This document shows, piece by piece, positions 1-64,000 of a stretch of DNA of 64,000 nucleotides (its first letter is position 1; the number at the start of each line of letters is the position of its first letter). The notes beneath the pieces were generated by a model. The model saw nothing but the letters and a program-made list of their open reading frames with translations. It did no database searches and was not told where the DNA came from. The position numbers and the translations under genes were made by a program. This DNA comes from a virus. Taxonomy: Duplodnaviria > Caudoviricetes. Location of the stretch: positions 1 through 64,000 of the IMG/VR virus record IMGVR_UViG_3300029288_000065. The stretch is one strand, 5' to 3'.

Positions 1-48
1 CGGCAGACACAAATCTGATGATGTGGGTTCGAATCCCACTGGGAGGCC
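1..48 (+). tRNA. 3' part of a tRNA truncated by the window edge (identity unresolved)
   Basis: T-arm GTGGG-TTCGAAT-CCCAC followed by an acceptor-like strand TGGGAGG. Confidence 0.45.
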
Positions 49-127
49 TGATATTCACGTCTTCTGGCGGGGGCCACCAAAATCCCCTTTGGAAACAAGG
101 AGGATTCTGGAGGCCTCAATGCCGGGG

Positions 128-200
128 ATGCCCATAGCTCAATTGGCAGAGCACCGGCCCTCTAAGCCGGAGGTTGCGGGTTCGAGCCCCGTTGGGATGA
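128..200 (+). tRNA. tRNA-Arg(TCT), degenerate
   Basis: TAGCTCAATTGGCAGAGC D-arm; CCGGC-CCTCTAA-GCCGG anticodon arm (C33); GGTTCGAG T-loop; imperfect acceptor stem, no CCA. Confidence 0.7.
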
Positions 201-242
201 TATTTTTATGGCTGCCACAGGGAGAGAATTGAATCTCTTCTG

Positions 243-315
243 CGTGGGGAAGTCCCTTGGGAAAGACGCCAGGTTGAAAACCTGGAGATGCTGGTTCGAG
301 TCCAGCCCCGGCCAC
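243..315 (+). tRNA. tRNA-Phe(GAA), degenerate acceptor stem
   Basis: CCAGG-TTGAAAA-CCTGG anticodon arm; GCTGG-TTCGAGT-CCAGC T-arm; mismatched acceptor stem. Confidence 0.65.
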
Positions 316-347
316 AATCGACGGCTGGGTCGTCCAATGAGGGCTGT

Positions 348-422
348 AGGGGCATAGTATAATTGGTAGAACATCTCTTTCATACGGAGAAGATCCGAGT
401 TCGATTCTCGGTGCCCCTACCA
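348..422 (+). tRNA. tRNA-Met/Ile2(CAT)
   Basis: AGGGGCA/TGCCCCT acceptor, TCTCT-TTCATAC-GGAGA anticodon arm, TTCGA T-loop, encoded CCA. Confidence 0.88.
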
Positions 423-437
423 AAAGGGTTCTCGTAT

Positions 438-527
438 AGAAGGGCGTCGGAGATTGGCGAGCCGAGCTGATTTGCTAAATCAGTGATCTGAAAGGATCTG
501 AGGGTTCGATTCCCTCCCCTTCTGCCA
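438..527 (+). tRNA. tRNA-Ser(GCT)
   Basis: AGAAGGG/CCCTTCT acceptor, CTGAT-TTGCTAA-ATCAG, long variable arm, GCCA end. Confidence 0.9.
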
Positions 528-564
528 GTTTTGTTCAGCAAAAATAAAACCAGAGGAGAATAAA

Positions 565-939
565 ATGCCAATTTGCTCGCGCTGTCATCAAGAAAAAGCT
601 GAATCAGAATTTAGAATGCGTAGAGAGAAGAATCGAATATCTACTTTCGAATCATATTGTAAAAGATGCATGAGAATTTACGCGACTATACGCACAAATA
701 AACGAAAAATAAAAGCTATTGAATATTTGGGTGGGAAATGTAAAGAATGTGGAATTATAGTTCATCCAGCCATTTTCCAATTTCATCATCGTGACCCAAA
801 TACTAAAGAGGCGTCCTGGAATAGAAAATTAAGATATTATCCATGGGAAAAGATTCGTAGAGAATTGGATAAATGTGACTTATTATGTGGGAATTGTCAT
901 CTTGCTAAAAATATTATTGCAGAATATTGGACTGTTTAA
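565..939 (+). CDS. HNH homing endonuclease
   Basis: CxxC pairs, YLGGKCKECG, FQFHHRDP...K, ELDKCDLLCGNCH; SD GAGGAG. Confidence 0.85.
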   Translation: MPICSRCHQEKAESEFRMRREKNRISTFESYCKRCMRIYATIRTNKRKIKAIEYLGGKCKECGIIVHPAIFQFHHRDPNTKEASWNRKLRYYPWEKIRRELDKCDLLCGNCHLAKNIIAEYWTV

Positions 940-990
940 ACAAGTGGGCTCGCAAGGGTCCTGTGGGTCCGACTCCCACCGCTTCCGCCA
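938..990 (+). pseudogene. orphan 3' half of a tRNA-Ser-like gene
   Basis: variable arm GGGCTC-GCAA-GGGTCC, T-arm GTGGG-TCCGACT-CCCAC, CGCTTCC-GCCA end; no matching 5' half upstream. Confidence 0.65.
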
Positions 991-1014
991 TTTACCATTT
1001 CTCAAGAATAGATA

Positions 1015-1101
1015 GGAGAGTAAACTGATCGGGCGATCAGCACTCGTTGGAAGCGAGTTGGCACTGAAAGGTGTGAGGATCGAGACCTCTACTCTCCGCC
1101 A
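1015..1101 (+). tRNA. non-canonical (8/4) tRNA-Ser(GGA)
   Basis: 8-bp acceptor GGAGAGTA/TACTCTCC, 6-bp D-stem with tetraloop, ACTCG-TTGGAAG-CGAGT, 4-bp T-stem GAGG-ATCGAGA-CCTC, GCCA. Confidence 0.85.
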
Positions 1102-1499
1102 TGAAATTCACCGAAATATTAGCCAGAGAAGTCCAAAAACACCTTGACAATTACTACAGAATATATCCTATATCAGAGATTAAAAATAAAGTCTATTTTA
1201 AAGTACAAATATGGATGGATTCAAAAAGCAAAACAGGTCTACGAAAAAGAGATAATATACGAACACTCTGTTACCTGGAATTAAAAGAACAACAATTATT
1301 GGTATATTATATTGATATTGTAATGGGAGATTATGGACCAGATTTCACAAGCGTCACTCCTGATTTAATCTGGGATCTCGGAAATCCAGAATGGAGTCCA
1401 GAGATTGTTGCTGAATATATTAGGAAGGTTGGTGATATGTTTGTTCCAAAGCGTACTGGTGTTTGTTTGGGTGATTTGTTGAAAGATATTGGAGCATGA
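1101..1499 (+). CDS. hypothetical protein (WDLGNP-motif family)
   Basis: 132-aa ORF between two tRNA-Ser genes; WDLGNPEWSPEIVAEYI motif shared with other small ORFs. Confidence 0.55.
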   Translation: MKFTEILAREVQKHLDNYYRIYPISEIKNKVYFKVQIWMDSKSKTGLRKRDNIRTLCYLELKEQQLLVYYIDIVMGDYGPDFTSVTPDLIWDLGNPEWSPEIVAEYIRKVGDMFVPKRTGVCLGDLLKDIGA

Positions 1500-1577
1500 A
1501 CCGAAAGGGATTTCGGCACTGTTTCGAACACAGTTGGCACTGAAAGGTGTGAGGATCGAGACCTCCATGCTCCGCCA
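1491..1577 (+). tRNA. non-canonical (8/4) tRNA-Ser(CGA)
   Basis: GGAGCATG/CATGCTCC acceptor, CCGAAA-GGGA-TTTCGG D-arm, ACTGT-TTCGAAC-ACAGT, same V/T arms as 1015-1101. Confidence 0.85.
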
Positions 1578-1652
1578 GGGCACGTAGTTTAGTGGTAGAA
1601 CATCTGGATCACAACCAGAAGATTGCAGGTCCGATTCCTGCCGTGCCCACCA
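1578..1652 (+). tRNA. tRNA-Val(CAC)
   Basis: GGGCACG/CGTGCCC acceptor, TCTGG-ATCACAA-CCAGA, ACCA end. Confidence 0.88.
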
Positions 1653-1723
1653 TTCAAAATTAGGTTGGATGAGATAGTAACATGAAAGGGGCGGGTTTAA
1701 TCCCCGCCTCTTACTTGGTTTGA

Positions 1724-1800
1724 CGCGGGTGGCATAGGGCTGGTGCTCTGGTGAGGCCCATAACCTTACAACGGGTGTTCGATTCACCCGCCCGCAACCA
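1724..1800 (+). tRNA. initiator tRNA-fMet(CAT)
   Basis: C1:A72 mismatch (CGCGGGT/GCCCGCA), TGAGG-CCCATAA-CCTTA, TTCGA T-loop, ACCA. Confidence 0.8.
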
Positions 1801-1815
1801 TTTGGAGATCTAAAA

Positions 1816-2007
1816 ATGCCAGCAAAATCAGAAAAACAAGCAACAGCAGCAAGAATAGCACTAGCAGTAAAACAAGGAAAGACCAAGGCCAAGCCAGGTA
1901 GTCCATCTGCAAAAATGGCTAAGAGTATGAGTGAGAAGGAAATCCATCACTTCACTCACGAGAGTAAGCTACCGAGAGTTATGCTTGGTTTTGGATTTAA
2001 GAAATAA
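1816..2007 (+). CDS. small basic protein, DUF3008-like
   Basis: MPAKSEKQ..AA.IAL..K.G...MAKSMSEKE pattern; SD GGAG. Confidence 0.65.
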   Translation: MPAKSEKQATAARIALAVKQGKTKAKPGSPSAKMAKSMSEKEIHHFTHESKLPRVMLGFGFKK

Positions 2008-2494
2008 GTCTTCTTTTTAATTCTGTTTTCCAGACATCTGCATTCGACTTCTTATCAAAAGCCCATATGTAATCCAACATAGTGACAATATCCTTACCAA
2101 CATTTAAAGGATTTAGATTGTGTAATGATATTTCATGATTTAAATCATAGGGGAATGATGGATGTAATATCATTACATCATCTTTGATGTATAATTCCAC
2201 TACAGTATTGTCGAAATCCATTTTCCGGATGTTTGCGAATTTTCCTACGAAAGGATGATATTTTTCACACATTCCTTCTCCGAAAAAGATTCTGTGTATT
2301 GGAGGTTTGAAAGAGTAATGTACTTTATAGACGAAGATCGAATCTGGGCAATTTATAGTACCATATGGTTCGAGAATTCCAATGACCAAATTCTCTTGGT
2401 CTTCATTTATGATGTCCCAATCTGGTATTCGTATGTTACCAATTTTTGGCCAGACACGTTCTATATTCATGCTGAACCAATATCGCCACCACAC
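1997..2494 (-). CDS. hypothetical protein (likely start 2470)
   Basis: ORF overlapping the upstream minus-strand gene. Confidence 0.5.
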   Translation of the reverse strand: MWWRYWFSMNIERVWPKIGNIRIPDWDIINEDQENLVIGILEPYGTINCPDSIFVYKVHYSFKPPIHRIFFGEGMCEKYHPFVGKFANIRKMDFDNTVVELYIKDDVMILHPSFPYDLNHEISLHNLNPLNVGKDIVTMLDYIWAFDKKSNADVWKTELKRRLIS

Positions 2495-2781
2495 TTTGGT
2501 GAGAATTGCAGGAACGTAATCCTATCATCTTTTTTCTCTAAATACCCAGATTGTATCCAACATTCAACTAGAGCATGGGCACCTTCTATTGATTCATTCC
2601 AATGTAATGATTTGATATATGTGTCAGACCATATACTTACATTATGAGCGAAAATAATTTCGGTTACTGGTGAACAGGCTTTTTCAATGAAATAATTATG
2701 TCTTCTGAAATACCACCAACAAAACTCTTCCCAAAGTATTTTCGGGTCAACAGAAGGATCACTGATGTCGATATTTTTCAT
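2467..2781 (-). CDS. hypothetical protein (DPxxDP family)
   Basis: MKNIDISDPSVDPKIL..F..W resembles the ORFs at 25685 and 58765. Confidence 0.6.
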   Translation of the reverse strand: MKNIDISDPSVDPKILWEEFCWWYFRRHNYFIEKACSPVTEIIFAHNVSIWSDTYIKSLHWNESIEGAHALVECWIQSGYLEKKDDRITFLQFSPKCGGDIGSA

Positions 2782-2785
2782 GGGT

Positions 2786-2862
2786 GTCCCCATGGTGTAA
2801 TTGGCGATCACGCCGCACTCTCTATGCGGAGGTTCCGGGTTCAACTCCCGGTGGGGATACCA
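2786..2862 (+). tRNA. tRNA-Glu(CTC)
   Basis: GTCCCCA/TGGGGAT acceptor, CCGCA-CTCTCTA-TGCGG, GGTTCAAC T-loop, ACCA. Confidence 0.85.
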
Positions 2863-3028
2863 CTTTCTCTTCAGGCCATTTTACTTTTCCACCAAGGCTC
2901 TCAATGAAGAGTATATGATCAGCTATGACAAAGCGAATTTTTCTGTGATCACCTGGTACGCCCGCTTTTTTCATGAATGCTTCTGCTTTTTTGACGATGT
3001 GTTCAGGAATCTCTGACGTGTTTGCCAT
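2822..3028 (-). CDS. hypothetical protein
   Basis: SD GGAGG before ATG; 3' end overlaps tRNA-Glu in antisense. Confidence 0.5.
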   Translation of the reverse strand: MANTSEIPEHIVKKAEAFMKKAGVPGDHRKIRFVIADHILFIESLGGKVKWPEEKVVSPPGVEPGTSA

Positions 3029-3097
3029 TTGTTACCTCCATGGATTTAAATACAGGAATAGGTAGGCGCAAAGATAAAGTTGGGAGGAGCGTCTGCC

Positions 3098-3739
3098 ATG
3101 GTAAAATACACAAAAGAAATGTTAGTTGAACATGTAAACAAGGTCACTTCTATGGCTGGTTTAATGAGAAATCTTGGGATTAGTTATATAAGTGGAGGTA
3201 TGCATGCTCATCTGAAAAAGAGAATAAAACAAGAAAATATTGATATTTCCCATTGGTCTGGTTTTGGTTGGAATCGTGGTAAATCAATTCCACGTAAAGG
3301 ATTAAATAAAATCTTAATTAAAAGATCTGGTTCTTATAAGGAACATACTTATATCCTGCTTAGGGCTTTACTCCAATCTGGTATCGAATATAAGTGTTCA
3401 GAATGTGGAATTAAAGAATGGAGAGGAAAGTTTGTTAGATTGCAGATTGAGCATAAGAATGGTGATAACATGGATAACAGAAAGGAAAATTTGGTACTTC
3501 TCTGTCCGAATTGTCATTCACAGACTGTGACCTACGCGGTAATGAAGTCGAAACGCGGGTGTGGCGGAACTGGCAGACGCAACGGACTCAGTTACGGGTC
3601 GCTCACTGAGAAATTAGTGAGTAGTATGCTCCCAAATTCGGTGAACCCTTTACTGGCAACGCCGAGCCAAGCCTCGGAAGAGGAAGGTGTAGAGACTAGA
3701 CGGGAGCCACCTAAGGCGAGAGCTATGGTGAAGGCATAG
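3098..3739 (+). CDS. HNH endonuclease whose ORF runs through tRNA-Leu exon 1 and its intron
   Basis: YKCSECG..LQIEHKNGDNMDNRKENLVLLCPNCHSQT; SD GGAGG; first in-frame stop lies inside the intron. Confidence 0.85.
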   Translation: MVKYTKEMLVEHVNKVTSMAGLMRNLGISYISGGMHAHLKKRIKQENIDISHWSGFGWNRGKSIPRKGLNKILIKRSGSYKEHTYILLRALLQSGIEYKCSECGIKEWRGKFVRLQIEHKNGDNMDNRKENLVLLCPNCHSQTVTYAVMKSKRGCGGTGRRNGLSYGSLTEKLVSSMLPNSVNPLLATPSQASEEEGVETRREPPKARAMVKA

Positions 3740-3836
3740 TCCAGACCACGAACCGAAAGGGCGGCGAAAGCCGAAGTGGTATGTAAAATCCGTTGAGGCC
3801 AAATACCTCATGTGGGTTCGAGTCCCACCACCCGCA
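3555..3836 (+). tRNA. tRNA-Leu(TAA) split by a group I intron (exons 3555-3588 and 3784-3836)
   Basis: GCGGGTG/CACCCGC acceptor, GGCGGAACTGGCAGACGC D-arm; joining exons gives ACGGA-CT|TAAAA-TCCGT; long V arm; TTCGAGT T-loop. Confidence 0.88.
3589..3783 (+). ncRNA. group I self-splicing intron (IC3-like), 195 nt
   Basis: P1 GACU/GGUC with U.G at the splice site; P AAATTCGGTGAA, Q AACGCCGAGCCAA, R GTAGAGACTAGACGG, S AAGGCATAGTCC; terminal G. Confidence 0.88.
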
Positions 3837-3865
3837 TTTTTCTTGGCTCATTTTTGGAGATAGTT

Positions 3866-4009
3866 ATGCTTAGCGATTTGTTTGTTTTCTGGGAAGATTT
3901 AAAGCGAGATCCAGGCGTACAAGAAGCAAAGAGTGGTTGTCTTACGGCAATTATGCTGGCTGTACTTATAGCGGGTTTTGTTCATCTTATTTTGTATTTT
4001 ACAAAATAA
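3866..4009 (+). CDS. small membrane protein
   Basis: SD GGAG; C-terminal hydrophobic helix. Confidence 0.5.
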   Translation: MLSDLFVFWEDLKRDPGVQEAKSGCLTAIMLAVLIAGFVHLILYFTK

Positions 4010-4018
4010 GGAGAAAAC

Positions 4019-4555
4019 ATGGTCATCTTCATGTGTGGTTTCCCATTCTCAGGTAAAACTCATATTCTGGAACTTCTAAAGAAAGAATACCCAGATACAG
4101 ATGTAATCGACCCAAAATCTTATAGGGATGAAGAATATCCAAAGTTGGATGAAGATGGGAAGCGTGAATTTAATATTTCTGCGTGGCAGTGTTCTCTCGA
4201 ATTATTACAGAAGACTATAGAAAATACCAAACCTGATGATTTGATAGCGTATGATACAGCTTGTGCGTCTGATCAGATGCTTGATTATATGGATTTTGCT
4301 AAGAAATATAAGCATAAGGTTTTGGTTGTTTATGTGAATGCGAAGATTGATTTGTGTGAAAAGAGAGCTGGGAAGGAATGGTTGTCCCAAGAAGTTGTCC
4401 AGAAATACAAAACTAATTTCAAAAATAACTTACTGAAATTTAGGAAGATGGCAGATGATTTTGTAATAATAGATAATAATGGAGATCAGGTAACTTTAGA
4501 AAAGGCGGTAGAAAAGATCGATGCCTGTGGAATTCATAAATCCAAATCGTCATGA
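4019..4555 (+). CDS. P-loop kinase (AAA_33/polynucleotide-kinase-like)
   Basis: GFPFSGKT Walker A, IAYDT, lid CEKRA. Confidence 0.75.
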   Translation: MVIFMCGFPFSGKTHILELLKKEYPDTDVIDPKSYRDEEYPKLDEDGKREFNISAWQCSLELLQKTIENTKPDDLIAYDTACASDQMLDYMDFAKKYKHKVLVVYVNAKIDLCEKRAGKEWLSQEVVQKYKTNFKNNLLKFRKMADDFVIIDNNGDQVTLEKAVEKIDACGIHKSKSS

Positions 4556-6374
4556 GGTTCACCTCAGAGGTCCTGATAATACTATTATAACCTTGACAGG
4601 TAATGAAAAACGAGTAATGCCTGATTATTTTCGTAGATATGTTCCGCGTTATTTAAAAGTCTTAAGGGAAAATGTTGTGGCAGCAATCCCAAGACCGCAA
4701 AGTCCACATAGTTATCCAAAGATGGTAATTAAAAGGCCTGCTCCTGTTATAGCTAAGCCACCACAGCATTTCCGGCAGCCTGGTAGAACGCCTGCGGTAA
4801 GACCGCAAAGACCTATGGTTGTTGGGAAAGTTAGTTTATACGCAGCTCAAGCTACTGAATATTACAATAGGTTGGTTGGGAATATTATATATCCAATTTC
4901 AAATGATGTTGGTGTTGGTATATTAAGTTTCAATAGGATTCATTGTTTACATCGCTTAATTCTTTCGATCAGAGCACATACGGATCTTTCGCGAACTACT
5001 GTTTTTATAAGTGATGAATCAACTAATCCAGAAACAAAAGATTATCTGACGAAGATACCAGATATGGTTGTTCTTCCAAATCAACCGAGGCTTGGAATAG
5101 CTGGGAACACGAATAGATTACTTAGATGTTTATCAAGATTTAAGTATAAAATAATTCTAAATGATGATGTTGAAATTTTGCGTCCTGGTTGGGATAGTTT
5201 TTATGCTACTCATATGAAGAATCTTAATGCTCATCATTTCTGTGCAAGGCAAGCTGGTGTTTATGGTGCATCTGATAAGGATGGGAAGATTACTGTTGTA
5301 AATGGTGTGTCGATTCGCACGATTACTGAAAAGCCTCAAGGGGCTGTGATGGCTTTTGATGATCTTGCTTTTTCCAAGGTTGGATATTTTGATGAGTCTT
5401 TTGGTATTTATGGTATGGAGCATGTTGATTGGTCGGATAGAGTTTCAAAGAGTGGCATACAAGGGCCTGGTTTTCATGATATTGTTGGTTCTGGTTTATA
5501 TTTCAAAATTTATGCTGAGGATTCGTCTACTGAGGATCGTTCTCAACATTTATCTCAAGCTAGAAAGACGTTTGAGGAGTTAAAAACAAAATCAAATAGA
5601 TTGTATGTGTCTACTTCTGATAAGACACAGGTTCCAAGTGTGTCATATATTATACCTTACCGTGGTAGTGATCGGACTGATTGTATAAAGACTGTTATAC
5701 AGAATATTAAAGCTCAGAGATATCCGGAGGTTGATATTGTTTGTGCGGAGCAAGATGATGTTGAAAAAGTTGTTCTTCCTGAGATGAGTACTGTTACGCA
5801 TGTTCTTGCCAAGTCTTTAAAACCTGGTGATCCTTTTACAAAGTCGGTTGCATTTAATCTTGGTGTTAAAACGGTAAAGTATGATAAGATTTTCCTCCAT
5901 GATGCAGATATGCTTATTCCTGCACATTACACAGCGAAAGCTGTGGATATTCTAGCTACGAGTCCAGGACTTCATATTGGACATAATGTTCTTTATTTAA
6001 GTCAAGCATCGACAACTGGAATTTGTTCTACACAAAAGGTGGTCCCTGGTTTCAAGGTTGATAGAACTGTTGGGTATTTTGAAGGTGGGACGTTGGCTTG
6101 TACACGCGATACTTACCTCCGGATTGGTGGTTTTAATGAGGAATTTGTGGGATATGGTTGCGAGGATTGTGAGTTCTTCTTTCGGTTGGCCAAAGTTCCT
6201 AATTTCTGTAATCAGAGAACAGAGGATCTTATTCATTTATGGCATGGTCGTACTCCTGGTTGGATGGAATTTCACAAGAGAAATAAGGAAATTGAGAAAC
6301 GTTGTTATGCTGCGAACCAGGAAATGTATATGACATTTCTTAGAAAAGTTTTACATGACAAGTATGGGATTTAA
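4521..6374 (+). CDS. two-domain family 2 glycosyltransferase
   Basis: ILNDDV, GYFDESFGIYGMEHVDW; second domain IIPYR, FLHDAD, GGFNEEFVGYGCEDCEF, HLWH. Confidence 0.85.
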   Translation: MPVEFINPNRHEVHLRGPDNTIITLTGNEKRVMPDYFRRYVPRYLKVLRENVVAAIPRPQSPHSYPKMVIKRPAPVIAKPPQHFRQPGRTPAVRPQRPMVVGKVSLYAAQATEYYNRLVGNIIYPISNDVGVGILSFNRIHCLHRLILSIRAHTDLSRTTVFISDESTNPETKDYLTKIPDMVVLPNQPRLGIAGNTNRLLRCLSRFKYKIILNDDVEILRPGWDSFYATHMKNLNAHHFCARQAGVYGASDKDGKITVVNGVSIRTITEKPQGAVMAFDDLAFSKVGYFDESFGIYGMEHVDWSDRVSKSGIQGPGFHDIVGSGLYFKIYAEDSSTEDRSQHLSQARKTFEELKTKSNRLYVSTSDKTQVPSVSYIIPYRGSDRTDCIKTVIQNIKAQRYPEVDIVCAEQDDVEKVVLPEMSTVTHVLAKSLKPGDPFTKSVAFNLGVKTVKYDKIFLHDADMLIPAHYTAKAVDILATSPGLHIGHNVLYLSQASTTGICSTQKVVPGFKVDRTVGYFEGGTLACTRDTYLRIGGFNEEFVGYGCEDCEFFFRLAKVPNFCNQRTEDLIHLWHGRTPGWMEFHKRNKEIEKRCYAANQEMYMTFLRKVLHDKYGI

Positions 6375-6402
6375 GTCGGGTTGTTTCTTGATATTCTAAA
6401 AT

Positions 6403-6753
6403 ATGTCCGAGGAAGAGTTATTGACTGGTTTGGCTATTTCCATTAGAAATTCTGGGAGAGTTAATGCTACATTTGTTATTCGGGATTTCATTTACATGGG
6501 TCGTAGTTTTCCTGCGATTTTTGTTAGTGTTAATAATGATAATTTTTTCGATTGTGTTATGATCCTTTTAAATAACCATCTGTGCGTTAGTGCTGCTCAT
6601 GTAATAGAGATGGGTATGGATTTGTATGTGTGGCATGGTATTCTTCCTGGTTTTTCGTTTGAGTTGTGTAATCCAGATTCATTTGATATTGATGAAATTA
6701 TATATGTTGTTAATAGATGTCTTGGTATGAAGAAGAGGTTTATTAGAGACTGA
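6403..6753 (+). CDS. hypothetical protein (FELCNP-motif family)
   Basis: FELCNPDSFDIDEII motif. Confidence 0.55.
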   Translation: MSEEELLTGLAISIRNSGRVNATFVIRDFIYMGRSFPAIFVSVNNDNFFDCVMILLNNHLCVSAAHVIEMGMDLYVWHGILPGFSFELCNPDSFDIDEIIYVVNRCLGMKKRFIRD

Positions 6754-7093
6754 GTTCTTGCTCGACTCGTGTTTTAGTTTCGATTGCAGCATGCTTTGCC
6801 AATTTGGCTACTACATAACTGTTCCCACGTGTTAGGAGAATTGGAGTTTTTGATCCTTTGTGTAAGAAATCAAGTGTGAATACGCTTATGCCGTTTTTCT
6901 CCAATAATTGAGATAGATCTTTCTGGAATTCCTCTAACCATTTGTTCATTCGCTCTTGTGCGAGTTTTGCGTCTTCTTCTCCTTGGAATGTTTCTGGATC
7001 GATATCCCATGGAGGCAAATTCTTTAACTGGGACTCTTTTTTGGTTGTTTGTTCTGTGTTTGTTTCTGGTTTTGGTTCGGATTTCTTTGCCAT
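6743..7093 (-). CDS. hypothetical protein
   Basis: SD GGAG; protein-like composition. Confidence 0.6.
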   Translation of the reverse strand: MAKKSEPKPETNTEQTTKKESQLKNLPPWDIDPETFQGEEDAKLAQERMNKWLEEFQKDLSQLLEKNGISVFTLDFLHKGSKTPILLTRGNSYVVAKLAKHAAIETKTRVEQELSL

Positions 7094-7147
7094 GATCATT
7101 CTCCGGTATTTTATTTCACGGTCACGTTCTTATTTACGGAGAACAAC

Positions 7148-7792
7148 ATGGTAATTGATAGAGATGTTAGAATTAATCATGTGTATAATATTCTTCGTGG
7201 AAAGATGAAGGGCTATGGGAGGAATGTTTCTCTTCCACAGAATACTGATCCGAAGAAGACATATAGTTGGAGATACCTTTCGAGGTTTGTAGAACGTTTG
7301 GAATGTGAAGGCATCACGGACGAGTATGTTCCTGCGGTCGTGGATGCCCTTCTTCTTTACGCGAAACGTCACAAGTTACTTGATAGGGGGTTTGCGGTTT
7401 TAAATAAAGTGGACATAGCTTCCTTGCTTGAGAAAAGGCTAACGAAAGATGAGGATATAAAGAGGATACGGGAAGAAAGTATTCTTTCTTCTCATGATTT
7501 CCTTTTGAAGAAACATCGTGATTCAAGCAGAAGCTTACTTGAACTTCTTATAACTAGAAAACACAGAGATGCTTATACCAACATGACTTGTTGGTTCGAA
7601 CAGGGCTTTTTGAGGTTGGAGTATATCGCGATTTCGAAAACTTGTAGAAGAGCATTGTGTCAAATGAAAATTAATGAGCGGATTCTTTTCCCAGGGACGG
7701 TTGATTTAATGAAAATGCGACTTTCAATTTTGTCGGAAAAAGACCTAACTCAGAAGCTCACAGACACCTTGAAGACAGACTTGATGCGATAG
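7148..7792 (+). CDS. hypothetical protein
   Basis: SD GGAG before ATG 7148; directly upstream of nrdJ. Confidence 0.65.
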   Translation: MVIDRDVRINHVYNILRGKMKGYGRNVSLPQNTDPKKTYSWRYLSRFVERLECEGITDEYVPAVVDALLLYAKRHKLLDRGFAVLNKVDIASLLEKRLTKDEDIKRIREESILSSHDFLLKKHRDSSRSLLELLITRKHRDAYTNMTCWFEQGFLRLEYIAISKTCRRALCQMKINERILFPGTVDLMKMRLSILSEKDLTQKLTDTLKTDLMR

Positions 7793-7800
7793 GAGAGAGA

Positions 7801-10098
7801 ATGGCAACGTGGGATGAAGCCTACCAGTCGACATTAGCAGAAGTAGGAGACGATCTAGCAGCAAAAGTAATTACCGATAAATATCTAATAGTTCGTGATA
7901 ACAATAATTATCTAGAAACAAAACCAAGCCAAATGTGGAGACGATTGGCAGCAGCTAATGCTGCCGCTGAGAAGAAAGAATTGGCAAAAGAGTTCGAAGA
8001 ACAATTCTTCGAAATGATGTCAAATTGGAGATTTGTTCCAGGAGGAAGAATATTATACGGACTTGGGAATGACGCCAATGTAACACTAAAGAACTGTTAT
8101 GTAATAGCAATCAGAGAAGATTCCATAAAAGGAATCTTTGATGCAATATACGAAATAGCAGAAACATTTAAAGCAGGAGGTGGATCTGGTACAGATTTAA
8201 GTATTCTTCGTCCAAAAGGATCTGCAATAAATAATGCGGCTCGCGTATCAAGTGGATCAGTGTCATTCCTCCATCTTTTTAGCCAGATTGCTGGTACTAT
8301 TGGTCAACATGGGAGAATAGGTGCACTTTTGGTAAGTATGATTGACCATCACCCAGACATCTTTGATTTTATAAGAGTAAAGGGCGGGGATGATCTGGAC
8401 GCAGTAAGAAATGCCAACATATCAGTCAAGATTACGGATAAATTACTAAATGCAGTAGAAAATAATGGAGACTTTGATCTCCATTGGAATGGGAAGATTT
8501 TCAAAACGATTAAAGCTCGTGAATTATGGCAAGAAATAATTCACTATGCATGGAAGAGAGCTGAGCCTGGTTTGTTATTCTGGGATACGATTCACAGAAT
8601 TGGGCCAGCTGAACAATATGAGAAGTTCAAGACTCTGACAACCAATCCATGTGGTGAAGCGACTCTTTCAGATGGGGATTCTTGTAATCTTGGTTCATTG
8701 AACTTTGGTCTCTATGTCAAGAATTCATTTGATAAAAATGCATGTTTTGATTTTAATTTGTTTAAACATGATGTAAAACTTGGGATTAGATTCCTGGATA
8801 ATATTATTACACTTGATAAATCTCCTCTACCGTTCCAACAGTGGGCAAACGACAATGGAAGAAGACTTGGCCTTGGTGTAATGGGATTGGCCGATGTGTT
8901 TATGAGAATGGGTATGAGGTATGATTCTCCTGAAGCTTTTGAATTGACCGATAAGATAATGAGAACGTTTAGAGATACATCTTATGAGGCATCGTGTGAA
9001 CTTGCAAAAGAAAAAGGATCATTCCCAGAATTTGATGTAAAGAAACACATGAAATCTCCTTATGTACAGAAACTACCAGAGAATATTCAGGAGATGATTC
9101 AGAAGACCGGTATTCGTAATGTTGCTCTGCACGCAATAGCTCCTACTGGTTCTTTAAGTTGTATTGCGAAATGTACAGGCGCAATTGAGCCAGTGTTTAA
9201 GGTAAGTTATACCAGGAAGACAAATCTTGGCACAGCCAAAGAAGTAAAGGAATTTCAAGTATTCCATAACACAGCAAAGGAATTTCTGGAAAAGACAAAG
9301 AAATCAACGTTACCAGGTTATTTCGTTGGTACTCATGAAATAACACCAGAGAAGAGAATTAAACTTCAGAGTATCGTCCAGGGATATATTGATCAGGCTA
9401 TTTCCAATACTGTAAATCTTCCTGAGGATTGTACTGAAGAGCAGATTGGGCAAGCTTATATGATGGCTTGGAAAGCTGGTTTGAAGGGCATAACTGTTTA
9501 CCGTGAAGGATCTCGTGAGGGCGTATTATCTTCCAAGTCGACGAAAAATGGAAAGATAAATGAGACTGGAAAGATTATAGTACACAATGCACCAAAGCGT
9601 CCAGATTCACTTGATGGCGTGGTACATGTCATCAAACCCAACGGAACAAGATATGCAGTCTTTGTTGGTCTTCTTGATGGACGTCCTTTTGAAGTATTCG
9701 CGCTTGATCACAAACTTACAGGTCTTGAAGATGGTATGCATGGAAAGATTGTGAAAGAGAAAGTTAATAAGACTCAGAATTATTATCATTTCGAAAGTGG
9801 TGCTCTTATAGTTAGAAAGCTAAATGATTTTGAGGACAGTGAGGCATCATTTATAACTAGAATGATATCAACTGCTCTCAGACATGGTACTCCGCTTGAA
9901 TTCTTGATTGATCAAATAAACAAGTCCAAGGTTCAGTATAATACATTCCCTAGAGCAATTGCTCGTGCTCTTTCGATTTATTTGAAACAGGATGAGGTAA
10001 AGGGGAAATTTAAATGTCCAAAATGCGGCAGTACTAACATAAAGTGGTCTGGGACGTGTTTTGCATGTTTGGATTGCCAGGAGAGCAAGTGCTCTTAA
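7801..10098 (+). CDS. nrdJ: adenosylcobalamin-dependent (class II) ribonucleotide reductase
   Basis: PGGRIL, NCYV, TNPCGE, SCNLGSLN, RRLGLGVMG, IAPTGS, GLKGITVYREGSR, C-terminal CPKC..CLDC zinc ribbon. Confidence 0.93.
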   Translation: MATWDEAYQSTLAEVGDDLAAKVITDKYLIVRDNNNYLETKPSQMWRRLAAANAAAEKKELAKEFEEQFFEMMSNWRFVPGGRILYGLGNDANVTLKNCYVIAIREDSIKGIFDAIYEIAETFKAGGGSGTDLSILRPKGSAINNAARVSSGSVSFLHLFSQIAGTIGQHGRIGALLVSMIDHHPDIFDFIRVKGGDDLDAVRNANISVKITDKLLNAVENNGDFDLHWNGKIFKTIKARELWQEIIHYAWKRAEPGLLFWDTIHRIGPAEQYEKFKTLTTNPCGEATLSDGDSCNLGSLNFGLYVKNSFDKNACFDFNLFKHDVKLGIRFLDNIITLDKSPLPFQQWANDNGRRLGLGVMGLADVFMRMGMRYDSPEAFELTDKIMRTFRDTSYEASCELAKEKGSFPEFDVKKHMKSPYVQKLPENIQEMIQKTGIRNVALHAIAPTGSLSCIAKCTGAIEPVFKVSYTRKTNLGTAKEVKEFQVFHNTAKEFLEKTKKSTLPGYFVGTHEITPEKRIKLQSIVQGYIDQAISNTVNLPEDCTEEQIGQAYMMAWKAGLKGITVYREGSREGVLSSKSTKNGKINETGKIIVHNAPKRPDSLDGVVHVIKPNGTRYAVFVGLLDGRPFEVFALDHKLTGLEDGMHGKIVKEKVNKTQNYYHFESGALIVRKLNDFEDSEASFITRMISTALRHGTPLEFLIDQINKSKVQYNTFPRAIARALSIYLKQDEVKGKFKCPKCGSTNIKWSGTCFACLDCQESKCS

Positions 10099-11136
10099 GT
10101 GATTGAATTAACGCCAGTCCAGATTGAGAATTGGGTATCAAGCCACTTTAAGTATAAGAAGAGAAGTGGTGGGCGTCAACTTGTAATTAATAATCCATTC
10201 GATGGTGATTCTGGTTATCATTTCTGGATATCAACTGTAAAATCAGCTTTGAAACAGGGGAAGAATAAAGGGAAAGTTGGATATTGGGTATTCGATTTTA
10301 GACCTGGTGTTTTTGCTGGTTCACTTATTAATTTTGTAATGAAGTACAGAAAGTTGAATTATTTTCAAGCAATTCAAGAATTAACTGGTCTTAAGCGTGG
10401 TGATTTAAAGAGCATTCTTCGTCAGGATTTTAGAAAGAAACAAGAAATAGAAAAAGAGGAAGAAGAGGAGAAATGTCTTGAATTACCAAAATTCAGTAAG
10501 ATTTTAACTGAAGAATCAGACAATAGCAAGATAAAACAGATTGCGTTGAATTATCTTCACAATAGGGCTATTAATAATGAAAAGATTCAACATTACTCTT
10601 TATATTATACGCCTGTGACGATTGTTTTCCCTTATGTTGAATATGGTCTAACTGTTTATTGGCAGGAACGTGAATTATTGAATAAAAAATTTAATTTCCC
10701 AGATGCAATTAAAACTGGCTTGAATAAAACGGATTTTGTTTTTGGATTTGACCATGTTGATCCAAATGATGATGTGGTAATTGTGGAATCTATATTTAAT
10801 TGCATGAGTATTGGTCATAATTGTATTGCTTCTGGTGGTGCTACTATTTCTGGGAAACAACCATTAAAGATATCTGCGTTATCTCCTCGTACTCTTATTT
10901 TGGCTCCTGATTTTGATGAAGCAGGTTTGAAATCGTTGATAGGTAATTATTATTTATTGAAGAATAAATTTAAATTGGCTTATTGTCTTCCTCCTTCTGT
11001 AGATGATTGGAATGATATGGATAAGAACAATGGCATTGGGACTGCGTTGAGATATATAGAGAAAAATGTGAAATACCTAAATCTTTCTGAATTGGTTAAA
11101 GTATCTAACCTACTTGCGTTACTGAAGGCGTCTTGA
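10099..11136 (+). CDS. DNA primase (TOPRIM)
   Basis: VVIVESIFNCMS, LAPDFDEAG, DDWND; N-terminal CHC2-like region. Confidence 0.8.
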   Translation: MIELTPVQIENWVSSHFKYKKRSGGRQLVINNPFDGDSGYHFWISTVKSALKQGKNKGKVGYWVFDFRPGVFAGSLINFVMKYRKLNYFQAIQELTGLKRGDLKSILRQDFRKKQEIEKEEEEEKCLELPKFSKILTEESDNSKIKQIALNYLHNRAINNEKIQHYSLYYTPVTIVFPYVEYGLTVYWQERELLNKKFNFPDAIKTGLNKTDFVFGFDHVDPNDDVVIVESIFNCMSIGHNCIASGGATISGKQPLKISALSPRTLILAPDFDEAGLKSLIGNYYLLKNKFKLAYCLPPSVDDWNDMDKNNGIGTALRYIEKNVKYLNLSELVKVSNLLALLKAS

Positions 11137-11416
11137 CTTGATTCTTTAAATTATATTCTCTAATTACACTTGTTTTTCTTTTATCCAGGGTTCTTAATGC
11201 ATTTCTGTATGCTTGTGGTGTATTTTCTTTAAACCACGATAATTGTTTTGATATTGCTTGTTTTTCTAGATAATCTAGAGATTGTCTTATTAGGAATATT
11301 TCTTCATGCGTAATACTATTATCTAGGAACCCAATTAACTTTTCATTCTTTTCGCCTAAATATAGATATAAGCATGGAGGTCGTTTTTTATATGATATCC
11401 ATAAGAGGCGCATACT
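11105..11416 (-). CDS. hypothetical protein (start uncertain)
   Basis: ORF between primase and tail genes. Confidence 0.4.
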   Translation of the reverse strand, partial: SMRLLWISYKKRPPCLYLYLGEKNEKLIGFLDNSITHEEIFLIRQSLDYLEKQAISKQLSWFKENTPQAYRNALRTLDKRKTSVIREYNLKNQVKTPSVTQVG

Positions 11417-11417
11417 A

Positions 11418-12707
11418 ATGGAATTCCCCATGGGCCATAATCCACAACTATTTTTGACAATTGGTGGAGGACAAGATATAGGGCCTATGTTCCTCAAATT
11501 TGAGTGGAAATCATTCACGAATGGTGGATATATTATTAGGGCAAAACTTTCAGATTCTTATTGGAAGAAATTAAGAGATATAGCGACTCAATTCTATCTT
11601 GATGAAGGAAGAAGAAAACCAACTCCCGTACAGTTTGAATTGATTTGGCCAGGTATTAACGGGGACAATCAACGTACAGGGAAACGTCTTGCTTATATGA
11701 CAGGATTGGACGCCAGAGGTGTACAATCAAGTGGTACTCTTGAATTTGTCGCTGTTGATCCTCCATCTTTTTGGTTAAATGGTGGATGTTCGTCTGGGAA
11801 AGTTTATAAAGGGAAAGTTTCTGATGTTATAAAAAAGGTCGTCCAGGAATATTTCAAAGAAGGAAAAGTAGAAGTTAGTAATACTGTTGATTTTGATGAG
11901 AATCAATGGTGGATGATGAGAATGGACCCCAAAACATTTATTGCTTCTTTACTAGAATGGTCTTCAAGTTTGACAGAGAAGAAAACGAATTGGATAGTCT
12001 CAAGTGATGATAAAGAAATTTGGATAAAAGAACAAGCCGCCAGGACATCAGAGAATTATGGTACTTTTAGTATGAATAAGAAATCACCTGGTGGGAATGA
12101 CATCTATAATTTTGAATTTTTGGCTGACACTTTCATTTCTGTCTTCCAGAAACAATTAATTACTCAGGGATTATCGACTGTATCAGAAAGGTTTATGGAC
12201 CGGATTAAGGATTCTCCTCCGCACACAGGGACTGAATCACAATGTGTTGTTCATGTTCATGATGAGAATACTCAAAACAAGAAAATTGTAAAGATTGATC
12301 GTACTCGTGGTTTTAAAAAACCAACAGAGATACCTGGAGCTATTGGAAAACCACATGAATGGTCAACTTCAATTGGTGCAATACCTGAAGATTCAGGACA
12401 GAGTTTTGGTAAGACTTATGATGAATATATTGATGGGCGAGCAAGAAAGACATTTCTTGATATGTTAAATCTGGTTATGAGAATAAAGATTCGTTGTACA
12501 GGAATTGGTAAGAAATCATTGGCAAATAGTCATAATTTGGGAGTCTCAAAATTAAAAATACTTTGGAAGGATCCAGATGATAAGGACTACTTCCTGGATG
12601 GTGACTGGTTGGTCTACGGTTTCCACCACATAGTTACGCCTGGTCATTGGTACACAGATGTATATTGTGCCAGGCTCGACTACGATGCGCTTGGAAAACC
12701 GATTTGA
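11418..12707 (+). CDS. putative baseplate hub protein (gp27/late-control-D-like)
   Basis: YKGKVSDVIKKVV, FLDGDWLVYGFHHIV..WYTDVYCAR; upstream of tape measure. Confidence 0.6.
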   Translation: MEFPMGHNPQLFLTIGGGQDIGPMFLKFEWKSFTNGGYIIRAKLSDSYWKKLRDIATQFYLDEGRRKPTPVQFELIWPGINGDNQRTGKRLAYMTGLDARGVQSSGTLEFVAVDPPSFWLNGGCSSGKVYKGKVSDVIKKVVQEYFKEGKVEVSNTVDFDENQWWMMRMDPKTFIASLLEWSSSLTEKKTNWIVSSDDKEIWIKEQAARTSENYGTFSMNKKSPGGNDIYNFEFLADTFISVFQKQLITQGLSTVSERFMDRIKDSPPHTGTESQCVVHVHDENTQNKKIVKIDRTRGFKKPTEIPGAIGKPHEWSTSIGAIPEDSGQSFGKTYDEYIDGRARKTFLDMLNLVMRIKIRCTGIGKKSLANSHNLGVSKLKILWKDPDDKDYFLDGDWLVYGFHHIVTPGHWYTDVYCARLDYDALGKPI

Positions 12708-12715
12708 GGTAGGAA

Positions 12716-15700
12716 ATGGATCCAAATACATATGCTCTTTCACTGGAAATAACATTAAATGATCTGGTGTCAGAATATTTAAGCGGCATAAACGGTGGTC
12801 TGGACACGACGGTCGCCAAAGTAACAGAAGTAGAGAATGCTTTCAAGGCAATGTCCACCAATATAGTATCATCACTTGACCATGTTTCGGCCAAGATGAA
12901 TGAAGTAATGAATCAAATGACTACAGCGCAAGAAAAAGTGAAAATCAAAACTGAGGAGACAAACGCATCGGTTGCTGCCGGAGCTATGCAAAACCAGGTA
13001 ACTTATAAGAATGAGACTGACGATTTAATTGGTATCAACGAACAAAAAACTGACTTATTAAAAACAGAAAAGGAATTACAGAAATTAACCAAGGAACAGA
13101 TTCCACTTAAAGAAAAGAGTTTAAAGAGTCAACAGGATGCTCAAAATAATATTATTGATAATCAGACTAATATTAATAAAGGAGAGAGGAATTATCATAC
13201 TATAGCTGGGGTTACCAAAGGTATAGTTGATAAGGTACAAGGCTTTACCAAAAAGATAGGTACCGCTCTGCTTGCTGTAGCCACTGGAGGAGCAAGTGCT
13301 GCAGCCGGAACTGCTGCAGCTGGGGAAGCTGCTGCAGCAACTGGTGGTGAAATGGCAGCTGCTGGGAAAGCTGCTTCAGGTATGGGTGGGGGTTTGGATA
13401 AAGCAATAGATGGATTATTTGATTTTGCAAATGCTGGATATATTGTCTATGGTACTGTTTTGGTTATGTTGGCAAACTGGTTGGATGAGGCAGCAGCCAG
13501 AGCAGAGAAATTTAAGACAGCAATGTATCGTGCAACTGGGTCTATGAATGAGATAATGATTAGGGCTAGTATGATGACGAGTGGTTTAAAGGCAACTTCT
13601 GATGAAGTTGATGAGGTAATTTCAGCTCTAATCCGCGCAGGTGCGAATAAGAAGAACGTTTGGGAATTAACAGAAGCTACGACGATCTTCTCAAAAGCTC
13701 TTGGTGTAAGTGCAGATGTAGCTGCACAATTTGCCAATAGAATGAGAGTTGTACTTGGTACTACTCGTTTGGCTGAAGCTTCAATGGCTATGCTTTATAA
13801 AGCTGCTGAACATTTTAGTTTATCAGGTGAAGATATGACCAATATTATGACAGAGGCAACTGAAAGCGCAACATTGTTGGGAACTTATGGTGAAAAAGCG
13901 GTTTCCAACTATACTGAAACCTTGGTAGCTGCTGCAGCTGCCGCGAAGAATTTGGGTGTTAATACCTCGAAAGCCACTCAATTGATTGCCAGTATGAAAG
14001 AGCCATTGGCTGGTGTCAAGATTCTTGGTGGTGCTGTCTTACAGATGGACCCAGCCAAGAAAATGGAAGAAATATTAAAGAGGATTCCAAATATTGAGAA
14101 ACAATATGAAGAAATGGTAAAGGCTCGTGGTGCTGGTTATGCAACAATGTATATTAAAGCGCGATATGATATCGACCCAGAACAACTAAAGATTTTGAAG
14201 GAAATGACAAAGACAAAAGAAGTGATGTTGAAAGTTGGTATAACAACAGAACAAGCTGAAAAGGATATGGAGCGAATAAAGAATGCTGCACAAGAGTCAA
14301 TGACTGGTGTCTACACAGAGATGCTGAAAATTATGGATAATATAAAGAATATAGGCATGATGATTGTAGGACCATTACTCCCACTATTGAAGATAATTTT
14401 CATGGTAGTAAATGGAATTTTCAGTATTATTGCTGGATTTGTGGCTCCAATTTCAGAGATGCTTATGAAGATGTGGTCATTGTTCGACGTTAGCAATGAA
14501 TTAGGTGAAATGTTTACCATCCTCCGTAATATTGCTTTAGCCATAGGAAAAGTTTTGGGATTTATAATTTTTGTGCTTCTAGCTCCGTTCATTGCTGGTG
14601 TTGTTCTTCTAGTAAAAGGATTTAGTGTTCTGTGGGAAATAATCCAACCAATCGCTTCAGCTATAGCTGACATATTTGGTTTCTTAGCGGGCGGTATTTG
14701 GGATGCGTTGATGGCACTAATTGATGGGTTTAATGGGATATTTAAAACATTAAAAGAAGGAATTAGGAGTGTAGTGTCAGGAATGAAGAGTTTGGTGACG
14801 CTTGGTGGTACATTTGATATTGCGACTGTAAAGGAAGTTGCGAAATATATTGGTGCAGCAACTGCTGCTGTTTTGGCTTTGGTTGTCGCAATGAAAGCTG
14901 CTGCTATTGCAGAAGGTGCTTGGAATATTGTTAGAGGTGCTGGGAATAAACTCCTTGGTGAAGAATCTCTTTTAATGAAGGCCAAGACAGTTTGGACAAA
15001 TCTGATGACAAAGGGTAATTTAACAAGCACAAAGGGTATTTGGGATAAGGTAAAAGGAATTTTCTCGCTTACAAAAGCTGAACAAGGTTTGAAGGCTGTA
15101 CAGGTTCCTGGAAAGGGTTTGATTCTGGAAGAGGCTTCTGCAATTACAGACGCTGCAAAAGCGAATAAGGGGTTAATAGGAACGATTTGGCAAAAAATAA
15201 CTGCTTTGAGAAGTTTAAGTTTGTCTCAAATGGCTAGTAATGTAGCCACAAGAGCAGGAACGTTGTTTAGCTCATTGTCAAGTCTTAGTTTGGGAGGTGC
15301 GGCTACGAGAATTGGTGGCCTCTTTACTACGCTAAAGACTGCTATTCCTTCGATGTTAAGTTTTGGAAAACTAGCTGGATTTGCAAGTAGTGCCGTTTCT
15401 GGTTTGGGTTCAGCAATGTCTGTTCTTGGCCCTGTTGCTCTTATGGTTGGTGCAGCAATTGGAGGTTGGAAGATTGGGAAATGGATAGGTGAAATAACCG
15501 GTTTACATAAGTCGACGAAGGAACTGGCAGATGAGCATAGGAAGGCTCTGAAAAATTCCCCAGAAATTAAAGCCCATATGTCAGAGATTGACAAATTAGC
15601 AGAGAAGCGTATTGCCAATTTGGATACTGAAGGGAAACTTCGCGCTAAGAATCTTAAACTTTGGGGTCTGAATAATACTCAAGCGTCTATTGGTGCTAAG

Positions 15701-16162
15701 AGTGCTCAAGATGAATTGAAGATGTTGGAGAGTATGGCAAAAGCGGGGAATAAGAATGCTGATATGCTCAAGCGTCTAAACGAACTTCGGAAGGCTGCTA
15801 AGGAAGCACCACAAGCGAAGGTTGTTCCTGGCGCGGGTGGTGATTGGGAAGATATGGCGAAACGGAATAGAGCATTCTTGGAGGGTGGTCCAAAGGCATA
15901 TTCAAGAGATGAAGCACCTCTCATAAATGAAGTTCCAACTGTTAAGGTTCAAGAAGGTGGGCCAAAAACACCAAGTCCTGTTACTGATTTAATCAAGGTC
16001 CAGAGTGAAAATTCAGAGAAGATGAAGAGTGCTGTAGATTATTTAAAGGAAATCTGTAAGAGTTCAGAGGAAGCACAAGATTTGTTGAAGGTTTATCTTC
16101 CGAAGTTGGTTGAGGGGACGACAGATACTGGTTTGGCTAGCGTGGCAAATAATTGGATTTAG
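12716..16162 (+). CDS. tail tape measure protein
   Basis: 1148 aa, Ala/Gly-rich helical, hydrophobic central segment, tail-gene context. Confidence 0.85.
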   Translation: MDPNTYALSLEITLNDLVSEYLSGINGGLDTTVAKVTEVENAFKAMSTNIVSSLDHVSAKMNEVMNQMTTAQEKVKIKTEETNASVAAGAMQNQVTYKNETDDLIGINEQKTDLLKTEKELQKLTKEQIPLKEKSLKSQQDAQNNIIDNQTNINKGERNYHTIAGVTKGIVDKVQGFTKKIGTALLAVATGGASAAAGTAAAGEAAAATGGEMAAAGKAASGMGGGLDKAIDGLFDFANAGYIVYGTVLVMLANWLDEAAARAEKFKTAMYRATGSMNEIMIRASMMTSGLKATSDEVDEVISALIRAGANKKNVWELTEATTIFSKALGVSADVAAQFANRMRVVLGTTRLAEASMAMLYKAAEHFSLSGEDMTNIMTEATESATLLGTYGEKAVSNYTETLVAAAAAAKNLGVNTSKATQLIASMKEPLAGVKILGGAVLQMDPAKKMEEILKRIPNIEKQYEEMVKARGAGYATMYIKARYDIDPEQLKILKEMTKTKEVMLKVGITTEQAEKDMERIKNAAQESMTGVYTEMLKIMDNIKNIGMMIVGPLLPLLKIIFMVVNGIFSIIAGFVAPISEMLMKMWSLFDVSNELGEMFTILRNIALAIGKVLGFIIFVLLAPFIAGVVLLVKGFSVLWEIIQPIASAIADIFGFLAGGIWDALMALIDGFNGIFKTLKEGIRSVVSGMKSLVTLGGTFDIATVKEVAKYIGAATAAVLALVVAMKAAAIAEGAWNIVRGAGNKLLGEESLLMKAKTVWTNLMTKGNLTSTKGIWDKVKGIFSLTKAEQGLKAVQVPGKGLILEEASAITDAAKANKGLIGTIWQKITALRSLSLSQMASNVATRAGTLFSSLSSLSLGGAATRIGGLFTTLKTAIPSMLSFGKLAGFASSAVSGLGSAMSVLGPVALMVGAAIGGWKIGKWIGEITGLHKSTKELADEHRKALKNSPEIKAHMSEIDKLAEKRIANLDTEGKLRAKNLKLWGLNNTQASIGAKSAQDELKMLESMAKAGNKNADMLKRLNELRKAAKEAPQAKVVPGAGGDWEDMAKRNRAFLEGGPKAYSRDEAPLINEVPTVKVQEGGPKTPSPVTDLIKVQSENSEKMKSAVDYLKEICKSSEEAQDLLKVYLPKLVEGTTDTGLASVANNWI

Positions 16163-16171
16163 AGGTGATAT

Positions 16172-16738
16172 ATGGGTTCTTATGGTTTAATTCCTTTTGA
16201 TGATTCGATGATAGCAGAAGTACGATTCCAATTAACTCTTGGAAAGGGCGCTGGGAATAATATTGAATTCCAATTTATGCCAAAACTTAAATCAGAAAGT
16301 AATACCAGTACTTGGGAAGAATCTGATATTTGGGCTGTTGAACCATTGAAGATTCATAAAGGGTCGGGTGGGAAAAAATTGGCTATGGAATGGGAATATT
16401 TGGCATCTGATGAGATTTGGAACTGTGGAAAGGTTGCCAAAACTTTAAAGAATTTAAAGACATATTTCTTCGAATTCACACGAGAGACTTATCCAACAGC
16501 CAAGATAATTTATGGTACTTCAATTCCATCACCAACTTATTTTAGAATTATGGATGTTAGCATAACTTATAGTGATGAAATAATATTTAATAATGGGATG
16601 CATCCTCTTCATTCTAGAGTTTCTGTTTCTCTGGAATTGGCAACGAATGTGAATGAGCCTGGTGGGAAACAATCTTCCGATGCTGAAGGGAAATTACCGG
16701 TTGATCCTTTGTCAGCCGCAATCTTTGATTGGTACTAG
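16172..16738 (+). CDS. putative tail tube initiator/baseplate protein
   Basis: FQFMP..SES...W, DVSITYS..P..SRVSVSL pattern; lies between TMP and gp53-like gene. Confidence 0.55.
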   Translation: MGSYGLIPFDDSMIAEVRFQLTLGKGAGNNIEFQFMPKLKSESNTSTWEESDIWAVEPLKIHKGSGGKKLAMEWEYLASDEIWNCGKVAKTLKNLKTYFFEFTRETYPTAKIIYGTSIPSPTYFRIMDVSITYSDEIIFNNGMHPLHSRVSVSLELATNVNEPGGKQSSDAEGKLPVDPLSAAIFDWY

Positions 16739-16746
16739 GAGAAAAT

Positions 16747-17064
16747 ATGGCAATAGATACTGATAGTCTCTCCCGTTTCAAATTTTCCGAATCCATAATT
16801 AGAAATGGGAAAGAAACTTTTGGAATGTGGAAACGACCTGATTTCATGAAGGTCGAAAATGTACAGGACACAGACGTATTCTATTTTTCTGTAGATCAAT
16901 CAACAGCAGGAAGACCAGATCTAATTTCTCAACAGATGTATGGTACGCCTATGTTGGAATGGGTGGTAATCATGTTTAATAGACCACTAAATACCATAGG
17001 GTGGCCGAAATCCGGTACTGTAATAAAACTTCCTACGCAATCGGTTGTTTATAGTGGATTATAA
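16747..17064 (+). CDS. baseplate wedge protein gp53-like (LysM-like)
   Basis: GRPDLISQQMYGTPMLEWVVIMFN..G.VIKLP. Confidence 0.8.
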   Translation: MAIDTDSLSRFKFSESIIRNGKETFGMWKRPDFMKVENVQDTDVFYFSVDQSTAGRPDLISQQMYGTPMLEWVVIMFNRPLNTIGWPKSGTVIKLPTQSVVYSGL

Positions 17065-17081
17065 ATAATGTGGAGGATTAA

Positions 17082-19412
17082 ATGGCAGATAAATCTAATA
17101 TTCACCGAGTTTGGGAAGAGTTTTTCGCAGAACGAGTTGAAAAATTACCAACCAGATTCACAGGAACTTATAGGGCAGTAGTTGTTGAAACCAATGACCC
17201 ATTACAATTACATCGTATTAGATTTAAATGTCCAGAATTACATGATTGGAATCTGAAACCTGAAGAATGCCCATGGGCAATTCCAGCGCCACACCTTGGT
17301 GGGTCTGACACAGGATCTTGGGTAAGTCCGCTTATTGATGATATAATTTTTATAACATTTGAGAAAAATCACCCTTATGGTCCAATATATTCAGGTTTTG
17401 CCTCTGGGACAAGACGGAAAAGGTATCCACTTGAATCAATTTTCACAGAATCACCACAATCTGTTGATGCAATGGGTAAGCCTCTTGATAAGCCGTCAGA
17501 TTATCAGACAGATTACCTACCGAAAGATCGTCGTCCTATGTCTCATGGGTGGAGAGATAGATATGGAAATTCAGAGATAAGTTGTTCTGTTGGTTTCTTT
17601 CCAAAAGAGCATGAAGGAGAGACAGCACCAGCTGGGACGGATGCTATTTCGAAAGAAAAGTTTGAAGGTGGTAAGAAACCAGAAATTAATAAGCCAGATA
17701 GAAAATATCTGGCCAAATTATCAAAATATGGGATTTTTGTTGTTCAGTCAGATGTTGGATATTATTGGAAGAAAGACAAGGATGATAAGGATCTTGGTGA
17801 GTTTGATGGTATTGGAGATGCTGAAAAAGAGGGAGGGAAGGATGAGCGAAAGTGGGAGATACAGAGATATTTCTTCTTCCAGCAGTTATTGAATGAGAGT
17901 AAGCCAAATTCTGAGGATAGAGACCAGAGGAGATATGAAATACGAACAAGAGCGGGACATAAATTTGAGATGAGAGATGTTGGTTGGGCTCAGAAAAATG
18001 GTGGTATGTCAGTTAATAAGAAGATTGAAAATGTAAAGTCCAGAATCGAATTGGAAGGTGATCAGAAATATGGTGGAAAGATATTGTCAAAATGGGAGCA
18101 GACTGATGAACGATGGCTTAAATGGAGAACAAAGGGTGGTCATTTAATTCAGTTGATGGACACTGGTTTTCATCCAGAAAAAGATGATTTTTATAAGAGG
18201 AAGCTTCTGGAGGAAACTGGTCCAGATGTTGACCATGAGAAGAGTTCCAATTGGACTGGTAGAGATTCTAGACAGATTAGGATTTTGACAAGATGGGGTG
18301 TCAAATTCGTATTGGATGATCGTGGTTCTCATGCTGCAAAAGCTGATACCAAGGAATCTCCAAGAGCAAATGGTTGGATGCTCAAGAGCCGAAGAAGTTG
18401 GCAAGCAGATCCTGGTGATTCACCACGTGGTTTTGCTATTGAATGTAATGATAAGAATGAATTGAATACCACTAGATGGTATACCCCTAAGAGTAAGATT
18501 ATTGAAATGAATGACCGTAAGGACTACGCAATCTTCTGTACTGATACTGCTTCTGAGATCTCTGAATCATGGAAGGGTCTTGATGAGAATGAGTTTGCTG
18601 TGAAAATAGCTATGACGGAAGACCCAGAGAAGAATACCTATCATCTAAAATTGGATAAGCATAATGGTTATTTGCGTTTGAAGACAGCTGCAGGTGGGGA
18701 TAATGGGCTTAGAACTTTTGAAGAAGATAAGACAAAAGATGACCCAGAATTTCCTGAAAATCAGAAGCAAGAAGCTACTGAACCAATAATGAAGGACGCC
18801 AATACTGGTGAAAATCAGGGATTGGAATGTCGTGACGGTAGAGTTGGTGATGATGGTGCTTGGACTGAGATTGTTGATATTGAGGATCGTGGTTTCTGGT
18901 TCTCGAAACAATATAAATTGGGTATTTGGAGAGCAAGAAAAGATGTAGACATGTATATTGGTTTAAGGGATGATGATCCAGAAGATCCTGAGAATCCAAA
19001 TCCAGAAGAGACTGGTAGACAAATAATTATTATTAGGAATGCTACTGGTAGAGGTCCTATTCAAATTTTCTGTGCTGAAAATGTTGAAATTATTGGTAAT
19101 AATATTGCTTTAAAGGCTTCAAATACTATAACTATGAAAGCAGGGACTGCAATTAATTTTGAAGCTGGTGGGGCTCATGCTCAACTGGTTCCTGGAGCTT
19201 GGAATATGGATGTTCCAGATAATGCTCCCAAACATACAGGCTTCCTTCCATTTGCATTCCCAGGTGCTGGTGCTCAATCTCCAACAGGTGGCAGTTGCGC
19301 AGTAATTGATCCAGCAGAAATTATTGAGGAGAAGCGTGAACCAGTTGACAGGTCAAAAGTCGATAATGAACCTTTTAGTGCGGTTCCTGAAGGTGTAGTG
19401 AAAGGGGAGTAA
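17082..19412 (+). CDS. baseplate central spike, gp5/VgrG-like
   Basis: N-terminal OB fold GTYRAVVVETNDPLQLHRIRFKCP..WA.P; repeated RT..GH beta segments. Confidence 0.8.
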   Translation: MADKSNIHRVWEEFFAERVEKLPTRFTGTYRAVVVETNDPLQLHRIRFKCPELHDWNLKPEECPWAIPAPHLGGSDTGSWVSPLIDDIIFITFEKNHPYGPIYSGFASGTRRKRYPLESIFTESPQSVDAMGKPLDKPSDYQTDYLPKDRRPMSHGWRDRYGNSEISCSVGFFPKEHEGETAPAGTDAISKEKFEGGKKPEINKPDRKYLAKLSKYGIFVVQSDVGYYWKKDKDDKDLGEFDGIGDAEKEGGKDERKWEIQRYFFFQQLLNESKPNSEDRDQRRYEIRTRAGHKFEMRDVGWAQKNGGMSVNKKIENVKSRIELEGDQKYGGKILSKWEQTDERWLKWRTKGGHLIQLMDTGFHPEKDDFYKRKLLEETGPDVDHEKSSNWTGRDSRQIRILTRWGVKFVLDDRGSHAAKADTKESPRANGWMLKSRRSWQADPGDSPRGFAIECNDKNELNTTRWYTPKSKIIEMNDRKDYAIFCTDTASEISESWKGLDENEFAVKIAMTEDPEKNTYHLKLDKHNGYLRLKTAAGGDNGLRTFEEDKTKDDPEFPENQKQEATEPIMKDANTGENQGLECRDGRVGDDGAWTEIVDIEDRGFWFSKQYKLGIWRARKDVDMYIGLRDDDPEDPENPNPEETGRQIIIIRNATGRGPIQIFCAENVEIIGNNIALKASNTITMKAGTAINFEAGGAHAQLVPGAWNMDVPDNAPKHTGFLPFAFPGAGAQSPTGGSCAVIDPAEIIEEKREPVDRSKVDNEPFSAVPEGVVKGE

Positions 19413-20131
19413 TGGTAATAGTAGCTCCTACGGCGTTGTATAATTCTATTCTAAACGCCAATCCATCTAGTACAATCCCAGTAACTTGGGTTATCTCAAG
19501 TCAAGACCCGCCACGATCTACTATAACAGTACCATTATTACCTTGGGGTGTAGAAATTCAGCCATTACCAAAAAATCCTTTCAATCCAGTAATTAGACCA
19601 CCAGACGTAGGAAGTTTTGTCTTTAACGTAAATTATACTAATGCCTCAAAGGTGGGGTCTGGTGATCTTTCATACGAAGCTGGACAGATTCTAACATTCG
19701 ATAATGAAACTGATATTACAGATCAAGTCTCGCAAATAAATGTACCAGAAGTAATAGATCTACAGCAGAATACGAATCTTCTGAGTTTGGAGAAGTTGGG
19801 ATTAACGAATGAGGAAATTGTAAATCTGGAAACACAGACTCGGACCAAGATGAACGCGTTGGTGACTCTGATAAACAGTCAGAGGATGCAAGCAAATCAG
19901 AAGGAAATAGATATAAAGAGTAATCAGAAATTAATTAATGAGAACGAGAAAACATTGGCGGCGGCTGTAGTTGTTTTGTCGGCGACTGATCCTATTGTAA
20001 TAAAATTGACAACCAATAATACTTTATTGGTAGCTCAACGCACAAAACTTGTCGACGAGTTAAATGTAATTATTACTGAAATGAATTCGAATTATAATCT
20101 ATTGTTAAATGTGAAGGAGATTGTTAGATGA
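19412..20131 (+). CDS. hypothetical baseplate-region protein
   Basis: translationally coupled; C-terminal coiled coil. Confidence 0.6.
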   Translation: MVIVAPTALYNSILNANPSSTIPVTWVISSQDPPRSTITVPLLPWGVEIQPLPKNPFNPVIRPPDVGSFVFNVNYTNASKVGSGDLSYEAGQILTFDNETDITDQVSQINVPEVIDLQQNTNLLSLEKLGLTNEEIVNLETQTRTKMNALVTLINSQRMQANQKEIDIKSNQKLINENEKTLAAAVVVLSATDPIVIKLTTNNTLLVAQRTKLVDELNVIITEMNSNYNLLLNVKEIVR

Positions 20132-20589
20132 GCAATTTATCAGCTGCACGAAATCAAAATCTTTGGTTCGGTTACAATGCGCCATTTATTGGTGGAAATG
20201 AGGGTGTTGTTTCTAGACAAGTCGATGAGAAATTAATTAAGAATGATCTTCTTCAATTACTTCTAACGTCACCTGGTGATAGAGTGATGCGTCCTTCTTT
20301 TGGTACTGGAATTCGGAAATTTGTTTTTGAGTTGATAACCACCGAAACTATTGAAACTCTGAGACAAAGTATACAGGATGCAGTTGATACTTATGAACCA
20401 CGGGTTACTGTTTCTAGTATTGATATTGATACTTCTAATCAGGATAATAATGTTGTTCAGATTAAGTTATTTGGATATTTTAATTTGGATAAGTATAATA
20501 CTAATCCTAATAATGCACAATTGTTAGTGGAGTTAAAGGTACCACTTAACCAGCTTGGACAAGCGACGACACAGGTGGCTAGATCATGA
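20128..20589 (+). CDS. baseplate wedge subunit gp25-like
   Basis: LLLTSPGDRVMRPSFGTG..FE..YEPRV. Confidence 0.9.
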   Translation: MSNLSAARNQNLWFGYNAPFIGGNEGVVSRQVDEKLIKNDLLQLLLTSPGDRVMRPSFGTGIRKFVFELITTETIETLRQSIQDAVDTYEPRVTVSSIDIDTSNQDNNVVQIKLFGYFNLDKYNTNPNNAQLLVELKVPLNQLGQATTQVARS

Positions 20590-22301
20590 GTGAAGACACA
20601 ACCAAGTATGTGTTCCAAACTCCAAATTCTCCGGAAGAATTTGGTGTAGTGCTGCCACTCCCAGAGTTGCGGCGTTTGGATTTTTCTGCACTTGATTATC
20701 AAACGATGTTAAGAGCTGGGATTGAATATATTAGAACATATCATCCAAACGATTTCAATGATTTCTTTGCAAGCAATGGTTTAATAATGACGCTTGAATT
20801 GGTGTCATTCCTTGCTAATGTTGTTACAGAGCGTGGTGATATTATCGCAGATGAGAGTTATATTCCAACCGCACAGACCAAAGAAGCTGTTTCACAGCAT
20901 TTGGCTCTAATTAACCAACAAATAGAGAAAGCTACACCAGCAACTGTTGATGTACAAGTTACAGTAGCAAATCAACTGACAACTGAACTTAGAATTACAC
21001 CAGGTGTTATTTTCAGCTTCGCTGGACCAGATGGTCAGCCTGTGTACTATGAGGTTTTTAGAGCTCCTGGTGATTTTACATCTGATATTTCTATTCCTCC
21101 AGGGAAGCGTGGTGTTGTTGCTTTCGGGATTGAAGGGAAATTCGGTAGTGATGTTTCGGTTGTTTCCAATGGTGGTACTGACCAATTTATTGATATTACA
21201 GGTCTCGATGTTCTTGATGCTCCGATTTTTGTTACTGTTCAGACCGGTGCTGATACTCCCAGGGAATGGCAGAGAGTTGATATTATTGAGAAATCCAAAC
21301 CACAAGATGAAGTCTTTGAAGTTGTCGTGATGGATAATGGAGTTAGGATAAAATTTGGAAATAATATTGCCGGGAAAGCTCCATTGGCGGGTGAACAGAT
21401 TGTTGTTAGATATAGAAATGGTGGTGGTGTTCGTGGTAGGATTGGCGCCAATATTATAAATGAAACTCGTTCATACAATCCTACTGCTCCTGTTTCTGCT
21501 GCAGTTGATGTCCTTTTTAGGAATCCTACACCGTCGCAAGGCGGTACTGATGAGGAGACCATTGAGGACGCAAAGAAGCGTGCTCCAAAAGAATTTGCAA
21601 CTCACGAAAGTGCAACCACTGGCGAAGATTATAGTGTATTGGCTTCAACGTACAGTCATCCTGTTTTCGGCTCTGTAGCCAAAGCAATTGGTACGATCAG
21701 GACGGGTATCGAGGGCGATCCCACTACTGTTGTTGAACAGATTAGAGCCGCTCCTACTGTTTCAGCTGGTGTTCAGATTTTGTTGAATGAATATGTGAAT
21801 AGGAATATTGTTGAAGTTTATGTTTTGGCTGAAGGATCTGATGGTACTCCAGTAAAGCCCAATACTGGGTTGAAGACTGGGTTGATTTCTTTCTTTAGTG
21901 AAATTAATGTGTTGACTGATGAAATTAGAATTCTTGATGGTCAAGTAAAGTACGTTGATGTTCAGGCCGTTATAGTTATGAGTAGAAATGCTGATGCTGG
22001 TACAGTAAAAGTTGGCGTGAATGCAGCGATTATAGATTTCTTTAATATTGATAATTGGGATATGGGGACTCCATTGTATTTGTCAAATCTTTACGATGTA
22101 ATTTCAAATGTTCCTGGTGTGAAGTATGCCAATATTTTTAAACCAGATGATAATATTATTCTTGTTAGCGATCTATCTTCGGCTTCTGGGGTTCGTTTTA
22201 ATGAAGTAATAGCACTTGGTAATGTTGATTTGAAGTTCTACTTTGAACAGGGTAGTTTCAAAACTCCGCCTGTTGGTCAACGTAACTTGACAGCAATTTA
22301 A
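20586..22301 (+). CDS. baseplate wedge subunit gp6/baseplate J-like
   Basis: LDFSALDY, IKFGNNIAGKAP, YRNGGG..G, GGTDEETIEDAKKRAP. Confidence 0.88.
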   Translation: MSEDTTKYVFQTPNSPEEFGVVLPLPELRRLDFSALDYQTMLRAGIEYIRTYHPNDFNDFFASNGLIMTLELVSFLANVVTERGDIIADESYIPTAQTKEAVSQHLALINQQIEKATPATVDVQVTVANQLTTELRITPGVIFSFAGPDGQPVYYEVFRAPGDFTSDISIPPGKRGVVAFGIEGKFGSDVSVVSNGGTDQFIDITGLDVLDAPIFVTVQTGADTPREWQRVDIIEKSKPQDEVFEVVVMDNGVRIKFGNNIAGKAPLAGEQIVVRYRNGGGVRGRIGANIINETRSYNPTAPVSAAVDVLFRNPTPSQGGTDEETIEDAKKRAPKEFATHESATTGEDYSVLASTYSHPVFGSVAKAIGTIRTGIEGDPTTVVEQIRAAPTVSAGVQILLNEYVNRNIVEVYVLAEGSDGTPVKPNTGLKTGLISFFSEINVLTDEIRILDGQVKYVDVQAVIVMSRNADAGTVKVGVNAAIIDFFNIDNWDMGTPLYLSNLYDVISNVPGVKYANIFKPDDNIILVSDLSSASGVRFNEVIALGNVDLKFYFEQGSFKTPPVGQRNLTAI

Positions 22302-22344
22302 GATTTCAAAAATGTTGGTATAAACGTCTTGGGATGGAGTAAAA

Positions 22345-22893
22345 ATGGATATCGTCGATTGCCTTAGAAATATTCAGAATTTGAAGAAACGGTTGAAAAA
22401 CATATCGACCGTTATTGGTGATACACATTTGGTAAATGAAATTACCGCGCTGAATTGTCTTATTGATGAAACTGTGAAAACGAAGTTTACAACTGTTATT
22501 ATGATTATAGGACATCCTGAAAGTTTTGCTGATATAGAGTTACCAAAATGGGAGATTGATCATAGTACCACTATTATGATATGTATAGATCCATCAAAAT
22601 TTGTTATTTCGTTACTTCGTAAATATTTTAGACCGGAAGGGTCACCAGATCATGAGGTTGACGTAGGACCTTTAGGATGTTTGTGCGATTGGTACTACGT
22701 AACATGTGATAAGCAATATAAGTACCGAAAAGCATTCTATTTGGAGGGTTTGATATCAAATGATGACCTAACTGAATTTGGAAGAAAAGGGATTAATTCC
22801 AGACTCAAGAAATGGCTAGTGGATTTTTACAAGACAGCCTCAATTGTGATGAGATTGTCTTCAAGTCAAAAGAAAGAAGGAGAAGTAAAATGA
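22345..22893 (+). CDS. hypothetical protein
   Basis: SD GGAG; coupled to NYN gene. Confidence 0.55.
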   Translation: MDIVDCLRNIQNLKKRLKNISTVIGDTHLVNEITALNCLIDETVKTKFTTVIMIIGHPESFADIELPKWEIDHSTTIMICIDPSKFVISLLRKYFRPEGSPDHEVDVGPLGCLCDWYYVTCDKQYKYRKAFYLEGLISNDDLTEFGRKGINSRLKKWLVDFYKTASIVMRLSSSQKKEGEVK

Positions 22894-23645
22894 GTGAGAA
22901 CCAGAAGCAGTCCCACGGTGGACGAATCGGGATCTTTATCGATGTACAGAATATGTTCTATTCTGCTAAGATCCTCCACCAAAGCAAGGTCGATTATGGT
23001 CGTCTTCTAAAGGACCTGACCGGTGATCGTCAGTTGGTGAGAGCAATTGCGTACATCGTCCAGAAACCTGAAGTAAACCAATCAGGATTCCATGAAGCCC
23101 TTTCTCGCTTCGGATACGACCTGAAGATCAAGGAACTAAAGATCTCTCAGAGGAATGATGGTTCTGGCGGCACTGTTGCTAAGGGGTCCTGGGATGTTGG
23201 TCTGACGATCGATGTCATGATGATGGCACCGAAGTTGGATACGATTGTTCTGGTAACTGGTGACGGTGAGTATCTTCCGTTGGTTGAGGCGGTGAAAGTT
23301 CTTGGTTGTCGTGTTGAATTGGTTAGTTTCGAGAGGTCCACGTCTGGTGGGCTTATTCGAGCTGCTGATTACTACACGCCAATTACTGAGTCGTGGATTT
23401 TCAAAGAAAAGAAATTTGAGCAACAGGCGGCTGCACCAACTGAAGATGGGAATGGGAATGGTGGTCTTCTTGGTTCAACTGCTGCTGGTCAGATCCACAA
23501 GGACGCTCTTCCGAAGGATGAAGAAGTTCCTGTTTCTGCTGGAACTTATGATCCTGAGAAGGTTGCTGCTGGTGACGATGATGGTCCTCAACCAACTTCG
23601 AATGAATCTTCTTCTCGTAAGAAGAAATTCGGGCTTTTTGGCTAA
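22890..23645 (+). CDS. NYN (LabA/DUF88, PIN-like) domain protein
   Basis: IFIDVQNMFY, KGSWDVGLTID, LVTGDGEYLPLV...G.RVE. Confidence 0.88.
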   Translation: MSENQKQSHGGRIGIFIDVQNMFYSAKILHQSKVDYGRLLKDLTGDRQLVRAIAYIVQKPEVNQSGFHEALSRFGYDLKIKELKISQRNDGSGGTVAKGSWDVGLTIDVMMMAPKLDTIVLVTGDGEYLPLVEAVKVLGCRVELVSFERSTSGGLIRAADYYTPITESWIFKEKKFEQQAAAPTEDGNGNGGLLGSTAAGQIHKDALPKDEEVPVSAGTYDPEKVAAGDDDGPQPTSNESSSRKKKFGLFG

Positions 23646-23672
23646 CCAATAAGATTTGAGGTTTGGACCGCA

Positions 23673-23708
23673 GGGCGACGACGCTTCTTTAGGTCGTCGC
23701 CCATTTTT
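23673..23708 (+). terminator. intrinsic terminator
   Basis: GGGCGACGAC/GTCGTCGCCC stem followed by a T-run. Confidence 0.75.
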
Positions 23709-23795
23709 ATTTCTCTTTTTGCGAAATCTAATTTCCGCGCAAAAATAAATTGAAGCAGGACGGAGAAACAGGGTCCCTTTTAGGGAGGAAAGAAA

Positions 23796-24185
23796 ATGCC
23801 AGCTGCACAACCAGCAAACACCCAGATTTCGGTTTTCCGGAGGGTGAAGGCATTCCGGGCCAACTACCGCCACACGACCATCAAGCACCTGACCACGCCA
23901 TGGGAGAGATTCCTGGTATCGGTCCCAGGTGAGGAAGTTGACACGGTCGAGCATCGTGATGCGACTTTCCGAACGGATGCCTTCCGTTTTGGTCATCCAG
24001 TTACGGTGTCGCCACGCACGATTCCGACACTGGCAGCAGTGGTTGCAGCGGTTCCTGGTGTCAAGCTTGTCTCTCTCGTTGGCAATCCGAGAGAAGTGCA
24101 GCTTGAGAACACGGAAGCGCACAAGACCGACGAGCTGTTCCAGGAAGTGGCAGCCGTTGGATCTGGTGTTGCATTCACTGACTAA
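23796..24185 (+). CDS. hypothetical, probably abundant virion protein
   Basis: strong SD GGAGG, capsid-like C/G-ending codons, upstream CAAAAATA motif, downstream hairpin. Confidence 0.65.
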   Translation: MPAAQPANTQISVFRRVKAFRANYRHTTIKHLTTPWERFLVSVPGEEVDTVEHRDATFRTDAFRFGHPVTVSPRTIPTLAAVVAAVPGVKLVSLVGNPREVQLENTEAHKTDELFQEVAAVGSGVAFTD

Positions 24186-24200
24186 TCCAAATCTGGAAAC

Positions 24201-24235
24201 ATTGTGGTACGGGACTAATAATCCCGTACCACAAT
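24201..24235 (+). terminator. 14-bp hairpin (terminator or mRNA stabiliser)
   Basis: ATTGTGGTACGGGA/TCCCGTACCACAAT. Confidence 0.6.
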
Positions 24236-24250
24236 TCTGGAGCATGAGTA

Positions 24251-24766
24251 ATGCCAAATCTATCAGATGCTCCTGGCAGTCCACCAACTGGCGTTCTGGT
24301 AGACCACCACGTTCCATTTACAGCGTTCCTCAGAGCCAACCCAGTACGTGGAAAGCGGCTTGAAACATACGAAAGTCTCAAACGAGAATCCAATATTATA
24401 GAAATTATGCTTGAAAGCGCTTGTGATGGTGTAACATATCCTATAACCTTTGATTTTGCCAAACCAGTAGCATTTACACCACAATTTGGCAACTCCCCAT
24501 CCAGATTCACTATACATGGTCATGCCTGTGTCAGAAATGATTTTGCTAATAATCCTATTGGCAATCGATATGTTGATGCAGACAATAAAATAATGCAGGG
24601 ACCAGCGGCAAGTAACAACAGTAATAGAACCCCAGACCCACAAGTGAATTCAATAGCAGAAGAATTGCGAGCTCTACTTGAAACCAGAACAGGTTTACAC
24701 GTTTTCAAACTAAGAGTTGCTGGAATTGTTTACGGCGACAAGGGCGTACATTTCCCATTGGGGTAA
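24251..24766 (+). CDS. hypothetical protein
   Basis: 171-aa ORF in late region. Confidence 0.6.
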   Translation: MPNLSDAPGSPPTGVLVDHHVPFTAFLRANPVRGKRLETYESLKRESNIIEIMLESACDGVTYPITFDFAKPVAFTPQFGNSPSRFTIHGHACVRNDFANNPIGNRYVDADNKIMQGPAASNNSNRTPDPQVNSIAEELRALLETRTGLHVFKLRVAGIVYGDKGVHFPLG

Positions 24767-24767
24767 T

Positions 24768-24935
24768 ATGTGCTGCTCAAATAGCAAAGGTCTGGTTTCT
24801 CAACCAAACACAGCAATCAATAACCAAAAACTAAAGAAGCTCCTAAGACAAAATATTTCGGTACAACACTCTCTCAGATTAAACACCAGAGAATTAAACA
24901 AGATGATTCTTGGTAGATTATCTAGTAAGAAATAA
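24768..24935 (+). CDS. small basic hypothetical protein
   Basis: MCCSN... ORF filling the intergenic gap. Confidence 0.4.
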   Translation: MCCSNSKGLVSQPNTAINNQKLKKLLRQNISVQHSLRLNTRELNKMILGRLSSKK

Positions 24936-24960
24936 TCAAAAATATACGGGAGAAATAAAA

Positions 24961-25698
24961 ATGGCGATTCTTGGGCCACCACAACTTCCAACTATCCTAA
25001 AACTTAACATGGACCCTATGAAGTTTGAAATTTTATCAACACTTGGTCATCCGACTGTTATGGTAGAACTAACTGAGACGCAACTTGAACAAGCAATAAG
25101 AACTACAGGTGATTTCATTTCTCAATATTTTCCCAGAGAACAAAAATATGCATACTTTTACACACAACCACTGATTTCAGAATATGATCTACCAGCAGAT
25201 GCTTATTACGTTCAAGATGTGAAATGGGATCCTGCTACAACTAGAATTGGCGATATTTTCGGTGCTGAGAGTTTCTTGTTCAACGTTGGTAATGTGACTG
25301 GTATCCAAAATATTCTTCTTGATTATCATTTACTCCAGGCGTATAGGAAGTTCAGTCAGAGAGTTCTTGCTACTGAAGGCCAGTGGGAAGTACGAGGTGA
25401 TAATAAGATTCGACTTTTCCCAACTCCACGTGGTCAGTTTCCAGTTGTTGTTGAATATATGCCACATGTCCAGCATTTTAGTCCAATGTCCAGAGAAGTT
25501 ATCAAGAGGATGTTGGTTGCTGAAGCTAAGATCATACTTGGTAACGTTCGTAGCAAATTTGGTACTCTTCCTTCTCCGGATGGTGGATCTCTTCAGTTGA
25601 ATGGTGATGCTCTTAGGACTGAGGGTATGGAGGAGAAAAAACAAGCTTTGGAAGATGCTATTGCACTTGGAGAGCCATCACCAATCATTCTTTGGTAA
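24961..25698 (+). CDS. neck/head-tail adaptor gp13-like
   Basis: LGHPTVMVELTETQLE, LGNVRSKF..LPSPDGGSLQLNGDAL. Confidence 0.8.
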   Translation: MAILGPPQLPTILKLNMDPMKFEILSTLGHPTVMVELTETQLEQAIRTTGDFISQYFPREQKYAYFYTQPLISEYDLPADAYYVQDVKWDPATTRIGDIFGAESFLFNVGNVTGIQNILLDYHLLQAYRKFSQRVLATEGQWEVRGDNKIRLFPTPRGQFPVVVEYMPHVQHFSPMSREVIKRMLVAEAKIILGNVRSKFGTLPSPDGGSLQLNGDALRTEGMEEKKQALEDAIALGEPSPIILW

Positions 25699-25990
25699 AT
25701 GCGTAAAGTTGTCTTTCTTCAAATTTTTCATCGTCATAGATTGGTATAATGAGTTTGGCTTCTAACCAAATAGTCATTAGCTGTTTCAATGTCTCGGGAT
25801 AATCGACAACGTCGAGGTTTTTTACGACGTAAACAAGCCACCTTTGCATATCACACTTTCTGAAGTAGTAAAAGGTATTTCTGATTGATCTAAGTCCAAC
25901 TCTTGCTTCTCTTGCTCTCCACCTTTTGAAGGCTTCAAGTAGTTGTTCTGGGTCGCATTTGGGATCTTGTATATCGAATGTAATATCCAT
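25685..25990 (-). CDS. hypothetical protein (DPxxDP family)
   Basis: FDIQDPKCDPEQLLEAFKRW. Confidence 0.6.
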   Translation of the reverse strand: MDITFDIQDPKCDPEQLLEAFKRWRAREARVGLRSIRNTFYYFRKCDMQRWLVYVVKNLDVVDYPETLKQLMTIWLEAKLIIPIYDDEKFEERQLYAFTKE

Positions 25991-26015
25991 GAGTTTTTGT
26001 ATCCAAAAATAAAGT

Positions 26016-26492
26016 ATGAGCAATGCAACCGTACAAAATAAGTTGGAAGTTAGACCTGATGGATATGTGCAGATACCTGGTTGTGAACCAATTTCTAGCT
26101 TGACATCTCTAAGATTGTCTCAGGAAATGTATTGTCCGAATTCTCTTATAAAGGTTGATGATCTTCTTAGATGTATACCTGGTGCCAAATTAATTAGAGT
26201 CCACACGCCAATGGGTCACCTTGGTAGTGGATTTTTTGTTATTCTTCCATCCGGTCCTCCTCCAAATGAGAATCAATGTGATTGTAACCCAGATTGGTAT
26301 AAGATTATGAAGGAGTGTGTTCCTGCATCTACTCCGAAGGGCATGCCAGAGTGTTCTGGATTTAATTACAATCCTTGTGTGACTGAAATTGATCCTTTTA
26401 AGAAATCGAGAGACCCCGAAGCACGACCAAATTCTAGACCTTTAAGTAATCAATTATTGAATTTGTTTCCACCACCAGGTGTTGTTACATAA
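26016..26492 (+). CDS. Cys/Pro-rich hypothetical protein
   Basis: no SD; CAAAAATA 4 nt upstream of ATG. Confidence 0.6.
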   Translation: MSNATVQNKLEVRPDGYVQIPGCEPISSLTSLRLSQEMYCPNSLIKVDDLLRCIPGAKLIRVHTPMGHLGSGFFVILPSGPPPNENQCDCNPDWYKIMKECVPASTPKGMPECSGFNYNPCVTEIDPFKKSRDPEARPNSRPLSNQLLNLFPPPGVVT

Positions 26493-26796
26493 TAATCATT
26501 CGTCGTCCAAGTCCTACTTTTTCTGTTTGTCTTGGTTGTGGTTTTGGTTTTTTCCTAAATGGTTGCACATATGCTGATTTTGGGAGAATTGAGACTCTTG
26601 TTGGGACTTGATCGTATGGTTGGTATGGCATTTCGTGATATCTGTAGTTGTCATAATGATAGCGATCCCATTCTTCTTGTAGGTTTCGTCTTTGTCGTGG
26701 TCGATCTGGTATTATTTGTGTTTTAACCGATGGTTTTAGACCATTATTTGTAGTTATATCTTCAGTCATCATTTGAGCTATTTGCTCTGGCGTCAT
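26485..26796 (-). CDS. hypothetical protein
   Basis: SD GAGG, upstream minus-strand CAAAAATA. Confidence 0.55.
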   Translation of the reverse strand: MTPEQIAQMMTEDITTNNGLKPSVKTQIIPDRPRQRRNLQEEWDRYHYDNYRYHEMPYQPYDQVPTRVSILPKSAYVQPFRKKPKPQPRQTEKVGLGRRMIIM

Positions 26797-26824
26797 ATTA
26801 ATCCTCAAACATATTTTTGAGGGA

Positions 26825-27445
26825 ATGATTATGGGTTTATATAATATTGATGGTCATCAACAATTCATTTCGATAGACAATGTACCAGATAATCGTTCGG
26901 ATGCAGAAAAAGAAAATTCCATGCTTTCTGTGTATAATCAGCAGAATAATGATATAGCCCTAATGGAACGTCAAATTGAAGAAATGATTAATATCACAGG
27001 TGCCCCGACCACAGTATTTCGGAGGGTTAGAAATCAAGCAAATAAGGATGAAATTTGGGACGAGGATGCAGACCCAACGTACCAAAAGGGGATAAAGATT
27101 AAGGGATTATTTGTCCCACAACCGGCAGAAGCTGCATTGACTAGATATGGAATTGATTCTCAGAATCAGATGACTATCCATTATAGTCGAGCCAATGTTT
27201 TAAAGATATTTGGTAAATTAATGATTGCTGAAGGTGATATTATCATTGTTCCTCATAATACATTGACTGTTACACAGACAACTGATCTCCGAGATGGTGT
27301 TGGTAATAGGATGGATAGGTATAGGGTTATAAAATCAAGTGATACTGTGAATTTCAAATATCGTTGGATGTATTGGAGTTGTGTCCTTGAGAATCTTACT
27401 GGTGACACCAGTATTGATGTTGAATTTTCAAAGGAGTTTGCCTAA
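26825..27445 (+). CDS. neck protein gp14-like (head closure)
   Basis: EMINITGAP..VF, DEIWDED, LTRYGID, EGDII.VP. Confidence 0.65.
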   Translation: MIMGLYNIDGHQQFISIDNVPDNRSDAEKENSMLSVYNQQNNDIALMERQIEEMINITGAPTTVFRRVRNQANKDEIWDEDADPTYQKGIKIKGLFVPQPAEAALTRYGIDSQNQMTIHYSRANVLKIFGKLMIAEGDIIIVPHNTLTVTQTTDLRDGVGNRMDRYRVIKSSDTVNFKYRWMYWSCVLENLTGDTSIDVEFSKEFA

Positions 27446-27747
27446 TGCGTATTGAAATTAAAAGTGGTCATGATCTCAAGTTTGCGGTAAAGCGTATGAT
27501 GACCAATCTTTCAGATGAGGTTATTCAAAAGGTCAATCATAAGGTGATTGAGAATATTGAAGCCAGGACGAAGTCAAAGGTGGTTGTTGCTTCTAGGAGT
27601 AACGAATCTGTTATTGTTTTAATGTCTGATAAAGATTCTTTAAATAAGGATCAGAAGGTTTTCAAACAAGTCGTTGAAGATTTGGATTTACTGGTTGGTC
27701 AACGTGGTGGAAAAGATCAGAATGTTTTAAAGTTCTTGGAAGAATAA
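27445..27747 (+). CDS. hypothetical protein
   Basis: coupled to upstream gene; SD AAGGAG. Confidence 0.6.
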   Translation: MRIEIKSGHDLKFAVKRMMTNLSDEVIQKVNHKVIENIEARTKSKVVVASRSNESVIVLMSDKDSLNKDQKVFKQVVEDLDLLVGQRGGKDQNVLKFLEE

Positions 27748-27766
27748 GACATTCTGGAGGTGATTT

Positions 27767-28642
27767 ACGCCAATTTATCATTTTGATGCTGCAGAAGTAG
27801 CAGATGGAAAGAAATTAACGGATCTTCGTTTTGATCCAATGCACAAAGACGCTATTGAGCAGAAACCAAATCCTTTTCCTATAAAGCCTGTTGATAAGAA
27901 GCTTGGTATCTTTACCTTTGAAAATCAGAATATTGATAAAGAAGAGGAAATTAGAGAAATTCTTCCGCAGGGTTTTAGGACGATGGATCGTGGTATAAAG
28001 AATTATTTTGCTGGTGTGCGTGTTCCGACAAAGAATGGTATTAAGTTAATGCAGGTTAGAATTAGTGGCGGTGACAAGCCCTATTTGATTTGGGCACAAG
28101 ATTTAAAGAGAGGAAGAATCACTCTTCCTGTAATGTCAATAAAGAGGGAGGGTGAAGAACCTTTCCTTGAGAAGTTTAGCCCAGCACATCATCATTATTT
28201 GACAAAGAGGTTTTTGGACCAGGATTTGACAAGGATAGCACTTTCGTACAGACCTATTCCTGCTAAGATTAGCTATTCTCTTTCTGTTTGGGCAGAACAT
28301 AAGAGAGATTTGGAATATATTCTTTACCAAGTTAGGACCAGGTTTAATCCAATTGCTTCATTTTACGTTGAAGATGAATATTTTAAGTGTGAGATTATTT
28401 TACATTATAATGGAATGTCTCCTGTAGTAGACGATGATGTACCTGCTGATCAGCGTGCCAATAAGAGATATGATTTTAATATACAAATGGAGGGATATCT
28501 ACCATTGCCAGAGAAAGTTGTGCCATCGATACTCGGAAGAGTAACTACAATAAAGGACATGAGCATAAGTAATTACGGTGACGTACTCCAAGTCCTTGAG
28601 GGCAAGTTGAATCTTGCTGATGTCAACGTACCAAGGAGCTAA
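27767..28642 (+). CDS. tail terminator/sheath stabiliser gp15-like (possible ACG start; first ATG 27839)
   Basis: ITLPVMSIKR, PIPAKISYSLSVWA, EGYLP; upstream of sheath. Confidence 0.7.
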   Translation, partial: TPIYHFDAAEVADGKKLTDLRFDPMHKDAIEQKPNPFPIKPVDKKLGIFTFENQNIDKEEEIREILPQGFRTMDRGIKNYFAGVRVPTKNGIKLMQVRISGGDKPYLIWAQDLKRGRITLPVMSIKREGEEPFLEKFSPAHHHYLTKRFLDQDLTRIALSYRPIPAKISYSLSVWAEHKRDLEYILYQVRTRFNPIASFYVEDEYFKCEIILHYNGMSPVVDDDVPADQRANKRYDFNIQMEGYLPLPEKVVPSILGRVTTIKDMSISNYGDVLQVLEGKLNLADVNVPRS

Positions 28643-28645
28643 AGA

Positions 28646-28981
28646 ATGGCAGACGCCAATGTGAAACCAACCGCTCGTCCAAAGACCATGCGGGAGATCC
28701 AAGCAGAGAAAGCGGCGAAACACCATTCGTCCCAAGCAACTATCACTGTTACAAATATCTCAAAGCAATTGATAAAGATCCACCTCAATGCACCCAAGGG
28801 TGTTGATTTCTACGTTGGTGCACAAGACATTAGTTTAAAACCAAACCAAACATATCCTTTCAAAAAGAATCGAGTACGGATGGATCAGATTACCAATCTT
28901 CGTAAAAAGGGTAAGATTGCCTATGTAAGCGAAACTCCTGAAGAAGAGGAAGTTAGTGGGAAAGTTGTTCGAATTAAATAG
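28646..28981 (+). CDS. hypothetical virion-region protein
   Basis: SD AAGGAG. Confidence 0.6.
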   Translation: MADANVKPTARPKTMREIQAEKAAKHHSSQATITVTNISKQLIKIHLNAPKGVDFYVGAQDISLKPNQTYPFKKNRVRMDQITNLRKKGKIAYVSETPEEEEVSGKVVRIK

Positions 28982-29035
28982 TTCTGCCTATCTTTAGCAA
29001 AAATATATTGACGAATGACCAATAGGAGATAACCC

Positions 29036-31912
29036 ATGGCAGTCTTCCTCTCTCCGGGCGTGTTCCCAAGAGAAATTGACCTGAGCATTGTACCAGCCGC
29101 TGTGGGTGCACTCACTCCTGCGTTTATTGGTACTGCGAAGAAGGGACCAGTACAAACTCCCACCTTCGTAAGCAACGCTCAACAATTCATTGACACTTTC
29201 GGAACACCATTCCCAGAAAGTTATCTGGGGTATGCTGTCATGGCATACTTTGAAGAAGGAAACAGAGCTTGGGTCTTACGCGTTGGTGTTGAATGTGAAG
29301 AAGGTCAGCCAACCGAATTGGGAGATATCTGTATTGACACCTCAGGTGCACGAGCACACGGCTGGGGTAGAGTGGCAGTATTCTCAGGAATCGATTTTGG
29401 CAAAATCTGCACAAAAGTGATTGATGCCAATAACCCTCTTTCATTTCATAGAGCATTAATTGACAACATTGATTATAATGACATTCTTATCCACCCAACA
29501 GAAGGACCAGCCAATGCAACTCTAACTATGGTAAACATCCATGGTTACACTGGTGCCATTGATGATTCATTTACAGTTCTGATCACCAGTGATGTTCCAC
29601 CAACCGGTGGTTCGACTTTGGATGGTGCAGGATATGAAGTAACCAGAAATTCTGATGGAGCAGTTGTTCTGGTTGGAACTCTTGAAGAAAGTATGGTCCC
29701 TGGCACATCAGAAGTAATTGATATTGGAGATGGTATCTCCTTCTCGGTGGTTGTGATTGGGTCTGTTGCACTGGCTACAAACGATACGTTTACCTTCACA
29801 GTTACTCCAGATAACAGAGTTTTCTCCTTTGATGTAGACCGCCAAGGCACTCCAGATAGTGCCATTCCTGGCCCAGTGGTCAGCTTCACGATTCCTGACG
29901 GCTCGGTTTACACCACGGCAACCGATTTCGCAGATGCAATTAATTTGCTGATCGGTAGTGGCCAGCCTTATTTGGGTATTGCCAAGAGTGATGATACGGT
30001 TTGCTTCCAGACAGACGTTGCAGGACGAAATATCCAGTTGGTCAGCACAGAAGCATTTGCTCTTGAAATTGGACGTTCGCTATATGATTATGATATTCCT
30101 AGAAGCTTCCTGACATCAACCCAGACTGGTCCTTATAATATCACCTCTGAGAATAACCGAGTTAGTATGCTGGCTGTCGGTGAAACTCAAACTGTTGAGA
30201 TTGATTTTAGTCTACCAGTAGGTAATGGAATTACTGCTACGGTCTTGGCAGCTTCAATTAACTTGGGAGGTACGTTTGCTGGTGGGAAATATTGGCGATC
30301 GTTTGCGATGCTTGTTCCAGGTGGTGAAGAACAGATCTTCATTGAAACTTCTCTGGCTCATGAATTTGACCAGTTGAAGCTCCAGGCAGACCTTTCTCAT
30401 TACAAGAGCCTTCGCTTTGCTGAAACCCTTGTAATTCTTTACCCATACACGAGAGCTTACAGGGTATTCAGTGATCCGAGAGTGGTCCTCCCGGCTTCTG
30501 GTCAAATTACTCCAAGTCAGCCCCTTTCTTGTGAGGTTGACCCGCTGAGTGATGAATGTGCCGCTGATTCTGCGTATTATCAGAATATTGTTGGATGGTT
30601 GGTTGCGACTTCTCCTGGTACCTGGATTGATGATTATACTATTACAATGACAATTTATGATAAGGGAGAGGGTGTTGGTTCTGTTTCTGGAAGATTCCAG
30701 ATCGACGTTTTGGATTCAAGTCTGAACGTGGTTGAATCAATCACTGATGTAAGTTTCAGTCCGCTTGATGATCGTTACATCAGTAATGTGATCAATCCTG
30801 GTTCAGTTTATGGTGGAGTCAATGGTAATTCCTACTTAAACTGGATCCCACGACCTGCTTTCCTTAATAACGATCCAGTAAATGATCCGACGAATTTTGA
30901 AGTTAGAGTTCCAGGTTCCTTCTACCAGACAGAACCAACTGGCGGAGCCAATGGAATTCCGACTGATCCTTCATACAGTTCAGAACTTGATCGGGCGATC
31001 ATTGGTAACCCAGCGGCTGAAACGGGCATCTTCGCCTTCCAGAACCCAGAAGTGTACGATATCACCTTGCTCATCATCCCAGGTGCCAGCTCTGGTGCAG
31101 TGATTGGTCAGGGGCTTCAGATGTGCGAAGCTCGTGGCGATGTGATGATGATTATTGACCCGCCATTCGGTCTGCGGGCTCAGCAGGTGGTTGATTGGCA
31201 TAATGGCATTCTCTACTCTGATCTGGCGCAAGCGATCAACTCCAGCTACGGTGCTCTTTATCATCCGTGGTTGAAGATTTTCGACCAGTTCAGCGGTGAG
31301 AATATTTTCATCCCGCCAAGCGGTCATGTCAGCTCGGTCTACGCAAGAACGGCGAGAGTTGCAGAACAGTGGTTTGCTCCTGCCGGTTTGAATCGCGGTC
31401 ACTTGTTGACCCCGATTGATGTTGAGATCGATTTGACGCTTGGTGAGAGAGACTTGATGTACGGCTTCGGGAATGCAGTTAACCCGATTGTTAATTTCCC
31501 ACAGGATGGTATTGTGGTTTGGGGCCAGAGAACATTGCAGAGGAAGCAGTCTGCTCTGGACCGAGTGAACGTACGATTACTCCTGATTTACATCAAGAAG
31601 AACGCTACAAGATTCCTGAGATCATTTGTGTTCGAGCCAAACGACGCAGTAACAAGAGCACAGGTTGTGAACGTGAGTGTACCTTTCCTTGCTGACATCC
31701 AGGCACGTAGAGGTCTCCAGGCATTTAATGTGGTCTGTGACGAGAGAAACAATACAGCAGAGAGAATTGACCGGAATGAGTTGCATGTTGCTTACTTCCT
31801 GAAGCCGACAAGAGCTGCTGAATTCATTGTACTGAATCTGGTTGTTCTCAGAACCAATGCAAGTTTCAGTGCTGCAGAAATTCTGGCTGCTGGTGGAGTG
31901 GTTGCTGGGTAA
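29036..31912 (+). CDS. tail sheath protein (gp18-like)
   Basis: SPGVFPREID, GTAKKGP, WFAPAGLNRG, WGQRTL, RVNVRLL, FEPND, KPTRAAEFI. Confidence 0.95.
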   Translation: MAVFLSPGVFPREIDLSIVPAAVGALTPAFIGTAKKGPVQTPTFVSNAQQFIDTFGTPFPESYLGYAVMAYFEEGNRAWVLRVGVECEEGQPTELGDICIDTSGARAHGWGRVAVFSGIDFGKICTKVIDANNPLSFHRALIDNIDYNDILIHPTEGPANATLTMVNIHGYTGAIDDSFTVLITSDVPPTGGSTLDGAGYEVTRNSDGAVVLVGTLEESMVPGTSEVIDIGDGISFSVVVIGSVALATNDTFTFTVTPDNRVFSFDVDRQGTPDSAIPGPVVSFTIPDGSVYTTATDFADAINLLIGSGQPYLGIAKSDDTVCFQTDVAGRNIQLVSTEAFALEIGRSLYDYDIPRSFLTSTQTGPYNITSENNRVSMLAVGETQTVEIDFSLPVGNGITATVLAASINLGGTFAGGKYWRSFAMLVPGGEEQIFIETSLAHEFDQLKLQADLSHYKSLRFAETLVILYPYTRAYRVFSDPRVVLPASGQITPSQPLSCEVDPLSDECAADSAYYQNIVGWLVATSPGTWIDDYTITMTIYDKGEGVGSVSGRFQIDVLDSSLNVVESITDVSFSPLDDRYISNVINPGSVYGGVNGNSYLNWIPRPAFLNNDPVNDPTNFEVRVPGSFYQTEPTGGANGIPTDPSYSSELDRAIIGNPAAETGIFAFQNPEVYDITLLIIPGASSGAVIGQGLQMCEARGDVMMIIDPPFGLRAQQVVDWHNGILYSDLAQAINSSYGALYHPWLKIFDQFSGENIFIPPSGHVSSVYARTARVAEQWFAPAGLNRGHLLTPIDVEIDLTLGERDLMYGFGNAVNPIVNFPQDGIVVWGQRTLQRKQSALDRVNVRLLLIYIKKNATRFLRSFVFEPNDAVTRAQVVNVSVPFLADIQARRGLQAFNVVCDERNNTAERIDRNELHVAYFLKPTRAAEFIVLNLVVLRTNASFSAAEILAAGGVVAG

Positions 31913-31932
31913 AGAACGAGACAGAAAGGCAG

Positions 31933-31960
31933 ATTGGGCCACACATTTGTGTGGCCCAAT
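31933..31960. terminator. hairpin between convergent genes
   Basis: ATTGGGCCACAC/GTGTGGCCCAAT. Confidence 0.7.
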
Positions 31961-31962
31961 TG

Positions 31963-32994
31963 CTATTTAATAAAATCTAGATATTTCTTCAGAATTTTGT
32001 CTGGGGTAAATTCCCTGGAATAAATTATACTGTTCTTACCATACTTTTTAATCCAATCAGGGTTTTCAATTAAGTAACATAAGTATCCGTAGAATTCATC
32101 TAATGAATTACATAAGAATCCATTATTTCCGTGTAGAATTTGATCTTTATTTCCTCCTCTGTTATTTGCCAAAATAGGACAACCACTTAACATCCCTTCG
32201 GCAACTGCTCTTGACCATGGTTCAATTCTTCCCCAATCAATGAAGAAGAGGAATATATCTATATTCTGTAGATATTCTTTAACTGAAACGGAAAATTCTT
32301 TCCTGATTATTATATTTGGTATCTCATCTAATTCCTTAGCATTATCTCCATCTACTCCAAGAAAATCCCATAATATTTGATCTTTATATTTTTCATTTAT
32401 TCTTTGAATTAATGAATGTGTCTCTTTATTAAATTTATATGAAATTGATTTGGAATGTCTTCCAATTCTTATTTTGTTACTTTTTGTCTTTTCTGAGGAA
32501 ACTTTATTTTGATCTATTGGTGATTCCAGGAATATTCTTGGGAAATGTCTTATTTCATTGAATCTACTTTGTGTGCTTATTTCATTGAAGAAATGTTTAT
32601 TTGCAGTTATTATTCTTACGTCCGGACATTTGGTTTTGATAGTAGAAAGATGTTTGGATGGGTCCAATACGAAATTATAGAGTACTACGAGTTGTTTGAT
32701 TTTGGTGAGGTCTACTTTTTTCTCTTCCCAATATTCTAGCTTTGAGAAATTGTAACTATCTGTGTTAATTACTAGAATTGAATCCATTTCATATAATAGA
32801 GAAATATTATTTTTAAATATTTCTTCTAAGATTTGTACTTTTTCTATACAAACCGCTTTGATTTTTTCATTTATTTTGTTTTCACAGAAAATATATGTTT
32901 CGTGGTCTGCCCTAGCTAGGGAGTTGGCCATTTCGGCGGCACGGAATTCGCTTCCTCCGCTTGCGCCAAGTTTTGAGAATATTCCAATTTTCAT
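31963..32994 (-). CDS. family 4 (GT-B) glycosyltransferase
   Basis: GGSE, IDIFL, EPWSRAVAEGMLSGCPILA.N.GG..DQI.HG.NGFL. Confidence 0.88.
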   Translation of the reverse strand: MKIGIFSKLGASGGSEFRAAEMANSLARADHETYIFCENKINEKIKAVCIEKVQILEEIFKNNISLLYEMDSILVINTDSYNFSKLEYWEEKKVDLTKIKQLVVLYNFVLDPSKHLSTIKTKCPDVRIITANKHFFNEISTQSRFNEIRHFPRIFLESPIDQNKVSSEKTKSNKIRIGRHSKSISYKFNKETHSLIQRINEKYKDQILWDFLGVDGDNAKELDEIPNIIIRKEFSVSVKEYLQNIDIFLFFIDWGRIEPWSRAVAEGMLSGCPILANNRGGNKDQILHGNNGFLCNSLDEFYGYLCYLIENPDWIKKYGKNSIIYSREFTPDKILKKYLDFIK

Positions 32995-33011
32995 CTCTGT
33001 ATTTTATTTAT

Positions 33012-33755
33012 ATGAGTGAATTTGATTGGAATCCAGAGAGTTGTGGGAAATCTCTGTCACCAATCCCACAAATGGTTTCCATTGTGGATCATTACAAGAG
33101 GATTGAGAAAATGGAATGGAAAGAACGAGTTGGAGTTATGCTTGGAAAGGTCCATGATTTGTGTTTAAATTGTACTATGTGCCATCTTGGATGGAAACCG
33201 TGTGAAGAGTTTGATACAGTGTTTGACCCTCATGTGTTCAGTAATATGTCTCCTAGCAGGTGGATGGTGGTTGGCCAGAATCCAGGGTATAATGAGTGTA
33301 TACAACATATTCCTTTTGTTGGTGAGGCTGGAAAGTCGTTTGATAAGGCTTTGTCTCGTTTTGGAATTTCTAGGAAGAATATTTATGTGACAAATACGGT
33401 GAAGTGTCATACAATCGGGAATGAAAAGCCTACTTTTGAACAAGTTTCTAGATGTGAGCCCATTTTGCGATTGGAAATTGCTATTCTTCGTCCTCTTTTG
33501 GTTATTACTTTGGGTCAGGTAGCTTTTGAAATTTTGTGCGGTGGGAATAAAATTAAGCCTGTGTATAGTGAAAATCTTGGAAAAATGATTTTTTCTGAGA
33601 AATTTGGTGTTAAGGTTTATCCTGTTTATCACCCTTCTCCACGGAATTTGAGTGATGAGACCCGAAAGAAGAAATTTAATGAGCAAATGGTCCGTCTTTG
33701 TAAGGTAATTAGGAATTTTAATCCTTCTGCTGGAGAAGATGCTCAGCAAAAATAA
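33012..33755 (+). CDS. uracil-DNA glycosylase, family 4
   Basis: C..C..C Fe-S Cys, VGQNPG..E...PFVGEAG, TNTVKC, YHPSP. Confidence 0.9.
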   Translation: MSEFDWNPESCGKSLSPIPQMVSIVDHYKRIEKMEWKERVGVMLGKVHDLCLNCTMCHLGWKPCEEFDTVFDPHVFSNMSPSRWMVVGQNPGYNECIQHIPFVGEAGKSFDKALSRFGISRKNIYVTNTVKCHTIGNEKPTFEQVSRCEPILRLEIAILRPLLVITLGQVAFEILCGGNKIKPVYSENLGKMIFSEKFGVKVYPVYHPSPRNLSDETRKKKFNEQMVRLCKVIRNFNPSAGEDAQQK

Positions 33756-33780
33756 TATAGAACTACGGAGGAAACAAAAG

Positions 33781-34323
33781 ATGCCAGGCTTCAACATTTG
33801 CGGATATGGTGCCCTTGATAACGGTCCAGCGAATACCTACGAAACCCGTAGAAAACACCGATGGTACTTTGAAACAATTGGAGCCAAAAACGGTGATCTT
33901 CCAAGGAATATGTTGATGGTCTTGAAGACAGCTTCTCGACCACAGTATTCATCGGAAGAAGCAACCATGGACCACAACCAGGAAACGTCGTACTTCGCTG
34001 GTAAGAGCAAATGGGAACCTTGCAAGATGTCGTACTACGATGTTGAGCAAGACCCAAACGTTTCTTCTGAATGTTGGAAATGGTTGACTGGCGTTGTTAA
34101 TTTTACAAAAGGTAGCAAATTGGAAGTTTATGAACCGAAAGATTATAAGAAGAATGCAAAGCTCGTTATGATAAATGGTATTGGTACTGTAAATGAAAGT
34201 TGGTTTATGTGCGGTGTTTGGCCGAAAGATGTAAATTGGCAGGAACTGGATTACACCAGCAGTGAAATTATGCTGGTTGAAGTTAGTATGAGATTTGATC
34301 GTGCATACCGAGAGGATAAGTAA
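33781..34323 (+). CDS. tail tube protein (gp19-like)
   Basis: RKHRWYF, YFAGKSKWEP, YKKN, GVWP..V....LDY.SS. Confidence 0.85.
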   Translation: MPGFNICGYGALDNGPANTYETRRKHRWYFETIGAKNGDLPRNMLMVLKTASRPQYSSEEATMDHNQETSYFAGKSKWEPCKMSYYDVEQDPNVSSECWKWLTGVVNFTKGSKLEVYEPKDYKKNAKLVMINGIGTVNESWFMCGVWPKDVNWQELDYTSSEIMLVEVSMRFDRAYREDK

Positions 34324-34332
34324 GAGGAGTTA

Positions 34333-34851
34333 ATGCCTGGTTTCAATATTGCAGGTTACGGTGGTGATCTAGTCAGTACTCTTGAACCAGCAAGAGCGCA
34401 TAGATGGGTAATCCAACAACTTGGTCCAATTACACAACGTGGCGCAATGTTGGTCGCAAAAGAACTAAACTTACCACAATGGAAAACAGAACGAATAGAA
34501 ATCCTTGGTACCACTCTATGGTATAAATTCGCAAAGAATGTAAAGTGGGATGATATCCAAGTAACATTCTATGATATTCCACAACCAGAATATTCAGCAT
34601 TCGATGAAATAAACAAATGGAGGGATCTTGTTCATACCAACAAAACCGGGATTCTAAAACATGGTGGGAATGGTTATAAGCGCGATTGCGTTTTCCAGGA
34701 GCAAGACGGAAAAGGGGAGTCCATAAGAAATATTAGATTGAAGAATGCTTGGCCAGCATCCATGACCTGGGGAAAGTTATCATATGTAAGTACAGATTTA
34801 AAAATTATTGATTTGACATTGTCATATGATTGGGCCGAAGTTTTCAAATAA
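34333..34851 (+). CDS. second tail tube-like protein (gp19 paralog)
   Basis: MPGFNI start shared with upstream tube; YKRD, NAWP..M.WGKLSY, LSYDWA. Confidence 0.82.
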   Translation: MPGFNIAGYGGDLVSTLEPARAHRWVIQQLGPITQRGAMLVAKELNLPQWKTERIEILGTTLWYKFAKNVKWDDIQVTFYDIPQPEYSAFDEINKWRDLVHTNKTGILKHGGNGYKRDCVFQEQDGKGESIRNIRLKNAWPASMTWGKLSYVSTDLKIIDLTLSYDWAEVFK

Positions 34852-34893
34852 TAATCTACGTAAATAGTATTGGATCTTTTTAGGAGATAGAGT

Positions 34894-35913
34894 ATGGCTC
34901 AGAATGAACAAGAAATTGGTTTGAACATTGGGAAGGGTCCTCACAAAGCACCACAATCAAAAGCTTCTCCTGTTAAAGAAACAATCCCACAAGAAAGTTT
35001 GGCTGAAGTAGCCAAGAATATAACAAACCCTGAAGAACTGATTCGACTTATCGCCAGTAGACCACAAGAAGATTACCTTCCGTGGGAGAAGATAAATCTT
35101 CCAAGTATGGGATTATTCTATAATAGTAGAATTCCAGGCGGTGAGATAGAAGTACGGCCAATGGGTTTGGTAACAGATAAAATTTTGGCGACTTCAAGAT
35201 TGGCGCAATCAGGTCAGTCCATTGACTATATTTATAAGCATTGTGTCCGATTCCCAGACCAAACTTTTGATCCACTCGATCTCTTGACTGGAGATAGAAT
35301 GTTCCTCTTGTTTTACCTCCGTGGTATTACTCATGGAAACAATTACGAGTTTACAGTCACTTGTTCAAATGAGCAATGCAAAAAGATCAGTAATCATGAG
35401 TTTGATTTGAACAAGTTGGCAAAGACTATTAAGAGCCCGAAATATCAATCTGAACCAATTAAGATTGTTCTCCCTTTCCTAACTAAGAAAACTGGGAAAG
35501 AGATTTGGGTTGCTATGCGCTTGATGCGTGGTCGTGATCTTCAGATTATGATAAGAAATCAGAAGATTAAGAGCTCTATGATGGCTGGACAGGCACAGAG
35601 TGCTGCCGAAAAAGAAGGCAGAATCGAGATGAGTCCTACAGAAGTAGTTTTGGATACTACAATTGAAGAGCATCTTAATTTGTTGATTGAATCTGTTAAC
35701 GGTGTAAATGATAGAATGCTAATCTCTCAATTTGTTAAAAAGATGCATGCTTCTGATACCGCTACTATCCGTGAGACGCTCAAGGATGCTCAGCCGGGGA
35801 TTGACACTTCGATTATTATCAAGTGTCCAGAATGCCAGGTTGAGATGAATTTGGACCTCCCGGTCACTGAATCCTTTTTTCGCCCAACAGAGTCACGAAG
35901 AACTGGAGAGTAG
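34894..35913 (+). CDS. tail/baseplate assembly chaperone (T4 gp26/gp51-like)
   Basis: LPSMGLFY, LLTGDRMFLLFYLRGITHG, two Cys pairs, C-terminal ESFFRP. Confidence 0.75.
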   Translation: MAQNEQEIGLNIGKGPHKAPQSKASPVKETIPQESLAEVAKNITNPEELIRLIASRPQEDYLPWEKINLPSMGLFYNSRIPGGEIEVRPMGLVTDKILATSRLAQSGQSIDYIYKHCVRFPDQTFDPLDLLTGDRMFLLFYLRGITHGNNYEFTVTCSNEQCKKISNHEFDLNKLAKTIKSPKYQSEPIKIVLPFLTKKTGKEIWVAMRLMRGRDLQIMIRNQKIKSSMMAGQAQSAAEKEGRIEMSPTEVVLDTTIEEHLNLLIESVNGVNDRMLISQFVKKMHASDTATIRETLKDAQPGIDTSIIIKCPECQVEMNLDLPVTESFFRPTESRRTGE

Positions 35914-35926
35914 GTATAGAAACTTA

Positions 35927-36097
35927 ATGGAGCAGGTCTTTATTTTGAAGTATTATGGGAAGTTTACTCTTGATGAGATGGCATATCTAACTGCAGAGGA
36001 TAGAGCACAGATATATAATAGGATTATAGAGGAACTCAAGAAACAAAATTCTGACGATCAGCAAAATCAGGGTCTCGGAGGATCCCGTTTCAAATGA
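35927..36097 (+). CDS. small chaperone-associated ORF (possible frameshift extension of upstream gene)
   Basis: MEQVFILKYYGKFTLDEMAYLTAEDR; this frame is open from 35849. Confidence 0.65.
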   Translation: MEQVFILKYYGKFTLDEMAYLTAEDRAQIYNRIIEELKKQNSDDQQNQGLGGSRFK

Positions 36098-36124
36098 TGA
36101 TCAAAAATAATGTGGAGATTACTA

Positions 36125-36991
36125 ATGGAAATATTTCCGAGGATCAGTGGACGTACTGGACAATTACTTGATTTAAATATTACATTTTATCAAAATGGGG
36201 TACCAACGGACCCTTGGGCAATTACCAAAGTTTCAATTTATAAGGAATCTGTTCAACCTGAAAATCTGGTGGCAGAAATCCCAATTACACCAAATTGTGA
36301 GGCTGGTTATCCAAGTCCAATTAGTAGAGAATTACTGAATCCACCACCAGGTACTGGTCCTTGTGGTACTGCGCCAGATCCAGATGCTGAATATAAACCA
36401 GGTGTTTACCACTTATATTGGCAAGTACCAGATGATATTCCTGTACCAAACATGTTTTTTGATGTTTGGTCATATATTCCTACAAATCCCGGAATTACCC
36501 CCGGCACAACTGGGGGAACTGGATGTAGTGCAGAGCAACTTGCCGTTCTTGCCAATGAAGATCTCTGGCATAACTGCTGCAACGAGTTCTGGCTATATCC
36601 AGATTCAAGTTACTGTGACACAGGTCTTGAAAATATTCGACTTGGTTTTGAAGCTATGGATGTAAAGTTCTATCAACCTGAAAAGAGAAAGATTGAAGTT
36701 GGAATAATGCCATTACCATTATATGATTTTGATTATAATAAAATTATGCCAATTATTCCATTATTGAAGGCGTTCATTACTATCTATACTGATAATAATG
36801 AACTTATTTTGGATAAAACTGCGATGACGATTGGGATTAGACAAGGAACATACAGGACAAACCCATTCACATTACAATATCTCTTGGATACTTCGACATT
36901 ATTGAAGGGATCATATAAATATAGAGTGGAGGTAAATCTTCCGAATGGTGAATCACGAGCAAGTTCTGATTTCAATTTCCAGGTGAGCTAA
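36125..36991 (+). CDS. hypothetical virion protein
   Basis: beta-rich, Cys/Pro/Gly-rich; upstream CAAAAATA. Confidence 0.6.
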   Translation: MEIFPRISGRTGQLLDLNITFYQNGVPTDPWAITKVSIYKESVQPENLVAEIPITPNCEAGYPSPISRELLNPPPGTGPCGTAPDPDAEYKPGVYHLYWQVPDDIPVPNMFFDVWSYIPTNPGITPGTTGGTGCSAEQLAVLANEDLWHNCCNEFWLYPDSSYCDTGLENIRLGFEAMDVKFYQPEKRKIEVGIMPLPLYDFDYNKIMPIIPLLKAFITIYTDNNELILDKTAMTIGIRQGTYRTNPFTLQYLLDTSTLLKGSYKYRVEVNLPNGESRASSDFNFQVS

Positions 36992-37500
36992 TGAAATGTC
37001 TAAATGATGTAGGTTTAAAGAAATTGATGATTTTCTTGGAATCTCGTATACCTGGTATTTCTCAATTGGTTGAGATTGATGGAAATAAGTTATCAATTGA
37101 CAAAAACATTAAACTTTATGCTTTTGTTGAAGAACCAGTAACTGAGGCAATTGAGGTTCCTGTAAGTCCTCAAGAACCTCTTACACCATCAGTAGTGGCA
37201 CAACAGGCTTCCAAGATACCTGCAGCACAAGAACCATCCCAAACTGAAAAATTGAGAGCAATTAAGACTCAGAAAGATATTGAGGAGTTGCGCCGACAAC
37301 AGGAGGAATTAGGAGAAGAACAGGATGAACTTTCTGAGAAATTTAAAAAGAAAACTGATACAGCAATGCCGGTAACTGTACAAACTCCTCTAAGTCCAGA
37401 GAAGAAAGTATTAAGGAGGCAGCAAGATATTGCACAACAGAGAGCTTATAGAAGCTTGGCGCAACAACTCAAACAGGAAGCATCACCAGAAGTTTCGTAG
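36991..37500 (+). CDS. hypothetical protein
   Basis: coupled ORF; coiled coil. Confidence 0.55.
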   Translation: MKCLNDVGLKKLMIFLESRIPGISQLVEIDGNKLSIDKNIKLYAFVEEPVTEAIEVPVSPQEPLTPSVVAQQASKIPAAQEPSQTEKLRAIKTQKDIEELRRQQEELGEEQDELSEKFKKKTDTAMPVTVQTPLSPEKKVLRRQQDIAQQRAYRSLAQQLKQEASPEVS

Positions 37501-37513
37501 TATTTAATTTAAA

Positions 37514-39220
37514 GTGATAGCCAGAATAAAAGACAACCATTGGATTTACCTCGATCAGATAACTCAAGGATCAGAAGATGCTTTGGTGTATCATTTTAGC
37601 GTCAAGCATCCACGAGCTTTTTATATCGACACGAATGCTGAATGGGATGGATTCTATAGGAAGTATAGTGTATCGAAGCAACGACTTGCTCTTCCTTTCT
37701 TAAATGAATTAAAAGTTTGCTGTACCAAACATCAGATTCCTTTGGAAATTGACGACCAGCGTCCGAAGATTGTAGTTCCTCTTACAAGTGCTGTTACGAA
37801 GGATATGCTTTCTGGTGTGGTTTTGGAGGATTATCAGATAAATGCTGCGTTGGCTACTCTAAAAGAAGAGATTGGGATTATCCTTAGTACTACAGGTTCT
37901 GGGAAGACAGAGATTATGTGTATGTTGGTAAAATTGTTTGGTTGTTCAACTGTGATTATTACAGAACAAAGAGTTATTCTGGATCAGATTGTTAAAAGAT
38001 TAGAGCTCCGAGATGTAGTTAGTGAAGAAGATATAGGTATGTTCTGTTCTGGTCATATGCCAAATGGTCAGATTATTATAGTAGGCAATATTCAGTCTGT
38101 TTCTGCTCCTACGAAGCCAAAATTTCAAGAAATAAAGGTTTCTGAAGCTTCAGCTTTAAAGTCACTTCTGGATCTCATTGAAAAGGAAGATAAGGATGAA
38201 TTAATTCATATTCTTCCGAGGAAGCTGGTTGATACGTTCATTGAACATCCTGAGGCAATTGAGAAGTTGAAGGGGAAATATTTACAGATTGTAATTGATT
38301 ATTTTAAACAGAAGAGATTCCAAATGAGATTGAAGTGGTATCAGACGCGTATTATTCATGCAAAGAAGATTCAGGATTATATTTCTCATGCTGATATGCT
38401 TTTGGTTGATGAGGCTGATTTGGCGGTTTCTGTTCAATATACTGATCTTTGTAGAAGGATTTTTAATGGTAGGCGTCGTTATGGTTTGACTGGTACTGCT
38501 TTTGATAAATCCAAACCAGTTGAGAATTTGTTTTTGCGAGAAAATCTTGGTAATGTTATTCATGAAGTTCCGAGAGAGGAAGTTCAGGAACGAGGTAGGA
38601 TTATACCTGTTAAGTGTTTTTTCTTGGGTGTTGGTTTGGATGGGGATAAAAAGGATGTTCGTGCTTTTGATATTGCTATGAAGGAAGAGATAATTGAGAA
38701 TGAGAAGTTTCAGAAGTTGGTTGCGTCTCTAAATGCCGGTTTTGTTAAAGAGAGGAATCTTATTCTTATTGATACTTCTCCGATAGAATCTTTGGGTCTT
38801 GCTTTACAAGATAAGATTCCTAATTCCAAATTTTTATATAATAAGTCCTCTATGCCAGAGAGATGGGAATTTATAAAGAAGTTTGAGAAGGGTGAGCTTC
38901 AATGTTTAATTGGTGGGAAGATATTCAAACGAGGATTAGATCTTTCTGGAGGTGTTGATAATTTAATAATTATAGGTGGTGGAAAACAATGGTCTAATAT
39001 AAATCAGATGGTTGGTAGAGGAGTACGTATAAATTCCAGAGGTTGGGCAAGAGTGTTTTGTTTCTTCTTTTTGAATAATAAATATTTATACCACCATAGT
39101 AGGGAAAATTTAAAGGCTGTGGTGGATTTGGGGTACACAACTAAGATCTGCTTGAATGGGAAACAATTTGACGCAGAAAACTTTATCAACTCCCGCTTCA
39201 GACTCCCAAAAGGTGTCTGA
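37514..39220 (+). CDS. SF2 DNA helicase, UvsW-like
   Basis: DYQ, TGSGKT, DEAD, GLTGT, RGLD, QMVGRGVR. Confidence 0.88.
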   Translation: MIARIKDNHWIYLDQITQGSEDALVYHFSVKHPRAFYIDTNAEWDGFYRKYSVSKQRLALPFLNELKVCCTKHQIPLEIDDQRPKIVVPLTSAVTKDMLSGVVLEDYQINAALATLKEEIGIILSTTGSGKTEIMCMLVKLFGCSTVIITEQRVILDQIVKRLELRDVVSEEDIGMFCSGHMPNGQIIIVGNIQSVSAPTKPKFQEIKVSEASALKSLLDLIEKEDKDELIHILPRKLVDTFIEHPEAIEKLKGKYLQIVIDYFKQKRFQMRLKWYQTRIIHAKKIQDYISHADMLLVDEADLAVSVQYTDLCRRIFNGRRRYGLTGTAFDKSKPVENLFLRENLGNVIHEVPREEVQERGRIIPVKCFFLGVGLDGDKKDVRAFDIAMKEEIIENEKFQKLVASLNAGFVKERNLILIDTSPIESLGLALQDKIPNSKFLYNKSSMPERWEFIKKFEKGELQCLIGGKIFKRGLDLSGGVDNLIIIGGGKQWSNINQMVGRGVRINSRGWARVFCFFFLNNKYLYHHSRENLKAVVDLGYTTKICLNGKQFDAENFINSRFRLPKGV

Positions 39221-40091
39221 AGATTTTGTACTAAAACAAGCAGACAGAACAGAAATTCTTCCAAAGAATCATTATTTTGACAACGAGACCGTTGAACACT
39301 TAATGCACCAATACTTGCGCGGTGCCTGTACTGAAGTTAGATTACGTGATGAGATAATGAAACATGCTTCTGAACTTATCAAACAGATTATAAAAGCTCA
39401 CAATCTTGGTCAGATTTATCCGGGAAAAGAAGAATCTTCAATTATGGATTTATTTCAAACAGCCTGGGTTCAGATTGAAAGCGCTCTTTACAAATATGAA
39501 GCTCTACCTCATTGCAAGTCTTGTTTTAATGTAATGCGCCCTGCAGATTCTTTGTTATATCAAGAATATGTATTCGAGGATTTTCTATTCAAGAAAGTGA
39601 AATATTGTAAGAGATGTAAGAAATTAATCTCAGTAGTGGGTATACATTATAGAGGTAAGAGCAGAGTTTTTAATATGTGGTCGCAAATCGCTAGAACAGT
39701 AATCTTGGCTTATATAAAGAAAGAAAATAGGGATAGGAAGAACAGTGACGTTTTTAAATCGCATCTTGAACATAAGACTATTCCTTATAATGAGACCCTC
39801 CAGAGATTCTTTACTGAAGCAAGAGAAATGAGCAAATACAATGATGAACATATAAAGATTCTTGATGCATTACAAAAATTATATTTTGAAGACGATAGGG
39901 CTCATGAAGGTCTAATAACAAAATTAGTTGAGAGGACTGGATTGTCAAGGCCAGTGGTCACTGACTTCTTTAGGATTTTGCGGTCAAGAAGCCATGAAAT
40001 CACAGATTCACCTGTGAACCGAGAAGTTAAGTCCATGAAGTCACTGATGGGCGGTGATTCGTCATATGCGCCACAACAAGACGAATACTAA
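39156..40091 (+). CDS. late-transcription sigma factor, gp55-like, with CxxC..CxxC insertion (start uncertain)
   Basis: HYFDNE, DLFQ.AW..I..ALYKY, KSRVFNMWSQIARTVILAYIKKE. Confidence 0.65.
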   Translation: MGNNLTQKTLSTPASDSQKVSEDFVLKQADRTEILPKNHYFDNETVEHLMHQYLRGACTEVRLRDEIMKHASELIKQIIKAHNLGQIYPGKEESSIMDLFQTAWVQIESALYKYEALPHCKSCFNVMRPADSLLYQEYVFEDFLFKKVKYCKRCKKLISVVGIHYRGKSRVFNMWSQIARTVILAYIKKENRDRKNSDVFKSHLEHKTIPYNETLQRFFTEAREMSKYNDEHIKILDALQKLYFEDDRAHEGLITKLVERTGLSRPVVTDFFRILRSRSHEITDSPVNREVKSMKSLMGGDSSYAPQQDEY

Positions 40092-40120
40092 TTCCAACAA
40101 AAATCAAAAGGAGAGATAAC

Positions 40121-40651
40121 ATGCCTGAACGCATAATAGAGGTTGGTGCCAGGGATATAGCAGGTATCCAGAAACCAACAATTCCTGGTGCTGTAAAAAG
40201 AGTGGTAGCCGCAGGGGGCGGAATAACACCACCAAATAAACCAGCAGAAGTAACCAGACGCCATGGGAAATTTAACGACCCAAGCGGAAGTCCCAAATTC
40301 CAGAAAAATATGCGAATGAGAAGAAAAGTCAAAGAAGTAACCCCAGAAATGCACGAATGCCTCTCTTTCCTAACTTCTACCGTAGGAAAACCAGAACAAG
40401 AGATCAGGAAACTTATTAAAGATTTCCCATTGAAGGAAAAACTCCTCCAATTGGTTGACCATATTATTGCCACCGGGATGGGTGGGTGGAAACAGAGCGG
40501 GAAGATGTTGGTGAATGAAAGTGGACATGAAGCATCTTTGGAAAATTGGGAACTGGTTAGGGGCGGGAGAATAAAACCAATAGGGTGTAAAAAACCCTAT
40601 CATTATGATGTAGATAAATTATTGAAAATAAGGAGTATTTGCGATGAATGA
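40121..40651 (+). CDS. hypothetical protein
   Basis: SD AGGAG. Confidence 0.6.
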   Translation: MPERIIEVGARDIAGIQKPTIPGAVKRVVAAGGGITPPNKPAEVTRRHGKFNDPSGSPKFQKNMRMRRKVKEVTPEMHECLSFLTSTVGKPEQEIRKLIKDFPLKEKLLQLVDHIIATGMGGWKQSGKMLVNESGHEASLENWELVRGGRIKPIGCKKPYHYDVDKLLKIRSICDE

Positions 40652-41309
40652 TGAAGAGATTGATCCAGATCTAATTGCTATATTGGAACAGGAAGGTATA
40701 GAGACGGAAGTCATTCCACCAGAAGAGCCAATTCCTGTTGGACCAGTTGGACCAGTCCAAGCAGAGACTGAATCACTAGTACCTCCTGAAAATCCAGTTG
40801 GGCCAGTCCAAGCAGAGACTGAATCACCAGTACCTCCTGAAAATCCAGTACCTCAGCAGATTGTTGTTGTAGAACCAGTAGTAACCCCAAACAAAAAGAA
40901 AGCAAAACCCAAGAGTGATCTATTGGAGGAGAAACCCGAAGAAGATAAACTTGGACTTAAAAAACTTATAATGGACTTTGGAAAGACAGCTGATGTTATA
41001 GTTCATAATTATGATGTTGATCGTGGTCAAGTTAATAATGCATTAATATATTTTGAGCAACAAGTAAAAGAAGCACGTGCTGCAGGTCAAAAACTACCAC
41101 AGGCATTTATTGATGGTTGGGTAAAACTGTTGGCAGTAAAATCAGAAATTAATACCAATGCAACTGGTGTACTTGATTCAGTTGCCAAGTTGATCGCTTC
41201 TGCAAAGAACAATAATATAATTATAAATATGGGTGGTGATAAGAATCAGAATACCACTATCAATCTGGAGGAATTATTAAGTCAGGACAGGAAAGAAGAT
41301 GAGGAATAA
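40644..41309 (+). CDS. putative terminase small subunit
   Basis: directly upstream of TerL; helical core with an NNNIIIN tail; assigned mainly by position. Confidence 0.45.
   Translation: MNDEEIDPDLIAILEQEGIETEVIPPEEPIPVGPVGPVQAETESLVPPENPVGPVQAETESPVPPENPVPQQIVVVEPVVTPNKKKAKPKSDLLEEKPEEDKLGLKKLIMDFGKTADVIVHNYDVDRGQVNNALIYFEQQVKEARAAGQKLPQAFIDGWVKLLAVKSEINTNATGVLDSVAKLIASAKNNNIIINMGGDKNQNTTINLEELLSQDRKEDEE
40743..40849 (+). repeat. 51-bp tandem repeat x2 (PVGPVQAETESxVPPEN)
   Basis: units 40743-40793 and 40794-40844 differ at 2 positions. Confidence 0.9.
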
Positions 41310-41311
41310 TA

Positions 41312-43183
41312 ATGTCAGAAAGTATGATCCAACAGTTGTTATTACGATGTAAAGGTAGTTCTATATTCTTCATAGAAAATTTCTGTAAAGTAAAGCACCC
41401 AAAAGCTGGTATAATGCCATTTAATTTATTCAGTTACCAGAAAAGATCACTACAAGAATTCCGAAAACACAGGTTTAATTGTTATAAGAAAACTCGTCAA
41501 TGTGGTGTTTCGACATTGGCTGGATCGTTCGCACTTTGGTATGCCATGTTTTATAATCACAAGACAGTATTAATTGTCTCCAAACGTGATTTGGATGCTA
41601 CCGCTTTCCTTGATAAGAACATAAAATTCGTTTATGATCACCTTCCTGATGAATTCAAGAAGATTTATGGTGATCCACCTCCGGTTTATAATGAGCATAC
41701 TATAAAATTCCCGAATGGTTCTATGATCCAAAGCTTAACTTCCAGTCCGGATACATTACGATCAAATTCATCATCTCTGAACATTCTGGACGAAGTCGCG
41801 TTTATGCCTGATATGGATACCATGTGGTCAGGCGGTTATTCGACCTTGATGCATGGTGGTTCAGTAATAGCAATCTCCACGACAAATGGAATGGGAAATT
41901 GGTATCATCTAACCTGGGAGGATGCAGTCGCTGGAAAAAATGAATTCAATCCAATTGAAGTGAACTGGTGGGATATGGATTGGACTCTGGAATATACGGA
42001 CGAGTTTACTGGACAGACTCGTAAAATTGCACCACGTGATGGAATCAGAAAATGCGTTTCCAAAGAAGAAAGGAATATGTGGGGTCCATATTGGAGTCCA
42101 TGGCTCCAAGAGCAGTATAGAGCATTGCAACAAAGAGGTGAAGCTCACCTCTTTAGACAAGAAATTTTGGCTGAATTTATTGGTACAGGAAATACCGTGT
42201 TACCAGCAGAAGCACTTCTGAGAATTAGAGAAGATCTCCAAGATGAATATTCTAGAGTGAACAGAGTTGATTATACGCACCCAGCTACAGATGAGAAACT
42301 TGTTCTTGATTTTGAAGATCTTCTTTGGATCTGGAAGAAACCAGTAAAACCGACAGTACCAGTTGTTGAGAATGGAAGGATTATTAAACCTGGTATACCA
42401 GGCCATGCATATTCGATGGGGATTGACGTTTCATCTGGTGAAGCCGACGATTATTCAGCAATTGAGATAATTGACGTTGTTGAAAAGGAACAGGTGGCTG
42501 AGCTTAATATAAAAGTTATGCCAAATATTTTGGCATTCATGGTTGATTATTTGGCCAGATATTATAATATGGCTTATGTTGTACCAGAGCGAACTGGTAT
42601 GGGTGTTGGACTCTGTAACGACATTTATTATACGTTAGGGTACCCTAACGTTTATCGTATGAAGAGTCCAAGTGGTATTCTAAGTAAGAAAATTGGTTTT
42701 CCAACATCTCCAACTTATAAGCCAACATTAACAAAATGTCTTTTGGATTACTTGACTGAAGATGATCTGAAAATTTATAGTCGCAGGTTATTTGGTCAAC
42801 TTTCGATTTTTATTCATCTGGGAGGGAATAAAGTTGGTAATGTTGATGGACCTGGTAACCATGACGATTTATCTATTGGTTTTGCTTTGGCATTAATGGG
42901 GATTTTGGAAGCTGCTCAATCAGACCAGAGGCAGCTTATTCCTCAACATTATGTTCCTACTGATGATCCGACGATGTCAGTAAATCCGAAATCGTTGACT
43001 GATATGACGCAGTCAGGAGGTTTGGGTTGTTTGATGCCTATGGTACTTGGGAATGAAGTTTTTACTTATGAGACTCCTGAGGAGATGGTTCGGAAATTTC
43101 AGAATCAGATTGGTGGTACAATAGTAAAACCTCCGTCAAATGCAGTTGTACCGAGGAAACATGATATTATTAAATATAAGTAA
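41312..43183 (+). CDS. terminase large subunit (gp17-like)
   Basis: KTRQCGVST Walker A, ILDEVAF Walker B, ISTTNG, GIDVSSG, HDD. Confidence 0.95.
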   Translation: MSESMIQQLLLRCKGSSIFFIENFCKVKHPKAGIMPFNLFSYQKRSLQEFRKHRFNCYKKTRQCGVSTLAGSFALWYAMFYNHKTVLIVSKRDLDATAFLDKNIKFVYDHLPDEFKKIYGDPPPVYNEHTIKFPNGSMIQSLTSSPDTLRSNSSSLNILDEVAFMPDMDTMWSGGYSTLMHGGSVIAISTTNGMGNWYHLTWEDAVAGKNEFNPIEVNWWDMDWTLEYTDEFTGQTRKIAPRDGIRKCVSKEERNMWGPYWSPWLQEQYRALQQRGEAHLFRQEILAEFIGTGNTVLPAEALLRIREDLQDEYSRVNRVDYTHPATDEKLVLDFEDLLWIWKKPVKPTVPVVENGRIIKPGIPGHAYSMGIDVSSGEADDYSAIEIIDVVEKEQVAELNIKVMPNILAFMVDYLARYYNMAYVVPERTGMGVGLCNDIYYTLGYPNVYRMKSPSGILSKKIGFPTSPTYKPTLTKCLLDYLTEDDLKIYSRRLFGQLSIFIHLGGNKVGNVDGPGNHDDLSIGFALALMGILEAAQSDQRQLIPQHYVPTDDPTMSVNPKSLTDMTQSGGLGCLMPMVLGNEVFTYETPEEMVRKFQNQIGGTIVKPPSNAVVPRKHDIIKYK

Positions 43184-43227
43184 ATATTTAAGTGAGGAAA
43201 ACATATCTATGAATAATAGGAGTAAGT

Positions 43228-45060
43228 ATGCCACTACCTAATTGGCAATTATTTGATCGTTTGCGTGCATTTCTACGCAAGGCTAATTTGTTCCGACAGG
43301 ACAACTTATTCCAAGATCAAACTGCCCCAGATAGAATTATCAGCGGTGGAGATTTTATAGAATTCAGTAAACATGCAGGACTTCTGGAACAGACCAACCT
43401 CCAAATAAACAGACTGGAACGTTATAAAGACTATGATATGATGGATGAAGTTGGTGAGATTACTCTCGCGATGGATCTTTATGCTGATGAATCATCTCTA
43501 ATAGACCCAGAGCGAAAGCACGCAATCATAGTAAGATCGAAGAATAAGAAAATAAAGGAAGTTGTAGAAGACTTTCTATATAATACTCTGTTAATTGACA
43601 GAGATATCCGTCCAATGATTAGATATCTCTGCAAATATGGTGATTATGCTGCTGAAATGGTTCCTACGAAGAATCGTGATGGTTTGGCCTCCTTGAGATT
43701 CATAAACATCTACAATTTCACCAGAGTACAAACTAAGTTTGGTGACTTGGTTGGCTTCTATTATCAAGATCCAAATACGATGACTCCTTATTTTCTACAT
43801 CCTTGGCAAGTTGCCCATATGCGTTTGACAAGCTTTGAACAGATATATCATCCGTACGGAAAATCGCTTTTGGATGGTTCGCGAAAAGATTTCAAGCGTC
43901 TGCGTCTGATGGAAGATGCTGCGTTAATTTACAGAATAACACGCGCTCCTGAGAAAAGAATTTTCTCTATTCCAATTGGACAAATTCCTTCAAATCAGAT
44001 ATATATGTACTTGACTGAAATAGCAAGGCAATTTAAGAAACATAAATTCGTTGATCCTACGACTGGACAAGTAAATGAGAGATATAGTCCACTGATCCAG
44101 GAAGATGATTTCTTCCTTCCGAAGCGTCCAGATGGGACGGGACCAGAAGTTAGTACACTACCAGGTGCTCAGAATCTGGATCAGATTGAAGACATCCTTT
44201 ATTTCAAAAAGAAAATGATTGCAGGGTTAAAGATTCCGTTTAGCAGAGTTGGTATTGGTGAACAAACGGAAAGTGATGGTAGGTCTCTTTCGTCTGTTTC
44301 CCCTGAATTTGCCAAAGCTACGCAATGGGTCCAGCGCGAGATGGTTACTGGACTTCGCAAAGTTTGCGTAGTCCACTTGGCTTTACAGGGATATTCAATT
44401 CAGGAGATAAAGAGTTTTGATCTGTCTATGACTGCAGCGTCAGCCATTGATGAACTTTACCGGATTGAGACATGGAACACGCGTGCTGATATTATTGGTA
44501 CTCTAAAAGAATCCGGTTTATTCCCTGATGATTGGATTTTGGAGAGATTCACGGATATGACCCGTGATGAAATTGACCAACTTCAACGTGACAATGAAGA
44601 AAAGGCAGCTGTTCAAGCTGCCAGTCAAGAGCCGGCAGCTCCAGAAGATATTTTGACGATGGGTGAGGCTGTTGACGATGAAGATCAGAAGCTTATTAAT
44701 GAGTATAAGGATTATGAGAAGAGAATCTATGGTAGAAAGATTGTTATTCCAGATGAAGCGGAAAAGCCTTTGAAATATAGAAAAGATCCGATCTTTGAGA
44801 ATGCCTCTCTTGAATGGTATGTGAATAATAATGAGATAGATGGTCTTCCATCCAGAGATGAGAATACGTTATTGGTCGAATCGAAAGTTCCAATAAGTGA
44901 AATAAAGGAAGTACGGAAGCAGTATGAAATTCTTTTAAGTTATAATGGTGTACCAAACGAAAACATACAAAGGATGGCAAATTCGGTTGAAGAGGGGAAA
45001 CAAGTTCTTTCAGAGGATACAAGCGATCAGATACAGGAATCTGATCTCCCGCAAAAATAA
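43228..45060 (+). CDS. portal protein (gp20-like)
   Basis: LMEDAALIYRITRAPEKRIF, EDDFFLP, TLPGAQNL..IEDI.YF. Confidence 0.95.
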   Translation: MPLPNWQLFDRLRAFLRKANLFRQDNLFQDQTAPDRIISGGDFIEFSKHAGLLEQTNLQINRLERYKDYDMMDEVGEITLAMDLYADESSLIDPERKHAIIVRSKNKKIKEVVEDFLYNTLLIDRDIRPMIRYLCKYGDYAAEMVPTKNRDGLASLRFINIYNFTRVQTKFGDLVGFYYQDPNTMTPYFLHPWQVAHMRLTSFEQIYHPYGKSLLDGSRKDFKRLRLMEDAALIYRITRAPEKRIFSIPIGQIPSNQIYMYLTEIARQFKKHKFVDPTTGQVNERYSPLIQEDDFFLPKRPDGTGPEVSTLPGAQNLDQIEDILYFKKKMIAGLKIPFSRVGIGEQTESDGRSLSSVSPEFAKATQWVQREMVTGLRKVCVVHLALQGYSIQEIKSFDLSMTAASAIDELYRIETWNTRADIIGTLKESGLFPDDWILERFTDMTRDEIDQLQRDNEEKAAVQAASQEPAAPEDILTMGEAVDDEDQKLINEYKDYEKRIYGRKIVIPDEAEKPLKYRKDPIFENASLEWYVNNNEIDGLPSRDENTLLVESKVPISEIKEVRKQYEILLSYNGVPNENIQRMANSVEEGKQVLSEDTSDQIQESDLPQK

Positions 45061-45087
45061 TTCAGACCTAGATAGAGGACAATACAC

Positions 45088-48000
45088 ATGAAAATTACGC
45101 TCCCAGTAACTGAGGTTGATGCTGGAAAATTCCTGCACTCAATCAATGTAGGAGCACACGCTCAAATCTCATTATTTGAAGAGCGTGTCAAACAAATGGG
45201 AAAGGAACTTGATGCCAATTGGCAACTTGCTTCCTTAGACCAGAAAAATGTATTCATTGAAGATATTGATACTCATACCTACTATCAAGGAAAAATTGAA
45301 AATATCGGAAAGGGTCGCGTTAAAATTACAGACCTCAAAGAACTTCGGATAGTTGAATCAAAGAAAGAAAACACTTTTAAGAAGAACGTAAGTGAACTGA
45401 TTACAGCATTATCTGAAGATAAGGTCGCAGATGCAGATGGAATCTTTAATAAGATCGCAAAGCAGAGATTCCGCTCTTCAGTAATCCCAGAAAGCGGTAT
45501 GGTAACCACCAGGGATGGACGAGCACGAACTGTCAAAGTTCAAAGAGAAATTATTGAAGAAAAGGATAGAGTAGGTCTCATCAAGAGAATAGCAGAAGCC
45601 CTAAAGGACGGCGTGAAAATTGAACGTGGCAGAATAGTTGAAGCAGTATTTGGTGATCAGACCATTAAGATCCCAATTAACGAAATGACACGCCGAAAAG
45701 TCGTAGCTGGTACAATTAAGGAAGCAGCCAAGAAAGCTTACCTCTCAGAAGGATTCCAAATGAGAGTTAAGCATGTTGCAACAATGGTAGTTGAAGAGAA
45801 AGTGAAAGAAGCAGTCCAAAACTTCTCTGAATTCTTCACAGAAAACCAAGAATTCTCACTTCTAAATATTACTGAAATGCGCGAACTGGCAGGCAACTCT
45901 CTAGCCGCCCAATGCTGCTTCAACAAGGCATTGGGGAATGATGTTGGTACCCTAATGTATAGAGCAAATTGTCGCGCCAATAAAGACACAATCATGACAG
46001 AGTGGCGCAAGACCGCTCGCATGACAGAATATGCACCATTTGTCGAGAATGTTAGAAGACTTGAGGAATCCAAGGATTTCGAGAGTGACTATAATGAATT
46101 CCTGGCAGCAATCTTCACTGAGAGTAGCAGAGATTTGAACCTGGAAGCTGCTGAACACCTCCTAACCCTCCGGAAGATCCGAGACCTTCTGACTGCTTCA
46201 AAGGAACAGTCTGAAGATCTCCAGAAGATCGATAATTACATCCGCGAACTTGAAATCAAGCGTGAGAATGTGGATGACGCAGCAATTATGGAAGTTAGGA
46301 ATTTCCTTGCTGGTTTGAGTGAGGAGATTATTGATGCAGCAGTTGCGTTGGATGCTTATTCCAACCCGAATATTGGTACGATGCAGTCCTTCGACGAGAT
46401 GCCAGCCGCAAGTGCTTCAGAGCCCAAGATGTTTGGTGCTTCTGCCGGTGGTGAGCCAGCTGACCTTGGTGGTATTGGTGAAGCTCTCCCACTGGAAGGT
46501 GAGCCAGGAATGGGCGGAGAAGCTGGTGGTGATGTTGCAGGTATGGAAGGCCCAGGTGGTGAACTTGAAGGTTTGGGCGGCGGTGGTGCTCCGGAAGGAG
46601 AAGGTGCTCCTGAAGAGGAAGGCAGCTTAGAAGAGTTATTGGCTGCAGATGTTCAGCGTACTGGGAAGCCACTTTCGGAAGCTCAGAGTGAATGGCTCAA
46701 GAATAAGATTGCTGAGAAGGGTAAGAAGACTGGTTCCAGCGATAAAGATGATGACAAGCCAGCTATGTCTTCAGATTCTTCGGAATCTGAGGAGACAGAA
46801 TGTGAAGATGGTGCAGCTTGTGAAGAGAAGGATATTCTCAAAATTCGCGCTGCAGTTTCTGAGCTGAATGTCAAGGGTCTCCACGCTGAATTGGTGGAAT
46901 GGAAGAAGAATGCTTCCAAATTTATTAAGGAAGATGGTCTTCCACGTGCTACTGTCCAATTGAAAGCTTACATTGACCATGCTCGGGCTTTGAATGAGAG
47001 TAAGCTCGCATCAGTTTTCGAGCAAATTCTTGTTGCTAATACTCCGATCAAGGTTGATAGTCCAGTTGTTGAGGACATCAGTGATGACCCCTACAAGTAT
47101 GTGGTTGAAGGGGTAAAGGAATCTGAAGACGGTCTTGGCGCGGGTGAGCCGAAGAAAAACATTTCTTTCCCATCTGGTGGTGACAAGACAGTTACCGACA
47201 TGGATGGAAAACATCCGAATGAAGTTACCCACCAGCCTGAATCCACATTGAAGAAGGGTGGACAGAAGATTGGTTCCAAGACGGTTGGTAAGGTCTGTTG
47301 TGGTGAATGTAACTCCACCTACGAAATCGTTGATTGCTTAAAAGAAGACACAGCTATCTGCCCAAGGTGTGGTGCCGATGTTTATGAGAATGTCATGGCA
47401 GTTTTGGACGAAGCCAAGACAGACCACAAGATGGATAGTCCAGAGGGAAAGGGACTTCAGAAGCAGAGTGTTGGCCAGGTAAAGATTTCGGCAAGTGGTG
47501 AAAAGCCGACCAATGATTCCCCAGAAGGAAAGGGAGTTGCAAAGAGCACTCCGAAGAAGGTTGATGGTACCAAGGGTGAGAAGGGTGGTAGTAAGAAAGA
47601 AGGAATGGAATGCCAGGATGGGAAACCAATTTCTGGTGGTGTGAAGGGTGAGGTCGAAGAGGGTAGTCGCCGACCACCTACTTCCAGGAAGACTATCGTT
47701 CACCCATTTAATAAGTCTGCTGGATTTACCACTGAAGAAGTTGACGATGTAGCTGCTCGAATTGCCGAAGCGATGGGCGATGAGGAAGAGCTGCCATTGG
47801 AAGATGAAGGTGGTGAACCAGGGGATGTTGGTGGAGATGATGTTGCTCCGCCATCTGATATTGCTGGTGGTCCTGCTGGTGGCCCTGAAATGGGTGATGC
47901 GGACTTGGTTTCTGACATTGGTGGCGCTTCTCCTGAGGGTGGTCTTGGTGATGAAGCTGGTTTGCCTCCAGTTGGTGGTGCTGAGGAATTACCTCCATCA

Positions 48001-48504
48001 GCTCCAGGGATGGATGTGGATCAGGGAACGTTTGAAGTTGATATTCCTGCTACTTCCGACACTGGTGATCCAGTTACTCAAATCAAGATCAATCTTCCAG
48101 GTGGCGAGGTAGAGGGGATAGAGACAGTTGGTGAAATGCCTCCTCCTGGTGGTGCTGAGTTGCCTCCTCCTGGTGGTGAAGTTCCTGAAGAAATTCCGCC
48201 AATTGGTGGTGAGGAAGGTCCTCCGACTGAAATTCCGCCAGCGGGCGGTGGTGAGGGGATTGAGACTCTTCCTTCTGATGAGGAAGAGGACGAGATCGTA
48301 CCAGAAGAGAAGGAAGTCAAACCTGCTGTCCAGAAGAAGTTTCCAGCTTCCAAGAATCCAATTGGTAAAGCTGGAGAAGGCAGTGTAAAGTGCCCACCTG
48401 ACAACAAGAAGACTGAAAAGGCAGCACGTGATCAAGGTAATCCAAAACCGACTCTCTCTACCTACACAGGAGAGTCGGGCAAGGTTCCGAAAGCCAAAAA
48501 GTAA
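45088..48504 (+). CDS. large acidic head-associated protein (putative prohead core/internal protein)
   Basis: 1138 aa between portal and protease; E/G/P-rich low-complexity tracts. Confidence 0.6.
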   Translation: MKITLPVTEVDAGKFLHSINVGAHAQISLFEERVKQMGKELDANWQLASLDQKNVFIEDIDTHTYYQGKIENIGKGRVKITDLKELRIVESKKENTFKKNVSELITALSEDKVADADGIFNKIAKQRFRSSVIPESGMVTTRDGRARTVKVQREIIEEKDRVGLIKRIAEALKDGVKIERGRIVEAVFGDQTIKIPINEMTRRKVVAGTIKEAAKKAYLSEGFQMRVKHVATMVVEEKVKEAVQNFSEFFTENQEFSLLNITEMRELAGNSLAAQCCFNKALGNDVGTLMYRANCRANKDTIMTEWRKTARMTEYAPFVENVRRLEESKDFESDYNEFLAAIFTESSRDLNLEAAEHLLTLRKIRDLLTASKEQSEDLQKIDNYIRELEIKRENVDDAAIMEVRNFLAGLSEEIIDAAVALDAYSNPNIGTMQSFDEMPAASASEPKMFGASAGGEPADLGGIGEALPLEGEPGMGGEAGGDVAGMEGPGGELEGLGGGGAPEGEGAPEEEGSLEELLAADVQRTGKPLSEAQSEWLKNKIAEKGKKTGSSDKDDDKPAMSSDSSESEETECEDGAACEEKDILKIRAAVSELNVKGLHAELVEWKKNASKFIKEDGLPRATVQLKAYIDHARALNESKLASVFEQILVANTPIKVDSPVVEDISDDPYKYVVEGVKESEDGLGAGEPKKNISFPSGGDKTVTDMDGKHPNEVTHQPESTLKKGGQKIGSKTVGKVCCGECNSTYEIVDCLKEDTAICPRCGADVYENVMAVLDEAKTDHKMDSPEGKGLQKQSVGQVKISASGEKPTNDSPEGKGVAKSTPKKVDGTKGEKGGSKKEGMECQDGKPISGGVKGEVEEGSRRPPTSRKTIVHPFNKSAGFTTEEVDDVAARIAEAMGDEEELPLEDEGGEPGDVGGDDVAPPSDIAGGPAGGPEMGDADLVSDIGGASPEGGLGDEAGLPPVGGAEELPPSAPGMDVDQGTFEVDIPATSDTGDPVTQIKINLPGGEVEGIETVGEMPPPGGAELPPPGGEVPEEIPPIGGEEGPPTEIPPAGGGEGIETLPSDEEEDEIVPEEKEVKPAVQKKFPASKNPIGKAGEGSVKCPPDNKKTEKAARDQGNPKPTLSTYTGESGKVPKAKK

Positions 48505-48533
48505 GGGGTTTGGGAGAGTAAACGGAGAATAAC

Positions 48534-49283
48534 ATGGTAAATACCCCTTCTACCAGGAATAGGATTGCAAGGATCCCGGTCATAAGCCGGGATCATATTT
48601 CTTTAACTGGTGAAATTCCCCAGGGATATACTCTTTTCCAGGATGATATTCTTTTTAAGATGTTGGATTTCAAGAAGGGTACGTTGAAGAATCATCCTCT
48701 TCTTGAGAGTATTGGTATCAAAGAAATTCCTGTTATGCGCTGCAAGGGTGTTTTCCAGAGAGCTGATGAGAAGAATGCCAATGGGAGAATTTACCCATTG
48801 GGGATTCTTAAAGAGGCTGTCAAGAGATTGGCGAAGCCGATTTCTGAACGTAGGGTAATGGGTGAATTTGATCATCCACCAGATGCAAAGATTCATCTTG
48901 ATAGAGTTTCTCATTTGGTAACCAATCTTTGGGCTGAAGACAAGACTGTTATGGGTGAGATTGAAGTTATTAATGATGATCGTTGTCCGTGTGGTAGTAT
49001 GCTGGCTTGTTATTTGGATCGTGGGATTCAGATTGGTATCAGTTCTCGTGGTGTTGGTGATATGGAGTTGGTTGTTGTTGAGGGTGAGGATGCATATCAG
49101 GTTCAGGATGGTTTTGAATTTATTACTTTTGATGCTGTTGCTGAACCCAGTGTTACTGGTACTCAGCTTAAGAAGTTGAATGAGGCCAAGGAGCGTCAGC
49201 GGGTTGCTGCACGCCAGGTTGCTTTGAGGGAAGCCAAGGAAAAAGTCCTAGCTGAAGAGGTTCGTCGGTTCTTCCGAAGCTAG
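48534..49283 (+). CDS. prohead protease (gp21-like)
   Basis: NANGRIYP, GEFDHP, ISSRGVG, FDAVAEPS. Confidence 0.93.
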   Translation: MVNTPSTRNRIARIPVISRDHISLTGEIPQGYTLFQDDILFKMLDFKKGTLKNHPLLESIGIKEIPVMRCKGVFQRADEKNANGRIYPLGILKEAVKRLAKPISERRVMGEFDHPPDAKIHLDRVSHLVTNLWAEDKTVMGEIEVINDDRCPCGSMLACYLDRGIQIGISSRGVGDMELVVVEGEDAYQVQDGFEFITFDAVAEPSVTGTQLKKLNEAKERQRVAARQVALREAKEKVLAEEVRRFFRS

Positions 49284-49327
49284 GAGTACACCTTTTGGGC
49301 AAATTTAATTTGTAAGAGGAGACCACG

Positions 49328-50053
49328 ATGAACAAGATTTTCGACCTGCTCAAGCAGTTGGGCGCTTCCCCAGAGCTGCAGAAACAGATCGTGGAAGCAT
49401 TAGATGAGTATAAACAAGGTGTAAAGACAAGACTTGAAGAAGAGTTTAAGCAGCGTGTACATTCAGCGAAGAAGGTTTGCGCTGAAGCTGTTGAAAATGA
49501 GAAGAGAGAACTGGCCAAGAAGATTGAAATCTTCTTGGAAGCCAGGATAAATTCGATCACGAAGGAAGCAGCAAAACATGCGGCTATTGGTGAGTCCGAT
49601 GCTACCAGGATGCTGAGAGAGGTAAAATCTCTCGTTGAAGGCACCAAGATTGGTGGCAATGGTGGCTCCGACCAGGCTGCAATCGCTGAGACCGAGGAGG
49701 TCAAGCAGCTGCGCATCCAGAATAAGCAACTCAAGGAGAATCTGGACAAGGTTTCTCTCAAGGCCAAGAGAGCGAATGACATCGCTGTTAAGGCTCTCGA
49801 GAGAAATAAACTGCTGGAAGCAGCCAAATCGGCTGAAAAACCAGCAGTTACCGAATCCAAGATTACTCCACCAGCAAAGCCACAGGCCAAGCTGGGAGAG
49901 TTGAAGAAGCCGACCAGTGCACCGACCACTGGTCGCCCAGCTCTTACAGAGAGCGTGGTCAAAGCGCCAGCCAAGACCCAGGCTGAATCGGCAGACCCAG
50001 ATGTTGCGGCGATTGCAAGTCAGTTGGACGGAGACCCCGCTTTCATTGGCTAA
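49328..50053 (+). CDS. prohead scaffold protein (gp22-like)
   Basis: coiled coil between protease and capsid genes. Confidence 0.7.
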   Translation: MNKIFDLLKQLGASPELQKQIVEALDEYKQGVKTRLEEEFKQRVHSAKKVCAEAVENEKRELAKKIEIFLEARINSITKEAAKHAAIGESDATRMLREVKSLVEGTKIGGNGGSDQAAIAETEEVKQLRIQNKQLKENLDKVSLKAKRANDIAVKALERNKLLEAAKSAEKPAVTESKITPPAKPQAKLGELKKPTSAPTTGRPALTESVVKAPAKTQAESADPDVAAIASQLDGDPAFIG

Positions 50054-50086
50054 TGCCAATCAGAGCCTAACTCAGGAGATTCCACA

Positions 50087-51649
50087 ATGGTAGTAAAGAA
50101 AACCCAGCATCTGACCAGCGCAACACCGGCTGGTGGGAATGACACACGGATGCAGAAACTCGTACTGGAATCCAAGCGGAACCAAATGGTTAACCGCTGG
50201 CAGCCAGTATTGGCAAAGTGCCGTGAAGTCCAGCCCAATAAGTACGGACTCATGGCAGCGGTGTTGGAAAACCAGCACGCCTACATGGAAAGCAAGAAGA
50301 AAGGTGGATTCCTCACAGAGGAAGCAACCACCACGGGCGATATTGCTGATTTCACCCGCTTTGCACTCCCGATGATCCGCAAGTCCTACCCGCGCCTCAT
50401 CGCCGATAACCTCGTTGGCGTTCAGCCGATGAGCAGCCCAGCCAGCTTGATCTTCTACATCCGCTATCGTTACGCCATCAGCAAGGGCCAGACGGTTGCC
50501 GGAACGCAGATCATGCGCCAGAATACTGCTCAGCAGTTTGCTCGGCAGAACGGTTGGGCGCTTGACCCATACTACAGCTCCCAGACCGTCAAGGGAGAAG
50601 ACCTTACCATCAACCCAGGTGGAATGGTCGTCGTGGGAACACTCCTCCACAAACCAGTTCTTGCTGGTACAGTGGTTGTTAACGTTTACGCATCAGACGT
50701 TGATAACTGCGAAGACGCAACCCCGTGTCTGCAGGTCACGTTCGATTCGGACGGTCTGCCTGAATTCGTAATCCCAGGCGACGGCTCGGACTGCCCAACA
50801 GTCACAGTTGATACCACCACCACTGGTGCCACTCGGTTCAACCACGAGACGGGCGCTGTAACAGTGACCCTCAGCGCTGGAGCATTCCCAGCCGGCTTCA
50901 TCGCCAGAGCGGACTACGAGTTCGATCTTGAGAACAACCCATTCCAGCCAGAAATCACACTGTCCATCGACAGTGACTCGGTTTCCGCTGTGACGCGTAA
51001 GCTCAAGACCAGCTGGTCCCTGGAAGCTGCCCAGGACCTGAAGTCCGTCCACAACATCGACGCAGAAGGCACGTTGACCGACCTCATGGCCGATGAAATG
51101 GTTGCTGAAATCGACCGCGAAATCATCAACGACTTGATCATCGCTGCCGCGATTCGTGCGACCCACAACTTCGCGACGGCTGCCGGTGCCTCAGTCAACT
51201 TCACAGACCGAAACATTGCGTTGCTCTACAAGGTCCTGGAAGTTGCAAACATCATCCACAGAACCACCCTCCGTGGTCCTGCAAACTGGATGGTGACCAG
51301 TGCGGATATCGCCAGCAAGTTCGAACAGCTGAACGATTTCCGTGGATCGGATGCTCTCGCCAACGAGGGTATCGATATCGGCATCACCTCTGCCGGTACG
51401 ATCCAGGGCAAGTTGAAGCTGTACAAGGACCCACTCTTCCCGAACTGCAAGATCCTGCTCGGATTCAAGGGGAACTCGGTTCTGGATTCGGGTTACTTCT
51501 ACGCTCCATACATCCCACTGCTCAGCACTCCGACCGTGCTGGACCCGAACAGCTTCACGCCGAATAAGGGAATTATGACCAGATACGGCAAGAAGCTCAT
51601 TGAGGATGGTGGCCTGTACTACGCCACTGTTAATGTAACAAACCTTTAA
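50087..51649 (+). CDS. major capsid protein (gp23-like)
   Basis: LIA..LVGVQPMSSP, TRKLKTSWSLEAAQDL..H.IDAE, EIDREII, YAPYIPL, GIMTRYG. Confidence 0.96.
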   Translation: MVVKKTQHLTSATPAGGNDTRMQKLVLESKRNQMVNRWQPVLAKCREVQPNKYGLMAAVLENQHAYMESKKKGGFLTEEATTTGDIADFTRFALPMIRKSYPRLIADNLVGVQPMSSPASLIFYIRYRYAISKGQTVAGTQIMRQNTAQQFARQNGWALDPYYSSQTVKGEDLTINPGGMVVVGTLLHKPVLAGTVVVNVYASDVDNCEDATPCLQVTFDSDGLPEFVIPGDGSDCPTVTVDTTTTGATRFNHETGAVTVTLSAGAFPAGFIARADYEFDLENNPFQPEITLSIDSDSVSAVTRKLKTSWSLEAAQDLKSVHNIDAEGTLTDLMADEMVAEIDREIINDLIIAAAIRATHNFATAAGASVNFTDRNIALLYKVLEVANIIHRTTLRGPANWMVTSADIASKFEQLNDFRGSDALANEGIDIGITSAGTIQGKLKLYKDPLFPNCKILLGFKGNSVLDSGYFYAPYIPLLSTPTVLDPNSFTPNKGIMTRYGKKLIEDGGLYYATVNVTNL

Positions 51650-51658
51650 GATCCAAAT

Positions 51659-51698
51659 GAAGAACCCCGGCAAAAACCGGGGTTCTTCTGTATTTGAT
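51659..51698 (+). terminator. intrinsic terminator after the capsid gene (copy 1)
   Basis: GAAGAACCCCGG/CCGGGGTTCTTC. Confidence 0.8.
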
Positions 51699-51751
51699 CC
51701 TTATTGGGTGTGAGCAAATATAGTTAGTACACACCCAATAAGGATCAAATA
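51691..51751 (+). promoter_or_regulatory. 22-bp inverted repeat covering the RBS, with a CAAATATA motif in its loop
   Basis: arms 51691-51712 and 51730-51751 are perfect reverse complements; ATG at 51752. Confidence 0.7.
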
Positions 51752-53257
51752 ATGAAGAAATGTAAAATTTGTGGAATAGAAAAAGAAATATCTGAATTTC
51801 CAAAAGTTGGGGTTATTTGTAGAAAATGTAAAGCATCTAAACTTAGAGAATATAGGAAAAATAACCCAAATATTAAAAATGAGAGGAAGGAATACCGTAA
51901 GAATAATAGGGATAAAATTAATGAACAAAAAAGATTATTATATCAGGCGCATCCTACTATTATTAAACAAAAGAATAATATTTATTATCATAATAACGCT
52001 GAACATTGTAGGACCAGACAGAGAGAATATCAGAAAAGGGTTGAAACAAAAGATATTGATTCTTGGATTTGTAAGTGTATCAAACATGCTAAAGCGTCAG
52101 ATAAGAGGTTGAAGCGTGTTTTTGATTTGGATTTTGATTATGTAAAGGAAATGTATAATATTCAAGGCGGTAATTGTTTATTGAGCGGTAACAAAATGTT
52201 GCATGAGAGAAATAATCTTTTCTCTTTGTCTATTGACAGGATTGATCCAAAATTTGGTCATATAAAAGGGAATATACAATTAGTATGTCAGGCTATAAAT
52301 CTTGCAAAGAGGGAATATAGTAATGAACATTTGGTAGATTTTCTTGATAGTTGCTTGGAAACCAATCTGTCTGGATTTGATGGTTTTAATTATAATGAAT
52401 CAATTTCCAATTATGATCTTTTAAAGAGGAGAAAGTTGAAGAGGGAATTAAGGAAAAAATTTTCTGATTTTAAGCCTCCTACTTTTAAGGTTGAAGAATT
52501 GAAAGATGACATGAATGAGATTTTGAAATTGGAGGTTGGCGATTACTTGATTGATGGGGTTTGGCGTTCACATAAACCAGATGGGAAATCATGGGCTGGT
52601 AAGAAGTTAATTTGGCATTTTCAGCCACATTTATGGGATGTGAGGACTTTGGGGAAGCCTTTGATGAGTGAAGTTTGGGGGAAGGATTGTGGGATTTTTG
52701 AGCGTACATTGGATAATTTGGTAGCTGGTAAGTCTATTACTTATGATAGAATTATTAGGGAATTTATTTTTTCTGGAGTTGGTATTCCATCACAAATTCA
52801 TACTGGTTTTGCTAAGGCTATTTTTAAACATTTTGGTGGGAGATCTGTCTTCGATCCGTTTGCTGGATGGGGTGGGAGAATGTTGGCTGTTGCTTCTTTG
52901 GGTTTGAAGTATTGTGCTTGTGATTTGAGTGAGAAGACTGTAGAGGGTTTGAAAAATATGGCGAGGTTTATTGGATTTGATTGTGATTTAAAGTCGTGTA
53001 ATTGTTTTAATATGGAGATACCGAGTGCTGACATTATGTTTACATCTCCTCCTTTTGGTTCTGAGGAATATATTAATTCGAATTCATCTTGTGATCTTTT
53101 AAAATTAATTGAGATTACCAATCATATACCGATTAGGGTTTTACATTTGAATAAATATTTGGCTGATTTGACAGGGTGGGATTTGGTTCCTGTTCAGGCT
53201 CGTGTGAGGGCTGCTGGTGATACTTCGCAGGAATTTTTGGCGATTAAGATAAGATGA
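51752..53257 (+). CDS. His-Me/HNH-like endonuclease fused to a DNA methyltransferase
   Basis: CKIC..CRKC; LSIDRID..GH..GNIQLVC..IN.AK; VFDPFAGWGGR; FTSPPF. Confidence 0.75.
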   Translation: MKKCKICGIEKEISEFPKVGVICRKCKASKLREYRKNNPNIKNERKEYRKNNRDKINEQKRLLYQAHPTIIKQKNNIYYHNNAEHCRTRQREYQKRVETKDIDSWICKCIKHAKASDKRLKRVFDLDFDYVKEMYNIQGGNCLLSGNKMLHERNNLFSLSIDRIDPKFGHIKGNIQLVCQAINLAKREYSNEHLVDFLDSCLETNLSGFDGFNYNESISNYDLLKRRKLKRELRKKFSDFKPPTFKVEELKDDMNEILKLEVGDYLIDGVWRSHKPDGKSWAGKKLIWHFQPHLWDVRTLGKPLMSEVWGKDCGIFERTLDNLVAGKSITYDRIIREFIFSGVGIPSQIHTGFAKAIFKHFGGRSVFDPFAGWGGRMLAVASLGLKYCACDLSEKTVEGLKNMARFIGFDCDLKSCNCFNMEIPSADIMFTSPPFGSEEYINSNSSCDLLKLIEITNHIPIRVLHLNKYLADLTGWDLVPVQARVRAAGDTSQEFLAIKIR

Positions 53258-53334
53258 TCGCATGTCGTATGTCGTATGTCCTTCTCTGCGTATATAAGAG
53301 TGTGCAGGAATTGTCCTGCCAGGAGGATTTACCC

Positions 53335-53943
53335 ATGAGTAAGGCGCAAAGAAGTGATGGAAAGAAACAGAAAGCCCTGTTGGACATGTTCTGTGACAAT
53401 CCTAACTTGTACACAGATGGACAGCGATTAATGAGTTTGACTGATGAAAATTTGTTGCCAGTTGATGGTATATCACTACAGAGAATCAGGAGCATATTGT
53501 GTAAGATCCCAAATGGTGACCAGAAGGTTGCACTTGTCGATAAGTGGATTACTGTCAGGGACAATCAGTCGTCTAAGAAGCGTGCTGCTCAGAAGTCTCC
53601 CGTACAGGACGCTCTTGGTATTCTTGGAGTTAAAGTTAAGACATCACCTGTTGGTACGTATAAGGCTTTGTTGACTTTTGAGGGTGGTATTTTTGCATGT
53701 ACAATTGGTTTTGATACTTATTTTTATGCTTATAAGACTATTAATTTGAGTGAAATGTTTGATGTTCTTTATCCTATAGCGGTTTGTTCGGATGGTACTT
53801 CAATGTCGAAGCCTGAATTAAATAATATTATTTCTAATCTTGATGAGAAACCAATTTTGATCTTTTTGAACGCTTCTGTTTACCAGAAGTTGTATGGTGC
53901 TAACACAAAGGGAAAGTTAGTTTTTCAGCCGCAGGCCAAGTAA
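53335..53943 (+). CDS. hypothetical protein
   Basis: SD AGGAGG. Confidence 0.65.
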   Translation: MSKAQRSDGKKQKALLDMFCDNPNLYTDGQRLMSLTDENLLPVDGISLQRIRSILCKIPNGDQKVALVDKWITVRDNQSSKKRAAQKSPVQDALGILGVKVKTSPVGTYKALLTFEGGIFACTIGFDTYFYAYKTINLSEMFDVLYPIAVCSDGTSMSKPELNNIISNLDEKPILIFLNASVYQKLYGANTKGKLVFQPQAK

Positions 53944-53949
53944 GTTAAG

Positions 53950-53988
53950 GAAGAACCCCGGTTTTGCCGGGGTTCTTTTGTATTTGAT
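53950..53988 (+). terminator. intrinsic terminator (copy 2 of 51659-51698)
   Basis: same stem and TGTATTTGAT tail; loop is reverse-complemented. Confidence 0.8.
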
Positions 53989-54030
53989 TGCGTGGGGCTG
54001 TGTTTGGTGGTATGTTTGGTTGGAGATTCT

Positions 54031-54432
54031 ATGAAGAGTGCTGAGATTTTGTTTAAGTCGAGGTGGTTTAAACTACAGGTGTGTTCTAGGTGTTTTGAGG
54101 TGGCTGACGATTACAAAACAATTCCTGGACCGTTTGGTGATCTGGGGTATTATGGCAGATCTCCAAGGAGGAATTTAAAATCACCGATCAGATACGGTAT
54201 ATTTTTTGATAGGCCAAGGGGAGGTCGTTTTTGGGATCCGGTGGAGCCGTGTCCCAGGTGTGGTAAGATATCTTTTGAGATTAAGACGGTTAGGATTGTT
54301 TATGTGCGTGTTCCTGTCAGGAGGAAGCGATTGTTTTGGATGATTGATGATTTCGTTATTGATGAGTATTTTGAACAAGTTAATGATGAGGGGGAAGTTT
54401 CTGTTTTACCTAAGGTGGATATTTATGACTGA
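54031..54432 (+). CDS. hypothetical zinc-ribbon protein
   Basis: CSRC and CPRCG; SD GGAG. Confidence 0.55.
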   Translation: MKSAEILFKSRWFKLQVCSRCFEVADDYKTIPGPFGDLGYYGRSPRRNLKSPIRYGIFFDRPRGGRFWDPVEPCPRCGKISFEIKTVRIVYVRVPVRRKRLFWMIDDFVIDEYFEQVNDEGEVSVLPKVDIYD

Positions 54433-54736
54433 TCTAGAATTCTTTGAACATGCTAAGATTTTAAAGAGTGATCCTCATATTTTACTTTCGTCTTGTCCGC
54501 AGTTTTTGATTAACCATCCGTCTTTTAAGGCTATTGTTTCTGATGGTAGACGTGTTATTCCTTTGATTTTGCGTGATTTTGAAGTTGACGAGATGTTTTC
54601 TTGGGATATTGTTCTTGAACATATTGTTGGTTTTTGTCCTTGTCCGGTTGAGCATCGTGGTGTTGTTGATAAGATTCGACAGGATTGGTTGGAGTGGGGT
54701 AGGAAGCGTGGTTTCCTTACGGAGAATATGGGATGA
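54425..54736 (+). CDS. conserved hypothetical helical protein
   Basis: HPSFKAIV..G..VIPLIL..W..L..I.G..P...RG....WLEWG pattern. Confidence 0.6.
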   Translation: MTDLEFFEHAKILKSDPHILLSSCPQFLINHPSFKAIVSDGRRVIPLILRDFEVDEMFSWDIVLEHIVGFCPCPVEHRGVVDKIRQDWLEWGRKRGFLTENMG

Positions 54737-55098
54737 CAACAACTCCGTCAAAGAATAATGATGCTTTTGAGGTATCATTATCTTTTAGGCAAGAGATTAT
54801 TTGTTCATTTTCTATTAGGATTAATAATCATTCTATTCATTGCGATCTATGTTTAAAAGATGATTATGATTATAACAATCCAGATAATGATCCGATTTTT
54901 TTGATTCAGTCTTGGTATGGACATTGGGAGGTAAATTTATCTAGTAAGGAGGTTATTTTTGTTGATTGGGGTTTTCATCCTAAATTAATTATTAGGAATT
55001 TGAGAATAGAAGAAAAGAGACGTTTGATTAGAAAGTGTAAGAAGTTCTTACGGAGAAATAAGAAGTGGCATTGGGTCATGGGGGTGGATTATGTTTGA
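54733..55098 (+). CDS. hypothetical protein (paralog of the C-terminal domain of 56870-57256)
   Basis: YDYNNPDND..W.VNLS..EKRRLIRKCKKFLR. Confidence 0.6.
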   Translation: MTTTPSKNNDAFEVSLSFRQEIICSFSIRINNHSIHCDLCLKDDYDYNNPDNDPIFLIQSWYGHWEVNLSSKEVIFVDWGFHPKLIIRNLRIEEKRRLIRKCKKFLRRNKKWHWVMGVDYV

Positions 55099-55149
55099 TT
55101 ATCTTTCTAATCTTTTGGCTAGTGTACCTTTTTTGTCTTAGGAGGTTTT

Positions 55150-55353
55150 GTGCATCTTTTATTTTGGTGTCTTGCTGGCTTTTTGGTAATGTTACAGAAG
55201 AGGGATTTATATTTCTGGATTTATTGTATTTCTTTTTGTGGTACTTTTTTGTTGGATACTTGGTTTCGAAGCGGTGATTTTTGGTTTTCTTTGGTTTTAT
55301 GCTTGTCTCTGATTCTTACTTTTGGTTTTTGGAGATATGTGGATGATTTCTGA
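55150..55353 (+). CDS. small membrane protein (possibly frameshifted from ATG 55091)
   Basis: hydrophobic segments; SD AGGAGG before GTG. Confidence 0.4.
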   Translation: MHLLFWCLAGFLVMLQKRDLYFWIYCISFCGTFLLDTWFRSGDFWFSLVLCLSLILTFGFWRYVDDF

Positions 55354-55663
55354 TACGTTTAAAGTTTGTGAGGAATTATGTAGTATTGGTAATTCTGCTG
55401 GTTTAAAATGTCATATTAGGAAGAATTATGTTTTTTGTCTAAAATATGATGTTGTTGTGTATCCAAGGTTGCATAGTGAGGAGTTGTTGTTTAAATATAA
55501 GAGTGATATTATTTTGGAAGTCGATGATGGTGTTATACGTTGTACTAAGTGTAGGTATTCAAATAATAAGGAAATCTCTTGGGATTTGTGTGATCCTGGT
55601 GTTTTTGAGTCGATTCTTTGTTGGTTTAAGAGTCAGAGAGTTCAGCCAGAGAAGATTTTATGA
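55343..55663 (+). CDS. hypothetical protein (WDLCDP motif)
   Basis: ISWDLCDPGVFESIL. Confidence 0.55.
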   Translation: MISDTFKVCEELCSIGNSAGLKCHIRKNYVFCLKYDVVVYPRLHSEELLFKYKSDIILEVDDGVIRCTKCRYSNNKEISWDLCDPGVFESILCWFKSQRVQPEKIL

Positions 55664-56055
55664 CCGAGTTTGATATTGTTGAATTTGCTGTTGGGATGAT
55701 TTGGAAGAAGTGTTGGTTTGTTCGTCTAAAGCGTATTCCTATTTCGCCTTTTGGTTTTAAGATTTTTTGTGATGGGAATGGGCCTGTTGTTTATATTACT
55801 TCTGTTCCGCCTGGGTTTGCTCTCAAATATTTTCCTGATCAAACCATGGGTTGTGTTGGGGTTTCAGTTAGGGATGTTGGTTGGTGGTTTGATGTTGTTG
55901 ATATTACTTTGTTTGAGGGTTATATTGCTGATCCGGAGTTTGATTTGGATAAAATTGTTAGGAATATTCGTAATAGATACCTTTGTTGGGTGTTGTGGAA
56001 GTGGTCTTCGGTAGTGTTGTTTTGTTGGGTTTTGTTGGACTTCTGTGGAAAATGA
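55660..56055 (+). CDS. hypothetical protein (IADP motif)
   Basis: YIADPEFDLDKIV. Confidence 0.55.
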   Translation: MTEFDIVEFAVGMIWKKCWFVRLKRIPISPFGFKIFCDGNGPVVYITSVPPGFALKYFPDQTMGCVGVSVRDVGWWFDVVDITLFEGYIADPEFDLDKIVRNIRNRYLCWVLWKWSSVVLFCWVLLDFCGK

Positions 56056-56086
56056 CTTTGGTATTTTAGCTTTAAAGGAGAAACGC

Positions 56087-56389
56087 ATGACGGATGCGAT
56101 TCGTAGTCTGCAGAACAGGATTAAGATACGTTTGAGGAATAAAAAGATACGGACACCGAAGAAGATTATTATTGGTAATCATGAAATTATAATTGAAGAT
56201 TGTTTCTGGGAAAGTTATGATACTGTTGTTGTTATTTTGAATTGTAATATTATCCATAGAGTACATCAGCATGGGGTACGAGTATCAATTCGTGGGTTAA
56301 AACCAGTTAATATGTATTATTATGAACCAGGGAGGAAGAGTGATTATTTACCTGTAAATGATGAAATTATTAAAGTATTGTTCATTTGA
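56087..56389 (+). CDS. hypothetical protein
   Basis: SD AAGGAG; upstream GTATTTTA. Confidence 0.55.
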   Translation: MTDAIRSLQNRIKIRLRNKKIRTPKKIIIGNHEIIIEDCFWESYDTVVVILNCNIIHRVHQHGVRVSIRGLKPVNMYYYEPGRKSDYLPVNDEIIKVLFI

Positions 56390-56456
56390 CGCTTAATGAA
56401 CTTAATAATATTCTTCCTATATATCCATTGGTTCACAGTCATTTTAGGAAGAAATA

Positions 56457-56873
56457 ATGACTATTGAAGAATTTAATATCAAAGCAGGTTGCCAAGTGCC
56501 ATGGACGAGAGGTACTTGGAATGGTCAATTTTTGTCTTTGGATGATACTCCAGCAGGTGATTTCAAACCGGAAGAAATTTGGCGAGTATTGGCAGTCAAT
56601 AATTCAGGTGGTGATTGGGATGGTTTCGGTGCAGCAGTCATACAATTGAAGGATGGAAGGTGGGTGGCGTGGGAATCAAGTTGGGGTCCAACGGGAAGTG
56701 GTTTTAGCGAAGATGCTTATGGTGGTGATGCGAATGTTTATTTCTCATCGACTATGGAAGGAGCAATAATGCTTGGGTTGACTCCTGTTAGTAGAGATTT
56801 ATTGGGTTTGGACACGGAAAATTGGTCAGATCCAAATGCTAAGTTGCCGGTCTTGGAAGAGATTACACCATGA
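56457..56873 (+). CDS. hypothetical protein
   Basis: coupled to next gene; LKDGRWVAWE..WGPTG. Confidence 0.6.
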   Translation: MTIEEFNIKAGCQVPWTRGTWNGQFLSLDDTPAGDFKPEEIWRVLAVNNSGGDWDGFGAAVIQLKDGRWVAWESSWGPTGSGFSEDAYGGDANVYFSSTMEGAIMLGLTPVSRDLLGLDTENWSDPNAKLPVLEEITP

Positions 56874-57256
56874 ATGTTGGTTCGTTTTCGAGATTTGTTT
56901 TCCCTTTAATCAGGAAGTCTTATCCTGCTCTGATTGCTAACCAACTTGTGGGTGTTCAACCAATGACTCCAACAGTTAAAGATTTTGGAATTTTTAAGTT
57001 AAAGATTGATCGTCAGAGGTATAATATTGCTGTTTCTTTGTTGGAAAAGTATGATTATTCTAATCCTAGTAATGATATACTTGTTGAAGCTCATTTTGGT
57101 GCGTGGTTTTGGAAAGTGAATGTTTCTCGTGGATGTGTTCAATGTGTCTCGAAGTTTATAAATGGCCCAAACAAGAAAGTTTTGTCGGTTGCTGAGAGGA
57201 GAGAATTGGTTGCTGGCTGTAGAAAAGCCCTAAGGAAACTTCATGATAAAGATTAG
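56870..57256 (+). CDS. chimeric protein: capsid Gol-equivalent peptide plus a 54733-like domain
   Basis: FSRFVFPLIRKSYPALIANQLVGVQPM is 20/27 identical to the capsid segment encoded from 50351. Confidence 0.75.
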   Translation: MNVGSFSRFVFPLIRKSYPALIANQLVGVQPMTPTVKDFGIFKLKIDRQRYNIAVSLLEKYDYSNPSNDILVEAHFGAWFWKVNVSRGCVQCVSKFINGPNKKVLSVAERRELVAGCRKALRKLHDKD

Positions 57257-57659
57257 AGAAAGTTCTGTCAAACCCTTGTGGGTTGAAGATTATTATGATG
57301 GGCCACTAACTGGTTTTTGTGAGTATCGTGGAATACCATATTATTATGTTGCACAGGAGAATTGGATATATTTTTTATACCCTCTAAAGGAGGAAACTTG
57401 GAAAGCTCATTTATCTGTCCATATGGATTTCTGTGAATTTGTTGGTGATCATTGGAATGATGGTTTCAAGAGTAAGGGATCTGGTGTTAAACCTGAGTCA
57501 GAGCATCATAAGTTTTATGATAAGTATAAGAATTTGGTTATTCCTAAGGCTGATGAATTACCTCCGAGGTTTTGGTTTGTTATGGGTGGGGAGAAGGGTC
57601 AGAGGCGTTTGAAATTTTTAAAGCGTGAGTGGAGGATAGAGAGACTTAAACGTATTTGA
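57243..57659 (+). CDS. hypothetical protein
   Basis: DYYDGPLTGFCEY.G motif. Confidence 0.6.
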   Translation: MIKIRESSVKPLWVEDYYDGPLTGFCEYRGIPYYYVAQENWIYFLYPLKEETWKAHLSVHMDFCEFVGDHWNDGFKSKGSGVKPESEHHKFYDKYKNLVIPKADELPPRFWFVMGGEKGQRRLKFLKREWRIERLKRI

Positions 57660-57680
57660 GTGTGATTAAGGAGAAAGAAA

Positions 57681-58118
57681 ATGGAAGAAAGATCCTGGAC
57701 GATTGCTGGTAGATCCTGGACGATTGCTGGTTGTATGTTTTTCATTCTTGTTTGTGTGGCAATTGCTTGTGGGATGTGGGGGTGCCCACAATACAAGGTG
57801 TATGAGCAGAGGCTTGAGGGAGAGGCTCTTTTGGCACATGCTCAGGCTGCCAAGGAAGTTGCTGTGGCTGAGGCTAAGGCAAAGATGGAGTCTGCGGAAC
57901 TTTTGGCTCAGGCTGAAGTGAAGAGAGCTGAGGGTGTTGCTAAGGCCAATAAGATTATTGGTGATAGTTTGAGGGATAATGAATGCTATTTGAGGTATCT
58001 TTGGATTACTGATGTTTGTGGCTCCAATGTTGATAAGACAGTTGTTTATATTCCTACTGAGTGTAATTTGCCGCTTCTGGAGGCTGGTAGGACGCAGGTA
58101 AAGGCTGAGAAGAAATAA
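57681..58118 (+). CDS. membrane-anchored coiled-coil protein (SPFH-associated-like phage family)
   Basis: TM helix, PQYKVY..L.GEA.LA, RAEGVAKANKIIGDSL..N..YLRYLW, YIPTE..LP.LEA. Confidence 0.7.
   Translation: MEERSWTIAGRSWTIAGCMFFILVCVAIACGMWGCPQYKVYEQRLEGEALLAHAQAAKEVAVAEAKAKMESAELLAQAEVKRAEGVAKANKIIGDSLRDNECYLRYLWITDVCGSNVDKTVVYIPTECNLPLLEAGRTQVKAEKK
57690..57731 (+). repeat. 21-bp perfect tandem duplication (RSWTIAG x2)
   Basis: AGATCCTGGACGATTGCTGGT twice. Confidence 0.9.
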
Positions 58119-58128
58119 GGAGAAGATC

Positions 58129-58455
58129 ATGGTGACTGGATCTGGAGAATGTCGGAAGCTGATTACGTTTGATCAGTTGTTGGGGGAACAGAAAAATCAA
58201 GAGACTCGTCTTTGTAGCTTTAATCAAAGACTTTTAGCTCTTCGTAGAGAAATTTTCGGAGATCCTGATCCTGATCCTGCTGAGAAGGATTGTGCAAAGG
58301 CTGAGACTTTTGGATATTTGGATAGAGCAAGTTCTAATAATGAAGGAATTAAGATTGTAATGGATATGATTGAAACCCATATTTTGGCTCTTGAGAGAGT
58401 TGTAAATTCTGAAGCCAGAGCAAAGTTTGATGCAGGAAGGCCTTCCAATAGGTAA
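58129..58455 (+). CDS. hypothetical coiled-coil protein
   Basis: SD AAGGAG. Confidence 0.6.
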   Translation: MVTGSGECRKLITFDQLLGEQKNQETRLCSFNQRLLALRREIFGDPDPDPAEKDCAKAETFGYLDRASSNNEGIKIVMDMIETHILALERVVNSEARAKFDAGRPSNR

Positions 58456-58470
58456 TCTCAAATATATTTT

Positions 58471-58761
58471 ATGGGCCACATGGGTAATATTATATGTGGG
58501 ATCATAGATGTACTTCGGTGTAAGCATCCGGAATTTAGTTATCGTTTCGATGAGCATAATATTCATCTTCTGGTGAATAGGACGAATTTTTGTTTTTATT
58601 TTGAGGGGACCGATATTTTTGTTAGTAGGTTAAAGCCAATTGATAAGCAGACTTGGGAGTTTTGTGGAATACCTTTTAGGGTTCCTTTGGGTGATCCAAA
58701 TTGTTTTGATGAGGTGGTGGGATATATTATAGCACAGTACATGATTGTTAGGAAGAGTTAA
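58471..58761 (+). CDS. hypothetical protein (PLGDP motif)
   Basis: VPLGDPNCFDEVV; no SD, CAAATATA 4 nt upstream. Confidence 0.55.
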   Translation: MGHMGNIICGIIDVLRCKHPEFSYRFDEHNIHLLVNRTNFCFYFEGTDIFVSRLKPIDKQTWEFCGIPFRVPLGDPNCFDEVVGYIIAQYMIVRKS

Positions 58762-58764
58762 GCC

Positions 58765-59067
58765 GTGGTGAATCTGGATCTGAATGATCCGTCTGTAGAT
58801 CCTCTTGAATTGCTTGGTCAATTCAAAAGATGGACAGAGCAAGATCAAGCAGGACTATATAAAAGTGGTTTTACTGATTTTGGTGTTTTCCTTTGGGTTT
58901 ACGAAAATTGGGGGTCAAAGGAAGAATCTATTGCTTTGGTGACAAGTTATGAGAAGATGGACATATTAAAGGAGCAAATTTTTGAGTTACTTGCTACTTG
59001 GATTAATTCTGATCTTTTGATTGTAGGAAAGAAAGAGCAGGTGACCATTTTCATTTTTAAAGGATAA
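58765..59067 (+). CDS. hypothetical protein (DPxxDP family)
   Basis: LDLNDPSVDPLELLGQFKRW. Confidence 0.6.
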   Translation: MVNLDLNDPSVDPLELLGQFKRWTEQDQAGLYKSGFTDFGVFLWVYENWGSKEESIALVTSYEKMDILKEQIFELLATWINSDLLIVGKKEQVTIFIFKG

Positions 59068-59070
59068 TTT

Positions 59071-59379
59071 ATGGGTTTCGTTGGTGCTCCTGGTCCTCTT
59101 GGTCCTCCTGGTGGACAATATGTTATGGAGGTTCGTGAATGGATGATAGGTTTGAATGGTTTGTTGGTGGTTGTTCCTTCTCGTGATAATGATATTGCTA
59201 ATCCACAGAGTGAAATTTGTTTGTGGGATTTAAATGGTTTCGTTTATTTTAAGGAAAAGAAGTATAAATATATAGGTTCAGATTCTATAGGATATTTTTT
59301 ATGGGATGTTGATACACTTTATAAATTGCCTTATAAGATACCAGAAGAATTTTTCTCACAGATTCCTGTCCAAATATAA
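59071..59379 (+). CDS. hypothetical protein
   Basis: SD AAGGA; short GxP collagen-like N-terminus. Confidence 0.5.
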   Translation: MGFVGAPGPLGPPGGQYVMEVREWMIGLNGLLVVVPSRDNDIANPQSEICLWDLNGFVYFKEKKYKYIGSDSIGYFLWDVDTLYKLPYKIPEEFFSQIPVQI

Positions 59380-59382
59380 AAT

Positions 59383-59454
59383 ATGGATTTCTGGGAAGTA
59401 GTAGGATGGGTCTGCCTATTCCTGGTTGGTTTACTTATGTTTCTTATAACATAG
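59383..59454 (+). CDS. 23-aa hydrophobic peptide
   Basis: MDFWEVVGWVCLFLVGLLMFLIT; CAAATATA 4 nt upstream. Confidence 0.4.
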   Translation: MDFWEVVGWVCLFLVGLLMFLIT

Positions 59455-59602
59455 GGTAATTTACTGTTTTTGTAAGTAGGATAATTAATTATTGGCTGCT
59501 GGGGAGTCAAGAAACCTACCGATGATCACCTTGTGACGTTCCGCGAACAACACCAAAAACAAAATCCCCAGCAACCATTTTCCCGAAGTAAAAATAAAGT
59601 AG

Positions 59603-59869
59603 ATGACAACGATTAGGGCGTCATGCTATAAAAATAGGCGTTCTCGACTGATGGCATTAAGAAAACAAGTTCATATTGTCTTTGATATATTCTGGGAAAC
59701 ACACAGAATTACAAGAAAAGAAGCATACAGATGGTTATCCAGACAAATGGGCTTACGTATGTGCGACTGTCACGTAAGATTCTTTAACGTACAACAATGT
59801 TATTTGGCTCTTCAAATTTGCAGAACACACAAAGTTGAAGACATAGAACTTTTTGTAAGAGCCTCTTAA
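59603..59869 (+). CDS. DUF3268-like (C-terminal part) protein
   Basis: R...H..FD.FW....TR.EAY.WLS..MG....CH...F....C. Confidence 0.65.
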   Translation: MTTIRASCYKNRRSRLMALRKQVHIVFDIFWETHRITRKEAYRWLSRQMGLRMCDCHVRFFNVQQCYLALQICRTHKVEDIELFVRAS

Positions 59870-60231
59870 TCAGGATTACATTCCCTACAGGTATCACCAA
59901 GAGGTCCAGAACCGATTGTAGATATATCTCTTCCACAAGACTTACATAACAACTTTGGCTCTTCCACCATCTTTTCTTGTTCCAGAGGTGTCACACTGAT
60001 GATTCGTGCAACATAACCTTCGCTTACCCTCTTCATATCACCAGGGAAGAATTTCTTCCCATATTGAGATAAGGCATTCCATTGTGCTCGTTCTCGTGGT
60101 TTTGCAATTTGGTCACTCACTACTGTGTAGAAGGGATCATGGGCTGGTTTCTGAGAGTCTTTCGGGAATACCACTACTTTGTACCTTGAGTACGTTTCCA
60201 AGATTACTGGTTGTGTTAGGTTGAGTTTCAT
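59866..60231 (-). CDS. hypothetical protein with C-terminal zinc finger
   Basis: CKSC..CREC; CAAAAATA 4 nt upstream on the minus strand. Confidence 0.55.
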   Translation of the reverse strand: MKLNLTQPVILETYSRYKVVVFPKDSQKPAHDPFYTVVSDQIAKPRERAQWNALSQYGKKFFPGDMKRVSEGYVARIISVTPLEQEKMVEEPKLLCKSCGRDISTIGSGPLGDTCRECNPD

Positions 60232-60243
60232 ACTCTATTTTTG

Positions 60244-60630
60244 CTATGCGAAGAGATCTCCGTCTTCAATATCTATGTTTATATCTCTATCTCTACAGTA
60301 CAAACTATATAATTTGTCTACGATGAATTCAGGATCGAAACTCTTTGGATTTCCATATTCATATTCCCAGACGATGTTATTGTTTATCAGAGTCCCATCT
60401 TCGTCTTTATCTTCATCTTCTATTGAGGGTTTTGTGTCTCCAGAATCATATTCTATGACAAATTTCCCATCGTCGTCATATATATCACATATTTTTCCGA
60501 CTGTTTCACTTTCGACGTTTAACATGTCACTTCCAGGAATATTTAGGTCGGTGTAGAATAATTCGACGCCCCATTTTTCGGAAATTCTTTTTTGTATTGC
60601 TTCTAATATTTCTGGTGCTATTCTGCTCAT
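60244..60630 (-). CDS. acidic hypothetical protein (YGNP motif)
   Basis: YEYGNPKSFDPEFIVDKL. Confidence 0.55.
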   Translation of the reverse strand: MSRIAPEILEAIQKRISEKWGVELFYTDLNIPGSDMLNVESETVGKICDIYDDDGKFVIEYDSGDTKPSIEDEDKDEDGTLINNNIVWEYEYGNPKSFDPEFIVDKLYSLYCRDRDINIDIEDGDLFA

Positions 60631-60681
60631 GATTGAGTTTTATCTCGTTGAAAAAGAAGCAAAAATAATCAAGGAGAGCAT

Positions 60682-61581
60682 ATGCGACGAATCAAAAGAT
60701 TCACCAAGGCTCTGAAACTTGCTGGGAAATCTCTATTATGTTGCAAGAAAACTTCAACAGATCCTGTCATTGTTCCTAGCACTGGAGATACGAAAATGAG
60801 CGACAAGATCCTCCTGGTTGGAATAAATGCCTATCCAAGTTGTCCATTGGCTGGATGTGTGAACGACGTTACAGATATGGCTAATTTTTTGGTGACGAAA
60901 TGTGGTGTTTTGGAAGATAATATCCGTCTCTTGGTAGATGGTCGTGCCACTACTGGAAACATTCTGGATCGGTTGAATTGGTTGACTCAGGCAAGCCCTG
61001 GTGATCGTGTTCTTTTTCATTATTCTGGTCATGGTGCGCAGGTCCCAGCGAGAAATTCTTCCGGTGAGATTGACCAACTTTCTGAGTGTATTTGTCCAGT
61101 TGATTTTGATTGGTCTGAGCAGCGTATGATTATTGACAAGCAATTTGTTGAAATTTTTAAGAAAATTCCACCAGGTGTTAGATTCTCTTGGATTAGTGAT
61201 TCTTGTCATAGTGGGGATTTGGATCGTGGATTGACCAAGGGGAATTCCAAGGTTCTTGGAATTAGAAGATTCCCCATCCCTGCTGATATTGCTTGGAGGC
61301 AGAGGATTGCTAAGAAGAAAGCTTTGCGTGCTATGGTTGGTAATACGCTGGATGTTGGATATATTTCTGGTTGTATGGATAATCAGACATCGGCTGATGC
61401 TGAATTTGGTGGTAAGGCAAATGGTGCATTAACATATTTCTTACTGCGAAATTTGGGAAATATGTTACAATCGCCAATTTCTTCGGTTACAAATAAGGTT
61501 ATTTCTGATTTGCAGTCTTCTGGTTATGAGCAAACTCCTACGTGTTCTGGAGCGAGAAAAGATTTGGCTTTCTTATCCTAG
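60682..61581 (+). CDS. metacaspase (peptidase C14); alternative start 60796
   Basis: LLVGINAY, L.GCVND, HYSGHG, SDSCHSG, GALTY. Confidence 0.92.
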   Translation: MRRIKRFTKALKLAGKSLLCCKKTSTDPVIVPSTGDTKMSDKILLVGINAYPSCPLAGCVNDVTDMANFLVTKCGVLEDNIRLLVDGRATTGNILDRLNWLTQASPGDRVLFHYSGHGAQVPARNSSGEIDQLSECICPVDFDWSEQRMIIDKQFVEIFKKIPPGVRFSWISDSCHSGDLDRGLTKGNSKVLGIRRFPIPADIAWRQRIAKKKALRAMVGNTLDVGYISGCMDNQTSADAEFGGKANGALTYFLLRNLGNMLQSPISSVTNKVISDLQSSGYEQTPTCSGARKDLAFLS

Positions 61582-61626
61582 TATTTTACTACTGAGACTC
61601 CCCTTGTCGTTTTGTCGGCAAGGTGT

Positions 61627-61655
61627 GAAGCCGCCGCAAGGCGGCTTCTGTTTTT
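61627..61655 (+). terminator. intrinsic terminator
   Basis: GAAGCCGCC-GCAA-GGCGGCTTC followed by TGTTTTT. Confidence 0.75.
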
Positions 61656-61670
61656 CACGGAGATTTTGTC

Positions 61671-61883
61671 ATGACAACAACACAGCAATCAAATGCATAT
61701 ACTCTTCTTTTATCTCGTCATAAGAATAATCCTCTAATGACACATATGGAGAATATGTTAAAGTCTCTAAATGTAAATCCTCTTCAAGTTAAGGATTTTG
61801 ATGATTCATATGGAATTCATGTAGTATTCTTTAAAGATGGTAGGGAGTATAGTGTTGCTATTCAAGATAATGTTACAAAATAA
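61671..61883 (+). CDS. hypothetical protein
   Basis: SD GGAG. Confidence 0.5.
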   Translation: MTTTQQSNAYTLLLSRHKNNPLMTHMENMLKSLNVNPLQVKDFDDSYGIHVVFFKDGREYSVAIQDNVTK

Positions 61884-62385
61884 TTTTTCTATGGCCAGCT
61901 CCTCCAAGTTTCTTTTCTATTTGTGTTTGCTGATCCTGTTGCTCTTTCGCTGCATTGGCCTGCTCTTGATCTTTTGTCGTTCTATGGAGCGGCTTATGTT
62001 GAACCCAAACACGGAATGTATCAACATCTCCACTCATTGTCATTTCCTCAACGAATTTGATAATCCCTCGTTTCCTGGCTTCTTCAAGTAGGAATATATA
62101 TTTTGAAAATGAAACGGAGGTTAGCCTCATGATGTTTCCGTATTGTTGGCCTCTTTTGATTGCCATTTCAGTAGCCATTCGTTCAAGATATTTAATAGCA
62201 TGTACTAAATGTATGTCACTCATTTCGGAGATTGGAATTGTTTCCCCATCTTGAGTTCTCCATATTGGCATTGGTACCTGTTTATAGCTCATTTTTTTAT
62301 AATCGTGATAATGATATGTTTCTTCAATATAGTTAAAGAAATTTTTTTCATAGTCTTCATCTTCATATTTATATTCATATGCCAT
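61873..62385 (-). CDS. hypothetical phage protein
   Basis: SD GGAGG before ATG 62385; WRTQDG..I.ISEMSD.HL..AI.YLER motif. Confidence 0.65.
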   Translation of the reverse strand: MAYEYKYEDEDYEKNFFNYIEETYHYHDYKKMSYKQVPMPIWRTQDGETIPISEMSDIHLVHAIKYLERMATEMAIKRGQQYGNIMRLTSVSFSKYIFLLEEARKRGIIKFVEEMTMSGDVDTFRVWVQHKPLHRTTKDQEQANAAKEQQDQQTQIEKKLGGAGHRKIIL

Positions 62386-62473
62386 TTCTGGTCCTCCGGC
62401 GCTTTTCGTATCGCCAAAAATAAATTTGTTAAATACCGTAGTGTGGGATAAAAAAGGCGTAAGGAGAAACAAC

Positions 62474-63151
62474 ATGAACATTAAACTCTGTAAGGCAGCA
62501 GAGAAGATCCTGGAATTAACACCAGTTTTTGAAAAGAGTAATTTCACTTGGTGGCCAGAACATAAACTGGCCGACACTGAAGAAATAAAGAGAATCCTAA
62601 AACAAGGGAAATTTGACGATCGTGATCTTGAAACATATACTCTTCATAGGATGGCAAAATATATGATAGAAACCAAGCGAGAACATGCCTATATTCACAG
62701 TGAAAGAGAACTACCATCACCTGAAGATGACAAACTATATGATAATGATATTGAAAACTTGTCGACATATCAGAAACCAAGAACACTTCGGATAAATACA
62801 GGGTCTTGGGAAAATCTCCAAGAGGGGTGGACGACTTTAACTGCAGATTTTGAAGATGTTTTCAAATCAACAGCTGATTATTTCTTCCATGGATATAAGA
62901 ACGAAGCTGGTGATGATTTTGCTGCACATATTTGTGTTAGGTGGGCTGGTGGATTGCGCGAGGTGTTGGCATCCAATGGTCCGAAGCCACCTTCATTAAG
63001 GTGGGTCCATCAAGGTTTTCCTGATCTTTTTGTTTGTTTAAATTATGATGACATTGTGAGGTTATATAAGGATTTTGTGGTTTCATGTGATCCTTCATAT
63101 TGGGTAGATAAGGGTGTGGCGTTGAACTTTGGGGAGAGAATTCCGGAATGA
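62474..63151 (+). CDS. hypothetical protein
   Basis: SD AAGGAG; upstream CAAAAATA. Confidence 0.6.
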   Translation: MNIKLCKAAEKILELTPVFEKSNFTWWPEHKLADTEEIKRILKQGKFDDRDLETYTLHRMAKYMIETKREHAYIHSERELPSPEDDKLYDNDIENLSTYQKPRTLRINTGSWENLQEGWTTLTADFEDVFKSTADYFFHGYKNEAGDDFAAHICVRWAGGLREVLASNGPKPPSLRWVHQGFPDLFVCLNYDDIVRLYKDFVVSCDPSYWVDKGVALNFGERIPE

Positions 63152-63414
63152 ACTTGACTACTGCTGGTTCTGCTTTTTCTAATACTTCCTATATTGTTTA
63201 TAATAGTGGAGGAGGTGGTGGAGGTAGTTATGGTACTTGTTATGTGTGTGGTGACACATATGGTGACACATATGGAGAAGAGAGTGATGTTCATCTTTCT
63301 AATAAGAGATATCAAGAATTACTTGCTGCAGAGATGAAACTAAAGAGAATACTCGCAGAACAGAAGAGGATTGAAGAGCAGACTCTTGTTAGCCGAAGGC
63401 GGATCGAGATTTAA
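63148..63414 (+). CDS. hypothetical protein
   Basis: coupled ORF; Gly-rich stretch, CxxC. Confidence 0.5.
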   Translation: MNLTTAGSAFSNTSYIVYNSGGGGGGSYGTCYVCGDTYGDTYGEESDVHLSNKRYQELLAAEMKLKRILAEQKRIEEQTLVSRRRIEI

Positions 63415-64000
63415 TTTTTTCGTTAAATGCATAATTATATGAATTTTGCATAATCTTCTTTAATTCTTCATTTGTAAATCCAAAACTCTTTTTTGCTAAT
63501 TCATATTCTTTTACCAAATTAGTATTCAATATTATTGGATCGTCAGTGCCAATAGTTATTGGTATTCCGAAATCAAAGAATTTTCTTATTGGATGCTGTT
63601 TGATATTTTTAACGACCCCGGTATAGAGGTTTGATGTCAATGCTATATCTAATGGTATTCCTCTTTCTTTTACTAAGTTCATAATATCTTTGTTGTTTAT
63701 TATTTGGATACCATGAGCAATACGTTGAACTCCGAGATATTCTACTGCCAGGAGTACATTTTCAGCTGGACACGACTCACCAACGTGTGCCTGTATTCCT
63801 TTCCCTGCTTCTTTCCATAATTTGAAGATTGATTTGTAGAACTTGGGAGCAAAGTAAGCTTCATCTCCAACAAGATCTATTGCTGTTACTGCATCCCTTG
63901 CTTTATTGTCTAGAATTACTTTTGCTATTCTTTTCTGCAATTTGTGGGCCGATTCGTACTTCAGGCATAATGATATTCCTACTTGAACATCCCAACGTTG
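63389..64000 (-). CDS. add: adenosine deaminase (5' end outside the window)
   Basis: AIDLVGDE, AHVGE, RIAHG, TSN..TG, HP, GTDDP; frame open to the window edge. Confidence 0.88.
   Translation of the reverse strand, partial: QRWDVQVGISLCLKYESAHKLQKRIAKVILDNKARDAVTAIDLVGDEAYFAPKFYKSIFKLWKEAGKGIQAHVGESCPAENVLLAVEYLGVQRIAHGIQIINNKDIMNLVKERGIPLDIALTSNLYTGVVKNIKQHPIRKFFDFGIPITIGTDDPIILNTNLVKEYELAKKSFGFTNEELKKIMQNSYNYAFNEKIKSRSAFG

Follow-up and report, generated by a model that had tools for sequence, protein, structure and literature searches.

Transfer RNAs whose acceptor and T stems are divided 8/4 or 9/3 were described by Mukai et al. (2017; Nucleic Acids Res 45:2776, PMC5389517). For serine, that paper places the (8/4) type in bacteriophages, proteobacteria and rumen Clostridia, in phage tRNA clusters sometimes next to (8/4) tRNA-His, and it links the phage (8/4) tRNA-Ser to alpha-proteobacteria (PMC5389517). 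In E. coli, according to the same source, 8/4 allo-tRNAs are efficient at inserting serine.

The window analyzed here comprises the opening 64,000 nucleotides of a linear IMG/VR virus record, which is 233,959 bp long and has an estimated completeness of 89%. We found that two of its genes are, by structural criteria, (8/4) tRNA-Ser, a kind already published and specifically from phage tRNA clusters (PMC5389517), as the initial annotation had stated for 8/4 allo-tRNAs and tRNA-Ser in general. The likeness to the (8/4) tRNA-Ser of Mukai et al. covers the 8-bp acceptor and 4-bp T-stem, the long D-stem with its tetraloop, the long V-arm, G73/U73, the serine anticodons and the location in phage tRNA clusters. 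Nothing fundamental differs at the level of the published text description, which was the basis of the comparison. Unlike some of the published phage clusters, this one has no 8/4 tRNA-His that we could see beside the two window genes. The two genes are added members of a published fold and not a new concept; what may go beyond the distribution given in that paper is the breadth found here, which takes in at least 118 viral contigs and cultured phages of Xanthomonadales, Rhodobacterales and Flavobacteriia.

Two serine tRNA genes and their fold

The two genes, each 87 nt long, are laid out as follows. Bit scores refer to R1, a covariance model built from the two window copies with the 8/4 structure.

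1015-1101, plus strand: (8/4) tRNA-Ser(GGA), reading UCC/UCU; minimum free energy (MFE) fold, R1 111.5 bits
1015-1022/1090-1097: its acceptor stem, followed by the AA linker at 1023-1024
1025-1040: its D-arm
1042-1058: its anticodon arm, with the anticodon at 1049-1051
1061-1074: its V-arm
1076-1089: its T-arm, followed by G73 at 1098 and CCA at 1099-1101
1491-1577, plus strand: (8/4) tRNA-Ser(CGA), reading UCG; MFE fold, R1 111.8 bits; layout as in tRNA-Ser(GGA), with the anticodon at 1525-1527, G73 at 1574 and CCA at 1575-1577
1056-1089 and 1532-1565, plus strand: identical 34-nt block (columns 42-75 of alignment A1)

Both copies have an 8-bp acceptor stem (GGAGAGTA/TACTCTCC in the GGA copy, GGAGCATG/CATGCTCC in the CGA copy), directly followed by an AA linker, and a 6-bp D-stem with a tetraloop (CTGATC-GGGC-GATCAG and CCGAAA-GGGA-TTTCGG, respectively). 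The anticodon stem has 5 bp, with the loops TTGGAAG (anticodon GGA) and TTCGAAC (anticodon CGA); the 5-bp V-arm has a GAAA loop; the 4-bp T-stem GAGG/CCTC encloses the T-loop ATCGAGA; and the discriminator G73 is followed by an encoded CCA. Position 8 is A in the GGA copy and G in the CGA copy, and is paired in each. The unconstrained MFE structure (RNAfold) is the exact 8/4 cloverleaf for both copies, with z-scores against shuffled sequences of -3.45 (GGA copy) and -2.75 (CGA copy). All of the stem and loop features initially claimed for these genes, including G73, the long V-arm and a T-loop without TTC, are present. A Y20 in the D-loop is the condition for naming an 8/4 tRNA-Ser an allo-tRNA (PMC5389517); the last D-loop base is C in the GGA copy and A in the CGA copy, and to equate it with position 20 is an assumption.

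The two copies differ at 19 positions, 16 of which form eight stem pairs in which both partners have changed. The acceptor stem and the D-stem account for three of these pairs each and the anticodon stem for two; no pair is broken. The covariation between the copies that had been noted at the outset is therefore complete (8/8 differing stem pairs compensated). The three remaining differences are a D-loop base, N34 and N38. Likewise confirmed was the identical 34-nt block, which runs from the final three anticodon-stem bases through the V-arm and the T-arm. Since the T-arm is near-invariant across the family described below, only the V-arm within this block points to a recent common origin or gene conversion; on a rough estimate that discounts the T-arm, the identical V-arm is only suggestive of common origin.

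The description of the genes as tRNA-Sec-shaped held for part of the molecule. Bacterial tRNA-Sec (selC; RF01852), for which serylation by SerRS is the first step, resembles the window genes in its 8-bp acceptor stem, its D-arm with 6 bp and a 4-nt loop, its long V-arm and its G73. These features recall allo-tRNAs as well, and they would suit a recoding tRNA, either of the selenocysteine type or a missense or nonsense suppressor allo-tRNA. The rest of the molecule departs from tRNA-Sec: the acceptor/T branch is 12 bp (8/4) rather than 13 bp (8/5), the anticodon stem has 5 bp whereas that of tRNA-Sec is lengthened, the T-loop has A54, and the anticodons are the sense anticodons GGA and CGA, in contrast to the UCA of tRNA-Sec, which reads UGA. 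At E<=10, neither the Rfam tRNA model (RF00005) nor the tRNA-Sec model (RF01852) matched either window copy. Serine sense anticodons are found in the window genes and in all family members analyzed, searches of the 234-kb contig for phage-encoded SerRS, SelA and SelB found none, and nothing in the ORF lengths points to a reassigned stop codon. We accordingly give a recoding function next to no likelihood.

Canonical class II tRNA-Ser, of which the tRNA-Ser(GCU) at 438-527 is an example, shares with the two genes the V-arm, G73, G2:C71, A3:U70 and the serine anticodons. It differs in its 7/5 division, in having U8-N9 in place of the AA linker, a D-stem of 3-4 bp with a large loop in place of the 6-bp stem with a tetraloop, and T54/Y60 in place of A54/A60; RF00005, as noted, fails to recognize the window genes. 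A54 is unusual in elongator tRNAs. TrmA methylates U54, and judging from the sequence the presence of A54 would make this methylation impossible and remove the TrmA substrate. The T-loop of eukaryotic initiator tRNA also has A54 and A60, as does the AUCGAGA loop here; that tRNA belongs to another domain and has another role, the window genes show no further initiator feature, and the likeness may be coincidence.

Relatives and covariation

Relatives of the two genes were gathered by an IMG/VR pattern search for the T-arm plus the 3' end of the acceptor, which returned at least 118 contigs, many of them 100-430 kb long. A first search with a 15-mer from the T-arm had returned mostly chance matches, the only real ones being in contigs L017 and L063. 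A BLAST search of the 801-nt region against cultured phages gave no match; relatives in cultured phages were recovered with a single tRNA as query at a relaxed E-value. Within the phage contig itself, R1 matched the two window genes only. The initial annotation had proposed that a covariance model be built and run against phage genomes, and with R1 such a search gave 228 matches at E<1e-3, distributed over 100 sources, most of which are viral contigs. The best 150 of these 228, from 91 sources, were fitted to the structure of the model (alignment A2), and the 121 distinct sequences among them were analyzed. Because the loci were gathered through a T-arm pattern, T-loop frequencies in this set are biased; the acceptor-stem columns are unaffected.

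We found that 96.2% of the cells assigned to 8/4 pairs in A2 are paired (121 distinct sequences of the best 150 of 228), compared with 67.4% in shuffles, and that sliding the partners leaves at most 49.4% of cells paired. Double changes occur in 27 of the 28 pairs, and all six D-stem pairs covary. The eighth acceptor pair, the one at issue between the 8/4 and 7/5 folds, is UA in 45 of the 121 sequences, GC in 43, AU in 22, CG in 8, GU in 1, UG in 1 and unpaired in 1. Since the acceptor and T-stem columns contain no gaps, we take covariation to have established the 8/4 fold. The initial reading of the genes as an alternative scaffold under selection is borne out, as a statement about structure, by this family covariation, which lies far beyond chance.

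The same data bear on whether the genes could be ordinary 7/5 tRNA-Ser with one mismatched pair in the T-stem. ARAGORN reports 1015-1101 as tRNA-Ser(gga) and draws it in this way, with a T:T mismatch; in tRNA-Ser(CGA) the corresponding pair would be T:C, so that, as had been pointed out initially, each copy needs a mismatch to fold canonically. In formal terms, 53 of 118 family members could adopt either fold. The 7/5 pair, however, fails to form in 68 of 121 sequences. It would join the base before the T-stem, which is nearly always U, to the 3' base that belongs to the eighth acceptor pair in the 8/4 fold. At the eighth acceptor pair, compensated changes run through all four Watson-Crick types. 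The 7/5 fold would also demand a non-U at position 8 and a 3-nt linker. In a separate count anchored on the 3' end, 63 sequences fit 8/4 only, 1 fits 7/5 only and 53 fit both. We consider a mismatched 7/5 fold highly improbable.

Beyond the fold, the family has further features in common. The anticodons of the 121 distinct sequences (best 150 of 228) are CGA (40), GGA (37), UGA (24) and GCU (20), and nothing else. G2:C71 is present in 121/121 and A3:U70 in 117/121, and pairs 4-8 are free to change, with compensation. Among 118 family members, 96 have G73 as discriminator and 20 have U73. SerRS recognizes its tRNAs by the long variable arm, by G73 and by the leading acceptor pairs, and ignores the anticodon. 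The invariant G2:C71, A3:U70 and discriminator would look like the pattern expected of a SerRS identity set. The D-loop GG is retained in 118/121 and U55, C56 and A58 in 110/121, which makes an ordinary elbow plausible. Across family members, A54 accompanies A60, and T54 accompanies T or C at position 60.

Taken as they stand in the sequence, the window genes are very probably functional elongator tRNA-Ser on the (8/4) scaffold, one with anticodon GGA for UCY codons and one with CGA for UCG, charged by the SerRS of the host. In such a scheme, the genes would be transcribed inside the phage tRNA array and matured to the encoded CCA end, and the host SerRS would charge the products. The acceptor stem has gained one base pair at the expense of the T-stem; the coaxial acceptor/T helix thereby retains its normal 12 bp, the length required by EF-Tu and the ribosome, and because this branch is preserved EF-Tu would be able to deliver the charged tRNAs. 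The 8/4 tRNAs would then add to or replace the host serine tRNA pool in infection. SerRS must also take tRNA-Sec, with its 8-bp acceptor, and we infer that serine tRNAs are for this reason unusually free to take the 8/4 geometry.

The tRNA array and the serine set of the phage

The source of the window is a jumbo phage, a distant T4-like myovirus. Genes for sheath, baseplate, portal, terminase and major head protein are found in the contig, the nearest capsid protein (40% identical) is from an uncultured 595-kb phage, and the genomic G+C content is 39.6%. Positions 1-3900 of the window hold a plus-strand tRNA array, which is broken by two HNH endonuclease genes. Besides the two 8/4 genes, the following features were located in the array, between the two genes or elsewhere in the contig:

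438-527, plus strand: canonical 7/5 tRNA-Ser(GCU) (ARAGORN drawing), T-loop TTCGATT
565-939: HNH gene, directly before the tRNA 3' half
946-990, plus strand: Ser-like 7/5 tRNA of class II, 3' half only, with no matching 5' half
1101-1499, plus strand: 132-aa ORF (ORF listing), occupying the spacer between the two 8/4 tRNAs
1724-1800, plus strand: tRNA with anticodon CAU, an initiator-like C1-A72 mismatch and an odd D-arm
3555-3836, plus strand: tRNA-Leu(UAA) with a 195-nt intron (ARAGORN intron mode)
124863-124938, complement, beyond the window: tRNA with the amber-reading anticodon CUA (ARAGORN 'tRNA-Pyl')

A near-identical ENA contig (L330) continues the array upstream of the window start, with about eight further tRNAs. 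At L330:1661-1749 it carries a third (8/4) tRNA-Ser, with anticodon UGA and T-loop TGCAAGT, which ARAGORN missed. The tRNA-Ser(GCU) at 438-527 is the contrast to the two 8/4 genes inside the same cluster: scored on its L330 copy (2338-2427), it forms 12 pairs as 7/5 and 11 as 8/4. The serine set of this phage consists of 8/4 tRNAs with anticodons UGA, GGA and CGA and a 7/5 tRNA with GCU, and covers all six serine codons. That UCN readers are 8/4 and AGY readers 7/5 is true in this phage; as a general rule it fails across the family. Serine codon use is 24.8% TCT, 22.7% TCA, 22.3% AGT, 12.0% TCC, 9.6% AGC and 8.6% TCG, and since the rarest codon, UCG, has a CGA tRNA of its own, simple codon supply is no obvious explanation of the set.

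The three 8/4 paralogues have the V-stem GGCAC/GGTGT in common, and the two window copies are mutual nearest relatives, with 78.6% identity as against at most 73% to any other sequence. The similarity fits duplication with a change of anticodon, or gene conversion, within the lineage.

The neighborhood of the genes leaves room for another reading, that they are decaying or non-translational tRNA-like elements such as homing-endonuclease leftovers or recombination sites. The cluster contains two HNH genes and the tRNA remnant at 946-990, in which a 6-bp V-arm with a GCAA loop is followed by the T-arm GTGGG-TCCGACT-CCCAC, the acceptor strand CGCTTCC, G73 and CCA; this half-tRNA is probably left over from an endonuclease-driven rearrangement. 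Inactive allo-tRNA-like sequences have been linked to mobile elements (Mukai et al. 2017, PMC5389517), and both 8/4 tRNAs are overlapped by an ORFan gene, the 132-aa ORF. The two genes themselves, however, are perfect cloverleaves with compensated stem differences, an encoded CCA and intact elbow and identity elements, and their copies from two independent assemblies have equal R1 scores. Decay thus appears very improbable, and we retain the reading as elongator tRNAs.

The ATG of the 132-aa ORF uses the final A of the CCA of tRNA-Ser(GGA), and its TGA stop codon (1497-1499) coincides with bases 7-9 of tRNA-Ser(CGA). Its codon-usage score is 0.279, where true genes score 0.308 +/- 0.142 and off-frames -0.676, so that by codon usage it looks like a real gene. 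It has no Pfam or PHROG family and no phage tblastn match, and a search of 5.8 billion proteins returned no homologue other than itself. If RNase P cut at the 5' end of tRNA-Ser(CGA), the message of this ORF would lose its stop codon.

Three other tRNAs of the contig have peculiarities of their own. The CAU tRNA at 1724-1800 is scored by Rfam, weakly, as tRNA-Sec rather than as tRNA, and the intron-bearing tRNA-Leu(UAA) at 3555-3836 adjoins an HNH gene at 3080-3739. For the CUA tRNA, stop-codon reassignment would be an explanation; it finds no support, since of the three stops TAG is the one whose translation as sense extends ORFs least.

Distribution, annotation and possible role of the scaffold

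The 8/4 tRNA-Ser is common in large phages, occurring in at least 118 IMG/VR contigs and often as a complete serine set. Family loci are large tRNA arrays in which 1052 other tRNAs, for all amino acids, were counted. Several contigs (e.g., L109, L111 and L105) have all four isoacceptors on the 8/4 scaffold. Among cultured phages, Phaeobacter phage MD18 and Xanthomonas phage BUDD have four members each (GGA, GCU, UGA and CGA), and there are three in Stenotrophomonas phage DLP_6 and a single one in Cellulophaga phage phi10:1; the records with 8/4 genes are L332 (MT270409.1), L334 (ON758385.1), L333 (KU682439.2) and L335 (KC821618.1). In bacterial genomes, 21 of the first 100 pattern loci listed carry clusters of one to four genes, mostly in Alphaproteobacteria and Myxococcota among those listed and with serine anticodons only. 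About four fifths of the first 100 bacterial pattern matches listed had no model match and hence are not tRNAs.

We found that these genes are largely missing from annotation, as had been anticipated for standard finders. Of the 150 members in the alignment ARAGORN picks up 33, which amounts to a miss rate of 78%, and it did not report tRNA-Ser(CGA) at 1491-1577 at any setting tried, lowered thresholds included. Rfam, which misses both window copies, was also run on 12 related loci, and no 8/4 gene was among its best 150 tRNA matches there (52 lower ones followed). The 8/4 genes of the cultured phages are absent from the GenBank feature tables although the adjoining tRNAs are annotated. Given that the scaffold is common and that 78% of its members are missed by ARAGORN, phage tRNA surveys will undercount tRNA-Ser. 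This undercount touches arguments that phages 'avoid' certain serine tRNAs, and intergenic 'gaps' within tRNA arrays may be misread.

Two annotated features in the cultured phages deserve mention. The 8/4 gene at L332:1359-1445 in MD18 overlaps the end of an annotated hypothetical CDS. In DLP_6, a 92-nt gene at L333:1097-1188 is annotated as tRNA-Ile-TAT; it is a long tRNA with no R1 match. TAT is the commonest anticodon among the allo-tRNAs surveyed by Mukai et al. (2017, PMC5389517).

Why serine tRNAs should take this form invites an adaptive answer, and the initial annotation had suggested that host tRNA nucleases or modification enzymes might be evaded. In a version of this idea, the 8/4 body and the A54/A60 T-loop would hide phage tRNA-Ser from host nucleases or from a phage factor that destroys host tRNA-Ser. 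For VapC toxins of M. tuberculosis, cleavage of UCN-reading tRNA-Ser inside the anticodon is reported (PMC10264068, citing Winther 2016), and against cuts inside the anticodon a mutation of the anticodon loop gives no escape (PMC10264068). The complete 8/4 serine sets of L109, L111, L105, MD18 and BUDD agree with such a role, as do the loss of the TrmA substrate through A54 and, in this phage, the division between three 8/4 UCN readers and a 7/5 AGY reader. If counter-defense were the cause, phages would be reshaping a tRNA whose serine anticodon cannot mutate away from nucleases, and a nuclease-resistant, TrmA-blind serine set would sustain translation once host tRNA-Ser is destroyed.

Other observations speak against this answer. 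The division between UCN and AGY readers is lost across the family, in which GCU is 8/4 in about 29 of 38 cases, and loci with 8/4 genes also hold 7/5 GGA and UGA copies and one 7/5 CGA copy. Other amino acids in the same arrays are served by ordinary tRNAs, the scaffold is present in bacterial genome contigs too, and the anticodon stem-loop, which is the target of anticodon nucleases, is ordinary in the window genes. A search of the contig found neither a nuclease gene nor a clear tRNA-repair gene: the only RNA-ligase matches are below threshold and fall in a 654-aa ORF near 179 kb, and a P-loop kinase at 4019-4555 has no clear identity as a polynucleotide kinase. We consider counter-defense unlikely, and favor the view that the 8/4 shape may be a tolerated trait inherited within phage tRNA arrays rather than an adaptation. 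The cultured phage-host pairs make the question of why serine tRNAs (and, in the data of Mukai et al., histidine tRNAs) adopt 8/4 directly testable.

Three related viral contigs carry further RNA genes beside their 8/4 arrays (L116:5521-5849, L167:388-797 and L111:274-711). These are an RNase P RNA of bacterial class A (146.8 bits) and two-piece tmRNAs of alpha-proteobacterial type, which suggest alpha-proteobacterial hosts and unusually complete RNA toolkits.

Follow-up and report, generated by a model that had tools for sequence, protein, structure and literature searches.

The 64-kb window analyzed here opens a 233,959-bp record (G000) from an uncultured T4-like jumbo phage, classed as linear and 89% complete. 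It contains a T4-like head module, with the terminase gene at 41312, the portal gene at 43228, the prohead protease gene at 48534, and the Gp23 capsid gene listed in Table 1. The gene studied here is a separate ORF that follows the intact capsid gene at a distance of 5.2 kb; its start overlaps the upstream stop (ATGA), and a purine-rich, Shine-Dalgarno (SD)-like stretch lies ~10 nt 5′ of it. Only two places in the genome match the capsid profile, namely the capsid gene and this ORF. A second assembly (L004) holds an identical copy of the gene. The sole gap 5′ of the pair formed by this gene and its upstream neighbor contains a sigma70-like site; the region holds 62 such sites compared with 43 in shuffles.

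Table 1. Features of the locus (positions refer to the 64-kb window)
Feature	Position	Strand	Basis or remarks
Accessory gene, 128 aa	56870..57256	+	Capsid-derived N-terminal tail and carrier domain; orthologs P0002, P0003
Copy of capsid residues 85–116	56873..56968	+	N-arm helix and strand into E-loop; T4 gp23 87–118, most of Gol
Carrier domain	56984..57253	+	Five β-strands and C-terminal helix; pLDDT 70–93; dN 0.33 / dS 0.96
DP-type motif (Y-S-N-P) in the accessory gene	57056..57067	+	Residues 63–66
Intact Gp23-family major capsid gene, 520 aa	50087..51649	+	Pfam PF07068 E 5e-78; T4 gp23 E 2e-52
Source segment within capsid gene, residues 85–116	50339..50434	+	Alignment to copy
Paralogous carrier without recognizable capsid piece	54733..55098	+	Paralogy to the accessory gene
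Sigma70-like site TTGACG-17-TATTCT	56386..56414	+	Weak, 9/12 matches
Upstream gene overlapping the start of the accessory gene	56457..56873	+	Directly upstream of the ortholog in L001 too, 77% identical

Two other features of the neighborhood were observed. A caspase-like peptidase (Pfam C14, E 1e-27) is encoded at 60682–61581 (+), ~3.4 kb downstream of the gene, and is kept in a syntenic relative (L001 4911–5630, 71%). Two near-identical terminator hairpins with differing loops (51659–51688 and 53949–53979) flank a methyltransferase-like gene (51752) and ORF 53254, which suggests that these two genes form an inserted unit. No close cultured relative of the phage was found, and the only close match in species genomes was a capsid 75% identical to that of the window, on a 17.9-kb contig (L215) that is binned with a Promethearchaeota (archaeal) genome and is probably mis-binned.

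[quoted passage not shown] All three points were borne out. Residues 6–32 equal capsid residues 89–115 (codons from 50351) at 20 of 27 positions, whereas the best 27-residue match in 200 shuffles was 10 (mean 7.8), and a genome-wide tblastn search linked capsid and copy with an E value of 8e-11. Weaker similarity spans residues 2–33, which correspond to capsid residues 85–116 with 63% identity across 32 residues, and the Pfam Gp23 profile matches residues 4–47 (profile positions 2–43 of 376). Positions 10–40 of the peptide profile align to T4 gp23 95–125 (E 1e-7). Residues 9–33 cover gp23 94–118, which is most of the 29-residue Gol (gp23 about 94–122), and over residues 10–33 the copy and T4 are identical at 11 of 24 positions. 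The complete HK97 fold, with its A and P domains, is absent from the protein, the rest of which models as an unrelated sheet-plus-helix domain. A broken or truncated capsid gene was rejected as an explanation, given that the gene is a whole ORF, is under selection, and lies near an intact capsid gene.

Relative to the capsid gene, the synonymous sites of the copy are saturated (pS 0.90 versus pN 0.25), and the match must therefore be old and maintained at the protein level; the saturation also led us to reject recent duplication or gene conversion. The codon contrast noted previously is real, with a GC3 of 0.33 in the copy versus 0.81 in the capsid segment. Low GC3 is the norm in this genome (portal 0.34, terminase 0.31; range for portal, terminase, and accessory genes 0.29–0.41), so that the low value of the copy says nothing on timing. 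Codon bias was accordingly rejected as an indicator of early timing, the portal and terminase genes being equally AT-rich. As a separate observation, the capsid gene as a whole has a GC3 of 0.67 versus 0.29–0.41 for the portal, terminase, and accessory genes, possibly reflecting codon adaptation to a more GC-rich host.

The protein was modeled with AlphaFold2 on the basis of six sequences, a shallow alignment, so that disorder in the model is to be read as a prediction. Residues 38–127 form the strands and helix of the carrier, whereas residues 1–35 are unstructured (pLDDT about 39), and the piece is not packed on the carrier. From this model, the piece is predicted to be a floppy N-terminal tail; it is unable to form a capsid subunit. 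Comparison of the carrier with PDB, BFVD, and Atlas gave no distinctive match (best Z 6.1) and no family or fold assignment. The carrier belongs to an expanded set of small proteins in this genome with a hydrophobic-x-[DN]-P motif (the DP motif), which occurs in 64 of 238 small ORFs compared with 12 expected from shuffles. The motif mostly precedes an amphipathic helix; in a minority of cases, including the present gene, it is found mid-domain, before a strand.

Two orthologs share the build of the protein, namely P0002 (L001), which is 57% identical and syntenic with the same upstream neighbor, and P0003 (L093); scans beyond these two found no further orthologs. Neutral evolution of the piece can be dismissed, as it is under purifying selection between orthologs with a dN/dS of 0.17–0.23. 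The values of dN and dS were 0.14 and 0.87 for the comparison with P0002 (p = 3e-4) and 0.20 and 0.87 for that with P0003 (p = 0.005); the P0002–P0003 pair was not significant (p = 0.09). For the carrier, the same comparisons gave 0.33/0.96 and 0.43/0.87, and selection on the piece was at least as strong as that on the carrier in two of the three pairs.

As proposed earlier, the rest of the protein is paralogous to ORF 54733 (E 1e-7), which is without a recognizable capsid piece. An apparent ortholog of ORF 54733 lies directly upstream of P0003 in L093, where the contig has only its C-terminal 48 aa. A third carrier paralog was found outside the window, at genome positions 158350–158727 (−). 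Its N terminus is collinear with the second (C-terminal) half of the piece, in degenerate form, and ranks second among 238 small-ORF N termini, with a low absolute score; judged by this alignment, it is a probable decayed copy of the piece. In another carrier homolog, P0004 (L094 4908–5258), the frame stays open 5′ of the called start, and a strong SD accompanies an ATG in a different frame; this homolog is possibly a decayed or frameshifted version.

To trace the origin of the copy, we compared its residues with those of 64 capsids of its own lineage and 47 other Gp23 capsids. The copy carries the own-lineage marks R91, K99, and S100, which are near-absent elsewhere, and the capsid gene of the window is of the donor lineage. 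At four other positions (G87, F94, N107, and T116), the copy has the residue common in other lineages, where the 64 own-lineage capsids are fixed otherwise. Taken together, these patterns indicate that the copy is not tracking the present capsid. Most copies with K99 share G87, F94, and T116 despite having different carriers, and the copy in L206 follows its present capsid closely; from these differing residue patterns, there were probably at least two captures of the piece. The older module either predates the capsid changes or was pulled toward a family-wide form. The piece was thus copied long ago from the capsid gene of this phage lineage, joined to a multiplied carrier, and kept by selection.

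Similar fusions exist elsewhere, as the preliminary description had anticipated. About 40 non-capsid proteins, classified by eye and many of them from short contigs, bear the same piece on unrelated carriers. The piece is found at the N terminus, following a membrane helix, ahead of an SH3-like domain, at the C terminus after a start resembling the capsid leader and then an inserted domain, and in several singleton arrangements. Several fusions keep leader and Gol, with cleaved N-terminal leader motifs being retained in P0034 and L136. Conservation among the copies fades near the C-terminal end of Gol, a trend biased by the search. Four fusions were checked, and each is a complete ORF surrounded by small accessory genes. 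For one of these N-arm genes, an intact capsid gene with 84% identity to that of the window is found ~10 kb away; the gene adjoining the N-arm gene ends in the C-terminal 55 residues of the capsid, and a third short frame corresponds to segment ~288–317. The occurrence of the same piece on unrelated carriers and in varied positions suggests that it acts as a portable ligand. Second copies of the piece are rare in cultured phages, of which 1949 records match the piece at 1958 places, and a peptide-alignment scan of viral contigs returned 80 loci, all of them true capsid genes.

Two arrangements stand out in these contigs. One phage (L088 3456–4073, 5001–5549, and 6864–7193; L091 1–1362) has an intact capsid gene and three different capsid pieces, the pieces being no more than 4 kb apart, and in L136 (16469–17008 and 19823–20488) the N-arm segment is seemingly divided between two genes, with the leader plus first half in one and the second half in the other.

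The placement of the piece bears on whether it could serve to anchor the carrier on or in the prohead, with packaging and delivery at the next infection. In T4, the segment is oriented toward the inside of the prohead (PMC9546572), and a short N-terminal signal loads T4 internal proteins (PMC9958956), which would suit a piece that is N-terminal and predicted to be flexible here. However, the signal used by T4 is a 10-residue sequence of its own and not a capsid copy, many copies of the piece are C-terminal or follow a membrane helix, and the present copy has drifted from its cognate capsid at four fixed positions, which makes docking on the virion very unlikely.

We searched 23 related records with six profiles built from capsid genes only. 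Strong extra copies were found in four of the 23 records for the N-arm, in two for segment 283–326, and in four for segment 440–485. The spine helix profile gave one weak match, the extreme C terminus gave a weak match only, in a 23-codon frame, and no extra copy of the A-domain segment was found in the 23 records. Two complete genomes (G003 and G004) have all three main pieces, in separate small genes, and three of five complete relatives have no detectable capsid piece. Some copies hold only about 24 residues. The carriers often come from locally expanded sets, such as DP-motif proteins (L206, L208, P0139) or a Cys/His-rich domain that interrupts the capsid piece midway. Pieces of portal, terminase, and sheath were found neither in the five complete relatives nor in G000, although these single-protein searches are less sensitive, and the idea that G000 keeps pieces of several virion proteins as a panel was rejected, only capsid having been found. 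Overall, the piece is an old, selected, dispensable, and portable capsid segment on an expanded carrier.

Side observations from the same records concern other frames. Two ORFs of G004 (L213 7824–8039 (−) and 798–1229 (−)) have unusual builds: a capsid piece is split by a Cys/His-rich domain, with about ten copies of this domain in the same 9 kb, and another ORF joins, in inverted order, a spine-helix piece and the final part of the N-arm piece. Four further loci (G003 245664–248996, G004 165828–169418, G018 108349–110163, and G004 224073–224342) comprise terminase frames of 1137–1231 aa and a 642-aa protease frame, which carry large intein-like insertions, and a diverged 144-aa protease-like paralog.

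Another reading is that the pieces have no capsid-related function and are scraps captured by recombination, either kept as structural filler of new small proteins or decaying. These genomes shuffle short modules freely, conserved segments are the easiest to detect, and the carrier paralogs show decay (158350–158727) or absence (54733) of the piece. Scraps of this kind would not be expected to show a pN of 0.25 with saturated pS relative to the capsid or a dN/dS of 0.17–0.23 between orthologs, nor to keep the same residues across many carriers while remaining unpacked on the carrier in the model, and no portal, terminase, or sheath scraps were found. We consider this reading highly improbable.

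The survey also weakens the idea that the copy is special because it contains Gol, as capsid segments 278–321 and about 445–482 are copied at similar rates. We know of no link between these two segments and EF-Tu. By analogy with T4, the piece might recruit EF-Tu by binding EF-Tu-GDP as Gol does, so that host translation is damped or EF-Tu is drawn to the carrier. Domains II and III of EF-Tu are bound by Gol, which inhibits the GTPase, and the first quarter of gp23 gives tighter binding (PMC3014915). The homology to gp23 95–125, the 11 of 24 residues identical to T4, the fusions that keep leader and Gol, and the search-biased fading of conservation near the Gol C-terminal end are consistent with such binding. 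On the other hand, the copying of other capsid segments would remain unexplained, the third paralog keeps the C-terminal half of the piece only, and a minor protein cannot titrate a factor that makes up 6–10% of the Escherichia coli proteome. Recruitment of EF-Tu is thus decidedly unlikely. The N-arm copies make an old question testable, namely whether Gol–EF-Tu binding is general among T4-like phages.

The identity of the copied segments (85–124, 278–321, and 445–482), which are, according to the established anatomy of the HK97 fold, P-domain and E-loop stem parts that pair at long range, leads to an alternative in which the target is the capsid itself. The piece would swap into the folding monomer or compete for scaffold or portal contacts, and would thus poison head assembly of co-infecting relatives or adjust the size of the phage's own heads. 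The copied segments have low confidence in a shallow capsid model, a weak indication; this model is too poor for reading contacts. In T4, gp23 66–105 is flexible in the prohead and probably touches the scaffold core, and the size mutants A94V and G97S lie in the segment (PMC9546572). Some fusions retain cleaved leader motifs (P0034, L136), the other-lineage residues could widen the target range, and phage-encoded assembly blockers exist, Tab being one (PMC10884400). Against this, 63% identity to the phage's own segment leads one to expect self-poisoning unless timing or an antidote prevents it, and no lysogenic state is shown for G000, though three relatives are classed as provirus. Moreover, the piece must compete with the most abundant late protein, and some copies have only about 24 residues. 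We therefore regard a capsid-directed inhibitor or tuner as unlikely; if true, it would be a new kind of capsid-assembly inhibitor.

We tentatively favor a different function, plausible if somewhat short of probable, in which the piece is a candidate decoy that does not assemble and that engages host proteins able to read capsid segments in unfolded form. The piece would be a stand-in for capsid protein still being made or folded. A host protein, being either a defense sensor or an EF-Tu or chaperone monitored by a sensor, would read the segment as a linear motif, and the piece would occupy this reader without completing activation. The carrier would then block the next step or dock the complex elsewhere through its DP motif. 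Phages would differ in the pieces they carry, or carry none, since hosts differ in what is read. Partners of such a mimic may be host proteins (EF-Tu in T4, chaperones, or coupled sensors) or the capsid or scaffold.

A host-directed decoy is favored by the patchy distribution, the capsid-only pattern, the portability of the piece, and its failure to track the cognate capsid, although an ancient capture, made before these positions changed, would account equally well for the four non-own residues. The three complete relatives without the piece argue against a core assembly factor. The copied segments are parts of the conserved HK97-fold core. It is established that capsid proteins trigger defenses (PMC9712102; 10.64898/2026.01.04.697583). 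In T4, the equivalent segment suffices by itself to bind a host protein (PMC3014915). In the one characterized case, however, free T4 Gol switches Lit on, not off (PMC3014915), so that blocking would need to be done by the carrier. Also against a decoy, Avs7, the sensor for which a structure has been resolved, wraps around the folded capsid monomer, chiefly its A-domain. The folded surface read by Avs7 is beyond what a 32-mer can mimic, whereas the pieces can imitate unfolded capsid protein. Finally, early expression rests on a single weak promoter match. Of the capsid-mimic module originally envisaged, a selected, recurrent, and portable element thus stands, whereas a Gol-specific role is weakened. 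A broader version, in which Gp23-type jumbo phages keep a panel of capsid pieces (N-arm/Gol, E-loop return strand, and GYFYAPY strand) on expanded carriers as candidate epitope decoys, is possible but doubtful. If it holds, each piece would point to a yet unnamed capsid sensor and provide the bait to isolate it.

Several known systems resemble the present one in part. The homologous segment in T4, studied in the exclusion system of e14 Lit protease and EF-Tu (PMC3014915), is likewise short, separable from the capsid fold, and the most conserved part of Gp23 proteins. However, Gol in T4 is a stretch of the capsid chain itself and activates defense, whereas the copy, which is without the last four Gol positions, is found in a separate accessory gene on a carrier. 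A precedent for a decoy is DSAD1 (anti-DSR2, phages phi3T and SPbeta), a small phage protein at the sensor site of a tail tube trigger; it competes for an overlapping site (PMC11087589) and is not known to be a copy of the trigger, whereas the present piece is literally part of a structural gene. Like DSAD1, the present gene is small, accessory, and patchy in distribution (N-arm copies in 4/23 records and none in 3/5 complete relatives). Tab and Tai, which provide a precedent for interference with assembly, are small mobile-element proteins acting on virion assembly (PMC10884400, PMC11364771); they owe their names to the blocking of tail assembly, and their genes reside in prophages, islands, or hosts. 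The T4 vertex protein gp24 and full-length Gp23 paralogs are also second genes derived from a capsid gene, and gp24 is matched by the capsid profile; gp24, however, keeps the whole HK97 fold and is structural, whereas the present gene holds about 6% of the capsid chain. To our knowledge, none of the Tab or Tai proteins is made up of segments copied from a capsid.

Few proteins trigger bacterial immunity as often as capsid proteins do, and phages have difficulty altering them. If the decoy reading is true, parts of its own capsid copied into side genes would give a phage a counter-measure undescribed in the literature found. No description of capsid-piece genes was found in a literature coverage that largely excludes subscription journals; the capsid-piece accessory genes of Gp23-type jumbo phages are real and, within this coverage, undescribed. 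The additions made here are the survey of capsid-only segments within one lineage and the mosaic origin of the copy. The copied pieces mark capsid segments that would meet a partner outside the finished shell, each being a ready bait for that partner. In practical terms, capsid-piece genes attract false annotations, as illustrated by the non-capsid fusion P0047, which is annotated as “major capsid protein.” In L087 and L090, a short terminal tag resembling (T/S)VLD.LA is common to the ends of many small genes and is also present on some capsid-piece proteins.
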